Of a stretch of DNA of 64,000 nt, positions 1-64,000 are shown piece after piece. The DNA is from an uncultured Treponema sp. (GTDB taxonomy: Bacteria; Spirochaetota; Spirochaetia; Treponematales; Treponemataceae). Positions within the stretch are counted from its first letter, which is position 1. Each line of letters opens with the position of its first letter. The notes below the pieces were generated by a model. It was not told the DNA's origin, did no database searches, and worked only from the letters and a program-made list of their open reading frames with translations. The position numbers and the translations under genes were made by a program. The stretch is taken from contig CAKUWD010000002.1 of the NCBI GenBank assembly GCA_934699065.1, positions 811 through 64,810 on the forward strand, given 5' to 3'.

Positions 1-238
1 CCATGTCATCATCTAAAACAAAATAAATGTTATTAAATTCATTTAAATCCTTGCTTCTTGGATAGAATAATTTCCTATAACCTTCTATTGATTTATCAAA
101 TGAAGATGAAAATTGTATTTTTCCTACAATTATAACTTCTTTTGATTTCGGCTCAGGATGTCTAGGAACTCTGGTTGTCTGTGCAAATACACTTGTAAAA
201 CTAAATATGATTAATAATACTAATAATACTTTTTTCAT
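1..238 (-). CDS. hypothetical secreted protein, N-terminal part only (CDS runs off the left edge)
   Basis: Own minus-strand translation from ATG 238..236 gives MKKVLLVLLIIFSFTSVFAQTTRVPRHPEPKSKEVIIVGK..., open to base 1. The N-terminus looks like a signal peptide. The ATG overlaps the TGA of the upstream gene (ATGA at 235..238). Confidence 0.5.
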   Translation of the reverse strand, partial: MKKVLLVLLIIFSFTSVFAQTTRVPRHPEPKSKEVIIVGKIQFSSSFDKSIEGYRKLFYPRSKDLNEFNNIYFVLDDDM

Positions 239-726
239 TTTTTTAATTCTCCCAATCTCTTATTAAATAATTCAGCCCATTCAGTATCTTTATAAATTTT
301 CAAAGCCAGCCGAATAGCATCTTTTTCCTCGTCTTTATTTAATTTCTCTGCAAAATAATAAATTTGTGGTTTATCAAAACTCATATTATAACCACCGATT
401 CCACAATAGACGTATTCTTTTTTACCTGAACTAAAGAACCCAGTATCTTCGGTTTCATACTGCATTATTTTAATTTTATCATCTACATAAACTGGTCTTT
501 TCGCAACAAAGCAATCATTTGAAACTTCACATTTAATTAATTCATAATTGTAATCTGAAGCTTGAACTAACAGATCAATATCCGAAAGATCTTCCCAGTA
601 ACCATAAACCACGACAGAATTTTTTGTAGTCAGTGGAACACCATTTTTGTTTGGAATATCAGTTGAAGCACAGCCGATAAACATAAACAAACCCAAAAGT
701 AATAATACAGGAATAAGTTTTTTCAT
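235..726 (-). CDS. hypothetical lipoprotein
   Basis: 163-aa ORF. Signal peptide with a lipobox-like FIGCAS. No family recognised. Confidence 0.6.
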   Translation of the reverse strand: MKKLIPVLLLLGLFMFIGCASTDIPNKNGVPLTTKNSVVVYGYWEDLSDIDLLVQASDYNYELIKCEVSNDCFVAKRPVYVDDKIKIMQYETEDTGFFSSGKKEYVYCGIGGYNMSFDKPQIYYFAEKLNKDEEKDAIRLALKIYKDTEWAELFNKRLGELKK

Positions 727-981
727 TTTTAACTCCTTTTTTTACTTTTTATATTCTAAATCAAAGAAAAAAACAACCTTTGGAATCGGGGTTTTCCTTT
801 TACAAATAACTTAAAGAATTTAATAATATTACAGAATTATATGTTGAAATATTAAAACTACTAGAATAATCTTGAAATCTTTGATAATATATGCTCTCAG
901 TATGAAAACTGAGACATGTTTGAAATCTGTAATTCTCATGGTGAATGATAATTTTCATATTATTTTTATTTGAATTTGATG

Positions 982-1011
982 GCGAGTTCTTTTTTGGAAC
1001 TCGCTTTTTTT
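982..1011 (+). terminator. Rho-independent terminator-like hairpin upstream of carB (possible attenuator or small-RNA end)
   Basis: GCGAGTTC (982..989) pairs with GAACTCGC (997..1004) and is followed by T7 (1005..1011). No plus-strand gene lies upstream. Confidence 0.4.
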
Positions 1012-1012
1012 A

Positions 1013-1118
1013 TACCCCGGGGGCGTTGCGGGGGTGTCCCCCGCAGAGAGGGTAGCCCGAGACACCGCAACGAAGTGAGGAGGCTCGGGCGCAGGGGGAG
1101 ACTTCCCCCTCCTTTATG
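1013..1118. repeat. GC-rich mosaic palindromic repeat
   Basis: Nested hairpins (CGTTGCGG..CCGCAACG, GGGGGAgactTCCCCC). Shares blocks (GAGTGAGGAGGCT-like, terminal CCTCCTTTA) with the repeats at 16758..16897 and 33246..33341. Confidence 0.6.
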
Positions 1119-1145
1119 AAATTGTTTTTTATAGGAGTTATATAA

Positions 1146-4100
1146 ATGAAGAGAACAGACATCAAAAAGGTTTTGATTATTGGTTCGGGCCCGATTGTTA
1201 TTGGTCAGGCTTGTGAGTTTGACTATTCGGGAACTCAGGCTTGTAAGGCTTTGCGCGAACTTGGCTACAAGATTGTACTTGTAAACTCTAACCCGGCTAC
1301 TATTATGACTGACCCGGTTATGGCGGACGCTACTTACATTGAGCCGCTGAACGTTGAGCGTCTTTCTCAGATTATTGAAAAGGAACGTCCTGATGCACTT
1401 TTGCCAAACCTTGGTGGTCAGACTGGTTTGAACATGGCTATGGAATTGAACAAGGCTGGAGTTCTTGATAAATACGGTGTTAAGGTTATTGGTGTAAACC
1501 TGGACGCTATTGAGCGTGGTGAGGACCGTGAGATTTTCAAGGAGACTATGAAATCGCTTGGTATCGACACTCCTCGCTCGGGAATCTGTCACACTGTTGA
1601 AGGTGCTGAAAAAATTGCTGAAGAAATCGGCTTCCCACTGGTTGTTCGCCCTGCTTATACAATGGGCGGTCAGGGTGGCGGTTTCTGCTACAATGTTGAA
1701 GAGCTGCGCACTATTGTTGCTAACGGTCTGGATCTTTCTATGACTCACCAGTGTTTGATTGAAGAGTCTATTCTTGGTTGGGAAGAGCTTGAAGTTGAAG
1801 TTGTCCGCGACTCTAAGAATCAGATGGTTGCAATCTGTACTATCGAAAATATTGATGCGGTTGGTGTTCACACTGGTGACTCTTTCTGTGCCGCTCCATT
1901 TATGACTATTGATAAAGATCTGGAAAAGAAGCTGCAGGAAATGGCATTTAAGATTGTTGAGAACATCGGTGTAATCGGTGGTACTAACGTTCAGTTTGCT
2001 CACAATCCTAAGACTGGCCGCGTTGTAATTATTGAGATTAACCCACGTACTTCTCGTTCTTCTGCTTTGGCTTCAAAGGCAACAGGTTTCCCTATCGCGC
2101 TGATTTCTGCAAAATTGGCATCTGGCCTCACACTCGACGAGATTCCTTACTGGCGTGATGGTACTCTTGAAAAATATACTTTGGGCGGCGCTCCTGATGG
2201 AGACTACGTTGTTCTTAAGTTTGCCCGCTGGGCTTTTGAAAAGTTCCGCGGTACAAAAGACGAACTTGGAACTTCTATGAAGGCCGTTGGTGAAGTTATG
2301 GCCATCGGTAAGAACTTTAAGGAAACTTTCCAGAAGGCTATCCGTGGTTTGGAAAATGGACGAAGCGGTCTTGGTTTTGCTAAAGACTTTAATAAGAAGA
2401 GTGCTGATGAACTTTGCGAAATGCTTAAGGTTCAGTCTAGCGAGCGCTACTTCCAGCTTTATGAAGCAATCCGTAAGGGTGTTCCTCTGGCTAAACTTTC
2501 TGAAATCACATACGTTAAAGAGTTCTTCCTCCAGCAGATGAAAGAGCTTGTTGATTTGGAAGAGGAAATGCTTAAGAATCCTGGACGTGTTCCAGAAGAT
2601 AAGCTTCTTATTCAGGCTAAGAAAGACGGCTTCAGCGATAAGTATCTTTCAAAGATTTTGAAGGTTGCTGAAAAGGATATCCGTAAGCGCCGCAACGAGC
2701 TTGGTATTAAAGAAGCATGGCTCCGCGTTCCTGTAAGCGGTGTTGAAAATGCCTGCTACTACTACTCAACTTACAATGCAGAAAAAGACACTTCTGTTGC
2801 CAGCGACAACAAGAAGAAGATTATGATTTTGGGCGGTGGTCCTAACAGAATTGGTCAGGGTATTGAATTTGACTACTGCTGCTGTCATGCCGCAATGCAG
2901 CTCAAGGAGTTGGGCTACGAAACAATCATCGTAAACTGTAACCCAGAAACTGTTTCTACTGACTATGATACTTCTGATAAGCTCTACTTCGAACCAGTTA
3001 CAACTGAAGATGTTCTTCAGATTTACGAAAAGGAAAAGCCATTCGGAGTTATCGTTCAGTTTGGTGGACAGACTCCACTTAACATCGCAAGAGAATTGCA
3101 GGAGAACGGCGTAAACATTTTGGGAACATCTATCGACTCTATCGACATCGCCGAAGACCGCGACCTCTTCCGCCACATGATGGAAAAACTTGAGATTCCA
3201 ATGCCAGAAAGCGGAATGGCAATTGACTTTGCTGAAGCTAAGGCTTGTGCTGATAAGATCGGCTACCCAATCATGATTCGTCCTTCCTTCGTTCTTGGCG
3301 GACGTGGTATGGAAGTAATCTATGATGAAGCTACTTTGAAGGAATACGTTGAGAAGGCTGTTGGTGTAACTCCAGACCGCCCACTTTTAATCGACCGCTT
3401 CCTTAAGAATGCGCTTGAATGCGAAGCTGATGCTTTGGCAGATTCAACTCACGTTTACATTCCGGCTGTTATGGAACACGTTGAGCTTGCAGGTATTCAC
3501 TCTGGTGACTCAGCTTGTGTAATTCCTCCGGTTTCGATTCCGGCTGATAACCTTGCAACAATCAAAGAATATACAAAGAAGATTGCAGAAAGCCTTCACG
3601 TTTGCGGTTTGATGAACATGCAGTACGCAATTGAAAACGGAAAGGTTTATGTAATTGAAGCAAATCCTCGTGCATCACGTACAGTTCCTCTTGTATCTAA
3701 AGTTTGTGACACTCAGATGGCTCGCCTTGCTACAAGAATGATGCTTGGTGAATCACTTGAATCACTCGGTCTCAAAGACAAAAAGATTCCTTACTACGGA
3801 GCAAAAGAAGCAGTTCTTCCATGGGCCCGCTTCCCTGGAGTTGACCCAATCCTCGGCCCTGAAATGCGTTCTACTGGTGAAGTTCTTGGTTTGGCAGAAA
3901 ACTTCCCTCTGGCATTCTACAAGTCACAGGAAGCTGCAGGAAGTGAGTTGCCACATGCTCCAGCTGCCTGGGAAAACAAGAAGGTTCTTATTTCTCTCAG
4001 CAACAAGGAAGGCCAGAAGGATCAGGTTCTCGAAATCGGAAAGACTTTGAAAAACCTCGGCTTTACACTGGTTGGAACTCAGGGCACCGCAGACTTCTAC

Positions 4101-4397
4101 AACGCAAACGGAATCAAGTGCGACGTTGTAAACAAGATTGGTGCCGGCCGCCCAGATGTAGTGGATTTGATTATGAACAAGGAAGTTTGCCTTGTAATCA
4201 ACACACCAAAAGCAAAACGCAACTACGCCGAAGACCGCAAGACAATCCGTAAGGCCTGCCTTAAGTACAAGGTATCTTACATCACAACAATTGCCGGTGC
4301 GCTGGCTGCGGTTAAGGGAATTGAGAGTGTTAAGAATGGTATGGGAGGAGAAGGAGGTGTTCGTTCACTCCAAGAGTACCATTCTCTTATCAAATAG
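1146..4397 (+). CDS. carB: carbamoyl-phosphate synthase large subunit
   Basis: 1083 aa with two ATP-grasp halves and typical CarB motifs (VLIIGSGPIVIGQACEFDYSG, IMILGGGPNRIGQGIEFDYC). AGGAG Shine-Dalgarno upstream. Confidence 0.97.
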   Translation: MKRTDIKKVLIIGSGPIVIGQACEFDYSGTQACKALRELGYKIVLVNSNPATIMTDPVMADATYIEPLNVERLSQIIEKERPDALLPNLGGQTGLNMAMELNKAGVLDKYGVKVIGVNLDAIERGEDREIFKETMKSLGIDTPRSGICHTVEGAEKIAEEIGFPLVVRPAYTMGGQGGGFCYNVEELRTIVANGLDLSMTHQCLIEESILGWEELEVEVVRDSKNQMVAICTIENIDAVGVHTGDSFCAAPFMTIDKDLEKKLQEMAFKIVENIGVIGGTNVQFAHNPKTGRVVIIEINPRTSRSSALASKATGFPIALISAKLASGLTLDEIPYWRDGTLEKYTLGGAPDGDYVVLKFARWAFEKFRGTKDELGTSMKAVGEVMAIGKNFKETFQKAIRGLENGRSGLGFAKDFNKKSADELCEMLKVQSSERYFQLYEAIRKGVPLAKLSEITYVKEFFLQQMKELVDLEEEMLKNPGRVPEDKLLIQAKKDGFSDKYLSKILKVAEKDIRKRRNELGIKEAWLRVPVSGVENACYYYSTYNAEKDTSVASDNKKKIMILGGGPNRIGQGIEFDYCCCHAAMQLKELGYETIIVNCNPETVSTDYDTSDKLYFEPVTTEDVLQIYEKEKPFGVIVQFGGQTPLNIARELQENGVNILGTSIDSIDIAEDRDLFRHMMEKLEIPMPESGMAIDFAEAKACADKIGYPIMIRPSFVLGGRGMEVIYDEATLKEYVEKAVGVTPDRPLLIDRFLKNALECEADALADSTHVYIPAVMEHVELAGIHSGDSACVIPPVSIPADNLATIKEYTKKIAESLHVCGLMNMQYAIENGKVYVIEANPRASRTVPLVSKVCDTQMARLATRMMLGESLESLGLKDKKIPYYGAKEAVLPWARFPGVDPILGPEMRSTGEVLGLAENFPLAFYKSQEAAGSELPHAPAAWENKKVLISLSNKEGQKDQVLEIGKTLKNLGFTLVGTQGTADFYNANGIKCDVVNKIGAGRPDVVDLIMNKEVCLVINTPKAKRNYAEDRKTIRKACLKYKVSYITTIAGALAAVKGIESVKNGMGGEGGVRSLQEYHSLIK

Positions 4398-4398
4398 G

Positions 4399-4455
4399 TG
4401 CGAGTTTTGGTAGCGTAGCGGACAAAACTCGGTAAGCAACCGCAAGGTTGCGACG
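4399..4455. repeat. GC-rich double hairpin just after the carB stop
   Basis: CGAGTTTTG (4401..4409) pairs with CAAAACTCG (4423..4431). GCAACC-GCAA-GGTTGC occupies 4436..4451. Confidence 0.5.
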
Positions 4456-4513
4456 AGTTAAGTCTCTGCATTGATAAAGTAATTTTTGTTAAAGCAAAAT
4501 AACATTTTTGAAA

Positions 4514-4543
4514 GGCTGTCGAGAAATCGGCAGTCTTTTTTTT
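4514..4543 (+). terminator. Rho-independent terminator (carB; convergent with the XRE gene)
   Basis: GGCTGTCG..CGGCAGTC stem (two G-U pairs) followed by T8 (4536..4543). Confidence 0.6.
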
Positions 4544-4850
4544 ATATCATTTCAAATTTTCTAAGTATTTCTGATATATCATTAGTAATTGTTTCTATCA
4601 ATTCTTTCTGCATGTCATTATTTTTGTTTATTTCAAAATTATCAATTGGCTTAAAAAGTAAATAAGGTTGTATATTAATGGCACTGGCTATTTTTTCTAT
4701 AAATGTAAGAGAAGGAAATCTTTTTTTAGTTTCTATCTGTCCTATATAAGAAGTTTCTGTATCACATAATTCAGCAAGTTTTTCTTGAGTTATATGCTGT
4801 TCTTTACGGAATCGTTTCAGATTGCTAATAAAAACATCTTGTAAATCCAT
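4542..4850 (-). CDS. XRE-family helix-turn-helix transcriptional regulator
   Basis: The HTH_3-like sequence (ITQEKLAELCDTETSYIGQIETKKRFPSLTFIEKIASAINI) begins at MDLQDVF. The track ORF start at 4928 is probably an upstream extension. Confidence 0.75.
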   Translation of the reverse strand: MDLQDVFISNLKRFRKEQHITQEKLAELCDTETSYIGQIETKKRFPSLTFIEKIASAINIQPYLLFKPIDNFEINKNNDMQKELIETITNDISEILRKFEMI

Positions 4851-4958
4851 AAAATATATTCTAAAAGCGAATATTTTTATTTTGTATAGGCTTGACAGTA
4901 ATAAAATACATGTTAGAATATATGCCAATGGCTAACAATACAGGGAGAGCAATTAAAA

Positions 4959-5417
4959 ATGTTGGATGAACATGTCAAAAAACATTACTTTATCACGTTT
5001 TCATTGTTATTCTTTGCTATTCTGATATTACTTATAGGTGGCAGCCTTTATTTATTATATCGCCCTCACAATTTAAAAATGTTTTATTGGTTACGAGCAA
5101 TAAAGTTAGAAAAATTCTTCTACCAGCATAATTTCAATTCTACCTCGAAACTGATTTCATTTTGTATTTATTCTCTTCCTAATGGGTTATGGTTGCTTTC
5201 TGCTATAGTTTTTTTTGGTCTAATCTGGAAAAAAGAAAAAGATATATTCTTCTTTTATTCATTTTCATTTTTGTTAGCAAGTCTTTTGTTTGAATGTTTG
5301 CAATTAACACAAATAATTCCAGGAACATTTGATTTTAACGATATTTTCATTTTGGTAATTTCATTCCTATTTGGAGTGATTCTATATAAACTAATTATTG
5401 CGAGGAATGTAAGATGA
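4959..5417 (+). CDS. hypothetical integral membrane protein
   Basis: 152 aa with about 4 hydrophobic segments. Its stop overlaps the next ATG (ATGA at 5414..5417). Confidence 0.6.
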   Translation: MLDEHVKKHYFITFSLLFFAILILLIGGSLYLLYRPHNLKMFYWLRAIKLEKFFYQHNFNSTSKLISFCIYSLPNGLWLLSAIVFFGLIWKKEKDIFFFYSFSFLLASLLFECLQLTQIIPGTFDFNDIFILVISFLFGVILYKLIIARNVR

Positions 5418-6118
5418 AAAAAATTAACGGAAAATTTTGGAGGCATTTAAGCACTGTTGGCTTATTAATGTTTTTTGCTATTTTGGCTGCAGGAAGTAGT
5501 TCAACCAAAAAAGGCATAAAAGCTTATAATAAAGGTGACTATGAAACTGCCTTGAAAGAATTAAAAGGAACTACAACTGATGGATCAGCTGATTATGTTG
5601 ATGAATTCTATTATCTAGGTAAAGTCTATTCATCACTTGGACAAAATAGTAATGCAAATAAAGCTTTTACAAAAGCATATAATCTTATGGCAAATGAACC
5701 TTCAAAAAAATCAGAGTTTCAAAAAAAATATCCTTCTGAATATGAAGAACTATTGGGCTGGGGGGAAGAACAAATAAAAATACAAAAAGCTACAGCCAAT
5801 GTAGGAACTTGGACTTTATATCAAGTAGACGAAAGGTATGACAAGAAAAAAGTTTCGGATTCTTTCTATTTTTCAAGTATTCATAAACCAAAAGAACATA
5901 TTACATTAACTGAAGATGGAAAAATCTTACCTAGTTTAGTAGGAAATCAAACTTTTTTTTATTGGAGTTATTCTGAAGAAGTAGGATTTAAAGTTTTAGA
6001 CAGTAATGGAGAAATTAAAGGTGGCATAAATCCTCAGGGGTATTTACAAATCAATACATTAACAATCAATAGTAAGGGGCAGCCACACCATATTTCTGTT
6101 TATTATACAAAAGATTAA
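5414..6118 (+). CDS. hypothetical membrane-anchored protein with a TPR-like N-terminal region
   Basis: 234 aa. N-terminal TM segment, then a TPR-like stretch (AYNKGDYETALKELK..YYLGKVYSSLGQNSNANKAF). Confidence 0.55.
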   Translation: MKKINGKFWRHLSTVGLLMFFAILAAGSSSTKKGIKAYNKGDYETALKELKGTTTDGSADYVDEFYYLGKVYSSLGQNSNANKAFTKAYNLMANEPSKKSEFQKKYPSEYEELLGWGEEQIKIQKATANVGTWTLYQVDERYDKKKVSDSFYFSSIHKPKEHITLTEDGKILPSLVGNQTFFYWSYSEEVGFKVLDSNGEIKGGINPQGYLQINTLTINSKGQPHHISVYYTKD

Positions 6119-6138
6119 GTATTTGGAGAACTTTTTAT

Positions 6139-6519
6139 ATGAACCGAAAAGTATTGTTTTTAGTAGCATTTTTCTTTGAATTATGTCTATTTAGTTGCAA
6201 AGAGAGTAAGCATTTATCTGAACACTATTATGGTACATGGATTTTAACTCATGCTGATGAAGAAGTTTCTAAGCTTTTAGATATGGGGCTTACATTAATA
6301 CTACGTATAAATGACGACAATACTTTTCAACTTTATTCTAGAATAGGTGAAGAAAAAAAACTCCTAAACGAAGGATCTTGGCAACTAGATGAAAAAGAGG
6401 ATTTTGCAAGATTCTCTTTACCTGATAATGAATATGGCGGAGTTATAAAAGGAAAGTTTATTATACTAGGTAATAAGCTTTCCTATCAAACATCCCATAC
6501 AACTTGGATTTTTGAATAG
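6139..6519 (+). CDS. hypothetical lipoprotein
   Basis: 126 aa. Signal peptide with a LFSC lipobox. GGAG Shine-Dalgarno. Confidence 0.6.
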   Translation: MNRKVLFLVAFFFELCLFSCKESKHLSEHYYGTWILTHADEEVSKLLDMGLTLILRINDDNTFQLYSRIGEEKKLLNEGSWQLDEKEDFARFSLPDNEYGGVIKGKFIILGNKLSYQTSHTTWIFE

Positions 6520-6599
6520 GTAGGGAGTTATTTATGTGATTCATAAAGGTAAAAATATAATATGTATTTTCATACAATTTAAAAAAGGAATTTATAAAA

Positions 6600-7083
6600 A
6601 TGGACTCTCAAATATTTGAACTTTACAAGCAGTCAAATGATATTCGCAACCAGATAATTCAAAATATTGATAATCAAGTTCTCCATACAAGAAGCCTATT
6701 TGGTACATTAATTTCTGCATTTTTTTGCAGCCGAAATTATAAGCCAAAGAGTATTATTCATTATTGGAATTATAATTTTATGCTTTTTATTTTGGATTAT
6801 AGAATCATCTGTGAAACAAAATCAACGCGGATACATTATTGTTTCGAACGAAATTCAAAAATTAATGTCTACGACAAAGAATGAAGAAGAAATTCAAGAT
6901 ATAATAAAAAATTATCATTCTGATTTAAATGGATTTTATTCAGTTCACAAAAAAAATCCAAAATGGTATAAAAAAATGACATCTATTTTGCATACGATGT
7001 TTATGCCAAATGTTTTTATCCTTTATGCATGTTCGATTTTTGTAAATCTAATATTTTTCTGCATTAGCTTATTATATAAATGA
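6600..7083 (+). pseudogene. membrane protein gene split by a +1 frameshift in a T7 tract (or phase-variable or assembly error)
   Basis: ORFs 6600..6884 and 6811..7083 join into one roughly 160-aa membrane protein (..LISAFFAAEIISQRVLFIIGIIILCFLFWIIESSVKQNQRGY..) if the T7 at 6720..6726 is read as T6. Confidence 0.5.
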
Positions 7084-7144
7084 GAAGAGTACAATTACAA
7101 CATAGCCCCTCGTACGAGGTATTAAATAACATATTCTTTCCGTA

Positions 7145-7408
7145 ATGGACTTGAAGAAAATGATTCCTATAAAGCAAGGCTTGTATACGGAAGTTAATTT
7201 AAATCCTGCCGCTAATGATACAAAAGCTGATAAAAAATACAAAGTTCTCCTGAATATTGAGTACACATTTTGTCTTAAGATTATGAATTCTATAATTCAG
7301 AAAGCAAGTAAATTGTATGAAAAACAGATGACCACGGGAAAGATTGTAAAGTTTTGCTATTATTTTAAATTGCTTGAAGAAAAATGTCGAGAGTACAAAA
7401 GTAAATAG
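7145..7408 (+). CDS. hypothetical small protein (weak call)
   Basis: 87-aa ORF with no recognisable family. An equally long ORF lies antisense. Followed by palindrome AAATTGCgccgGCAATTT. Confidence 0.25.
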   Translation: MDLKKMIPIKQGLYTEVNLNPAANDTKADKKYKVLLNIEYTFCLKIMNSIIQKASKLYEKQMTTGKIVKFCYYFKLLEEKCREYKSK

Positions 7409-7513
7409 CAAATTGCGCCGGCAATTTATCTATCGGGTTTTAGGGCTTAGCAGCTTTGCTGTTCGCCATATCAGCAATGTATCTAAATCTTTACATTTTA
7501 TAGTAAATATCAC

Positions 7514-7542
7514 TTGACATATCATAATAATAGAGATATCAT
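7514..7542 (+). promoter_or_regulatory. sigma70-like promoter of the Panacea TA operon
   Basis: TTGACA (7514..7519), 17-nt spacer, TATCAT (7537..7542). The ATG at 7549 has no Shine-Dalgarno and sits about 7 nt after the -10, so the mRNA may be leaderless. ATATCA repeats in the region could be operators. Confidence 0.4.
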
Positions 7543-7548
7543 ATCAAT

Positions 7549-8322
7549 ATGACTTCCATTATCAAAACGCTTAGGGAAGAAAAAGGATTTTCTCAGGAAG
7601 AGCTGGCTCAAAAACTTGGAGTTTCACGCCAATCATATATTAAATATGAAAATGGGACTGTAGAACTTCCACTGGAGCTTGTTCGTAAATTATCTTTATT
7701 ATTTGAAGTAGATTATTCTTGCATCATCGATAATAAAATGCCAGTCGAACCTTCGTACAAAATACAAAAATCAGAAAAAATCGCCGAACAATCAGATATT
7801 CGAATCAGCATTCCAGAAAATAACATTGAAAAATTCAAACAGGTCTTTCTATATATTCTTGCAAAGGTTGGAGCACGACCGAATGTAGGACAGACAGTTT
7901 TGTATAAGCTGCTTTATTTTATTGATTTTGATTATTACGAATTGTATGAAAAACAGCTTATGGGGCTGTCTTATATTAAAAATACATTTGGTCCAACCCC
8001 GATTGACTTTGCGAAGCTTAGCAGACAGATGGTAAAAGACGGCCTGATTGAGGAAGTAAAAACTGAGTATTACAAGCACGACATGATAAAATATCTTCCC
8101 CTCAAAGAACCAAATCTTGAACTGCTTTCTGCTCAGGAACTTGAATTCATTGATTCTGAACTTGAAAAGCATGCCGGAAAAACCGCTACGGAATTATCAA
8201 ATCTTTCGCACAAAGATATTCCATGGATTGGTGCAAAGAATAAGGAAGTTTTAGATTATGAAGCTGTTTTTTATCGAACACCGGAAACTTCGGTAAGGGC
8301 TTATTGCGAGGAAGATGATTAA
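7549..8322 (+). CDS. HTH (XRE) + Panacea/DUF4065 (SocA-like) domain antitoxin
   Basis: N-terminal XRE HTH (FSQEELAQKLGVSRQSYIKYENG). The C-terminal region matches the DUF4065 pattern (VLYKLLYFIDFDYYELYEKQLMGLSYIKNTFGPTPIDF). Confidence 0.8.
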   Translation: MTSIIKTLREEKGFSQEELAQKLGVSRQSYIKYENGTVELPLELVRKLSLLFEVDYSCIIDNKMPVEPSYKIQKSEKIAEQSDIRISIPENNIEKFKQVFLYILAKVGARPNVGQTVLYKLLYFIDFDYYELYEKQLMGLSYIKNTFGPTPIDFAKLSRQMVKDGLIEEVKTEYYKHDMIKYLPLKEPNLELLSAQELEFIDSELEKHAGKTATELSNLSHKDIPWIGAKNKEVLDYEAVFYRTPETSVRAYCEEDD

Positions 8323-8680
8323 TTACAAAACATTGCCTGAGTTTGATAAAGATTTTAAATCTCTTCTTAAGCGGTTCAGAACTCTGGAAAATGATTTTGC
8401 AACATTTAGAAAATTCACAATAGAAACTTTTTATGAACAGAATATTCCAACGACTGCATTTGTCCCCATTGAAGGATTTTGCAATGAGAGTTATGTTTCG
8501 AATAAAGTAAGAAAGTTTGCATGTCTTTCCTTGCCAGGAAGAGGAAATCAATCTGGCATCAGAATTATTTTTGTATGGCAGGAAAAGATATGCACAGTTA
8601 CCTTTGTTGAGATTTATTTTAAGGGTGATAAAACTGAGGAAGACCGGGAGAGGTTGAAAAAGTTTTTGAAGAAAATTTAA
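8315..8680 (+). CDS. RelE/ParE-superfamily-like toxin
   Basis: 121 aa, overlapping the antitoxin by 8 nt. Pattern KVRKF..GRGNQSGIRIIFVW..VTFVEIYFKGDK resembles ParE-like/RelE toxins (K.R...GKSGGYR.I....I.L..IY.K). Confidence 0.6.
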   Translation: MINYKTLPEFDKDFKSLLKRFRTLENDFATFRKFTIETFYEQNIPTTAFVPIEGFCNESYVSNKVRKFACLSLPGRGNQSGIRIIFVWQEKICTVTFVEIYFKGDKTEEDRERLKKFLKKI

Positions 8681-8691
8681 GGAGATAAGAA

Positions 8692-9363
8692 ATGATGAAC
8701 AAAGAACAATTTAAGAGATTGACTTCATTGATTTTACTGGGTAAAGAAAATCCAAAAGGCCGTATTAAATCTGTTTTGTCCTGGGAATTAGTTTTTATAA
8801 CAATAGATTTTCTGCTAATTATGATTACTGCTATTGTAGGAAAGCATCTGAATAATCTGCATAAAAAACAAATCTGGTTTTGTTTTATAATGATTCTTTA
8901 TATGCTTGATTTTTGTTTTTTATTATTTCTAATTATTCGAAGTATAGTTAATTATATAAAATTAAAACCTAATTTTGTTAATACTCTATATTCTGCTCTT
9001 GAAACAGATGAAAAAATAAAAAATGACATATTCGAAATCTGTAATGAAATTGAAAATAGTAATTCTGGAGAAATTTCAAAATATCATAATTTATTGAAAG
9101 AAAGAGTTGCTTTGATAAAAAAACGTATGCCACTTATGTTTGAAGGAAAAGAAGTTGGTGGTATTCTGCTCATCATCACCATAGTAATGAATAGCATAAA
9201 AGGGTTTGATGAAGTAGTAAAATCTGATAGCATTTTAAGAATTATAGCTTATTCTCTTTCTATTGCTGTTCCTGCTGCATATTGTTTGATGCAGCATTAT
9301 ATTTATAAGCTTGAGATGCTTATTTTTTATTTGGCTTCATGGGAAAAAGAAATTAAATCGTAA
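8692..9363 (+). CDS. hypothetical membrane protein (2 TM, soluble coiled region, 2 TM), possibly third gene of the TA operon
   Basis: 223 aa. AGGAG Shine-Dalgarno and an 11-nt gap after the toxin gene. No family recognised. Confidence 0.6.
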   Translation: MMNKEQFKRLTSLILLGKENPKGRIKSVLSWELVFITIDFLLIMITAIVGKHLNNLHKKQIWFCFIMILYMLDFCFLLFLIIRSIVNYIKLKPNFVNTLYSALETDEKIKNDIFEICNEIENSNSGEISKYHNLLKERVALIKKRMPLMFEGKEVGGILLIITIVMNSIKGFDEVVKSDSILRIIAYSLSIAVPAAYCLMQHYIYKLEMLIFYLASWEKEIKS

Positions 9364-9472
9364 CCATTTCTTCTGCAATCCTCCACATCATCCCCCTCCC
9401 CAAATCTCCTTGAATCTTCTGTTAGTCTATGCTAACCTTTGTGTAAAATAAAGCAAAAATGGAGGAATCAAA

Positions 9473-10093
9473 ATGACACTGACAAAAATCTTCTTTATTC
9501 TTGCTGCCTTAGGGCACTGCCTTTGTGCCTGGTGCGATATCCTGCTTACCTACACACCAAACGGCAAGTTTTCTTTTAAGATGATGAGCAGCAACGAAAA
9601 AATGCAGCAGATTTTCAAGGGGACTCCGCTCCGCAATTCCATGATGTCAATCGGCTTTGGTTTTGTTGCCATGTGCCTTTCTGTTTGCGGCTACATGGCT
9701 CTTGCCAGTTATGTAAACAACTTTTCTCACACACTAGCCCTTCTGATTTTTGCAGGCGTTCTGCTTGGTTATCTTGCAGGCATTCCCCATCACATAATCT
9801 GCGGACTTTGCGAATGGATTTATATAAAATTTGACTGCAGCGACCAGTCCCGCCTTACCATAACGGATATGTTCAAAAAGACTTCCTTCACGATGATTTT
9901 GTGTTATCTTGGACAGGCAGTTTTTTCCATTGCATTTTTTGTTGCAGTTGTCGCCGGTATTACACCCCTTCCCCACTGGGCCTGCCTGTTCAACATTCTT
10001 CCGCTGGTTGTTCTGCTTTCTGCCTGCCGCCTTCCCGGAGCCGGAAATTTTGCAGGGGCAATTCAATTTCTTGCCCTGGTGTTTTTGGTGTAA
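9473..10093 (+). CDS. hypothetical integral membrane protein
   Basis: 206 aa with multiple TM segments. GGAGG Shine-Dalgarno. Confidence 0.6.
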   Translation: MTLTKIFFILAALGHCLCAWCDILLTYTPNGKFSFKMMSSNEKMQQIFKGTPLRNSMMSIGFGFVAMCLSVCGYMALASYVNNFSHTLALLIFAGVLLGYLAGIPHHIICGLCEWIYIKFDCSDQSRLTITDMFKKTSFTMILCYLGQAVFSIAFFVAVVAGITPLPHWACLFNILPLVVLLSACRLPGAGNFAGAIQFLALVFLV

Positions 10094-10140
10094 AAGAGGC
10101 CACATACAAAACCAAATGAGAAACTCAAGGCTTACATATC

Positions 10141-10893
10141 TCATCGTGCCCTAGCCCTTGCTTCCTCAGTCAAATCCTTTATGATTTCACTTGCGATGAT
10201 AAGCCCAGCCACAGACGGAACAAAAGCTGTGCTGCCGGGGATGTCGCGGCGGACGGTGCTTTTGCTGTCGGCGGAACTTTCCTCATGCTGGATTGCTTCA
10301 ATTGGGCGCAGGACTTTTTCGGTGGAAAAGACGACCTTTACGTTTTTGATTTTGCGTTTTTTGCATTCCTGGCGCATTACGCGGGCGAGAGGGCACACGG
10401 TGGTCTGGGAGATGTCTGCAACCTGAAACTGGGTCGGGTCCATCTTATTGCCGGCTCCCATGCTGCAAATGATTTTTGTGCCGGCTTCTTTTGCCTGCAT
10501 TATCAGATTGATTTTTGCTGTGACTGTATCAACTGCGTCTACGACATAATCGTATTTTGAAAAGTCAAATTGGTCGCGGGTTTCGGGAAGGTAAAAGCAT
10601 TTGTGAACGTTGACCTCGGCAGAAGGATTGATGTCGAGGATTCGTTCCTTCATTACATCAACTTTATATTTACCGATGGTCGAATGTGTTGCAATAATCT
10701 GTCGGTTGAGATTTGTGAGGCTGACTGTATCATTATCAATAATATCAATATGCTGAATGCCGGAGCGGACAAGGGCTTCAACGGTATAGCCTCCAACGCC
10801 GCCGATTCCAAAAACTGCAACGTGAGCCTTGTGCAAAATTTCCATGGCTTCTTTGCCAAGAAGCAGTTCTGTTCTTGAAAACTGATTTAACAT
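10141..10893 (-). CDS. tcdA: tRNA threonylcarbamoyladenosine dehydratase (ThiF/E1-like)
   Basis: 250 aa. ThiF-family Rossmann motif (VAVFGIGGVGGYTVEALVRSGI..IDNDTVSLTNLNRQ). Size and layout are typical of TcdA/CsdL. Confidence 0.85.
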   Translation of the reverse strand: MLNQFSRTELLLGKEAMEILHKAHVAVFGIGGVGGYTVEALVRSGIQHIDIIDNDTVSLTNLNRQIIATHSTIGKYKVDVMKERILDINPSAEVNVHKCFYLPETRDQFDFSKYDYVVDAVDTVTAKINLIMQAKEAGTKIICSMGAGNKMDPTQFQVADISQTTVCPLARVMRQECKKRKIKNVKVVFSTEKVLRPIEAIQHEESSADSKSTVRRDIPGSTAFVPSVAGLIIASEIIKDLTEEARARAR

Positions 10894-10999
10894 CTTATTT
10901 CCTATCTGATTGATGGGCTATTATAGCAAAATATTCTGTTCTTCTCCACTATGATGAAATTACCACAAAAATTTATTATACTGATGGAAGGAGCATATT

Positions 11000-11830
11000 A
11001 TGACTTTTATTTCATGGAACATAGATTCAATTAATGCAGCACTCACTTCGACTTCGGACAGGGCGCAGCTTTCTCAGGCGGTGCTTAAAAAGCTTGGCGA
11101 CTATAATGCTGATGTAATTGCGATTCAGGAAACCAAGCTTCCTGCCGAGGGACCAAGCCCAAAGCACCTGGAGTTGCTGGCAGATTATTTTCCGGGTTAT
11201 AAAATTGAGTGGCTTTCTTCTGTACCGCCTGCCAAAAAAGGTTATGCGGGCACTATGATTTTATACAAGGAAGGCATGTCGGCCAGCCGCGAAGTACCAC
11301 GACTTGGCGCCCCAGATACAATGGACGATGAGGGCCGCCTTCTCACTCTGGACTTCGGTGCCTTTTATTTTGTAAACGTTTATACTCCAAACTCGGGTGA
11401 TGGTCTTAAGCGCCTGGCCGAACGCCAGAAGTGGGACCTGCTTTATGCGGACTACATTTCCAGCCTTGATGCCAAAAAGCCGGTTATTGCCTGCGGCGAC
11501 TTCAATGTTGCCCACAAGGAAATTGACCTTGCAAACCCGGCATCCAATCATTTTTCTGCCGGCTTTACCAACGAGGAGCGTGAGGGCTTTACAAAGCTTC
11601 TTGCCCACGGCTTTACCGATAGCTTTCGCCACATCCACGGCGACGTAAAAGATATTTATTCCTGGTGGGGTCAGAGAATCAAGACATCAAAAATTAATAA
11701 CTCGGGCTGGCGTATTGATTACTTCCTCGTGAGCGACCGCATCAAAGAACAGATCAAAAAATCAGAGATGATAGATTCGGGCCCACGTCAGGATCACACT
11801 CCAATTCTTCTGGAAATTGATATTGGCTAA
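11000..11830 (+). CDS. xthA: exodeoxyribonuclease III / AP endonuclease
   Basis: 276 aa with EEP-fold motifs (ISWNIDSINAA, IQETK, GDFNVAH, DHTPILLEI). Confidence 0.9.
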   Translation: MTFISWNIDSINAALTSTSDRAQLSQAVLKKLGDYNADVIAIQETKLPAEGPSPKHLELLADYFPGYKIEWLSSVPPAKKGYAGTMILYKEGMSASREVPRLGAPDTMDDEGRLLTLDFGAFYFVNVYTPNSGDGLKRLAERQKWDLLYADYISSLDAKKPVIACGDFNVAHKEIDLANPASNHFSAGFTNEEREGFTKLLAHGFTDSFRHIHGDVKDIYSWWGQRIKTSKINNSGWRIDYFLVSDRIKEQIKKSEMIDSGPRQDHTPILLEIDIG

Positions 11831-11848
11831 ATTAGAGTCTTCAAAAAT

Positions 11849-12487
11849 ATGCTGTCTCATAACTTCGAAATCCAGTCTTTCGACATGAAAAATATTCCTC
11901 TTATGCTTGAGGTGGTCTTGCCCATGTGGAGCTCTCAGGAATGGGATATTAATTTTCGCCGCTTTTATGTTGAGCACATTATCCGCAGTAATTATTTTGA
12001 AAATGAACTGCATTATCAGCTGGTAGAAAAAGCGGGGAGAGCCGACGAACTTCGCAGCACCCCGACCACCAGCGAGTTTTGCGCCATGGCCTTCTTTGCC
12101 CGCAAAAGTGATATCTGCAAAGCCGAAGACTGGTACAAGCTTGAAGCCAAAAAATTTCCGCAGGATTTGCAGTACTCAACAAAATTGGGCAAAGCCTACA
12201 TCGAACTGATGGACGAAAAGACCCGGGCTTTAATGAAAGACGATGATATCCAGCTCACTCTTTACATCAGCCGGAAAAAGGGCTGCGGCTCAAAGCTGCT
12301 GAATGAACTTTGCAACCAGCTGCGAGTTCAGGGCTATAAAAATCTTTACCTCTGGACCGACTGCGAATGCGACTGGCAATGGTACACAGACCACGGCTAC
12401 GAGCTGGTTTCAAAAGATATATACGAGCCCTTCACAGAACAGGATGGCGAAGATTATCTTACTTATATTTTCAGAAAGGCACTATAG
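11849..12487 (+). CDS. GNAT-family N-acetyltransferase-like protein
   Basis: Motif-A-like RKKGCGSKLLNELCNQLRVQGYKNLYLWT. Confidence 0.6.
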   Translation: MLSHNFEIQSFDMKNIPLMLEVVLPMWSSQEWDINFRRFYVEHIIRSNYFENELHYQLVEKAGRADELRSTPTTSEFCAMAFFARKSDICKAEDWYKLEAKKFPQDLQYSTKLGKAYIELMDEKTRALMKDDDIQLTLYISRKKGCGSKLLNELCNQLRVQGYKNLYLWTDCECDWQWYTDHGYELVSKDIYEPFTEQDGEDYLTYIFRKAL

Positions 12488-12561
12488 ATTTTCAAGCTCA
12501 ATTTAGCATTCGGAAGAATAAATGTATATTCCTTTTTTAAAAGGTTCAGTATAATTTAAGT

Positions 12562-13881
12562 ATGAACATTTCAGTAAATCTTTCAAATCCGTTTGTTTTA
12601 ATTTTTCTATGTGGAACAATTGCTACTTTTTTGATTAATCATTTTCTTGAGTTTATTGATTTTCGTGCGCGATCGAAAAATGGTGGCAGCATCCCGACAG
12701 TTTTACAGAACATTCCCCTTGCCACAGAAACCTTTGATACAAAAAAACTAAAAAATATCAGCGCTTATGAAAACGCAAAATATTTTAAGTGGTGCCTGTC
12801 TTCGGTCTTTACAGTTGCGCTTGATCTTGCTCTTGTGATTTTTGGTTTCTATCCTTTTGTATTTTATTTTGTTTGTGGCATTACAGGGTTTCCCTCAGGA
12901 ATCGGAAACAGCTTCTGCGTTTTCTTTTTATTTATGATTCTTACAGCAGTGCCTTCGTTTGTCCTCGATATTCCTTTTTCACTTTACAGCGAATTTGTCC
13001 TTGAAAAGAAATTCGGTTTTTCTAATATGACCTTAAAACTCTGGATAGCCGACACGCTGAAGAGCATGATTATTGGTCTTGTTTTGATGGCCCTTTTGAC
13101 TTTTGTTGCTGCGGTGGCTTTTGTAAAATTCGCAGGCAGCTGGTGGTTTATTCTCGCCGCAGTTTTGATAGCTTTTACTTTTATTATGCAGGTTGTTTAT
13201 CCAAAATTTATTGCACCGCTTTTTAATAAGTTCAGTCCACTGGAAGACGGCGAGGCAAAAGACAAAATCATGGCCATTCTCGAAAAAGTCGGATTTAAAA
13301 ACGGCGGCCTTTTTGTGATGGATGCCTCAAAGCGAAGCGGTCACAGCAATGCTTATTTCAGCGGATTTGGAAAAACAAAACGCATCGTCCTTTACGATAC
13401 ACTTTTAAAATCTCTAACCCCGGACGAGCTTGCAGCTGTTCTTGGTCATGAGCTTGGACACTTTAAGCTTCACCACATCACAAAACGTCTTTTCATTATG
13501 ATTCCAATGGAATTTGTAGTAACCTTCCTTTTATATAAGATGGCACGTATTCCAGAGCTATATTACGCTTTCGGCTTTTTAGACGATATCACAGCGGAAA
13601 CCATAACAAATGTTCAGTTTATCGGAATCTTCCTTGCCTCAATGCTCTGGGGTGCAATCAGCGAAATCGTAACACCAGTATCAAATATTTTCTCACGCAA
13701 GCAGGAATATCAGGCAGACGCTTTTGGAGCTGATGCCTGCGGGAGCCCTGAGCCACTCATTAACGGCCTTATCAAACTCAACAGCGAAAATCTTTCTGAG
13801 CTGATTCCGCCCAAACTTTACGTCTTCTGGAATTACTCGCATCCAACTCTCGTAGAAAGAATAGAAAAGCTTAGAGAGTAA
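12562..13881 (+). CDS. M48-family zinc metalloprotease (Ste24/CAAX-protease-like)
   Basis: 439 aa. Multi-TM N-terminal half and an HELGH (HExxH) motif. Layout is typical of Ste24. Confidence 0.85.
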   Translation: MNISVNLSNPFVLIFLCGTIATFLINHFLEFIDFRARSKNGGSIPTVLQNIPLATETFDTKKLKNISAYENAKYFKWCLSSVFTVALDLALVIFGFYPFVFYFVCGITGFPSGIGNSFCVFFLFMILTAVPSFVLDIPFSLYSEFVLEKKFGFSNMTLKLWIADTLKSMIIGLVLMALLTFVAAVAFVKFAGSWWFILAAVLIAFTFIMQVVYPKFIAPLFNKFSPLEDGEAKDKIMAILEKVGFKNGGLFVMDASKRSGHSNAYFSGFGKTKRIVLYDTLLKSLTPDELAAVLGHELGHFKLHHITKRLFIMIPMEFVVTFLLYKMARIPELYYAFGFLDDITAETITNVQFIGIFLASMLWGAISEIVTPVSNIFSRKQEYQADAFGADACGSPEPLINGLIKLNSENLSELIPPKLYVFWNYSHPTLVERIEKLRE

Positions 13882-14142
13882 TATGCTCAAAATTTTGACA
13901 ACTATCAGAATCTGATTTCTCAGCACAAAACAATCATTTCTATTCTTACTTCTTTCTGTTATATAATCCCAATTCTTTTGTGCTGTCTGTATGTATTTAC
14001 AATAAACGAAAAAAATGTCCGAAAGCGTTTTATTAATCTGCCTATTGCTTATGCAACAATCAGTATAAGCGGGTGGATATATTATTATCTCGCAGAAGTT
14101 ATAACTCTTTTTATCAGTAAAATTTATTTTGGGAACTGTACA

Positions 14143-14334
14143 ATGCGCTTTCATAAGACTACTGTATTTTTAGCTGTCTTTGTATGTACAGTTTTTTCTT
14201 CCTGTTCAAAGAATATGAAAGTAAAGTCCTTTACTGCAATGAATACATACATGACAGTAAAGTCTTATGGTCCGCAAGCAAAGAAGATAAATCAAAAGGT
14301 TCAGAATGAAATTGATTTAGGCATGAAAGAGTAA
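14143..14334 (+). pseudogene. possible N-terminal fragment of an ApbE/Ftp-like lipoprotein
   Basis: MRFHKTTVFLAVFVCTVFSSC (lipobox) then FTAMNTYMTVKSYGPQ.. resembles the start of the ApbE family (..MGT.v.i..yg..), but the ORF stops after 63 aa. Confidence 0.3.
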
Positions 14335-14362
14335 AAAATATTTAAGCAATATAGAAACAAAA

Positions 14363-14388
14363 AACCCATTCTGTTATCAGAACGGGTT
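14363..14388 (-). terminator. bidirectional Rho-independent terminator
   Basis: AACCCATTCTG-ttat-CAGAACGGGTT, flanked by an A-run on the left and a T-run on the right. Confidence 0.6.
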
Positions 14389-14412
14389 TTATTTTATATC
14401 CTTTATTTCACA

Positions 14413-15315
14413 TTAACTGTTGATAAAGAACAAAGAAAAGAAAATATAAACGCTTCCAAACAACATAATGATGTTGCTGAACAGGTGCATAAATTTAATT
14501 TTCTTAAGATTATAGAAGATGATTCCTACGAGATAGAAGACAGCACCAAGAACAAGCATGCTGAAACTTTTTGAAGAAAGAACTTCAAAGAGATTCTTTG
14601 CAACTACAAGACCAGAGAAGCCAGCAAGAATGTAAAGAATAACATTTAACTTTGCATATTTCTGACCTGAAATTGCATAGAAAAGAATTCCTACCAGAAC
14701 AATTGCCCAGACAATTCCAAAAAGAATCCAGCCTGTCGTTCCCTGAATCTTAGTGATTGTATATGCACTATAGCCAAATCCGATAATCAGGAATGATAAA
14801 ACATGTGACAAACGATCAAAAACCTGTTTTGCAGTAAGGTTTGTAAGTGCATGCTGAAGCAGAGAACTGAGATACATCAAAATCATTGAAATACCAAAGA
14901 ACGAATAAAATACAATCGTTGTATTAAAGAAGCTTGTAACATTTCGCATTGCAAGAGTATCAAGAATTGCAGTTGCAGCAATAAAGAGAGAAGCTCCTAT
15001 TCCCTGAACAATTGAACTTGCAATTTCTTCGCCGGTTGTTAAACGACGGGTATTTTTTGTAAGCTCCAGAATACGTTTCTCACTTGCGATTCGTCTTTCT
15101 GCACGCTTTTTTGCTTTTTCATTTTTTGCGTACTCAGCTGCAGCGTATTTTGCTTTGAGACGTTCCGGGTCTTCGGCATACTGAATCTGGATCTGCTGAA
15201 CAGCATTTTCATAATCAATTTTAAGCTGCTTGAGTCTTGAGCGCTTCTTTTTCTTTAATGATTTGAGAGTTGATTTTCTAACTGCTTTTTCAGCAATATC
15301 ATCTTGTCTGGACAT
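14413..15315 (-). CDS. PAQR/hemolysin-III-like 7-TM protein with a lysine-rich coiled-coil N-terminal extension
   Basis: 300 aa. The C-terminal 200 aa follow the hemolysin-III pattern (GEEIASSIVQGIG.., SSLLQH, DRLSH..IGFGYSAYT, FMHLF). Several canonical metal-ligand His/Asn positions appear substituted. Confidence 0.55.
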   Translation of the reverse strand: MSRQDDIAEKAVRKSTLKSLKKKKRSRLKQLKIDYENAVQQIQIQYAEDPERLKAKYAAAEYAKNEKAKKRAERRIASEKRILELTKNTRRLTTGEEIASSIVQGIGASLFIAATAILDTLAMRNVTSFFNTTIVFYSFFGISMILMYLSSLLQHALTNLTAKQVFDRLSHVLSFLIIGFGYSAYTITKIQGTTGWILFGIVWAIVLVGILFYAISGQKYAKLNVILYILAGFSGLVVAKNLFEVLSSKSFSMLVLGAVFYLVGIIFYNLKKIKFMHLFSNIIMLFGSVYIFFSLFFINS

Positions 15316-15395
15316 AGGAATACCTCATTTTTTCGATTTAATTTATTATGACATTTTTTAGTGATTTTGTCAAAGTAAATCTATAAGGTATAAAC

Positions 15396-16205
15396 CTATC
15401 GGGTACAGAGTTCGTATAAAAGTACACCTGCTGCTACAGAAACATTGAGGCTGTCAATTTTTCCGCAGGTTGGAATTGAGACGATTGTATCACATTGTTT
15501 TTCGAGGAGTTGAGAGATACCTGTCCCCTCGCTGCCCATGATAAGAACGGATTTCGCAGGGAAATCAATTTTGCGGCAGTTTTCTCCACCGGCATCTGCG
15601 CCATAAATCCAGAAACCGGCCTGCTTTAGCTGTTCAGCCGCACGCACAAGATTGTTTACAATTGCGACCGGAACCCAGGCGCTGGCTCCTGCACTAGTAC
15701 GACCAATAACTTCGTTGCCTGCAATATCGCTGGCAGAATTGTGTTCCGGAATAATTACAAGAGAAGCACCAAACTGGTCGCAGCTTCGAAGAATGGCACC
15801 TACATTATGAGGGTCGGTAATGCTGTCGAGAATTACCACAGTCTGACGAACTGCGCCTTCTTCTCCGGCTTCACCACTATGAGTTTTCACCCAGGAATCA
15901 AAGTCCACAAGATTTGCCGCCGGCTGCTTACCACCGCCAGAAATCTCCATAACAATACCGCGATGGTCTCGCAGAGTTTCATCGAGCCCTCTTACCATCT
16001 TATCAAGTTCAGCATCTTCAGTCTGCTGGCAGGTAATTCCCGCTTCCTTTGCGGCAGCAAGAATCTTTTTTACACGCGGTCCCGGTTTGCTGAAATAAAT
16101 CTTATAACCAGCGGCAGGAGCCGAAGAACCAGACTGGCCAGCTTGCGTATTTTTTTTCTGGGAACGAACTTTTTCTTCGATTGAGTGAAAACCTGTTATA
16201 AACAT
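15396..16205 (-). CDS. TrmH/SpoU-family RNA 2'-O-methyltransferase (RlmB-like)
   Basis: SpoU motifs (LDSITDPHNVGAILRS, LIMGSEGTGIS, IPTCGKIDSLNVSVAAGVLLYE). Start taken at MFITGFHSIEE, because the longer track ORF overlaps the upstream gene. Confidence 0.8.
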   Translation of the reverse strand: MFITGFHSIEEKVRSQKKNTQAGQSGSSAPAAGYKIYFSKPGPRVKKILAAAKEAGITCQQTEDAELDKMVRGLDETLRDHRGIVMEISGGGKQPAANLVDFDSWVKTHSGEAGEEGAVRQTVVILDSITDPHNVGAILRSCDQFGASLVIIPEHNSASDIAGNEVIGRTSAGASAWVPVAIVNNLVRAAEQLKQAGFWIYGADAGGENCRKIDFPAKSVLIMGSEGTGISQLLEKQCDTIVSIPTCGKIDSLNVSVAAGVLLYELCTR

Positions 16206-16209
16206 ACAG

Positions 16210-16707
16210 TTAGCGTCCGCAGCACTGCTTATACTTTTTACCGCTTCCACATGGACATGGATCGTTGCGGCCAACTTTTGCACCAACGCGCTTTACTGTT
16301 GTAGGAATTACATTTCCAGCAACATATTTCCAGTCATCATCAACTTTTTTGAAAAGAGAAATTTCGTGATGAATGTCGTGCATATTGTGAAGAGTATAAT
16401 CAGCTTCGAACTCTACAATTTCTTCGCCTTCTTTTTCGCCCTTTTCTGTGCGCAAAATCTTAAGACCGTTCCACTGTGACTGCTTGCTCCAGTCTTCTGT
16501 TGCCTTACGGTCAATTTCGCCGATTCCTTCGCCTTCTTCGCAAGAGTTAATGATGTAGTCAATTTCACCAACTACATAAGAGGTGTAGCGAGCGCGCATA
16601 CATGCTTCTGCGCTAGGGGCTTTAATTTTTCCTTTAATAATTGGTTCACAGCATTCGCCGTATTTCTTGCCCGAACCACAAGGGCATAATTCGTTTGTAT
16701 TACTCAT
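16210..16707 (-). CDS. SEC-C motif protein (YchJ/UPF0225-like)
   Basis: [13 protein letters not shown] near the N-terminus and [15 protein letters not shown] at the C-terminus. Start taken at MSNTNELC. The track ORF extends into the GC-rich repeat ([10 protein letters not shown]..). Confidence 0.8.
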
Positions 16708-16757
16708 AATCAGACATTCTAGTGAATTTACAAACTGTCTACAAGATAATTTTTTTG

Positions 16758-16897
16758 GACGTTCCCGGCCGCTTCGCGGCCGGTCGGGCTTTCCGCCATT
16801 CCGCTTTCGCTCCAGCCTCCTCACTCTGGTGGTTTCGACAAGCTCAACCACCGTCGTTGCGGTGGCCGCCTTCGGCGTGGCTCCAATCCCTAACGCA
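16758..16897. repeat. GC-rich mosaic repeat with a nested 25-nt GGTGGTT element (16828..16852)
   Basis: Two blocks are identical to the reverse complement of parts of 51168..51312: 16799..16820 = rc 51233..51254 (22/22) and 16857..16877 = rc 51187..51207 (21/21). Hairpin CCGGCCGCttcGCGGCCGG at 16765..16783. Confidence 0.75.
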
Positions 16898-16915
16898 GAA
16901 AACTATATCTGGTTA

Positions 16916-17770
16916 TTAATTCTCTTCTTTAGAAAAATTAACTTTCCAGTCATACTTTGAGAAAGTACTTCTATCAACATCATATTTAATTGTGTATGTT
17001 TTTCCACTTTCATATGACTCATTAATTGAAGCATTAATCCAGGTCATTGGATCAAGAATCATAAAGATACCAGGATCAGCAACTGTAGTAACGATCGTTA
17101 CAGGATAGTTTGTATCAACATAAATGCCGCCATCTGGAGCCTCATTATTCTGAAGATAAGATGCATAAGTTTCTACACCGTCTTTTGCAATTATATAATC
17201 AGGAGCAATATGTTTTGCAAATTTTACAATAGCGGCTGTTTTCTTGTCTGCAACAGTATGTCCCGAAGCCCAATTATTTTCATAATATATATGAGCTAGA
17301 GATGTACCAACTGAATCAAATAATGATGTTGAAACAGAAAGCATCATAGGATCATTAATATTATAATATCTTATACCAACAGTCATAATACCAGAAGGAA
17401 TCTTCTCTTCTGTTTTGTGCTGCCATGCCCAGATATCTAAAGATTTTCCTTTATCTGAAACTAAAACTCCAACTTCTGATTCAAGATTTTTAATCTGGAA
17501 AAAAGAAGTATCAAGTGTTATTCCGTAGGTTTCCTGTAAATCAGACTTAATTTTTTCTATTGGTAATTTAGAGATAATGTCTAAAGCCTGTTTTTTATCT
17601 GTTATATTTATATCAGATTGTAAAGTAATTGCAGTCAGTGAAAATGATTTTGTATCAAGTGTTTCAACATTTTCTTTAGTTAATAATTCTTTGTCAAATC
17701 CTGTACTAACACAAGATGTTAATGAAATGATCAGCAAACTAACGATCATAATAAATGAAATTTTTTTCAT
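16916..17770 (-). CDS. hypothetical lipoprotein
   Basis: Start taken at MKKISFIMIVSLLIISLTSC (lipobox). No family recognised. Confidence 0.6.
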   Translation of the reverse strand: MKKISFIMIVSLLIISLTSCVSTGFDKELLTKENVETLDTKSFSLTAITLQSDINITDKKQALDIISKLPIEKIKSDLQETYGITLDTSFFQIKNLESEVGVLVSDKGKSLDIWAWQHKTEEKIPSGIMTVGIRYYNINDPMMLSVSTSLFDSVGTSLAHIYYENNWASGHTVADKKTAAIVKFAKHIAPDYIIAKDGVETYASYLQNNEAPDGGIYVDTNYPVTIVTTVADPGIFMILDPMTWINASINESYESGKTYTIKYDVDRSTFSKYDWKVNFSKEEN

Positions 17771-17895
17771 AATTATTCTCCTGAATATTTTTCTTTGATT
17801 TAATATTAAAGCAATCATCAATTCAATTGCTATTTGTATATTCAAATATAACAAAAAGTTATTGTTGATTTCTAAAAAATTACTATAATCATCTT

Positions 17896-26967: not shown

Positions 26968-27902
26968 GTAAGTTCCTTCACAGTCTTCGCGTAATGATCA
27001 TCAAAAGTTGCGCGGATTAGCGGCCGCGCGGCAATTACCTGATCGGCGCCATAATAAAGCGCTGTCTGGACATCCTGCTTTGTACGGATTCCTCCGTCTA
27101 CCCAAATCTCTTTACAGTATTTTTTAAGCTCTAAAGCTCTTTCTGCAAGGAACTGTGCCGTACTTCCAATCCGAGTTTCAACACGACCACCGTGATTAGA
27201 AATATAAACTACATCTGGCTGAACTTCGCGAACAAGAGCCAGATCATCTTCTGTAAACACACCTTTAATTACAAAGGGCAGTTTTGTATGATTTCGAAAG
27301 TCTTCGAGTTGGGCAGCTGTTTTGCGCTCCAGGTTTACCAGATTACGCATCGTTACAATATTATAAGAATCAATATCAATTCCAATATGAGAAGCGTAAG
27401 GACGAATCCATTCAATACGTTCAAAAAGTTTTTCCTGCGGATAAGGTTTTAGAAAAAAGGCTGCCTTTACGGTGGTCGACTCTGCTGTAGTTTCGCCCCC
27501 TTCTACAAGCTCAGGAACCGCAACCATCGTATGATTCAACTCTTTCACTGCAGCCACCCCCAGCTTTAATTTTTCGTCGGGACAGCCATCTCCTACACAA
27601 AGGCCAAAGCCTGCCTTCGCTGCATTGCTTAAGTAAGGAAGATAAAAATCTGCTTCTCTGGCATAGCCAATGTTTTCAACAGCACCGGTAACCGGGCCAC
27701 AACGCAGCTGCTGCGGACAAACTGAAATTGCACGTATTTCATCTCCCAGTCCACGAGCAAGTGCCGCATCAAAAAGTTCATGCCAGCCTTCACAATTTAA
27801 TTGAAAATTTTTTCCCTCAAAAACACCGCCGAGTCCGGGCAACATACCAGGACAACCATACCCATCGCAAACAGCGCAACGGTGGCATTTCAGTTCTCCC
27901 AT
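26958..27902 (-). CDS. FMN-dependent alpha-hydroxy-acid dehydrogenase/oxidase-family TIM-barrel protein with a Cys-rich N-terminus
   Basis: SNHGGR and GGIRTKQDV..GADQVIAARP motifs. N-terminal CHRCAVCDGYGC. Start taken at MGELKC to avoid overlap with pfk. Confidence 0.7.
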   Translation of the reverse strand: MGELKCHRCAVCDGYGCPGMLPGLGGVFEGKNFQLNCEGWHELFDAALARGLGDEIRAISVCPQQLRCGPVTGAVENIGYAREADFYLPYLSNAAKAGFGLCVGDGCPDEKLKLGVAAVKELNHTMVAVPELVEGGETTAESTTVKAAFFLKPYPQEKLFERIEWIRPYASHIGIDIDSYNIVTMRNLVNLERKTAAQLEDFRNHTKLPFVIKGVFTEDDLALVREVQPDVVYISNHGGRVETRIGSTAQFLAERALELKKYCKEIWVDGGIRTKQDVQTALYYGADQVIAARPLIRATFDDHYAKTVKELTSC

Positions 27903-27903
27903 C

Positions 27904-28989
27904 TTAGTCACCAAAACAGATTCCCAATTCACGCGCAGCTTTTAGCACAGGATCTTTTTCCGTAATTTCTTTTACACGGCCTGCAACTACAGAAAGTGGA
28001 GTTGCAACAATACTGCCGTTTTTTACAGCAACTAGATTTCCAAAACGTTTTTCTGCAAGGAAATCTGCTGCCGCATTACCAAGCTTTGTTGCAAGAATTC
28101 TGTCATAAGGAGCAGGATCTCCGCCACGCTGTAAATAACCGAGCACGCTGGTTCTTGTTTCAATTCCTGTAGCCTCTTCTATTTCTTTTGCAACCCGGAA
28201 GCCAACCGACTGAGGCATAGACTCTCTGGCTTTTTTGAATTCTTTTTTACCAAGCTTTGCTTCATCCAGATCAATCGCACCTTCCGAACAGGCAATAATA
28301 AAATAGTTCTGGCCCTTGGCTTTTTTAGCCTTCATGTATTTTGCAATCTTTTTAATATCATAAGGAATTTCAGGCAGAAGAATTACATCTGCACGGCCGG
28401 CGAGTCCTGCATAAAGTCCCAGCCAGCCAACCTTGTGTCCCATAATCTCAACAACCATTGCACGGCTGTGACTCTTTGCTGTTGTTCTGATTGCTTCAAT
28501 TCCGTGAGTTGCTACATCAATTGCTGTATGAAAACCAAAGGTTTCGTCGGTGCCTACAATATCATTGTCAATTGTTTTTGGCATACCAATTACATTGAAA
28601 CCCGCTTCTGAAAGCAAAGACGCTGTTGTATTTGTTCCGTTTCCACCAAGACACACAAGTGCATCAAGTTTATTTTTCTTGAAAGTTTCTTTGATTCCAT
28701 CTACCGGCAAAAGTCCAGTTTTTGGATCAGGTACAGGATTTTTAAATGGCTTTACGCGGGATGTTCCAAGTATTGTACCCCCCTGCGAAATCAGCGGCTC
28801 AAGATCAAGCTCATCCATCTTGAACGTGTCGTTATCTATGAGCCCGCGGTATCCGTTTCGAATACCAATAAACTTCATTCCGTAATTATTTTTTCCAGAA
28901 ATACAAAGCGCACGAATTGCAGCATTTAGCCCTGGCGCATCTCCACCCGAAGTCAAAATTCCAACAGTTTTAATTGTAGAAGCTTTCAT
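27904..28989 (-). CDS. pfk: 6-phosphofructokinase (PfkA family; ATP versus PPi dependence not decidable here)
   Basis: GILTSGGDAPGLNAAIRA, MPKTIDNDI, GYLQRGG motifs. 361 aa. Confidence 0.9.
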   Translation of the reverse strand: MKASTIKTVGILTSGGDAPGLNAAIRALCISGKNNYGMKFIGIRNGYRGLIDNDTFKMDELDLEPLISQGGTILGTSRVKPFKNPVPDPKTGLLPVDGIKETFKKNKLDALVCLGGNGTNTTASLLSEAGFNVIGMPKTIDNDIVGTDETFGFHTAIDVATHGIEAIRTTAKSHSRAMVVEIMGHKVGWLGLYAGLAGRADVILLPEIPYDIKKIAKYMKAKKAKGQNYFIIACSEGAIDLDEAKLGKKEFKKARESMPQSVGFRVAKEIEEATGIETRTSVLGYLQRGGDPAPYDRILATKLGNAAADFLAEKRFGNLVAVKNGSIVATPLSVVAGRVKEITEKDPVLKAARELGICFGD

Positions 28990-29094
28990 GCCTTTAATTA
29001 TAACCTTTTTTGCACGTAACGGACAACAAAAAAATGAAAGAAAATCTCTCTTAAAAATCCTAAAATCTTTTTTTATTATTCCGATAATGGAACT

Positions 29095-32000
29095 ATGAGA
29101 GCATCTAATAAGTCTAGTTTCATAACCGGAGTCGCTTTGCTGATGCTGGCGGCTTTATTTTCAATCAGTTTGATTCTTCTCCCTTTGGATTACGGAGTTA
29201 CCGGGCCAGGGCATAATAATATTTTGTATTTACTCGGAGATATGCTGTACTCCGTTTACGGCTTTTGCAGCATTTTGATTCCGGGATTTCTGCTGGTTGC
29301 TGGTCTTTCGTGCTTTGCTTCTAAGTGGACTGCACGTAAAACGCTTCGTCTTTTGACTGCGCTTGTACCATTTTTTACCTGCGTAGTTACAGAAAGCATT
29401 GTTCGTTCTATTGTTAAGGTAGATCATTCATCTTTCGCAATTGTAAAAATTCTTATTGCTCTTGTAACGGGTGTTATGCTCGTTATTATCGAATTTTTGG
29501 GAACAGGCATTATTGCTGATCGTTTGCGAAAACCTAAAATGAGATCTCTTGTTTTGCCGAAAGATGAAGAGAATTCTGAAACTGTTGCTGAGGAAGCGGA
29601 AAATGCAGAGAATTCAGAAAGTGAAAATCTTCCAGAATTCAATAAGCTTTCAAAAATCAAAGTTCCTAAAGAATCTATCTTTGACAAATTAAAGAATAAA
29701 TTCAAAAAATCAGATGACAGCGATTCAGATGATTATTCTGATGATGATTACGAAGAAGACGGCACAGAAAAGAAAGCAACCATCTTTGATGAAATTCTTG
29801 ATGAAGTTGATTCTTACGAAGAAGAGCCAGAGGAAACTGCTGTAGAAGAATCATCTGCTCCAACAGTAGATGACGAAGTTTATGCTCTTGCACAAAAGCC
29901 AGAAGCACCATCTCTTACAAATGAAGAGTTTGCGGCACTTACTGCACCTCAGGAAGAACTTGAGTGGAATAATCTTCCTCCAAAACCGGAAAATCTTCCA
30001 CCTGAATACGATGCTGATTTTGATGAGAATGATCCTGCATTGGAATTTCCTCCAAAAGATGCCGTTGAACCACAGGCAGAAAAAACAGAAACTGTTTCTG
30101 AAAGCGCAGCTGCATCTGAACCTGAAGCATCAAAAGCTGAAGATGAAACTGTAGAAGATGTTGTGTATGAACCAAAAAATGATCCTTATGCAACAACACG
30201 CTATATTGATTCAGTTGTAGAAAATCCTCTTTATCCTCACAAGATTGTTCTGGACGATGGTTCAGATTCTGAGGGTGCGGCGGAAAAAAAAACTCCTGAT
30301 CAGTCGGTAACAGAAAAACCAAAATATCCTACACGAATTCAAATAAAGGATGATGCTGTTTTTGAATCTAAACCTGAACCGGAAGCTTCTGGCGATGACT
30401 ATGTAGAAGATGAAACACTTCCTTTCCCTTCTTTTGATTTGGAAGAGCCGGCCATTAATACCAAGCCAGCAATCCTCACTAAGCAGGAAAAATCAGAAAC
30501 AACAGAAAATGAAAACTACCGTTCGGTAGGTTCATATTTCAATGAAGAAGAATCTCCAAAGATTGCAACCAAAGAAAATCTCTATAACTATTTTGAGAAT
30601 GTAGATACAAAGAAAACTGCTCCAAAAATCGAAGATCCTTATCAGGCAGAAAAAGAATCTGATTCTGACTCTGAAGAAGAATACGAAGACAATCCTGAAA
30701 TCTTCAACCAGCTTGCACAGCAGCAGGAACAGGCTGAAGAAGAGGAAGAAGTAAATATTTCAACTGCAGCAGCAAGTGTTTTCAAAGACATGGATGCTGA
30801 TATCAGAAAAGAGATGCCTGCAAAAGCACCAGCCACTGCTCCAGCTCCGGCTTCGGCATCAGCTGCAAACGGGCCATTGCATGGTGGCGCAACAAATCTT
30901 ACAAAAGACGAACTTTCTGATTTCTTTAATGCACAGCAGGAAGAAAATCGTCCTCATACAAAAGAAATTGCCGCAAATCCTCCAAAGACAAATCGTGCCA
31001 CAAAAAAAGGCCCTTATGTTATTCCGTCAGATTTGCTCACAGCATATAAAGATGACCAGTACTGGATTATCGACGATGCAACAAAACAGGCATCTCTCAA
31101 CCTTAAGCAGACTCTCTCAGAGTTTAATATTGAAGCTGATATTATCGGAATCAAAAAAGGTCCGGTTGTTACAATGTTCGAGATTTTACCGGCGCCTGGC
31201 GTAAAGCTTAGTAAGATTGTTGCCCTTCAGGATAACATCGCTCTCAGCCTTGCCGCTCAGTCAGTCCGCATCGTTGCGCCAATTCCTGGAAAACAGGCTG
31301 TTGGTATTGAAGTTCCAAACCGAAACCGATCGGTAGTCGGCTTCCGCGAAATCATAGAAATGGATTTGCCTGAATGGAAGAAGATGGCCGTGCCTGTTGT
31401 ACTCGGAAAAGATATTCTCGGAAAGGCCCAGCTGATTGACCTTGTAAAAACACCACATATGCTGATTGCCGGTGCAACCGGTTCCGGAAAGTCTGTTTGT
31501 GTAAACTCACTCATTCTTTCTATCTTGTATAAGAGAAGCTTTGAAGATGTAAAGATGATTCTTGTTGACCCTAAGGTTGTCGAGCTCAAACTTTACAATA
31601 ATATCCCGCACCTTTTGACTCCAGTAATTACAGAGCCAAAGAAAGCGCTGCAGGCCCTTCAGTGGTGTCTATGCGAAATGGAACGCCGCTATGCTTTGCT
31701 TGATGGAATGGGTGTACGTGATATTTCTAACTACAACAAAAAAATTAAAGAGCAGAAAATCTGTACAGAAAAGCTGCCATACATCGTTGTTATTATTGAT
31801 GAGTTTGCCGACCTCATGGCAACCAGTGGAAAGGAACTCGAAAATATCGTAGCCCGCCTTACAGCAATGAGCCGCGCCGTTGGTATTCATCTTGTTCTTG
31901 CAACCCAGCGTCCTTCTGTAAACGTAATTACAGGTCTTATCAAGGCAAATATTCCAACCAGAATTGCCTTCATGGTTGCCAGCCGTACAGACTCTAATAT

Positions 32001-32427
32001 CATTATTGATACAGTAGGTGCCGAAAAACTTCTTGGCCGTGGTGATATGCTTTACGCTTCTGCAGTGGATCCGGCTCCAATCCGAATTCAGGGAACCTTT
32101 GTTAGCGACCAGGAAGTTGAAAATGTAGTTACCGCTGTAAAAGACTACGGTGAACCGGACTACATCGACGAAGAAATTTTCACAGATGATGATGACGAAG
32201 AAGGAGCACGTGACCTCTTTGGCGAACCAATGGACGACGATGATCCATTGTACGACCAGGCTCTTGAAATTGTTGTTCAAAGCGGCAAGGCCAGCGCAAG
32301 TTACCTGCAGCGCCGCCTGAAGATTGGCTACAACCGTGCGGCCCGCCTTGTTGAGGAAATGGAAGAACGCGGAATTGTCGGTCCTGCAAACGGAGCAAAA
32401 CCTCGCGAGGTAATTCATATTCCATGA
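29095..32427 (+). CDS. ftsK: DNA translocase FtsK/SpoIIIE
   Basis: N-terminal TM segments and a long acidic low-complexity linker. Motor domain with GATGSGKS and VVIIDEFADL. C-terminal gamma winged helix (SASYLQRRLKIGYNRAARLVEEME). Confidence 0.95.
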   Translation: MRASNKSSFITGVALLMLAALFSISLILLPLDYGVTGPGHNNILYLLGDMLYSVYGFCSILIPGFLLVAGLSCFASKWTARKTLRLLTALVPFFTCVVTESIVRSIVKVDHSSFAIVKILIALVTGVMLVIIEFLGTGIIADRLRKPKMRSLVLPKDEENSETVAEEAENAENSESENLPEFNKLSKIKVPKESIFDKLKNKFKKSDDSDSDDYSDDDYEEDGTEKKATIFDEILDEVDSYEEEPEETAVEESSAPTVDDEVYALAQKPEAPSLTNEEFAALTAPQEELEWNNLPPKPENLPPEYDADFDENDPALEFPPKDAVEPQAEKTETVSESAAASEPEASKAEDETVEDVVYEPKNDPYATTRYIDSVVENPLYPHKIVLDDGSDSEGAAEKKTPDQSVTEKPKYPTRIQIKDDAVFESKPEPEASGDDYVEDETLPFPSFDLEEPAINTKPAILTKQEKSETTENENYRSVGSYFNEEESPKIATKENLYNYFENVDTKKTAPKIEDPYQAEKESDSDSEEEYEDNPEIFNQLAQQQEQAEEEEEVNISTAAASVFKDMDADIRKEMPAKAPATAPAPASASAANGPLHGGATNLTKDELSDFFNAQQEENRPHTKEIAANPPKTNRATKKGPYVIPSDLLTAYKDDQYWIIDDATKQASLNLKQTLSEFNIEADIIGIKKGPVVTMFEILPAPGVKLSKIVALQDNIALSLAAQSVRIVAPIPGKQAVGIEVPNRNRSVVGFREIIEMDLPEWKKMAVPVVLGKDILGKAQLIDLVKTPHMLIAGATGSGKSVCVNSLILSILYKRSFEDVKMILVDPKVVELKLYNNIPHLLTPVITEPKKALQALQWCLCEMERRYALLDGMGVRDISNYNKKIKEQKICTEKLPYIVVIIDEFADLMATSGKELENIVARLTAMSRAVGIHLVLATQRPSVNVITGLIKANIPTRIAFMVASRTDSNIIIDTVGAEKLLGRGDMLYASAVDPAPIRIQGTFVSDQEVENVVTAVKDYGEPDYIDEEIFTDDDDEEGARDLFGEPMDDDDPLYDQALEIVVQSGKASASYLQRRLKIGYNRAARLVEEMEERGIVGPANGAKPREVIHIP

Positions 32428-32439
32428 TAAAAGTGTGAG

Positions 32440-32472
32440 GTCATGCTGATCCTGAAACAAGTTCAGGATGAC
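32440..32472. repeat. 33-nt hairpin repeat (inverted copy of 26935..26967)
   Basis: GTCATGCTGATCCTGAAACAAGTTCAGGATGAC, 33/33 reverse-complement match. Confidence 0.9.
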
Positions 32473-32503
32473 ATTTCAGCATCTCCCGCCTTAGGAAGTT
32501 TAT

Positions 32504-32806
32504 ATGATTCTGATAATTCTTTTCTTTATCGCCGGGGTTGCATTTTGCGCCGCCGGTGTATATTTTCTCTTACCAGATTTCCTGGATAAACTCAACGAAG
32601 CCGCTGCAGACAAGTCGCCGGAAAATCTACGCAAAAATCAACTCCGCGCAAAAGCCAGCGGTTACGTTGCATTAGGTTTAGGCGCACTAACTCTCGTCCT
32701 GGGCTTTATGCTCATAAGCTTCCCTCAGATAGCCTCGCCTCTTGTACTGGTGTACATGATTTTTCTGCTGGCCGCAGTTAGTGTTCTTCTGGTTATGTAC
32801 AAATAA
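32504..32806 (+). CDS. small hypothetical membrane protein
   Basis: 100 aa with 3 hydrophobic segments. Confidence 0.5.
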   Translation: MILIILFFIAGVAFCAAGVYFLLPDFLDKLNEAAADKSPENLRKNQLRAKASGYVALGLGALTLVLGFMLISFPQIASPLVLVYMIFLLAAVSVLLVMYK

Positions 32807-32900
32807 TTTTGATAAATCAAGAAAATCTGCTTTCTCTTGTTTTTCTTTACAATTCATAAAATTGGCTTCATACTTAAATTAAATAAACTTTATTCAAAAA

Positions 32901-33236
32901 ATGTGGAGGCTCTATATGAATTCAATGTTGTTAAACATCATCATTCAGACAATGCCCAAGGTTGATGCCAACCGATACGAAGAAGGACGGCTGATTATAA
33001 AATCCCGAAAAAAATGGCAAAGCGATTATATCACAGGATTTTTACTTTGCATTTTGTGTATAATCGCAATAATTCTTACAGATAAACTTCCTGTTCCCTA
33101 TGTTGGCGGCGTTCTGTTTATTGGCGGATTTTTCGGCCTCATATATTCTCTCTTGTTTGCCCTAAGAGCCCTCCTCGTTTATAAATATTATTATGATATT
33201 TACAAAGAAGAAGATTTGAAAAAACTGGAAGAATAG
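32901..33236 (+). CDS. small hypothetical membrane protein
   Basis: 111 aa with 2 TM segments. The start is uncertain (alternative ATG at 32916). Confidence 0.45.
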   Translation: MWRLYMNSMLLNIIIQTMPKVDANRYEEGRLIIKSRKKWQSDYITGFLLCILCIIAIILTDKLPVPYVGGVLFIGGFFGLIYSLLFALRALLVYKYYYDIYKEEDLKKLEE

Positions 33237-33245
33237 AAACAAAAC

Positions 33246-33341
33246 GGTGGGGGATTTTAAGGGGGCCAAGCCCCCTTAGGAGAAGGGGTAGCGGAAGACC
33301 GCGAAGCGGGCTGAAGCGAGGGGAAGGCTTTCCCTTCCTCC
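33246..33341. repeat. GC-rich mosaic palindromic repeat
   Basis: Hairpins GGGGGccaagCCCCC and GGGAAggctTTCCC, with GCGAAGC motifs. It ends in CCTCCTTTA like the copy at 1013..1118. Confidence 0.6.
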
Positions 33342-33342
33342 T

Positions 33343-34515
33343 TTACTTCATAAAATATGTCTTAATAGGTGGGAAGCCGTTAAACGCTACCGAGGCATAA
33401 GTTGAAGTATAGGCTCCTGTTGAAAGCCAGTAGAGCTTGTCGCCGGCCTTCAGGGAAATCGGCAGCTTGTACTTTGCATCCTCGTACATTATGTCCATGC
33501 TGTCGCAGGTTGGGCCCGCGATGATTACAATACCTTCTTTTTCGCCTGGTTTGTCGCGACTGGTTACAACAGGATATTTGATTGACTCGTCGAGGGTTTC
33601 GATAAGGCCGTTGAACTTTCCGGCATCAACGTAAACCCAACGTGCAAGGGCAGTATTGTTTTTGCGTGAAGTCAAAATTACTTCCGAAGTTAAAATTCCG
33701 CTGTCTCCAACGAGTGAACGACCAGGCTCAAGAATAATTTCCGGAATATCATCACCAAAGTCTTCCTGAATGTAGCGGGTAATTTCTGCTGCATATTCAG
33801 CAAGTGTATTTGTAGGTTCAATATAACTAGCTGGGAAACCACCACCCATATTAATCATGCTCAAGCGGATTCCTTCTTCTTCTTCGAGAGAAGTGAAAAG
33901 ATATTTTACTTTTGCAATAGCATCGTTCCACTGACCAATATCGCGCTGCTGGCTTCCTACGTGGAAACTGATTCCATATGGTGTAAGGCCAAGGTCGCGG
34001 GCAAGAACGAGAAGATCGTATGCCATATCCGGATGACAACCGAACTTGCGGGAAAGCGGCCAGTCTGCACTGACTGAGTTTTCTACGAGGATACGCACAT
34101 AAATGCGGCTGCCTGGGGCGTTCTTTGCAATTTCCTTAAGATCATCTTTGCTGTCAGTAGCAAACATACGAACGCCCTTGTCGTAAAAGTATTTGATATC
34201 CTTAGCCTTTTTAATTGTGTTTCCGTAAGAAAGACGGTCCGGCGAAACATCATACTTTGTAATCATATCAAGCTCATAGCGTGAAGCAATATCAAAGCAT
34301 GACCCCATTTCTGCGAGCATTTGAAGTACTGGTTCACCTGGGTTAGACTTCATAGCATAAAAAATGCGGGCATAAGGGAAAGAATCTCTAAGACGAATAA
34401 AATTCTGCTTGATTGTGTTGAGATTGATTACGATGTTTGGAGTTTCCAAATCTTTAGAAAAGTCGAGAAAACGCTGCCAGTCCTTATCGCTGACATAATC
34501 GTTTCGATTAAACAT
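33343..34515 (-). CDS. fold-III PLP-dependent ornithine/lysine decarboxylase
   Basis: FYAMKSNP (PLP lysine), GGGFP and EPGR motifs. About 390 aa, as in Lys/Orn decarboxylases. Start taken at the ATG about 8 nt after AGGTGG. Confidence 0.85.
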   Translation of the reverse strand: MFNRNDYVSDKDWQRFLDFSKDLETPNIVINLNTIKQNFIRLRDSFPYARIFYAMKSNPGEPVLQMLAEMGSCFDIASRYELDMITKYDVSPDRLSYGNTIKKAKDIKYFYDKGVRMFATDSKDDLKEIAKNAPGSRIYVRILVENSVSADWPLSRKFGCHPDMAYDLLVLARDLGLTPYGISFHVGSQQRDIGQWNDAIAKVKYLFTSLEEEEGIRLSMINMGGGFPASYIEPTNTLAEYAAEITRYIQEDFGDDIPEIILEPGRSLVGDSGILTSEVILTSRKNNTALARWVYVDAGKFNGLIETLDESIKYPVVTSRDKPGEKEGIVIIAGPTCDSMDIMYEDAKYKLPISLKAGDKLYWLSTGAYTSTYASVAFNGFPPIKTYFMK

Positions 34516-34705
34516 TAACATTACCACCTGTAATGAAAAAATAACCGGTGTATTCGCAGCAAATCAACAATCAGGAATCATGGCTGCGAGCGATCCGCCA
34601 ACGCTGGCTGTAGGAACCCTAAATTTCAACGTTCGGGCTATAATATCAAAAATGTATGATGTTGTAAATTGAAATCTTAAAAAAACAGCATTATAATAAA
34701 ATAAT

Positions 34706-35743
34706 ATGGAAACAAAACGTCCTGAGAAAAAAACGTATGATATTTCGACTCTAAGCCGTCTTATGAAAAAAGATTTCATTTTTGTAATTGCAGTTTTCCT
34801 TGCTCTTGTTTTGATTTTTACTGATATCAGCATTTATGAATCATTTGGTTCTGTCCGTTCCAGAAAACTGGAAGCAGAAAATCTTGCTGTAATTTGTGTT
34901 TCGGAAATTGAGCGAAACAGCGAGGACGGAAAACTTTCTTTTCTTTCAGAAAATGTAAACCTTTCTGCCCTTACGGCCCGCGGTTATATTTATTCTATTT
35001 ACAAACAAAAAAATAATACGGATGTTTATGAAACAATTTATGGAACTGATTTTAATCTGCTCTATAAACCAATTTGTGTTCGTATTAATCTTTCTGAAGC
35101 AAACTTGTATTTTGCGATTGCACCTGACGGACACTGGGTAAATGTTCATCTTGTCCTTGTTCTGGGAACTTTATCTCTCCTTTTGATTTGTGCCTTTACA
35201 ATTTTGACTCTGCTCTTCTTAAAACTCCGCCAGAGTAATATCCGTTTGGCCCAGCTTGCAACTCTGGACCAGCTTACAGGACTTTACACAAAACAAACTG
35301 CAATCTTCTCCCTAAAAAAAGAACTTGATTATGCAAAACGCAATGACTCTCAGGTTGCAGTCTGCTTTATTGATATGAATAATTTCAAACAGATAAATGA
35401 TAATTACGGGCATACTATCGGCGATGCTGCACTTTCAAAAGTTGCAAAACGTCTGATGGAATCTGTACGTCCGGAAGATATTATTGCCCGATTTGGTGGT
35501 GATGAATTTATTATTATTTTCCGTGGTAAAAAAACAGGAACAGATTACAGCAGCACCGTTGAACGAATACGTGCTGTTCTGAACGTTCCTGCCCGCCTTT
35601 CTGCCCATGTTCTTGCCGATATTTCTGCATCGGTAGGACTTGCTGTTTACCCGACAAACGGGAACTGCGTTGAAGAGCTTATAGCCTATGCCGACAAAGC
35701 CATGTACGCAGAAAAAGAAAGAATGAAGAAATCAAGACAATAA
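34706..35743 (+). CDS. membrane-anchored diguanylate cyclase (GGDEF)
   Basis: Two TM segments flank a periplasmic region. The GGDEF domain carries RFGGDEFIIIF. Confidence 0.85.
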   Translation: METKRPEKKTYDISTLSRLMKKDFIFVIAVFLALVLIFTDISIYESFGSVRSRKLEAENLAVICVSEIERNSEDGKLSFLSENVNLSALTARGYIYSIYKQKNNTDVYETIYGTDFNLLYKPICVRINLSEANLYFAIAPDGHWVNVHLVLVLGTLSLLLICAFTILTLLFLKLRQSNIRLAQLATLDQLTGLYTKQTAIFSLKKELDYAKRNDSQVAVCFIDMNNFKQINDNYGHTIGDAALSKVAKRLMESVRPEDIIARFGGDEFIIIFRGKKTGTDYSSTVERIRAVLNVPARLSAHVLADISASVGLAVYPTNGNCVEELIAYADKAMYAEKERMKKSRQ

Positions 35744-35782
35744 ATCACAATTTTTCTAAATAAATAACATTTAGAGGTTCAT

Positions 35783-38700
35783 ATGAAAAAGACTCTCTTT
35801 ATTTCTCTCCTTGTGTTTGCCTCTATCCTAACGTTCGGTAGTTGCAAAAAATCTGATTCAAGTAAAACAAATTCTTCTTCTGCAAATGAATCTATTTCTG
35901 CTGCAAAGAGTCCAGGAAATTCCGGAAAGAATGTAAAGTATTCCGGCGTTTCTTTTAATCCAAATTCATATTCAGAAGATTATCCAGAATATAAGGAACG
36001 CAATTCTCTTCATCTGGAAACCAATGAAAAAAATCAGGTCAACTTTGATTCTGTGAGTCAATTCTTTGCCCTTGACTATACTCCTGAGTATCCGGATTCA
36101 TATTTTTCTGATAATTCACAAAACGCAAAAACTTCAAAAAAGAAAGGAAAAACTTCTTCTGATAAAAATGATAAAAACGAATCATATGTTCCGGGAATCA
36201 GAAAGCTTTCGGATTATTTGACAAAGTATGTTACAAAGAAGGCAGCTCTTCAGGAATATAAGCCTTCTGATGAAACTGAAAAAGATGACAGTTCAAAAGA
36301 CTTCTATATTGAAGATTGGGGACCCCAGGAAAAAATTGTAGCAGGAGAAAACCATCCTTCTTTTTATGTGATTTTTTCTCGTCCGGCAAAATCTCTCCAG
36401 GCCCTAGATAAACCTGAAACTACTTCTGAGATTATGACAATTGAACCTTCTCTACCCGGAACTTTCCGATGGTATGGTTCCAGACATTTAAGCTTCGAAG
36501 CAGATCAACCTGCCGACCCTACAATCCGCTATAAAATTTCTATCAATCCAAATATAAAATCTACCAGTGGAAAGAAGCTTACCGGCGAAACTGTCTTTTA
36601 TACTCAGGCTGAAGCAATTGAAGTTATAAATCTTTGGGGTGGATATATTAAAGACAGCGACTGTGCCTTTGACTGGAATACAGGTGCTCTTCCTCCTTAC
36701 GAAAACCGTTTTGTAATGCGAACTAATTACACAACAAATATAGAAGCTATAAAGCAAAATCTTATAATCAGCATAAATAATCAGAAAACTGATTATGATA
36801 TTCAACCTGTATATAAAGATATTTTTAAGATGTGGTCAAACAATGCAGAATATGATGAAGCAACAAATCGTACCAATACTTTTTTAGTTGAAATAAAAGG
36901 TACTGTACCACATAATTCTGAGATAGTTGTAACTGATGTAAACGGAAAAACAGAAAGTTACTCAACTCTAAAACCTTTCGTAATAAATCACTTTCCTGAA
37001 ATGACAGAATACTCTTCTGCCAAATATAAATGGCCGTTAACTGTTTATTTTTCACAGACTCCAGACAAACTATCGTTAGTTAGTAATGTTACTTATGATG
37101 ATGACAAAAGCATTACTGAGGATAATATTGTTGTAAATGGACATTATGTAAAAATCTGTAATCTTCCTTTTGATTATAATCAGAATCACACAATCCGTTT
37201 TGGAGCTGGACTTAAAGATAAATTCGGGCAGACATTTTCTTCAGAGCAAAAAGAATATTCTTTTAAAACTCCGCAGGAAAAAGCTTATGTAAAATTCCAG
37301 AATTATGGAACAACGATGCTAGAAGCACAATTCCCTCATAAAATGATTTTCGAGCATCAGAATCTTAGTTCCGGAAATTATTATCTTCAAAAAACAGACC
37401 GACCTTCCGGAAACGGATTATACAGCTTTAATAAAAATGAAGCTGCTTTTTATGATTTAGACGTGGGTAAAAAAAATCAACGGAACTTCCAGGAGCTTAA
37501 TCTTGATCCTTTCCTTGATGATAGTTTTGGCTTTGTTCGTTATGAAGCAAATGTAAATTACAATGCTTACAACTACTGGCGTAAAGAATATAGAAATGAA
37601 CAGCAATCTATGAATGGAGTTGTTCAGGTTACTGATCTTGGAATTACTGCCCGTATGTCTATTAACAAAGCAGTTGTAATGGTTCGAAGTCTTTCTACCG
37701 GAAAACCTGTGGAAGGCGCAGAGGTTTACATTGTTCATAATCTTAATGACTATCAGGAATGGAATAACGGAAAGTATAATCCAAAAGAAATTTTTGTTTA
37801 CGGTAATGAAAGCACCTATGATAAGCTGTATGCAAAAGGTCGTACAAATAAAAATGGACTTGCTGTAATCAACTATAGCGAAAAAGAAATTGAGCAGATT
37901 CAAAACGAAAACAGGGATTCTTTTGTTTATGTTGTAAATGGAAATGATAAAGCGGCCTTTGCTCCGAGTTCTCACAACTCATGGCGCGAAGGCGTAAGCA
38001 CAGCTTCTCTTGAACGCGCACGAACACCACAGCAGCGAACCTTTATGTTCGTAGACCGCGGAATTTACAAACCTGGTGAAACCGTAACCTTCCGTGGAAT
38101 CGACCGCAATCAGCTGCTTGGAAGTTTTGCTCCTAACACCGGCTGGTATTCAATCACAGCAAAAGGAGCCTGGTGGGATTCGAAAGAAATTATTGAACCG
38201 ATAACCGGCCAGCTTTCAGAATCAGGAGGCTTCTATGGTTCTTTCAAAATTCCTGATGATATTGAGCGCGGTTACTACAATCTTATCTATTCAAGAAACG
38301 GAAACCAGAATGAAACAGCAATCATCAGATTTACGATTGCAGATTTTGAACGTGTAAAATTTGAATCTTCAATTACTGTTCCAGAGATTTCATACTTTGG
38401 AGGCGACAAACTTACAGCAGGCCTTTCGGCAGATTATCTTGCCGGCGGTTCTTTGAGCGGAGCGAAATATGAAGTTTCCTGGTACAAAGCAGCAACAACT
38501 TTTAAGACAAATGATCCGGCTGCAAAGGGCTACAGTTTTTACACCGGCGTTTATCCGGACAGATTTTATTATTCAGATGATGAAGGCTTACTTGGAGTTG
38601 ATGGTACTGCTTCTATTTTCTGCGAATCTGAAAGAATCACAGATGGAGCACCATATCTTTATCATGTAGAATCAAATGTTACAGATGTTTCAAATCAAAG

Positions 38701-41700
38701 AATTGCAGCACAAAATGATATCTTTGTTCATCCGGCTCAATTCTATGTTGGAATGGCAAAAGCAAAAAATATCCGGGGCTTTGCTAAATCAGGAGAAAAA
38801 CTTGAAATCCCTTACATTCTTGTAAATCCTGACGGCAATTTAATGAGCGAAAGCGAAGTTCCTCAAAAAGTTTCTGAACTCGAATATTCATTAAGCCACG
38901 AAGTCTGGACAATGGTTCATGAGCAAAGTGTTGATGATACAATCTATACACGTTATGAACGTTCTGATGTTGAAGATGATAAGGGAATTGTTAAGGCTCA
39001 GGCAAACGGCAATCTTATGCTTACTCCAAAAACTGCCGGCTGGTACACTCTTACAATTTCCGGTAAAGACAGCCGCGGAAATAAGGTTCTCTGCAAGAAT
39101 GAGTTCTATGTAACTGGAAGCGGAGCAAGCTGGTTCGATCAGTACAATTCTTATTCTCTGAATCTTACCCCAGACAAATCTCAGTACAACCCTGGCGAAA
39201 CAGCACGAGTTCTTCTTGAAAGTCCTCTCCCTGCAGGCGACTATTTAATTACTCTTGAACGCGAAGGAATATTTACAGAAGAAGTTCGTCACTTTGATAA
39301 CAATGCTGAAGTTCTCGAAATTCCGATCGCAGGAAATTATGTTCCCGTTGTTTATCTTTCAGTTTCTTCATATTCCGAACGTCATGGAGCTCCAACCCAC
39401 CAATATGGCGAACCTGATCTTGATAAGCCAAAGGGTTATTATGGTGTAACTCCTATTTTCATAAATCCATATGTACGTTCATTTACAGTTGTAATTGAAT
39501 GTGATAAGCCAAGTTATAAACCTGGAGACACTGCAACCATCAAATTCAAGGCAACAAAGGGCGGCAAACCTTACGCCGGCGCAGAACTCACAGCTATGGC
39601 TGTAGACCGCGGAGTTCTTGATCTCATAAATTATCATGTTCCTAATCCTATTGATTTCTTCTACGACAAGAGTAACTTCCCTCTTCGAGTTTACGGTGGT
39701 GACTCACGCGCCCTTCTTATGGACCCGGTTACTTACAGTGTAAAAAATCTCATGGGTGGTGATGCAACTGATGAAGAAAAAGAAGAAGAGCGCAAAGACT
39801 TCCGTCCTACAGCCTTCTTTGAACCTGTTTTAATTACAGATAAAAATGGTGAAGCCACAGTTACCTTCAAAATGCCTGACAGCCTCACAACTTACCGCAT
39901 TACCGCATTTGGTGTGAAAGATGATTTGTTTGCTCTGCAGGAAGATGAAATCAAAGTTCAAAATCCTATAAATATTCAGCAGGTGCAGCCACGCCGTTTA
40001 CGTGAACGTGATACGGCTGAGTGTGGTGTTCTTATAACAAATCTCGATAAGAAGGGGCAGAAGGTTACTGTAAGTCTGGAAGTTCTTTCTCCAACAAAAG
40101 ATACTGAACAGGATAAACTGGAAGGCCGTAAGACTATTCCAGGCAAAGGTTTTGTTGATGGAGACAACACGCATACTGTTTATGTTGCTTCTGGTCAGTC
40201 TTCTGTAGTTTACTTTGATATTGCAGCTCAAAACGAAGGAACGGTAAATCTTGTTTATACTGTAAAATCCGACTTACTTAATGAGCGGCTCGTTTCTCCA
40301 ATCAGGATTGAAAAGACCTTTGTTTATGAAACCACTTCTATAACTGGAACTATATCTGATTCTGACAAAGGCAGCGAAAAAGAAAGTCTTATAATTCCTG
40401 GCTTTGCAAAAGAAGGGCGAGGTGATTTAGCATTTACTCTAGATGCAACAAGACTTGGAGTTCTTGGAAGCTCTGTAAATTATCTTTTTGATTATCCTTA
40501 TGGATGTCTTGAGCAACAGTCTTCACGCATACTACCGTTAGTTAGTTTTGACAAATATATTGATATCTTCGGACTTGATTCTAAGGTTGACAGCATCAAA
40601 GATTGTGTAAAGAGCTGGACAATAAAATGGAAGGATTATCAACATTCAGACGGTGGTTTTGGTTACTGGCCTGAATCAGTATATTCCTCTGATTTTGTAA
40701 GCATGAGAATTCTTTATGTATATGCTCTTGCAATGACAAGAGGTTATTCTTCAGAAGATATTCCGATTAATCTTTCAGCTTTGAAAAATTATATTTCATC
40801 TGCAGTAAAAAGCTATAAAACCCGCTATGAAAATTCAAATTATTATGATTATGACAAAGCCTTTGCCTGCTATATATTCAGTCTGCTCAAAGATAATTCT
40901 CTGAACTCTTTACGTGAAGAACTTTACAGTCAGGTTGATTCTCTGACTCTCGATGCCGCTGCTTATCTTTCGTTAGCATATTCTAACAGCAATTCAAACT
41001 CAGATATTGAAAAGGCAAAAATTATAAATAAAAAAATTCGTGCTTACCTTCAGCCTTCTCAGAGAAGTGTTTCTCTTTCTAAAAAAGCAAAGAGTGGATT
41101 CTGGTTCTGTTATCAGAATGAAACTGTTCAATATGCAGCAATTCTTTCTGCCTTTGTAAGTGCGGATCCGAACGATGAGATGGTAGACAGATTGATTTAT
41201 ACTCTATTGAGTAAACAGTCACAGGGCCGCTGGCAGAATACAATTACCACAAGTGCTGTGCTAGAATCAATTTATACTTACATCCAGAAGCGCAATCTTG
41301 ATTCTACAAATTATAAAGCAACAGTATCATTCAATGGTAGAGAATTAATGACAGAAAACTTCAACGGAGTTACTGCAAAACCTAAAACCTTAAAACTTCC
41401 TTTTGAAGATGAGTTTATTTCTTCTCTGCCACGAGACAAAGCAGTTCCTCTTCTCTTTGAAAAAGATGGAGACGGATATCTTTTCTACACAGTAGAAATG
41501 AAATACGCTTTACCAGATGAAAGTCAGGCTGCCAGAAACGAAGGGTTAAACATCACTTATGAGATTACTGATTTTGATACCGGCGAAATAATTAATACTT
41601 CAAAAGACACCTGTGACCTGACTTTACAGAGTGGAAAGATTTATAAGGCTAAGGTGTTTGTAGAAACTAACAGAACCCGTGAATATGTTGCTGTACGTGC

Positions 41701-41989
41701 ACCTATTCCTTCTGGAGCCGAAATCCTGGATTCAACTCTGGTTACAAACGGATCTGCAGCACAAAGTGATTATTCACACAACTGGCGAAGTCGTGTAAGT
41801 CATAAAAATATAACTGACAATGAAGTTCAATTCTTCTGGGATGAAATGCATTCGGGAAGATATTTCTTTGACTTTACTTTCCGTGCTTCCCGCCGTGGTA
41901 TTTATCCTACACCACCTGTTCAGGCTGAGTGTATGTATGAGCCGGAAGTTTTTGGTCGAAGTGACGGTTATCTTTTTGTGATAGAGTAA
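35783..41989 (+). CDS. bacterial alpha-2-macroglobulin-family lipoprotein (thioester-containing)
   Basis: 2068 aa. Lipobox LTFGSC. Thioester motif in YPYGCLEQQSSR. MG-domain-like repeats. pbpC lies directly downstream. Confidence 0.9.
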   Translation: MKKTLFISLLVFASILTFGSCKKSDSSKTNSSSANESISAAKSPGNSGKNVKYSGVSFNPNSYSEDYPEYKERNSLHLETNEKNQVNFDSVSQFFALDYTPEYPDSYFSDNSQNAKTSKKKGKTSSDKNDKNESYVPGIRKLSDYLTKYVTKKAALQEYKPSDETEKDDSSKDFYIEDWGPQEKIVAGENHPSFYVIFSRPAKSLQALDKPETTSEIMTIEPSLPGTFRWYGSRHLSFEADQPADPTIRYKISINPNIKSTSGKKLTGETVFYTQAEAIEVINLWGGYIKDSDCAFDWNTGALPPYENRFVMRTNYTTNIEAIKQNLIISINNQKTDYDIQPVYKDIFKMWSNNAEYDEATNRTNTFLVEIKGTVPHNSEIVVTDVNGKTESYSTLKPFVINHFPEMTEYSSAKYKWPLTVYFSQTPDKLSLVSNVTYDDDKSITEDNIVVNGHYVKICNLPFDYNQNHTIRFGAGLKDKFGQTFSSEQKEYSFKTPQEKAYVKFQNYGTTMLEAQFPHKMIFEHQNLSSGNYYLQKTDRPSGNGLYSFNKNEAAFYDLDVGKKNQRNFQELNLDPFLDDSFGFVRYEANVNYNAYNYWRKEYRNEQQSMNGVVQVTDLGITARMSINKAVVMVRSLSTGKPVEGAEVYIVHNLNDYQEWNNGKYNPKEIFVYGNESTYDKLYAKGRTNKNGLAVINYSEKEIEQIQNENRDSFVYVVNGNDKAAFAPSSHNSWREGVSTASLERARTPQQRTFMFVDRGIYKPGETVTFRGIDRNQLLGSFAPNTGWYSITAKGAWWDSKEIIEPITGQLSESGGFYGSFKIPDDIERGYYNLIYSRNGNQNETAIIRFTIADFERVKFESSITVPEISYFGGDKLTAGLSADYLAGGSLSGAKYEVSWYKAATTFKTNDPAAKGYSFYTGVYPDRFYYSDDEGLLGVDGTASIFCESERITDGAPYLYHVESNVTDVSNQRIAAQNDIFVHPAQFYVGMAKAKNIRGFAKSGEKLEIPYILVNPDGNLMSESEVPQKVSELEYSLSHEVWTMVHEQSVDDTIYTRYERSDVEDDKGIVKAQANGNLMLTPKTAGWYTLTISGKDSRGNKVLCKNEFYVTGSGASWFDQYNSYSLNLTPDKSQYNPGETARVLLESPLPAGDYLITLEREGIFTEEVRHFDNNAEVLEIPIAGNYVPVVYLSVSSYSERHGAPTHQYGEPDLDKPKGYYGVTPIFINPYVRSFTVVIECDKPSYKPGDTATIKFKATKGGKPYAGAELTAMAVDRGVLDLINYHVPNPIDFFYDKSNFPLRVYGGDSRALLMDPVTYSVKNLMGGDATDEEKEEERKDFRPTAFFEPVLITDKNGEATVTFKMPDSLTTYRITAFGVKDDLFALQEDEIKVQNPINIQQVQPRRLRERDTAECGVLITNLDKKGQKVTVSLEVLSPTKDTEQDKLEGRKTIPGKGFVDGDNTHTVYVASGQSSVVYFDIAAQNEGTVNLVYTVKSDLLNERLVSPIRIEKTFVYETTSITGTISDSDKGSEKESLIIPGFAKEGRGDLAFTLDATRLGVLGSSVNYLFDYPYGCLEQQSSRILPLVSFDKYIDIFGLDSKVDSIKDCVKSWTIKWKDYQHSDGGFGYWPESVYSSDFVSMRILYVYALAMTRGYSSEDIPINLSALKNYISSAVKSYKTRYENSNYYDYDKAFACYIFSLLKDNSLNSLREELYSQVDSLTLDAAAYLSLAYSNSNSNSDIEKAKIINKKIRAYLQPSQRSVSLSKKAKSGFWFCYQNETVQYAAILSAFVSADPNDEMVDRLIYTLLSKQSQGRWQNTITTSAVLESIYTYIQKRNLDSTNYKATVSFNGRELMTENFNGVTAKPKTLKLPFEDEFISSLPRDKAVPLLFEKDGDGYLFYTVEMKYALPDESQAARNEGLNITYEITDFDTGEIINTSKDTCDLTLQSGKIYKAKVFVETNRTREYVAVRAPIPSGAEILDSTLVTNGSAAQSDYSHNWRSRVSHKNITDNEVQFFWDEMHSGRYFFDFTFRASRRGIYPTPPVQAECMYEPEVFGRSDGYLFVIE
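40505..40516 (+). other. CLEQ thioester motif codons of the A2M gene
   Basis: TGT CTT GAG CAA, in frame with the start at 35783. Confidence 0.85.
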
Positions 41990-41993
41990 AGGT

Positions 41994-44222
41994 ATGATTT
42001 TTCGACGTCTTTGCAAGCTCCGTGCGAAGCACGGAGCGAAGCGATCCATTTATATTCTCGCAATAATTTTATGTGTCTTTTTTCTTCCACCTCTTGTACT
42101 GCGCTGCCTGCCGTTTCCGGAGCTCACGGAATTTTGTGCGCGGGAGTATAGCTGCAGGATTTACGACCGCCGCGGCGAACTGATGCAGGTTACGGCGGTT
42201 AGGAGCGGAGGAAGAAGAGAATTTACATCTGTCAAAAAAATCCCAAAATCCATAAAAAAAAGTTTCATTTTTCAAGAAGATAAACGTTTCTATTTTCATC
42301 ATGGGGTAGACTGGATTTCTATTCTTAATGCTCTTATACAAAATAAACGTGCCGGAAAGATTGTCCGCGGTGGATCCACAATTACAATGCAGCTTGCAAA
42401 AGCTATAAATCAAAATAACTCTCTGACTCTTAGCCGCAAAATAAAAGATATATTTTTTTCTTATAGGCTCGAAGCAAAACTTAGCAAAAAAAAGATTCTC
42501 GAACTTTATTTGAATTCAATTTATTTTGGTTCTAATTCTTATGGCGTAACTTCCGGAGCAAGAACTTATTATGGGTGTAATCTAAATGAACTCAAACCTG
42601 AACAGATTCAGGTGCTTTCAATAATTCCCCGTAATCCCTCTTATTATAATCCGGTTGAACACAGCGATCATTTTAAATCATTTTCCCCTGAATTAGAAAA
42701 AGCTGCCCGCCAGGCTAGATATTATCACTATCCGTATAAGCTTCCACACTTTGTTAATTATATTATGAAAGACAATTCGTCTTACGAACTTCATACAACA
42801 ATTGATCTGGAAATTTCTTCTATGGCTGAGGGCTTTTTACGAGAAGCTCTTGAACAGGCCAGAAGTTCAAGAATTACAAACGGTGCACTTCTTCTACTGA
42901 ATAACTCAGATGGTTCTGTAATTTCCTGGCTTGGTAATGGTGATTTTTTTGATAACGAAAACGGTGGCCAGATTGATGGTGTTCTCGTAAAAAATCAGCC
43001 AGGTAGTTCTATGAAACCTTTTCTCTATGCTCTTGCCCTGGAACAGAATTTAATTCAACCTTCTACGGTTCTTGCTGATGTCCCTTCAGAGTTTGGAAAT
43101 GAAAAATTATATATCCCTGAAAATTTTAATAATCGCTTTAATGGCCCGGTACGAACAAGAATTGCACTTGCGTCGAGTCTCAATGTTCCAGCTGTTTCTA
43201 CTTTAAATAAACTTGGTGTACAAAATTATCTTGATAATCTTTTCGAACTTGGTTTTGAATCTTTGCGTAATAATGACAACGGGCTTAAGGCTGACTTAGG
43301 ACTTGCTCTTGGTGCAGGCGAAGTTCCTCTTTATGAACTTGTTCCTGCTTTTAGTGTATTTGTTCGCGATGGTGTTTTCTTACCTGTAAATTACGAATTT
43401 GGTAAAAAACTAACTAACGGTCGTCAGCTATATTCTTCTGACACTACACGCCTTATTTGTTCTATTCTTTCTGATAAAGCCGCTCGATCTCTTGGCTTCG
43501 GTTATACTCAAACCTTCCAGACAGACTACCCTTCAATTTTCAAGACAGGTACTTCAAACCAATATCAAAATATAATTGCTCTTGGTGCAACAAGACATTT
43601 TACAATTGGAGTGTGGATGGGAAATTTTTCAGGTAATACCGTCATGGGAAAAACAGGCTCTTCTCTTCCTGCCTGGGTTGCAAAAAATGTTCTGGATAAA
43701 CTTGAAGGAGTAGATCACCAGAATCGTTATGAGCTTTCTTCATTCCCTGAACCTGAAGGCTGGCATAAGGAACGCATCTGTTCTCTCTCAGGCCTTAAAG
43801 CCGGATCAAACTGCCGTTCGGTAGTTTCTGAATACGTGAAAAACGGAACCGAACTGAATACTTGCAACTGGCATATTAAAATTAATAATAAAGTACAAAC
43901 TGTTTATCCGCCTGAATATCAGCAATGGCTTAGAAACCAACCAGATAAAGGACTTATTGATTATTCCAAAACATCTCTAACATTTCTAACTCCTAAAGAA
44001 AATTCTCTCTTTTTCTACAGCAGCATGAATGCAGATAATCAGGCTATTCCATTTGAAATCACAGGTGGATCAGAAAACACACTTCAGGTTTTTTATGACG
44101 AAAAAAAAATCGCCACAATCAACCGTCCATTTATATTTACACTTCCGGTAGATCGTGGCGAACATTTCTGCCGCGTTATTTGCGGTTCAGAAGAAGTTAC
44201 AATTTCATTTACTGTAAAATAA
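41994..44222 (+). CDS. pbpC: penicillin-binding protein 1C (transglycosylase + transpeptidase)
   Basis: GT51 motifs EDKRFYFHHGVD and GGSTITMQLAK. SxxK as GSSMKP. C-terminal PBP1C-type domain. Starts 4 nt after the A2M stop. Confidence 0.9.
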   Translation: MIFRRLCKLRAKHGAKRSIYILAIILCVFFLPPLVLRCLPFPELTEFCAREYSCRIYDRRGELMQVTAVRSGGRREFTSVKKIPKSIKKSFIFQEDKRFYFHHGVDWISILNALIQNKRAGKIVRGGSTITMQLAKAINQNNSLTLSRKIKDIFFSYRLEAKLSKKKILELYLNSIYFGSNSYGVTSGARTYYGCNLNELKPEQIQVLSIIPRNPSYYNPVEHSDHFKSFSPELEKAARQARYYHYPYKLPHFVNYIMKDNSSYELHTTIDLEISSMAEGFLREALEQARSSRITNGALLLLNNSDGSVISWLGNGDFFDNENGGQIDGVLVKNQPGSSMKPFLYALALEQNLIQPSTVLADVPSEFGNEKLYIPENFNNRFNGPVRTRIALASSLNVPAVSTLNKLGVQNYLDNLFELGFESLRNNDNGLKADLGLALGAGEVPLYELVPAFSVFVRDGVFLPVNYEFGKKLTNGRQLYSSDTTRLICSILSDKAARSLGFGYTQTFQTDYPSIFKTGTSNQYQNIIALGATRHFTIGVWMGNFSGNTVMGKTGSSLPAWVAKNVLDKLEGVDHQNRYELSSFPEPEGWHKERICSLSGLKAGSNCRSVVSEYVKNGTELNTCNWHIKINNKVQTVYPPEYQQWLRNQPDKGLIDYSKTSLTFLTPKENSLFFYSSMNADNQAIPFEITGGSENTLQVFYDEKKIATINRPFIFTLPVDRGEHFCRVICGSEEVTISFTVK
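42007..42049. repeat. GTCATTGCGAG-family repeat variant inside the first codons of pbpC
   Basis: GTCTTTGCAAG-CTCCGTGCgaaGCACGGAG-CGAAGCGATCCAT. The inner stem is a perfect 9-bp pairing. Confidence 0.7.
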
Positions 44223-44239
44223 TTATCCAAGGCTATAGA

Positions 44240-44614
44240 CTAGCACTTCCATAATTTATGTAGATTACAGAATTCAAAAGCATTCAAAACCTTTTCGCCA
44301 TCAAGCAAAGCAAACTCTGCCTTTGGTTCTTCTCCCGGTTTCAAAAACTTTTTCTGAATTCCTTTATCAGTTACAAGCACAATCCATTCAATATAATGTT
44401 CTGGTAACATAGGATGAGTTACAGAGCCTACGCTTACAGTTACCTTATTTCCTTCTGCCTGAACAACAGGCACATGTTTTTCAACAGCAGCATCTGTAGT
44501 TCCAGGAATCAATTCTGACATATCTTCACCACAGCAAACTGTAGGTACCCCAGAATCCTTTACAACTACAATAATTTTTCCACAATGTTTGCAGAAATAA
44601 AACTTAACGTCCAT
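44240..44614 (-). CDS. dfx: desulfoferrodoxin (superoxide reductase, class I)
   Basis: 124 aa. N-terminal desulforedoxin-like CKHC..CC. C-terminal neelaredoxin domain ending in CNLHKLWKC. Confidence 0.9.
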   Translation of the reverse strand: MDVKFYFCKHCGKIIVVVKDSGVPTVCCGEDMSELIPGTTDAAVEKHVPVVQAEGNKVTVSVGSVTHPMLPEHYIEWIVLVTDKGIQKKFLKPGEEPKAEFALLDGEKVLNAFEFCNLHKLWKC

Positions 44615-44750
44615 TTTTGCCTCCTAATAAATCTTAATAAAAGGGTAACTAAAGATTTTGAATTTGTCAAATTTTCATGATTTTTCCAAACTATTCCCTA
44701 TTTTGCCAAAATCTTCTATAATAAAACATTAAAATTTTTAGAGGAAAAAA

Positions 44751-47069
44751 ATGCCTAAAATCGAATGTAACGAAAAACTGTTTTTTGATGCTATCGGAAA
44801 AAAATACACTTATGATGCTCTGGAAGATGTACTTCCTTGCGCTAAGGCTGAGCTGGATGAAAAGCCGGATATGAGCCAGCCTGAAAACGAGCGCGTTGTA
44901 AAAATCGAATTGAATGATACTAACCGCCCTGACCTCTGGTCTACTAACGGTGTGGCTCGTCAGATTAAGCTGCACGAAGGCGGAAAAACTGTTGACTATA
45001 TGAAGCTGATGGCTAACCACGGCAACAACGATTACGAAGGCCGTATTGTTGAGGTTGACCCTGAGCTTAAAGATATCCGCCCTTACATGGTTGCATTTAT
45101 GATTACCGGTAAGGCAATTGATGATCCTATGCTTAAGGACATCATCCAGACTCAGGAAAAGCTGGCATGGAACTTTGGCCGCAAGCGTAAGTCTATTTCT
45201 ATGGGCGTTTACCGCGTTGACCAGATTAAGTTCCCTGTTCGCTACCACGCTGTTGACCCGGACAAAACTTCGTTCGTGCCACTTCAGTGCGACGCTCCAA
45301 TGACTTGCCGCCAGATTCTTACTGACCATCCAAAGGGAAAAGATTTCGGCTGGATTCTCGCTGATATGAAAAAGTTCCCTCTTTTGAGCGATGCTAAGGA
45401 CGAAGTTCTTTCTATGGCTCCAATCATCAACTCAGCTACTCTTGGTGCTGTTCAGGTTGGCGACAAGGACCTTATGGTTGAGCTCACTGGTGATAATATC
45501 GAAAACCTGATTTTGTCTGCTAACATCGTTGCTTGTGATTTTGCTGATCAGGATTATGAAATCAAGCCTATTCTTGTAAAGCATCCTTATGATACTGGTC
45601 TTGGAAAGGATATTATGGTTCCTTACTACTTCCAGCCAACAACTAAAACAACTCTCGGCGCAATCAACAAGCTTCTCGGAAGCGACTTTGATATGCCTAA
45701 GGTTGTTGATGCTCTTACACGCATGGGAAGCACTGTTGAAGTTAAGGGTGACGAAATCACTTTGAGCCCAGCTCCTTACCGCAACGACTTCCTCCACGAA
45801 GTTGATATTATTGAAGACGTTATGATTGGCTGCAATGTTGCCGCCTTTGAGCCACGCACTCCACAGGACTTCACTGTTGGCCGTCTTCTTCCACTTACTG
45901 AGTTCAGCCGCAAGGCAAAGACTTTGATGGTTGGTCTTGGCTATCAGGAAATGATTTTCAACTATGTTGGTTCTAAGAAAGATTATATTGATAATATGCT
46001 GATTGACGGCTCTAAGGTTATCGAAATTGCTAACCCTATGAGCGAAAACTATCAGTTTATCCGCCCTGAGATTTTGTCATCTCTCTGCCGTGCCGAAGCT
46101 GGTTCTGCAAACGCTATGTACCCTCACAAGATTTTTGAAATCGGTAAGGTTGCATATCTTAAAGATGATGAAAACACTGGTACAATCACACGCCAGCACC
46201 TGGGCTTCTTGACTGCTGCAAGCAATGCTAACTTCAATACTCTGGCATCTGAAGTTTCTTCACTTGTTTACTTCCTCGACCACGAGTACAAAGTAGTTGA
46301 AAGCGAAGATCCACGCTTCATTCCTGGCCGTCAGGCTCAGCTGATTGTTGATGGACAGCCGGCAGGTGTATTCGGTGAAGTTCACCCACAAGTTCTTGAG
46401 AACTGGGGAATTACAGTTCCTTGTGTTGCCGGCGAACTCGACCTCGAAACTTTGATGGCTACAGCTGATACTAAAACTGAAGCTGAAAAGGCAAAAGACA
46501 AGAAAAATACGGTGGTTGAGCCTGTCGAAACCACCGCTGGTGGCAACCAGAAATCAGAAGCAGAAACAAACCCTGTAAAATACTTCAACGAACACATTGA
46601 GCTCCGCGTTGCAAAAATCACAAAGGTTGAAACAAACCCACAGGGCGACAAGCTTTATATCGAAACTTTGGATGACGGAACTGGCACAGAACGCATTATT
46701 CAGAGCGGCCTTCGCCCATACCTGACAGAAGATGAACTTCTCGGTCAGCACGTAATCATCGCTGCTAACCTCGCTCCAAGAAAGATGAAGGGCGTAGAAA
46801 GCCGCGGTATGCTCCTTGCCTGCGACTACACAGAAGACGGCAAAGAAAAGGTTGAACTCCTCACTGCTCCATGGGCAGCTCCAGGAACAATCATCCAGAT
46901 TGAAGGTGCCGAATACACAGGCGAAAAGCCAGCCAAAATCGACATCGACCACTTCTGCAAGATTGAATATCGCGTAAGCGGAAAGTGCTTCACAATCGCC
47001 GGCAAGAAAGCTCTCGCAGCCGGCAAGCCAGTTACAACAAACAAGGCCGATAATTGCGAAGTTTGCTAA
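44751..47069 (+). CDS. pheT: phenylalanine--tRNA ligase beta subunit, archaeal/eukaryal type, with a C-terminal EMAP/Trbp111-like tRNA-binding OB-fold
   Basis: The N-terminus (MPKIECNEKLFFDAIGKKYTYD..NRPDLWS) resembles archaeal/eukaryal beta subunits. The C-terminal domain (LRVAKITKVETNPQGDKLYIETLDDG..RKMKGVESRGMLLA) is a tRNA-binding domain. Confidence 0.9.
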   Translation: MPKIECNEKLFFDAIGKKYTYDALEDVLPCAKAELDEKPDMSQPENERVVKIELNDTNRPDLWSTNGVARQIKLHEGGKTVDYMKLMANHGNNDYEGRIVEVDPELKDIRPYMVAFMITGKAIDDPMLKDIIQTQEKLAWNFGRKRKSISMGVYRVDQIKFPVRYHAVDPDKTSFVPLQCDAPMTCRQILTDHPKGKDFGWILADMKKFPLLSDAKDEVLSMAPIINSATLGAVQVGDKDLMVELTGDNIENLILSANIVACDFADQDYEIKPILVKHPYDTGLGKDIMVPYYFQPTTKTTLGAINKLLGSDFDMPKVVDALTRMGSTVEVKGDEITLSPAPYRNDFLHEVDIIEDVMIGCNVAAFEPRTPQDFTVGRLLPLTEFSRKAKTLMVGLGYQEMIFNYVGSKKDYIDNMLIDGSKVIEIANPMSENYQFIRPEILSSLCRAEAGSANAMYPHKIFEIGKVAYLKDDENTGTITRQHLGFLTAASNANFNTLASEVSSLVYFLDHEYKVVESEDPRFIPGRQAQLIVDGQPAGVFGEVHPQVLENWGITVPCVAGELDLETLMATADTKTEAEKAKDKKNTVVEPVETTAGGNQKSEAETNPVKYFNEHIELRVAKITKVETNPQGDKLYIETLDDGTGTERIIQSGLRPYLTEDELLGQHVIIAANLAPRKMKGVESRGMLLACDYTEDGKEKVELLTAPWAAPGTIIQIEGAEYTGEKPAKIDIDHFCKIEYRVSGKCFTIAGKKALAAGKPVTTNKADNCEVC
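46511..46535. repeat. 25-nt palindromic element in frame in the pheT linker
   Basis: GGTGGTTGAGCCTGTCGAAACCACC, read as VVEPVETT. Confidence 0.85.
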
Positions 47070-47075
47070 ACCGCC

Positions 47076-47110
47076 GTCATTGCGAGACACGAAGTGTCGA
47101 AGCAATCCAT
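47076..47110. repeat. GTCATTGCGAG...GCAATCCAT repeat copy
   Basis: GTCATTGCGAGACACGAAGTGTCGAAGCAATCCAT, immediately after the pheT stop. Confidence 0.8.
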
Positions 47111-47170
47111 AAATAAAAAAAGACCGTCCGAAAATGATATGTACCCATAATTCTGGACACATATTATGAA

Positions 47171-48058
47171 TTAGGCCGAAAGAATGGATGCTTCCCTATA
47201 TTTTGTGGGAGGCATCCATTTTGTTTTAACCTGTATTCGCTTATTGTTATAATAGTCTATATATTCTGCAACTGCTACAGAAAATTCTTCAAAAGATTTA
47301 AAATCCTTTTCATGTTCATAATACAATTCATTTTTCAAACGTCCAAAGAAAGTTTCCATAATGCAATTGTCATAGCAGTTTCCTTTACGAGACATAGATT
47401 GAATAACACCATGTTTAATCAAACTTGTTCTGTAATAAATATGCTGATACTGCCATCCCTGATCCGAATGAAAAATAAGTCCATTAACTTCTTGGAATTT
47501 TTCGAATGCTTTATCCAACATTCGTTTTATCTGTTCCATGTTTGGACTCAATGACAAATCATAAGAAATTATCTCATTTGTATGCATATCAAGAATTGGA
47601 GAGAGATAGCATTTGCCCCAAGAAAAATTAAACTGTGAAACATCAGTTGTCCACTTCTGAAAAGGCGCAGTTGTACTGAAATCTCTGTTAATTAGATTCG
47701 CAGCAATTTTTCCAACTTCACCTTTGTATGAATGATACTTTTCTTTTGGTCGTTTTCCAAATAGTCCCAGAGAATGCATTATTCTTTGGACTCTCTTGTG
47801 ATTTACAGTTTTACCACGGTTTAGAAGTTCTCTGTAAACGCGACGCACACCATATCTTTCTTTGTTTTCTGCAAAAATCTTCAGTATTTCTTGTGCCAGG
47901 GCTGCATTTTTTTCAGCAATAACGTTCTTTTTGCTTATTTCAAAGTAATATGTCGATTTTGACATTTTTGCAGCTTTTAAAAGATAATTTAATCTGTATC
48001 CTTTTTCTTGGAGTTCTTTGAGGACTTTTGCTTTTTCGCCTTGAGTTGTTCGTCCCAT
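47171..48058 (-). CDS. IS3-family transposase OrfB (DDE/RNase-H-fold integrase core)
   Basis: Motifs WTTDVS, HSDQGWQY and GNCYDNCIMETFFGRLKNE are typical of IS3 OrfB. Confidence 0.85.
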   Translation of the reverse strand: MGRTTQGEKAKVLKELQEKGYRLNYLLKAAKMSKSTYYFEISKKNVIAEKNAALAQEILKIFAENKERYGVRRVYRELLNRGKTVNHKRVQRIMHSLGLFGKRPKEKYHSYKGEVGKIAANLINRDFSTTAPFQKWTTDVSQFNFSWGKCYLSPILDMHTNEIISYDLSLSPNMEQIKRMLDKAFEKFQEVNGLIFHSDQGWQYQHIYYRTSLIKHGVIQSMSRKGNCYDNCIMETFFGRLKNELYYEHEKDFKSFEEFSVAVAEYIDYYNNKRIQVKTKWMPPTKYREASILSA

Positions 48059-48081
48059 TCTGCGTGTCTCAAGGCTATAGA

Positions 48082-48088
48082 TTTTTTT
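48082..48088 (-). promoter_or_regulatory. candidate programmed -1 ribosomal frameshift heptamer A_AAA_AAA (OrfA to OrfAB)
   Basis: In the restored OrfA frame (..ENEIIKK), a -1 slip enters the orfB frame (..KKIYSLETRRMGRTTQ..), which is open from 48115. Confidence 0.6.
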
Positions 48089-48107
48089 ATTATTTCGTTC
48101 TCCGCTT

Positions 48108-48557
48108 TCAGATATTCATTTTCATTTCGTAACCGTAATAGTTCATCTCGTTCTTTTTCTGTAAGAGTTTTCGTGTTTTTTGATTTTTTTTCATAACTTG
48201 ATTTTTCCTTGGTCGTCCTATTGAAATGCTCTTTAATCCATCATAACCGTTATCTTTATATTTTTTAACCCACAGATGAAGCTGCCCAGGATTCAGCCCG
48301 GCCTTGCATGCAGTTTCTTCAATTGATTTTCCTTCAAGAACTTTTGAAACAAGATTAAATCGTTCTTCTAAAGTCCACCTTTTTTTTTGAGACTTGTGAT
48401 GTAATGCTGATATACCTTGATGTTCCTCAATTTTTTCCCATCGTCGTATCATTTTATGGAAATTTTGTGGATCTTTAATACCTTCTGGTGTTTCAACCCA
48501 GATTCCTTGTCTGTAAAGTTCAATGCATCTAAGTTTGAACTCTAATGTGTATCGCAT
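48108..48557 (-). CDS. IS3-family transposase OrfA (HTH), frame apparently broken at an A8 tract
   Basis: N-terminal HTH and GRPRK. After A8 (48184..48191) the leucine-zipper-like tail (TEKERDELLRLRNENEYLKAENEIIKKSIAL..) continues in the -1 frame to a stop at 47989..47991. The track ORF tail (..NEMNYYGYEMKMNI) looks out of frame. Confidence 0.75.
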   Translation of the reverse strand: MRYTLEFKLRCIELYRQGIWVETPEGIKDPQNFHKMIRRWEKIEEHQGISALHHKSQKKRWTLEERFNLVSKVLEGKSIEETACKAGLNPGQLHLWVKKYKDNGYDGLKSISIGRPRKNQVMKKNQKTRKLLQKKNEMNYYGYEMKMNI

Positions 48558-48624
48558 AAAAATACCCCTTTTACTTTTGTCCAGTAAAAGGGGTACATAT
48601 CAAAATCCCGGACGGTTTTTTTGT

Positions 48625-50310
48625 TTATTTATTAATATACTTCCAACCAAAACCACCCACACTTTTTTTCTTTCCTTTGCAAACTGAAGTTATATTTGAT
48701 GAACTTTTTAATCCACAATCATTTGCAGCTTCTGTAATAGAATCATATATTTTTTCTATTTCGTTTGTTTTTAGATTTAACCTGGCCACTTTTCGATTCT
48801 TATTATGCCAGAATCTGTCCATTGCACACTTTCTACAACCAGTTCCACTTGTTCTACTAGCAATTTCTGCTTCATATTCATTTCCACAATCTGGACAAAT
48901 CCACCAGGCCTTAAAGTGAGTTCCACAAGAAAACATATATGGTGTTGCAGGAAAGTTCTTCTGAAAGTGCCATTGTTTTGCTAATTCTGGATATAGTTTT
49001 CCAAAAGAATTTGAATATTCTTTATCCATAATTTTTGTAATCTGAAATTTATCTTTTTCGATATGAATATCATAATTATTTATACCTAAGAATTGCAATA
49101 AATCACAAATTGTTTTTTCCAAAATATCGTGTTCCCACATTGTGTAAAAGACAAAGTCACAACTCTCTAAATCAGAATCTTTTTTCTTTGTTTCTTTTAA
49201 TCGAATTAAAGTAATTCCATTTTCTTTGCATAAAAGATATTTTCTTTTTTCTCTTTCAAACAAGCTATCTTTATGCCAGACTTTTCCATCATATTCAATA
49301 GCAATCTTTTTATCAGGAATAAAAATATCAAGTTCGAAATCTTTAAGAAAAGAATCCTTATATCTATTTATTGTATTTGGATAATATTTCCTTACATAAA
49401 AAAATACAGCCTGTTCTGCAAATGAAGTATGTCTTCTTGCATCACAAATCGGACAACAATTCCCATTGCCCTTTTTCCTTGTTCTATTTAAAATAGTTGA
49501 TTGATATTCATGTCCGATAGGACATATCCACCAAACTTTTTTTGCATTTCCATAAGAAAATTGGGTTGGTTTCAAATTACCATTTTTTGTTGGATGCCAT
49601 TGTACTGCTATATCAGGATGCGTTGTTTGTAAATCATTTAGTCCTTTTACCACAATTCGATTTGTACAAACTGGACAATATAATGCTTTATTACGATTAT
49701 TTATCTTATCTTCAAATGAATAATTACACACGTGGCATTTCCACCATACTCGTTTGTTTGATGATGATGTGAAATCAGATGGTTTAAGAGGATAATTTGC
49801 TTCATAATCCCAATCTTTGAGTAACTTAGGATTTGAAATACATCCCGTTTCTTGTAATTTCTCTTTATATCTCTTTTTCCAAACCTTTTTACGAGCACAT
49901 GAAGGACATCCATTTTTCCTCGCACCTGTCCTTGCTGTAACACTAGTTACCCAATGATTGTTACAAACAGAACACACCCAATGTACTCTAGATAATGAAC
50001 CTTCTGTAACATCTTCGGGTGTTAGGGTACCGTTATTTTCATAATCCCATTCTTTTGCTAATTCTGGATGCGTAGATTGTAAGTCATTTTTTCCACGATG
50101 CAACTTACGATTAGAACATATTGGGCAATTATTTCCATCTATTCTTTCTTGCAATGTAGCTTGCCAAGAATGATTTCTATCACAACTCCACCATAAAGGT
50201 TTTATATATTCTAAAGAAAGTGTATTTATAGAAATTTCTTTATTTTTGGAATAATCGAATTCTTTAGTAATAAATGAATATAATTCCGTTATGTCAAAAT
50301 TCAAAAACAA
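48625..50310 (-). CDS. multi-zinc-ribbon protein with a Vsr/DUF559-like PD-(D/E)xK nuclease core and a C-terminal NUMOD/IENR-like DNA-binding tail (homing-endonuclease-like)
   Basis: Five W.C....(H/Y)...(x)n..CP.C treble-clef-like units separated by NDLQSTHPELAKEW-type linkers. Nuclease-like FELDIFIPDKKIAIEYDGKVWH...ITLIRLKE. Tail IEKIYDSITEAANDCGLKSSSNITSVCKGKKKSVGGFGWKYI. Apparent TTG start. Confidence 0.65.
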   Translation of the reverse strand: MFLNFDITELYSFITKEFDYSKNKEISINTLSLEYIKPLWWSCDRNHSWQATLQERIDGNNCPICSNRKLHRGKNDLQSTHPELAKEWDYENNGTLTPEDVTEGSLSRVHWVCSVCNNHWVTSVTARTGARKNGCPSCARKKVWKKRYKEKLQETGCISNPKLLKDWDYEANYPLKPSDFTSSSNKRVWWKCHVCNYSFEDKINNRNKALYCPVCTNRIVVKGLNDLQTTHPDIAVQWHPTKNGNLKPTQFSYGNAKKVWWICPIGHEYQSTILNRTRKKGNGNCCPICDARRHTSFAEQAVFFYVRKYYPNTINRYKDSFLKDFELDIFIPDKKIAIEYDGKVWHKDSLFEREKRKYLLCKENGITLIRLKETKKKDSDLESCDFVFYTMWEHDILEKTICDLLQFLGINNYDIHIEKDKFQITKIMDKEYSNSFGKLYPELAKQWHFQKNFPATPYMFSCGTHFKAWWICPDCGNEYEAEIASRTSGTGCRKCAMDRFWHNKNRKVARLNLKTNEIEKIYDSITEAANDCGLKSSSNITSVCKGKKKSVGGFGWKYINK

Positions 50311-50347
50311 AATCGTATCTCTTCTTACAATTCAAGCACATTAAGAA

Positions 50348-50632
50348 TTATTTATTATAATAATCCCTGCCGCCAAAATCTTTCCAGGTTTTATACATAT
50401 CAATGTAATTTGCTTGAATAAACTTTTGAATTACGGTTATTTCCTTATCAGTTAAATCTCCACGCTTTTGCATTACAGATGAACCGTCAGCTCTTACAAA
50501 AAACTTTGCTGAATCTTTTTCTGTCAGTTTTTTATCACTGGCATGAACATGCATAGCCTCAACAATACATTGCGACGTAAAATATAAATAATGATTTGCA
50601 ATTTTATCACGTAGATATTTAGGCATTGTCAT
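50348..50632 (-). CDS. small protein, DUF4160-like (tentative)
   Basis: 94 aa. MPKY..YLYFTSQ..MHVHAS..AKFFV...L..KE...IQKFIQANYIDMYKTW resembles the DUF4160 pattern (MP..fyfy.n.h.pPH.H....eaK..l). Overlaps the upstream ORF by 14 nt. Confidence 0.4.
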   Translation of the reverse strand: MTMPKYLRDKIANHYLYFTSQCIVEAMHVHASDKKLTEKDSAKFFVRADGSSVMQKRGDLTDKEITVIQKFIQANYIDMYKTWKDFGGRDYYNK

Positions 50633-50858
50633 CCTCTAGGAAAGCTAAGTTTCGTTTTGCCAAAGAAAGAACAATTCCCTGTTCAATTTCATCCATGTTA
50701 GTTTCGATAATTTCCAATTCTTTACTAATTACCATTGCACAATCAGGATGATCAAGATTTAAGATGCTTATAAATCCATCATCTCGTTTTGAAAAAGCGT
50801 ATCCATTTACGATGATTGTTGCATTTTCTGCAATTTTCTGAAGTTCTTTTTCAGGCAT
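50619..50858 (-). CDS. small hypothetical protein
   Basis: 79 aa, acidic. Overlaps both neighbours (8 and 14 nt). No family recognised. Confidence 0.5.
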   Translation of the reverse strand: MPEKELQKIAENATIIVNGYAFSKRDDGFISILNLDHPDCAMVISKELEIIETNMDEIEQGIVLSLAKRNLAFLEDDNA

Positions 50859-51120
50859 ATTCTATTTTTACCTCTTTGATAGGTGCAAGGAATTTTTCTT
50901 TATCCATATATAAACCTTCAAGTACAGGAATAAGGTCTATATATTCTTCGATTTCTTCATCTTTGTGTTTATACTTTGCCATGACTTCAATGTAACCATC
51001 ATCCCACTGTAAAACTTTTGTATATCTTTCTAATCCGTTACAAGTTCGGAAAGTCAGCGTTTTTCCGCCAAATGAGAAAGTTGTATATTTATCAAAACTA
51101 CTTAAAATCGCAGTATTCAT
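50851..51120 (-). CDS. small hypothetical protein (first gene of the cassette)
   Basis: 89 aa. Preceded by TGGAAA-17 nt-TATAAT (the -10 at 51133..51128) only about 7 nt from the ATG. No family recognised. Confidence 0.5.
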   Translation of the reverse strand: MNTAILSSFDKYTTFSFGGKTLTFRTCNGLERYTKVLQWDDGYIEVMAKYKHKDEEIEEYIDLIPVLEGLYMDKEKFLAPIKEVKIEYA

Positions 51121-51167
51121 TAAATGTATTATAAGTCAAATATTTTGAATTTTCCACTATTAAAAAT

Positions 51168-51312
51168 GCGTTAGCGCTGTGAAGGGCGCCGAAGGCGGCC
51201 ACCGCAAGCGAACGAATGAAATGAGCGAGTGCGGAGGCTGGAGCGAAAGCGGAACCCGTAACATAGCGACCCGGAGCGACCGAGCATAGTGAGAGAGCGC
51301 AGGGGAACGCCC
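51168..51312. repeat. GC-rich mosaic repeat (relative of 16758..16897)
   Basis: Contains the 22- and 21-nt blocks identical to the reverse complement of the 16.8-kb copy. Lacks the nested 25-nt element. Confidence 0.75.
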
Positions 51313-51327
51313 ATATTTTTCTTATTA

Positions 51328-51445
51328 TAAAATACTTCAACGAGCACATTGAGCTCCGCGTAAGCAACAAGTGTTCGGCAAAAAAGCCATGGCAGCCGGT
51401 AAGCCTGTTACAACAAACAAGGCAGATAACTGCGAAGTTTGCTAA
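51328..51445 (+). pseudogene. decayed second copy of the pheT 3' (tRNA-binding domain) module
   Basis: 51328..51361 matches 46576..46609 (1 synonymous mismatch). 51357..51445 matches 46971..47069 with a 10-nt deletion. The last 54 nt have 4 mismatches, all synonymous third positions, and the same stop. An internal 366-nt deletion is flanked by CGCGT microhomology. Confidence 0.8.
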
Positions 51446-51480
51446 GAGATTCCCGCGTCAAGCGCGTGAATGACAATAAA

Positions 51481-51513
51481 GGCCAGTCCGAACCACGGGC
51501 TGGCCTTTCTTTT
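51481..51513 (+). terminator. Rho-independent terminator (probably the original pheT terminator; convergent with yoeB)
   Basis: GGCCAGTCCgaaccacGGGCTGGCC followed by TTTCTTTT. Confidence 0.6.
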
Positions 51514-51540
51514 GTGTATTTTCGAATGTAATACACCTTT

Positions 51541-51798
51541 TTAGTTATAATGTCCTTTACAAGCGGCAATGATTATATTATCTCCATCCTGCTTGTAAAC
51601 AATACGATTGGTGTCATCTATCCGGCGACTCCACCAGCCGCTAAGATTTTCTTTTAATGGCTCTGGTTTTCCTATTCCGTCGAAAGGACTTCGTTGGATA
51701 TCTTTTATTAAGGCATTTAATTTTTTAAGAGTTTTCTTGTCTTCCGTTTGCCAGGCGCAATAATCATCCCAAGCGTTTTCATGCCACAAAATCTTCAC
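51541..51798 (-). CDS. yoeB: YoeB/Txe-family toxin
   Basis: 85 aa, closely following the E. coli YoeB pattern (W.E.AWDDY..WQ..DKK..KK.N.LIKD..R.PF.G.GKPEPLK.NLSG.WSRRI....R.VY......I.IAAC..HY). Confidence 0.9.
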   Translation of the reverse strand: MKILWHENAWDDYCAWQTEDKKTLKKLNALIKDIQRSPFDGIGKPEPLKENLSGWWSRRIDDTNRIVYKQDGDNIIIAACKGHYN

Positions 51799-51801
51799 TG
51801 G

Positions 51802-52062
51802 CTACACCTCTGCCAGCTTATGTTCTTTAAGCTGTGCTTTTCCGCTGTCAATTTCGCTGGTGATTTTTTCGAGATAATGAAGGTTTGTGTCGCTGTAAAA
51901 TGGATCAAGAGTAAGGTCGAAAGGAATTCTACGCTCACGAATAACCTTTTTAGCAAACATCTTAAATGCTGCTGTAATTGTTAAACCAAGCTGATCGCAT
52001 ACATCTTCAAAAGAGTTCTTTTCATCTGTATCCATTCTGATATTAATCATTGACTGTGCCAT
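51802..52062 (-). CDS. RelB/DinJ-family antitoxin
   Basis: Ribbon-helix-helix N-terminus (INIRMDTDEKNSFEDVCDQLGLTITAAFKMFAKKVIRERRIPFDL). Start taken at the ATG with an AGGAAG Shine-Dalgarno (MAQSM..). A 3-nt gap precedes yoeB. Confidence 0.75.
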   Translation of the reverse strand: MAQSMINIRMDTDEKNSFEDVCDQLGLTITAAFKMFAKKVIRERRIPFDLTLDPFYSDTNLHYLEKITSEIDSGKAQLKEHKLAEV

Positions 52063-52115
52063 AAATTCACTTCCTATATACAATGTAAAGCATAATTATA
52101 TATTTGTAAAGCAAT

Positions 52116-53114
52116 TTACTTCACCTCATTCACCAGCTCTTCCCCGCCCGCAAATGCCCTTATATTTTCCAGCGTAGTATCTGCCAGGTTTTTAAGCGCA
52201 TTTGTTGTTAGGAAGGCCTGATGGCCTGTAATTATAACATTCGGGAAGGTCAAAAGTCTCGCCAGCACATCATCCGTCATAATATCTGTAGACCAGTCGC
52301 TGAAGAAATATTTACTTTCTTCTTCGTAAACGTCCATGCCGATTCCACCGATGTGGCCGTGCTTGAGAGCATGAACAAGAGCCTTGGAATCGATGAGGGC
52401 GCCACGACCAGTATTAATAATCACCGCATCCTGCTTCATCATTTTCATTGTATCGTGATTTACGATGTGCTTTGTCTCTTCGGTGAGCGGGCAATGCAAG
52501 CTGAGTACATCACTCTGGCGGAAGATTTCTTCCTTGCTCACATACTGAGCCCCGCTCTCACTTGCCCACTTTTCATTCGGATATAAATCATAGGCTATAA
52601 TCTTCATACCAAAGCCTTTTAGGATGCCAGCCATAATCTGGCCGATTTTTCCGGTACCCAAAATACCTGCGGTAAGCCCGTGCAAGTCTCGGCCAGTCAA
52701 ACCTTCAATATTAAAGTTTGCTGTCTTTGTACGCAGGTATGCCTGAGGAATATGGCGGGTAAGAGACAGCAGCAGGGCCGCCCCGTGCTCAGCAACCGCA
52801 TAAGGCGAATAAGCCGGAACACGAACAACTTTTATCCCGGCCGTCGCAGCTGCTTCTAAATCAACATTATTAAAACCTGCACAGCGCAGGGCAATCAGCT
52901 TTACGCCGCACTCTGAAAGAATGCTGATGACCTCTGCATTTACCACATCATTTACAAATACACAAACCGCATCATAATCGTGAGCGGTCAAAGCAGTATT
53001 TTCATTCAGCCTAAAATCACGAAAATCTATTTCGTAATTAAAACCGCCCTCTGTATTCGCTTTTGTAAACGAAGCCTTGTCGTAAGAACGTGTATCAAAA
53101 AATGCAATTTTCAT
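52116..53114 (-). CDS. ldhA: D-lactate dehydrogenase (D-isomer-specific 2-hydroxyacid dehydrogenase)
   Basis: MKIAFFDTRSYDK.. N-terminus as in LdhA. NAD motif GILGTGKIGQ. Catalytic-region motifs. Start taken at MKIAFF. Confidence 0.85.
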   Translation of the reverse strand: MKIAFFDTRSYDKASFTKANTEGGFNYEIDFRDFRLNENTALTAHDYDAVCVFVNDVVNAEVISILSECGVKLIALRCAGFNNVDLEAAATAGIKVVRVPAYSPYAVAEHGAALLLSLTRHIPQAYLRTKTANFNIEGLTGRDLHGLTAGILGTGKIGQIMAGILKGFGMKIIAYDLYPNEKWASESGAQYVSKEEIFRQSDVLSLHCPLTEETKHIVNHDTMKMMKQDAVIINTGRGALIDSKALVHALKHGHIGGIGMDVYEEESKYFFSDWSTDIMTDDVLARLLTFPNVIITGHQAFLTTNALKNLADTTLENIRAFAGGEELVNEVK

Positions 53115-53206
53115 ATTGTAAGTCTCCTCTAACTCTATGAATAAGTTAACATCGGAATACATTAGTCGTCAACATTAAAAATCAGGCCAAACCTAAAGCC
53201 ATAAGA

Positions 53207-54700
53207 TTACTGATTATCCATGACTTTCTGTAAATCCATAAGATCTTTTTTTAATGATTTATTATCTGGATATTTTTTCAGCCCTTCTTCGAGTATTTTC
53301 TGCGCTGCATCGTAATTACGTACATTTGCTTCTTTTACAAATTGATTATGAATAGTTACTATTATATTTTTGAAAAAGCTGTTCTGCATTGTTTTAATTT
53401 TTGAACTTTTTGGAAGCTGACTGGCTGCAAGATTTGCTTTGCTATAGCCATTTTCATAATCACGAGTGTTCATGTATACATTCAAAATTTCTAACCAATA
53501 ACTTTCCAAATGAAGCTCTGCTCTTTTCTGGCGAGCTGGAATTGCCAGTTCTTCAGATGCAATCAATCTGTTAATTTCCGTTATCGATTTTTCTTTATTT
53601 AACCCAACTGTTGCTTTAGAAATTATTGTATCAGCTATTATTTCCTCTACCTTCGTAATTTGAAAAGAAGAAACCTTGTCTTTGTATTTTTCATAAAATT
53701 CCATGGTGAGTTCATAGTTTCTCTCCTGACTAGAAAGAATCAAAAGATTCACAAAAGAATTATCAAGATTGTTCTGAAGAAAATCTGTATTTCCCCAGCG
53801 TTCAATAAATGAAATATACCAGTCGAATGCTGAAAGATAATCTGGAAAAAAATAAGACATAACAGTCAAATAATTTGCGGCCAGAATATCAAACTCATTA
53901 CGAACAAATGTCACAGATTTTGCAGGCTCTGATTTTACAATTTCCCAGCGGGCCGCTCCAAGAGGCACCGCTTTGATAAAATTCCTGCTCTTTATATATT
54001 CCGAAGTAAGATTTCCAGCAATGAGCCCTGCAAAAATTCCATCACTGACTTCTTTCCTGTTAGAATAAAATTTTTTCGGAACAAGGTAATAGCCTTTTAT
54101 CTGGTCTTCAAATTCTATTTCTTCTCTGCTTCCCGGATTAAAACCATAGGGATTAGTCGTTTCTACATCTATCTTTTTTAATTGGCCTTCTTTTGAACCC
54201 GGCACATAAATAGAACAAAAAGCATGCTGTGTCGTTCTCTGACCACGTACATCGAGCCCAGCTGCCTTTGCCGCAGCCATATACATAACTGCTGATGAAA
54301 CACAATTATACGAACCAGTTTCAAGAGCCACATCTAGTTTAGTCTGATAAGTACTATAAGATTTTAAATATCCTTCATAAAGATATTTAAGAATTGCTTT
54401 TCCTTTCTCTTCATCAGAAAGAGCATTCATCTCACTGGAAGTTACTGTCTCTTTTATTTCTTTAAATTTTTGATTGCATCGATTCCAGGATTTACTTCCT
54501 TTTTCACATTCAGAAAATAATAATGATATTTCAAAGAATTCATCAGAAGAATAAAGAGAAGTTTTTGTGTTAGTTGTAAATAACGGCTCAAAAGAAGGAT
54601 GATGTATTTGAGCCGTGAGTAGATTAATAAAACCTGAAAGAAATAAAAGCGTAATAAGTTTTATAACTGAATTTTTTTCAGTAATATAACAACGAAACAT
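53207..54700 (-). CDS. hypothetical secreted protein with a transglutaminase-like Cys-protease core and a helical repeat C-terminus
   Basis: Signal peptide. GSYNCVSSAVMYMAAAKAAGLDV..HAF resembles the transglutaminase-like core. Probably co-transcribed with the MATE gene. Confidence 0.45.
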   Translation of the reverse strand: MFRCYITEKNSVIKLITLLFLSGFINLLTAQIHHPSFEPLFTTNTKTSLYSSDEFFEISLLFSECEKGSKSWNRCNQKFKEIKETVTSSEMNALSDEEKGKAILKYLYEGYLKSYSTYQTKLDVALETGSYNCVSSAVMYMAAAKAAGLDVRGQRTTQHAFCSIYVPGSKEGQLKKIDVETTNPYGFNPGSREEIEFEDQIKGYYLVPKKFYSNRKEVSDGIFAGLIAGNLTSEYIKSRNFIKAVPLGAARWEIVKSEPAKSVTFVRNEFDILAANYLTVMSYFFPDYLSAFDWYISFIERWGNTDFLQNNLDNSFVNLLILSSQERNYELTMEFYEKYKDKVSSFQITKVEEIIADTIISKATVGLNKEKSITEINRLIASEELAIPARQKRAELHLESYWLEILNVYMNTRDYENGYSKANLAASQLPKSSKIKTMQNSFFKNIIVTIHNQFVKEANVRNYDAAQKILEEGLKKYPDNKSLKKDLMDLQKVMDNQ

Positions 54701-54711
54701 CTCAATCTCTT

Positions 54712-56094
54712 TTACAGATTTTTTAATTCCTTATCGTAAGTTACTTTCATACCAATAAGGCTGGCAACAAGAGAGGCTCCCTCCGCAATAATAAAAGACC
54801 ACCAGATATTGTTTATATCACCGGTAAGCGAAAGCAGATAAGCAGCAGGCAGCAATACAATCACCTGACGAACGAATGAAACAATCATACTCATCAAGCC
54901 TTTACCAAGAGCCTGGAAAACAGAAATCAAAGTAATACAAATAGCTGCAACCGGGAAGTGAATTGCTATACGACGAAGAGCCGGAACACCAATAGCATAC
55001 ATTTCATCAGATGCATTGAACATAGCAAGCAGCTGACGAGGGAAAAGCTCGAAAATCAAAAGGCCGGCAACCATAATCAAAACTGCGGCAATAGCGCAAA
55101 GCTTAATAGAACGCATGATTCTGTCTTTACGTTTAGCACCGTAATTATAGGCAACAATTGGAACAATACCATTGTTAAGTCCGAATACCGGCATAAAGAT
55201 AAAACTCTGCAGTTTAAAATAAACACCATAAACCGCAACAGCAGTCATAGTAAATGCACCAAGAATCAAGTTGATGAGGTAAGTCAAAAGCGAACCAATA
55301 GAACCAAGAAGAATTGAAGGAACACCTACTTTATAAATATCACCAATTGTTTTAAGATGCGGACGGAAACCTTTTACAACAAATTTAATTTCTTTATTTT
55401 TAGTAAGATTCAAAATAAAGGATATTACAAAACCAACAATCTGACCAAAAACCGTTGCCCAGGCAGCACCAGCAATTCCAAGTTTAGGGAATCCCAAAAG
55501 TCCAAAAATCAAAAGCGGATCAAAAATTATATTTGTAATTGCACCGGCAAGCTGAGAAATCATAGAAAGCACAGTGCGGCCTGTAGACTGTAAAAGACGT
55601 TCAAAAAGAATTGCCCCATAAAGACCTAAGCAGACAATCATACAAATAGAAAGATATTGAACACCGTATTCAATAATTTCAGGATTGTTAGTCTGCGATT
55701 CAAAATAAAGACGTGGTAAGAAAAGGCCAAGTGCAACAAAAACAATTGTAGTTATTGCATAAAGAAAAATGCCATTAAGGGCCGAATCTGTTACACCTTT
55801 TTCATTCTGCTCTCCAAGTCGACGTGAAAGCAAAGCATTAACACCAACTCCTGTTCCAACTGCTGTAGAAATCATCAGATTCTGAATTGGAAAAGCGAGG
55901 GAAACGGCTGTAAGTGCGTTTTCCGAAATCTGTGCAACAAAGATGCTGTCTACGATATTATAAAGTGCCTGAACCAGCATCGAAATCATCATCGGCAAAG
56001 AAATCTGAACCAAAAGCTTGCCGACAGACATAGTTCCCATTTTGTTTTCTGCAGGAGCTACCACAACTCCTTCTTTAATTTCATTATTTTCCAT
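54712..56094 (-). CDS. MATE-family efflux transporter
   Basis: 460 aa with 12 TM segments. Typical MATE N-terminus (LLVQISLPMMISMLVQALYNIVDSIFV). Confidence 0.9.
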   Translation of the reverse strand: MENNEIKEGVVVAPAENKMGTMSVGKLLVQISLPMMISMLVQALYNIVDSIFVAQISENALTAVSLAFPIQNLMISTAVGTGVGVNALLSRRLGEQNEKGVTDSALNGIFLYAITTIVFVALGLFLPRLYFESQTNNPEIIEYGVQYLSICMIVCLGLYGAILFERLLQSTGRTVLSMISQLAGAITNIIFDPLLIFGLLGFPKLGIAGAAWATVFGQIVGFVISFILNLTKNKEIKFVVKGFRPHLKTIGDIYKVGVPSILLGSIGSLLTYLINLILGAFTMTAVAVYGVYFKLQSFIFMPVFGLNNGIVPIVAYNYGAKRKDRIMRSIKLCAIAAVLIMVAGLLIFELFPRQLLAMFNASDEMYAIGVPALRRIAIHFPVAAICITLISVFQALGKGLMSMIVSFVRQVIVLLPAAYLLSLTGDINNIWWSFIIAEGASLVASLIGMKVTYDKELKNL

Positions 56095-56149
56095 TATTAA
56101 GTCCTTAATTCAACAGTTTATCAAAATATTACATAAATTGCAAAGAAAC

Positions 56150-56183
56150 AAAAAAATCCCGCGCAGTTAAATTACCACGCGGG
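56150..56183 (-). terminator. Rho-independent terminator after the xylB-like gene
   Basis: On the minus strand: CCCGCG-loop-CGCGGG followed by ATTTTTTT. Confidence 0.65.
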
Positions 56184-56274
56184 ACAGTATATGTAATCAC
56201 CCCGGAGCAAAGCTTCTACGGGATGTAAGTTCAAGCCATCTGACATGAGGCCAGACAGCGAGAAGCCTTTTTAA

Positions 56275-64000: not shown

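Follow-up and report, generated by a model that had tools for sequence, protein, structure and literature searches.

Displacement of C-terminal coding regions is known from Rhs, CDI, and T6SS effector-immunity loci (Jackson et al. 2009, PMC2935791; Kirchberger et al. 2017, PMC5361080). For the Rhs/T6SS architecture, two explanations have been given, namely homology-facilitated illegitimate recombination and a circular intermediate combined with homologous recombination (PMC5361080, PMC2935791). We analyzed a window of 64,000 nucleotides (the whole stretch of DNA under study) from an uncultured Treponema sp., and, judged by its layout, the scar behind pheT in this window appears to resemble the displacement already known at toxin loci. 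As in those systems, the 5′ part of a gene stays constant while its 3′ part is renewed along with the genes behind it, and the previous 3′ part ends up further downstream, orphaned but still homologous over some length. Arrays grow as such events recur, no integrase takes part, and whole arrays would later be moved by ordinary homologous recombination. Unlike those systems, the locus involves a housekeeping gene for an aminoacyl-tRNA synthetase subunit, the tips that are swapped are equivalent alleles of a single tRNA-binding module and not different toxins, the cargo consists of unrelated selfish or defence genes and not cognate immunity genes, and the orphan decays without apparent selective value.

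Defence hotspots flanked by core genes and devoid of mobility genes form a second point of comparison, for example P. aeruginosa cDHS1, which adjoins pheS/pheT (PMC10250203). The Treponema locus shares with such hotspots a set position bounded by conserved core genes, the lack of an integrase, a content of toxin-antitoxin, restriction-modification, and nuclease genes that varies between close relatives, and cargo that is far more similar between genomes than its flanks. It differs in organism, neighbour genes, and scale (0.1–6 kb here), and displaced 3′ copies of the flanking gene are not described in that literature.

Elements that insert into and restore the 3′ end of a gene (ICE/IME/CIME) leave an intact gene, cargo, and a displaced native 3′ end, and they accrete in tandem. 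The pheT locus is similar in its intact target, cargo, partial second 3′ end, and tandem stacks, and dissimilar in having no recombinase, long diverged repeats, no short identical core, and variable boundaries.

The pheT Gene and the Second Copy of Its 3′ End

In the Pfam search, PheT consisted of an archaeal-type core (B1, B5, and tRNA_synthFbeta) and a PF01588 tRNA_bind module at aa 618–707. The features of the gene, its flank, and the displaced copy are as follows.

44751..47069, + strand: pheT, PheRS beta subunit of the archaeal/spirochaete type, 772 aa
to about 46463, + strand: pheT core, ending at ...DLETLM
46464–46574, + strand: hypervariable linker
46509..46540, + strand: REP-like palindrome ACGGTGGTT...AACCACC, in frame within the linker, encoding TVVEPVETT
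46575–47069, + strand: C-terminal tRNA-binding OB module, copy 1
47076..47108: REP-like hairpin GTCATTGCGAG...GAAGCAATCC just 3′ of the copy 1 stop, read from the sequence
47115..47134: terminator A (bidirectional), left half, stem GACCGTCCG followed by loop; the terminator is split by an insertion sequence
48603..48623: terminator A, right half, AAATCCCGGACGGTTTTTTTG
51317..51327: junction of the cargo side with the displaced OB module, CATATTTTTCTTATTAT joined to AAAATACTTCAAC
51328..51445, + strand: decayed, displaced OB module (copy 2, the remnant), retaining its initial 34 nt, a bridge of 14 nt, and its final 70 nt through the stop codon
51449..51518, + strand: native-type 3′ flank of the remnant, REP hairpin B ATTCCCGCGTCAAGCGCGTGAAT and terminator B
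51478–51508 plus T-run, + strand: terminator B, from the terminator scan

Identity of pheT to its relatives stepped up at about 46551, the linker/OB boundary. The linker palindrome was a 93.5% match to a REP hairpin located 3′ of the pheT stop codon in relative L023, and the pheT linker of L033 carried two other REP palindromes, also in frame. In seven close relatives, pheT stopped at DLETLM*, with neither linker nor OB module; the module is thus dispensable, and rearrangements at this position are tolerated. Intact terminator A, GACCGTCCGAAAATCCCGGACGGTC, was found between pheT and ldhA in L004 and behind pheT in L012. The L004 flank was otherwise similar to that of copy 1, with the hairpin at 47076..47108 missing.

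The initial annotation had described the remnant as a second, decayed copy of the pheT 3′ module with the same stop codon, and the alignments bore this out. Positions 51328–51361 matched 46576–46609 at 33/34 nt and 51376–51445 matched 47000–47069 at 62/70 nt (BLAST E of the two parts about 1e-20 and 6e-10), and both copies ended at one TAA stop codon position. The deletions it had proposed, 366 nt (46605–46970) joined at a CGCGT microhomology and a further 10 nt (46990–46999), were confirmed by an intact version of the junction in L089; together they put the two parts of the remnant out of frame with each other. The arrangement was present in 13 independently assembled metagenome contigs with identical PheT, so the assembly artefact that had been considered as an objection does not apply. 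The claim that the copies differ only synonymously was overstated. Synonymous differences (GAA/GAG, GGC/GGT, CCA/CCT, GCC/GCA, AAT/AAC, AAG/AAA, and GCT/GCC) were accompanied by CTC/ATG (L to M), and the bridging piece held GGA/AAC (G to N) and TGC/TGT. Both non-synonymous variants occurred in intact pheT genes of other genomes (as KKAMAAG and SNKC), and the remnant differed at 4/70 positions from the alleles of other genomes vs. 8/70 from its own copy 1.

The remnant possessed its own terminator, as the initial annotation had stated. Its flank of REP B and terminator B matched the flank behind intact pheT in L033, L084, and partly L009. The proposal that homology stops exactly at the stop codon therefore holds against copy 1 of the window but not against these genomes, and since the flank is homologous to native pheT 3′ flanks elsewhere, the displaced unit reaches beyond the stop. 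The window thus holds two native flank types, copy 1 with terminator A (as in L004 and L012) and the remnant with REP B and terminator B. The L084 flank, in which REP B and terminator B precede a toxin-antitoxin pair and ldhA, has the layout expected of the recipient.

Cargo between pheT and ldhA

The interval up to ldhA held the following genes and elements.

47135..48602, − strand: IS3-family insertion sequence (orfA 48108–48557, orfB 47171–48058)
48625..50310, − strand: homing-endonuclease-like gene, 561 aa
50348–50632, − strand: DUF4160 gene (Pfam)
50619–50858, − strand: DUF7723 gene (Pfam)
50851–51120, − strand: DUF7724 gene, 89 aa (Pfam)
51164..51316: GC-rich (61% G+C) non-coding block with REP-like short palindromes
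51541–51798, − strand: YoeB toxin (Pfam YoeB_toxin, E 6.7e-37)
51802–52083, − strand: RelB-type antitoxin (Pfam RelB, E 7.7e-17)
52116..53162, − strand: ldhA-like D-2-hydroxyacid dehydrogenase (Pfam 2-Hacid_dh_C, E 2e-55)

The ldhA gene, convergent to pheT, is conserved and bounds the hotspot on the right. The IS3 element (NCBIfam transpos_IS3, E 2.5e-88; Pfam rve and HTH) occurred once in the window and had 25-nt inverted repeats. Comparison with the L004 terminator, whose loop is intact, revealed a 3-bp target duplication, AAA, at 47132–47134 and 48603–48605 inside that loop, and the earlier suggestion that the element arrived later stands. The YoeB/RelB pair, between the remnant and ldhA, represents further hotspot cargo; its genes were missing from the L004 empty site and were 96–99% nt identical in L088 and L090.

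The DUF4160, DUF7723, and DUF7724 genes overlap (50348..51120) and were 94–100% nt identical across genomes whose pheT core was 82–90% identical. An identical 89-aa DUF7724 protein was found in 419 blocks of the collection searched, and in 7/8 of the places shown its gene lay between pheT and ldhA or beside one of them (in the surroundings of L087 and L089, pheT was seen and ldhA was not). The GC block was 92% identical to L025 17020–17172, which adjoins the ldhA stop, and was also present in L084, L085, L087, L089, and L090. It had no match in Rfam, and its fold was not more stable than that of shuffled sequence (z = −0.77).

The 561-aa protein contained five DUF4379 treble-clef zinc ribbons (Pfam E 4.6e-83) and a predicted C-terminal I-HmuI NUMOD-like DNA-binding domain (Pfam I-HmuI_NUMOD-like, E 6.8e-6). 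It matched PHROG 559 'HNH endonuclease' (E 3.8e-36) and PHROG 3339 'homing endonuclease', was called HEase by PADLOC, and gave an AF2 model (pLDDT 84.5) with a Foldseek match to I-HmuI 1u3e. From an MTES_1575 REase match (E 6e-4), its central part (about aa 296–375) is probably a PD-(D/E)XK-type nuclease core, putative and weakly identified. In Treponema sp. JC4, homology spanned exactly the 561-aa ORF (82.7% nt), and this copy also lay directly behind pheT, broken into two ORFs. The gene for this zinc-ribbon nuclease forms a module of its own, ORF-sized and either present or absent. With free-standing phage homing endonucleases (T4 seg/mob, I-HmuI-type) it shares the NUMOD-like tail, the matches to phage homing-endonuclease families, and an intergenic, ORF-sized presence/absence pattern. 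Unlike those genes, it resides in a bacterial chromosome, zinc ribbons make up most of its protein, the putative core is probably neither HNH nor GIY-YIG, and close homologues of the protein sit at other loci.

Identity along the locus was mosaic. The cargo, GC block, and toxin-antitoxin genes were 94–100% nt identical between genomes vs. 82–93% for the pheT core and 80–86% for ldhA. In most comparisons, dS of the OB module was lower than that of the core (0.52 vs. 1.13 in L012, 0.45 vs. 1.34 in L008, and 0.36 vs. 0.77 in L089); for L004 and L029, the two did not differ. Selection or codon bias could account for part of the stronger conservation seen in the OB module. Homing-like co-conversion had been offered as one option. 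In a homing scenario, genomes devoid of the gene would be cut by the 561-aa nuclease or earlier ones close to the 3′ end of pheT or its terminator, repair from the donor would co-convert nuclease gene and OB module, and aberrant repair would leave the old module behind. The hallmarks of the gene, its placement immediately after the pheT terminator in the window as well as in JC4, and the lower dS of the OB module, as co-conversion predicts, agree with this, as do the breakpoints of three independent remnants near GTGCTTCACAATCGC (the 10-nt deletion of the window and the remnant ends on the right in L007 and on the left in L023). Yet many strains with the shared junction and remnant lack the nuclease gene, the closest homologues of the protein (68% identity) are at unrelated loci, the core assignment is weak, the JC4 copy is split, and normal homing does not produce a flank duplication. 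We regard a homing-driven origin as quite improbable.

Empty Sites, Decay, and Stacked Copies in Related Strains

Empty pheT–ldhA sites, which the initial annotation had suggested looking for in related strains, were found in L004, L070, and L076, where ldhA directly adjoins the pheT terminator. Cargo differed in almost every species, including toxin-antitoxin pairs, an MmeI-like restriction-modification gene, and the zinc-ribbon homing-endonuclease-like gene. The segment comprising DUF7724, GC block, junction, and remnant was common to many strains with quite different upstream cargo, and the nuclease gene is a separate unit, so that a single 4.3-kb foreign segment, as first proposed, gives way to layered events. 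In the Treponema bryantii group, the stretch between pheT and ldhA is thus a hotspot devoid of integrases.

The junction itself was shared. Window positions 51291–51362 were identical to L089rc 8441–8512 (72/72), and the same junction occurred in L084, L085, and L090; because many strains share it, the event that formed it is old or widely spread. Behind this junction, L089, a metagenomic strain, carried a complete, open 492-nt second OB module (L089rc 8479–8971). L085 and L084 shared the junction with a different CGCG-bounded deletion, L090 and L084 had further deletions extending into terminator B, and in L088 only about 30 decayed nt of the second module were left.

Copies c1 and c3 of L089 differed by 17 synonymous and three non-synonymous codons. 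For in-situ duplication and neutral decay, about 1.8 non-synonymous changes per synonymous change would be expected, a ratio calculated from the site counts of the dN/dS comparison. The pattern indicates that the two copies diverged as functional alleles under purifying selection and, with the remnant variants in intact genes, upholds the earlier view that functional alleles were later juxtaposed. It also bears on an in-situ origin, in which unequal crossing-over between short repeats, such as TAAAATA at the OB start and beside the ldhA stop, would have duplicated the module in tandem, one copy decaying and the cargo being replaced afterwards. Such an origin fits the TAAAATA/TACTTCA microhomology between the OB start and the ldhA-proximal GC-block flank in L025, the duplicated ldhA of L084, and the fact that the two OB copies of L089 are each other's closest relatives (20/492 differences), where gene conversion may have blurred the history. 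It fits poorly with the 17:3 pattern, with the different native flanks of the two window copies, and with a remnant nearer to the alleles of other genomes than to copy 1. Duplication in place is therefore very improbable.

Up to three pheT 3′ copies were stacked in relatives, each remnant with its own terminator and with cargo between the copies. Left boundaries of the displaced copies lay at −494 nt (window and L089 c3), about −120 nt (L087 and L089 c2), and about −100 nt (L023), and the L007 remnant was an internal pheT piece. These layers could also be integrase-less (CIME-like) remnants of integrative elements that target the pheT 3′ end and whose attachment site includes a substitute 3′ end; their recombinase genes would have been lost since or would act in trans. 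The order of intact gene, cargo, and displaced 3′ end is exactly what such elements would leave, and stacks of two or three pheT 3′ ends, as in L087 and L089, look like accretion. No recombinase was seen among the best 25 of 89 Pfam families in the cargo of relatives, a screen in which a lone integrase could be missed. The interval of the window and its surroundings to a distance of about 10 kb were likewise free of recombinase and integrase genes, in agreement with the initial annotation, and the annotated intervals of L084–L091 contained no recombinase. Furthermore, the L023 cargo is merely a 0.6-kb Phd/ParE pair, the long repeats (up to 492 nt) have diverged and show no short identical core, and the left boundaries vary between events. 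An origin from integrative elements appears unlikely.

A Proposed Model for pheT 3′-End Displacement

The locus was probably shaped by repeated displacement of the pheT 3′ end through homology-anchored recombination, one-ended or Campbell-type, with microhomology deletions and the IS3 insertion following. The duplication, its graded decay, the empty site, the stacked arrays, the mosaic identities, and the lack of an integrase are observations; how the DNA recombined and which way the event ran is what we infer from the comparisons. The remnant at 51328–51445 would be the former pheT 3′ end, moved downstream by incoming DNA from a related Treponema that brought a new linker-distal OB module, terminator, and cargo. 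On the left, this DNA would have recombined homologously with the resident pheT. On the right, it would have been joined to the initial codons of the resident OB module without a site-specific recombinase, either by one-ended homology-facilitated illegitimate recombination or, equivalently, by Campbell-type insertion of a circularised fragment with pheT 3′ homology. The sole microhomology hint at the joining is TAAAATA, common to the L025 GC-block flank and the OB start. A metagenome scan for GC-block/ldhA junctions lent little support, with one match only, of the L025 type, and L025 could be a deletion derivative of the window-type junction.

Through this event pheT remained intact, and the displaced module, having no start codon, would have decayed by microhomology-mediated deletions. 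Later in the window lineage, the cargo before the junction was probably swapped piecewise, giving the homing-endonuclease-like gene here and other genes elsewhere, and the IS3 element then inserted into the loop of the new terminator, terminator A. In relatives, the same kind of displacement has probably recurred at other pheT 3′ positions, building stacks of up to three 3′ ends, and whole arrays would then pass between species by ordinary homologous recombination in the pheT/ldhA flanks. For rumen Treponema, this would mean that selfish genes arrived together with a replacement 3′ end of a housekeeping gene.

The displaced 3′ end of pheT

The partial second copy of pheT, 4.3 kb downstream of the gene, is the fossil of a 3′-end displacement at a multi-layered, integrase-free hotspot. 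The pheT gene itself is a full-length ORF with a complete tRNA_bind domain, and the displaced copy lies downstream of it. The region up to ldhA contains the following features:

44751–47069, + strand: pheT, 772 aa; archaeal/spirochaete-type core (B1, B5, tRNA_synthFbeta) and a C-terminal PF01588 tRNA-binding (OB) module
47135–48602, − strand: IS3-family element; 25-nt inverted repeats, 84% complementary; NCBIfam transpos_IS3, E 2.5e-88
48625–50310, − strand: nuclease-like gene, 561 aa; five DUF4379 zinc ribbons and a C-terminal I-HmuI NUMOD-like domain
50348–51120, − strand: three small overlapping genes, DUF4160, DUF7723 and DUF7724
51164–51316: GC-rich block, 61% G+C, with short palindromes
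51328–51361: remnant block 1, matching 46576–46609 at 33/34 nt
51376–51445: remnant block 2, matching 47000–47069 at 62/70 nt and ending in the same TAA
51478–51508: terminator behind the remnant
Between the remnant and ldhA: YoeB/RelB pair
52116–53162, − strand: ldhA

The second pheT 3′ copy reported in the initial annotation is real. Its two blocks (34 and 70 nt) are 97% and 89% identical to copy 1, the OB module inside the intact gene, with which the remnant shares its stop codon. Between the blocks, which are out of frame, are a 366-nt gap with CGCGT microhomology and a further 10-nt gap. The five synonymous differences first listed between the copies are correct, but the description of the divergence as only synonymous was incomplete: besides AAG/AAA and GCT/GCC (both synonymous) and TGC/TGT, the copies differ at CTC/ATG (L to M) and GGA/AAC (G to N). 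An assembly artefact was rejected because the same arrangement was found in 13 metagenome contigs from several samples, all encoding an identical PheT, and the junction occurred in contigs with differing surroundings. Structured RNA was also considered for the GC block and the remnant, and was dropped: there was no Rfam match beyond one chance-level match, and the fold was no better than that of shuffled sequence. For the GC block taken alone, Rfam gave no match and the fold stability was ordinary.

The pheT–ldhA interval as a hotspot

The window derives from a rumen Treponema of the T. bryantii group, and the same interval was compared in relatives (genomes or contigs with L numbers). Empty sites, suggested at the outset as a check on the proposed insertion, are present. 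In L004, whose core is 98% identical, ldhA lies ~100 nt behind pheT with only a REP hairpin and a terminator between them, and pheT also adjoins ldhA in L070 and L076, which are more distant. The cargo differs in almost all other close relatives; it includes Phd/ParE, PIN and HicAB modules, an MmeI-like restriction-modification gene, KilA-N and HTH proteins, with at least 10 different cargo sets among these other relatives. The interval is thus a variable hotspot of the core-gene-flanked kind (defence islet): the convergent core genes at its borders are conserved, and what lies between them ranges from an empty site to cargo sets unrelated to one another. It is multi-layered, and not the single 4.3-kb foreign insertion first proposed. 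All of the window's cargo lies on the − strand and has a G+C content of 31–34%, compared to 45–46% for pheT and ldhA. The small genes, GC block, spacer and YoeB/RelB pair were 94–100% identical in nucleotide sequence between genomes, whereas the pheT core was 82–93% and ldhA 80–86% identical.

The presence of recombinases was investigated over the interval and its surroundings. All ORFs of 47070–51327 were scanned, which gave only the DDE transposase of the IS3 element, an element with its own inverted repeats and target duplication. No site-specific recombinase was found among the called genes within ~10 kb, and none was seen in the relatives' intervals, for which a pooled Pfam scan of the cargo gave no recombinase among the 25 of 89 families listed. 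The initial statement that no integrase is present therefore holds over this range.

The IS3-family element carries an orfA/orfB transposase, terminal inverted repeats and a target duplication of the length typical of the family (3–4 bp), here the 3-bp AAA when read against L004. Its insertion point is the loop of a bidirectional terminator, whose uninterrupted form in L004 reads GACCGTCCGAAAATCCCGGACGGTC. This is the sole terminator common to the convergent pheT and nuclease gene, and it is split by the element (47115–48623), such that transcription of both genes may now read into the IS.

Several further observations were made on the interval. The public collection contains the 89-aa DUF7724 protein (50851–51120), unchanged in sequence, in 419 blocks, and most of the sites examined fall within this hotspot, in species differing by 5–15% in pheT; the genes that accompany it are not constant, being DUF7723/DUF4160 at some sites and HicAB at others. 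Motifs of the GC block such as GCGAAAGCGGAACCC recur at an unrelated locus (L094 5940–6050), in GC-rich sequence that immediately follows a homologue (68% identity) of the zinc-ribbon nuclease, and partial copies of the block occur elsewhere in the window (16799–16877); the block may be a member of a REP- or MITE-like intergenic repeat family in these treponemes. Relative L084 has two ldhA copies (original coordinates 1–497 and 9463–10461) around ~9 kb with the DUF7724/GC-block/pheT-remnant unit, which indicates that the right-hand border gene of the hotspot is also open to duplication. At the empty site of L004, ldhA (12412–13333) is read in two overlapping frames, which could reflect a frameshift or a sequencing error in this metagenome-assembled genome.

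Recurrence and decay of displaced 3′ ends

Orphan pheT 3′ fragments were identified behind intact pheT in the window, L023, L007 and L084–L090. In L023, the intact 3′ end and its terminator are separated by a 0.6-kb Phd/ParE pair from a repeat of the last 75–100 nt, which has a REP and terminator of its own. In L007, a 73-nt piece from inside pheT follows a small antitoxin-like ORF. L087 and L089 each contain three 3′ ends (intact, last ~120 nt, and full module), each with its own terminator and with an MmeI-like gene between them. The left boundaries vary by event (−494, ~−120 and ~−100 nt), which argues against a fixed attachment site.

These boundaries also bear on decayed integrase-mediated elements as the source of the orphans. 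Such a source would account for a replacement 3′ end that leaves the target pheT intact, as supplied by integrative elements (GI/ICE/IME/CIME) at gene 3′ ends. Unlike in those elements, no short identical attL/attR core at a fixed position and no recombinase, either in 47070–51327 or among the called genes within ~10 kb, are seen here; the repeats are long and diverged, and we regard this origin as unlikely.

The remnant belongs to a series of related structures. Contigs with a shared junction were retrieved by a search for the identical DUF7724 protein. The junction GC block - CCCATATTTTTCTTATTAT / AAAATACTTCAACGAGCAC... recurs in them. In L089 it is identical to window positions 51291–51362 (72/72 nt) and leads into an uninterrupted, full-length OB module of 492 nt with a stop codon and terminator. 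L085 and L084 have an internal deletion differing from the window's, L090 and L084 have further deletions into the terminator, and only ~30 decayed nt are left in L088. This decay series, intact in L089, bears out the earlier view that the window's remnant was formerly a full module and later lost 366 and 10 nt. It also shows a single origin of the junction, followed by inheritance or spread.

The 561-aa nuclease-like gene

The 561-aa protein has a NUMOD-like tail by Pfam (E 6.8e-6), is called HEase by PADLOC and matches I-HmuI by Foldseek (probability 1.0); its AlphaFold model (pLDDT 84.5) gave matches to DUF4379 proteins as well as I-HmuI. It also matches PHROG phage families annotated as homing or HNH endonucleases. 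The putative catalytic core matched REase_MTES_1575 weakly (E 6e-4, below cutoff), and a PDB sequence search with this core returned nothing informative. Neither the nuclease nor any of the three small genes had an NCBIfam match, and defence-system assignment of the cargo with PADLOC gave a homing-endonuclease tail match and nothing further. The gene is an ORF-sized presence/absence polymorphism, as expected of a free-standing homing endonuclease gene: it lies behind pheT in the window and in Treponema sp. JC4, with homology confined to the ORF, and is absent from L004 and most relatives. The JC4 orthologue (L011 6390–8070) consists of two ORFs of 170 and 365 aa and is probably a pseudogene.

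The position of this gene directly behind pheT in two species, together with three breakpoints close to GTGCTTCACAATCGC, would fit break-induced events driven by a homing endonuclease. However, the junction occurs in many strains that lack this gene, and the closest homologues of the protein are at other loci, for which reason a pheT-specific homing endonuclease was demoted to a minor rival. We consider this route distinctly improbable.

Allelic origin of the two copies

In L089, the two copies of the module (492 nt) are 96% identical, and 17 of the 20 differing codons are synonymous, leaving three non-synonymous. Neutral drift of a single in-situ duplicate would be expected to yield ~1.8 non-synonymous changes per synonymous change, as calculated from site counts; against the 17:3 ratio observed, an in-situ tandem duplication is very unlikely. 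The remnant variants SNKC and KKAMAAG are present in intact pheT genes of other genomes, and the last 70 nt of the remnant show four differences to those alleles versus eight to its own copy 1. Both lines of evidence agree with the original proposal that the modules diverged as functional alleles.

The native flanks of the copies differ. Copy 1 is followed by terminator A, as in the L004 empty site and L012, whereas the remnant is followed by REP hairpin B and terminator B, exactly as behind the intact pheT of L033 and L084; a toxin-antitoxin pair and then ldhA follow there. On these flanking sequences, the remnant and its flank look like the resident 3′ end, and copy 1 with terminator A like the newcomer. 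An attempt to group the displaced copies in a single clade by phylogeny failed; the alleles are mosaic and the third L089 copy (c3) is closest to c1 of the same genome, so a simple tree is uninformative.

Synonymous divergence (dS) was lower in the OB module than in the core in most comparisons (0.52 vs. 1.13, 0.45 vs. 1.34, and 0.36 vs. 0.77), and identity steps at the linker/OB boundary. L004 and L029 showed no dS difference between module and core, and consequently selection may contribute to OB conservation. The step in dS and identity, together with mosaic flanks, is consistent with crossovers in pheT.

The linker and OB module as variable traits

In seven close relatives (L044, L054, L071, L073, L075, L077 and L079; core 90–94% aa identity), pheT stops after ...GELDLETLM, exactly at the start of the window's linker, and lacks both the linker and the OB module. 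Because these genes end there, the OB module is dispensable, and the appended tRNA-binding domain is a presence/absence trait within the group.

The linker (window 46464–46574; L033 1190–1320; L006) is hypervariable, with 58–89% aa identity compared to 95–99% for its neighbours. REP-type palindromes are inserted in frame within it: ACGGTGGTTGAGCCTGTCGAAACCACC, encoding TVVEPVETT, in the window, and two others, encoding KDSRDKHGNDK and VSLSGSTRQS, in L033. The linker palindromes were also found 3′ of stop codons in relatives, which suggests that the linker arose from intergenic DNA or behaves as such. The OB module of L033 (~1640–1790) contains an in-frame 75-nt tandem duplication, with RGMLLACDYTEDGKEKVELLTAPWA present twice.

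Proposed mechanism and comparison with known systems

By analogy with C-terminal displacement, homology-anchored recombination probably displaced the 3′ end. A homologous crossover in pheT would anchor incoming DNA carrying a pheT 3′ end, terminator and cargo, and the other end of this DNA would be joined inside the resident 3′ region without a dedicated recombinase. The motif TAAAATA is common to the OB start and to the GC-block flank beside ldhA in L025, and is a possible microhomology at which the second end may have been joined. However, L025 is possibly a deletion derivative of a window-type junction, and a metagenome scan for the parental GC-block/ldhA junction gave one match only, of the L025 type.

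For C-terminal displacement at Rhs genes and T6SS effector-immunity clusters, either a circular intermediate and homologous recombination (PMC2935791) or homology-facilitated illegitimate recombination (PMC5361080) has been proposed. The pheT locus resembles Rhs, CDI and T6SS effector-immunity arrays in its conserved 5′ core, swapped 3′ part and downstream orphan retaining homology, as well as in the several orphans from successive events (L087, L089). It differs from them in that the tips are alleles of one OB module (PF01588), 92–96% identical, rather than polymorphic toxins, and in that the cargo consists of toxin-antitoxin, restriction-modification and nuclease genes, not paired immunity genes.

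A more speculative reading, to which we attach little credence, is that the pheT 3′ module and terminator provide a mobile stretch of homology through which genes are captured, much as in an integron but without an integrase. Any cassette linked to a pheT 3′ end would insert by recombination at the pheT of a new host, breaks from resident homing-type nucleases (e.g., the 561-aa gene) could stimulate insertion, and older cassettes and 3′ ends would be shifted downstream. If true, the dispensable OB module and REP-invaded linker would be kept partly for serving capture traffic.

The 3′-end displacement itself does not reveal a new kind of machinery. This kind of recombination scar is already known; of interest in this new member are its presence in a housekeeping synthetase gene and an unusually complete decay series, which provide a clean, datable case outside toxin loci. 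In the annotation of metagenome-assembled genomes, such an orphan should not be called a pseudogene of a second pheT, and the case can also help in tracing how genes move without integrases in uncultured gut spirochaetes. The swapping of a dispensable terminal module leaves this essential translation gene functional, and the discarded module persists as a fossil that can be followed through its stages of decay from strain to strain. At this pheT–ldhA hotspot in rumen Treponema, toxin-antitoxin, restriction-modification and homing-endonuclease-like genes cross species without a recognisable integrase.
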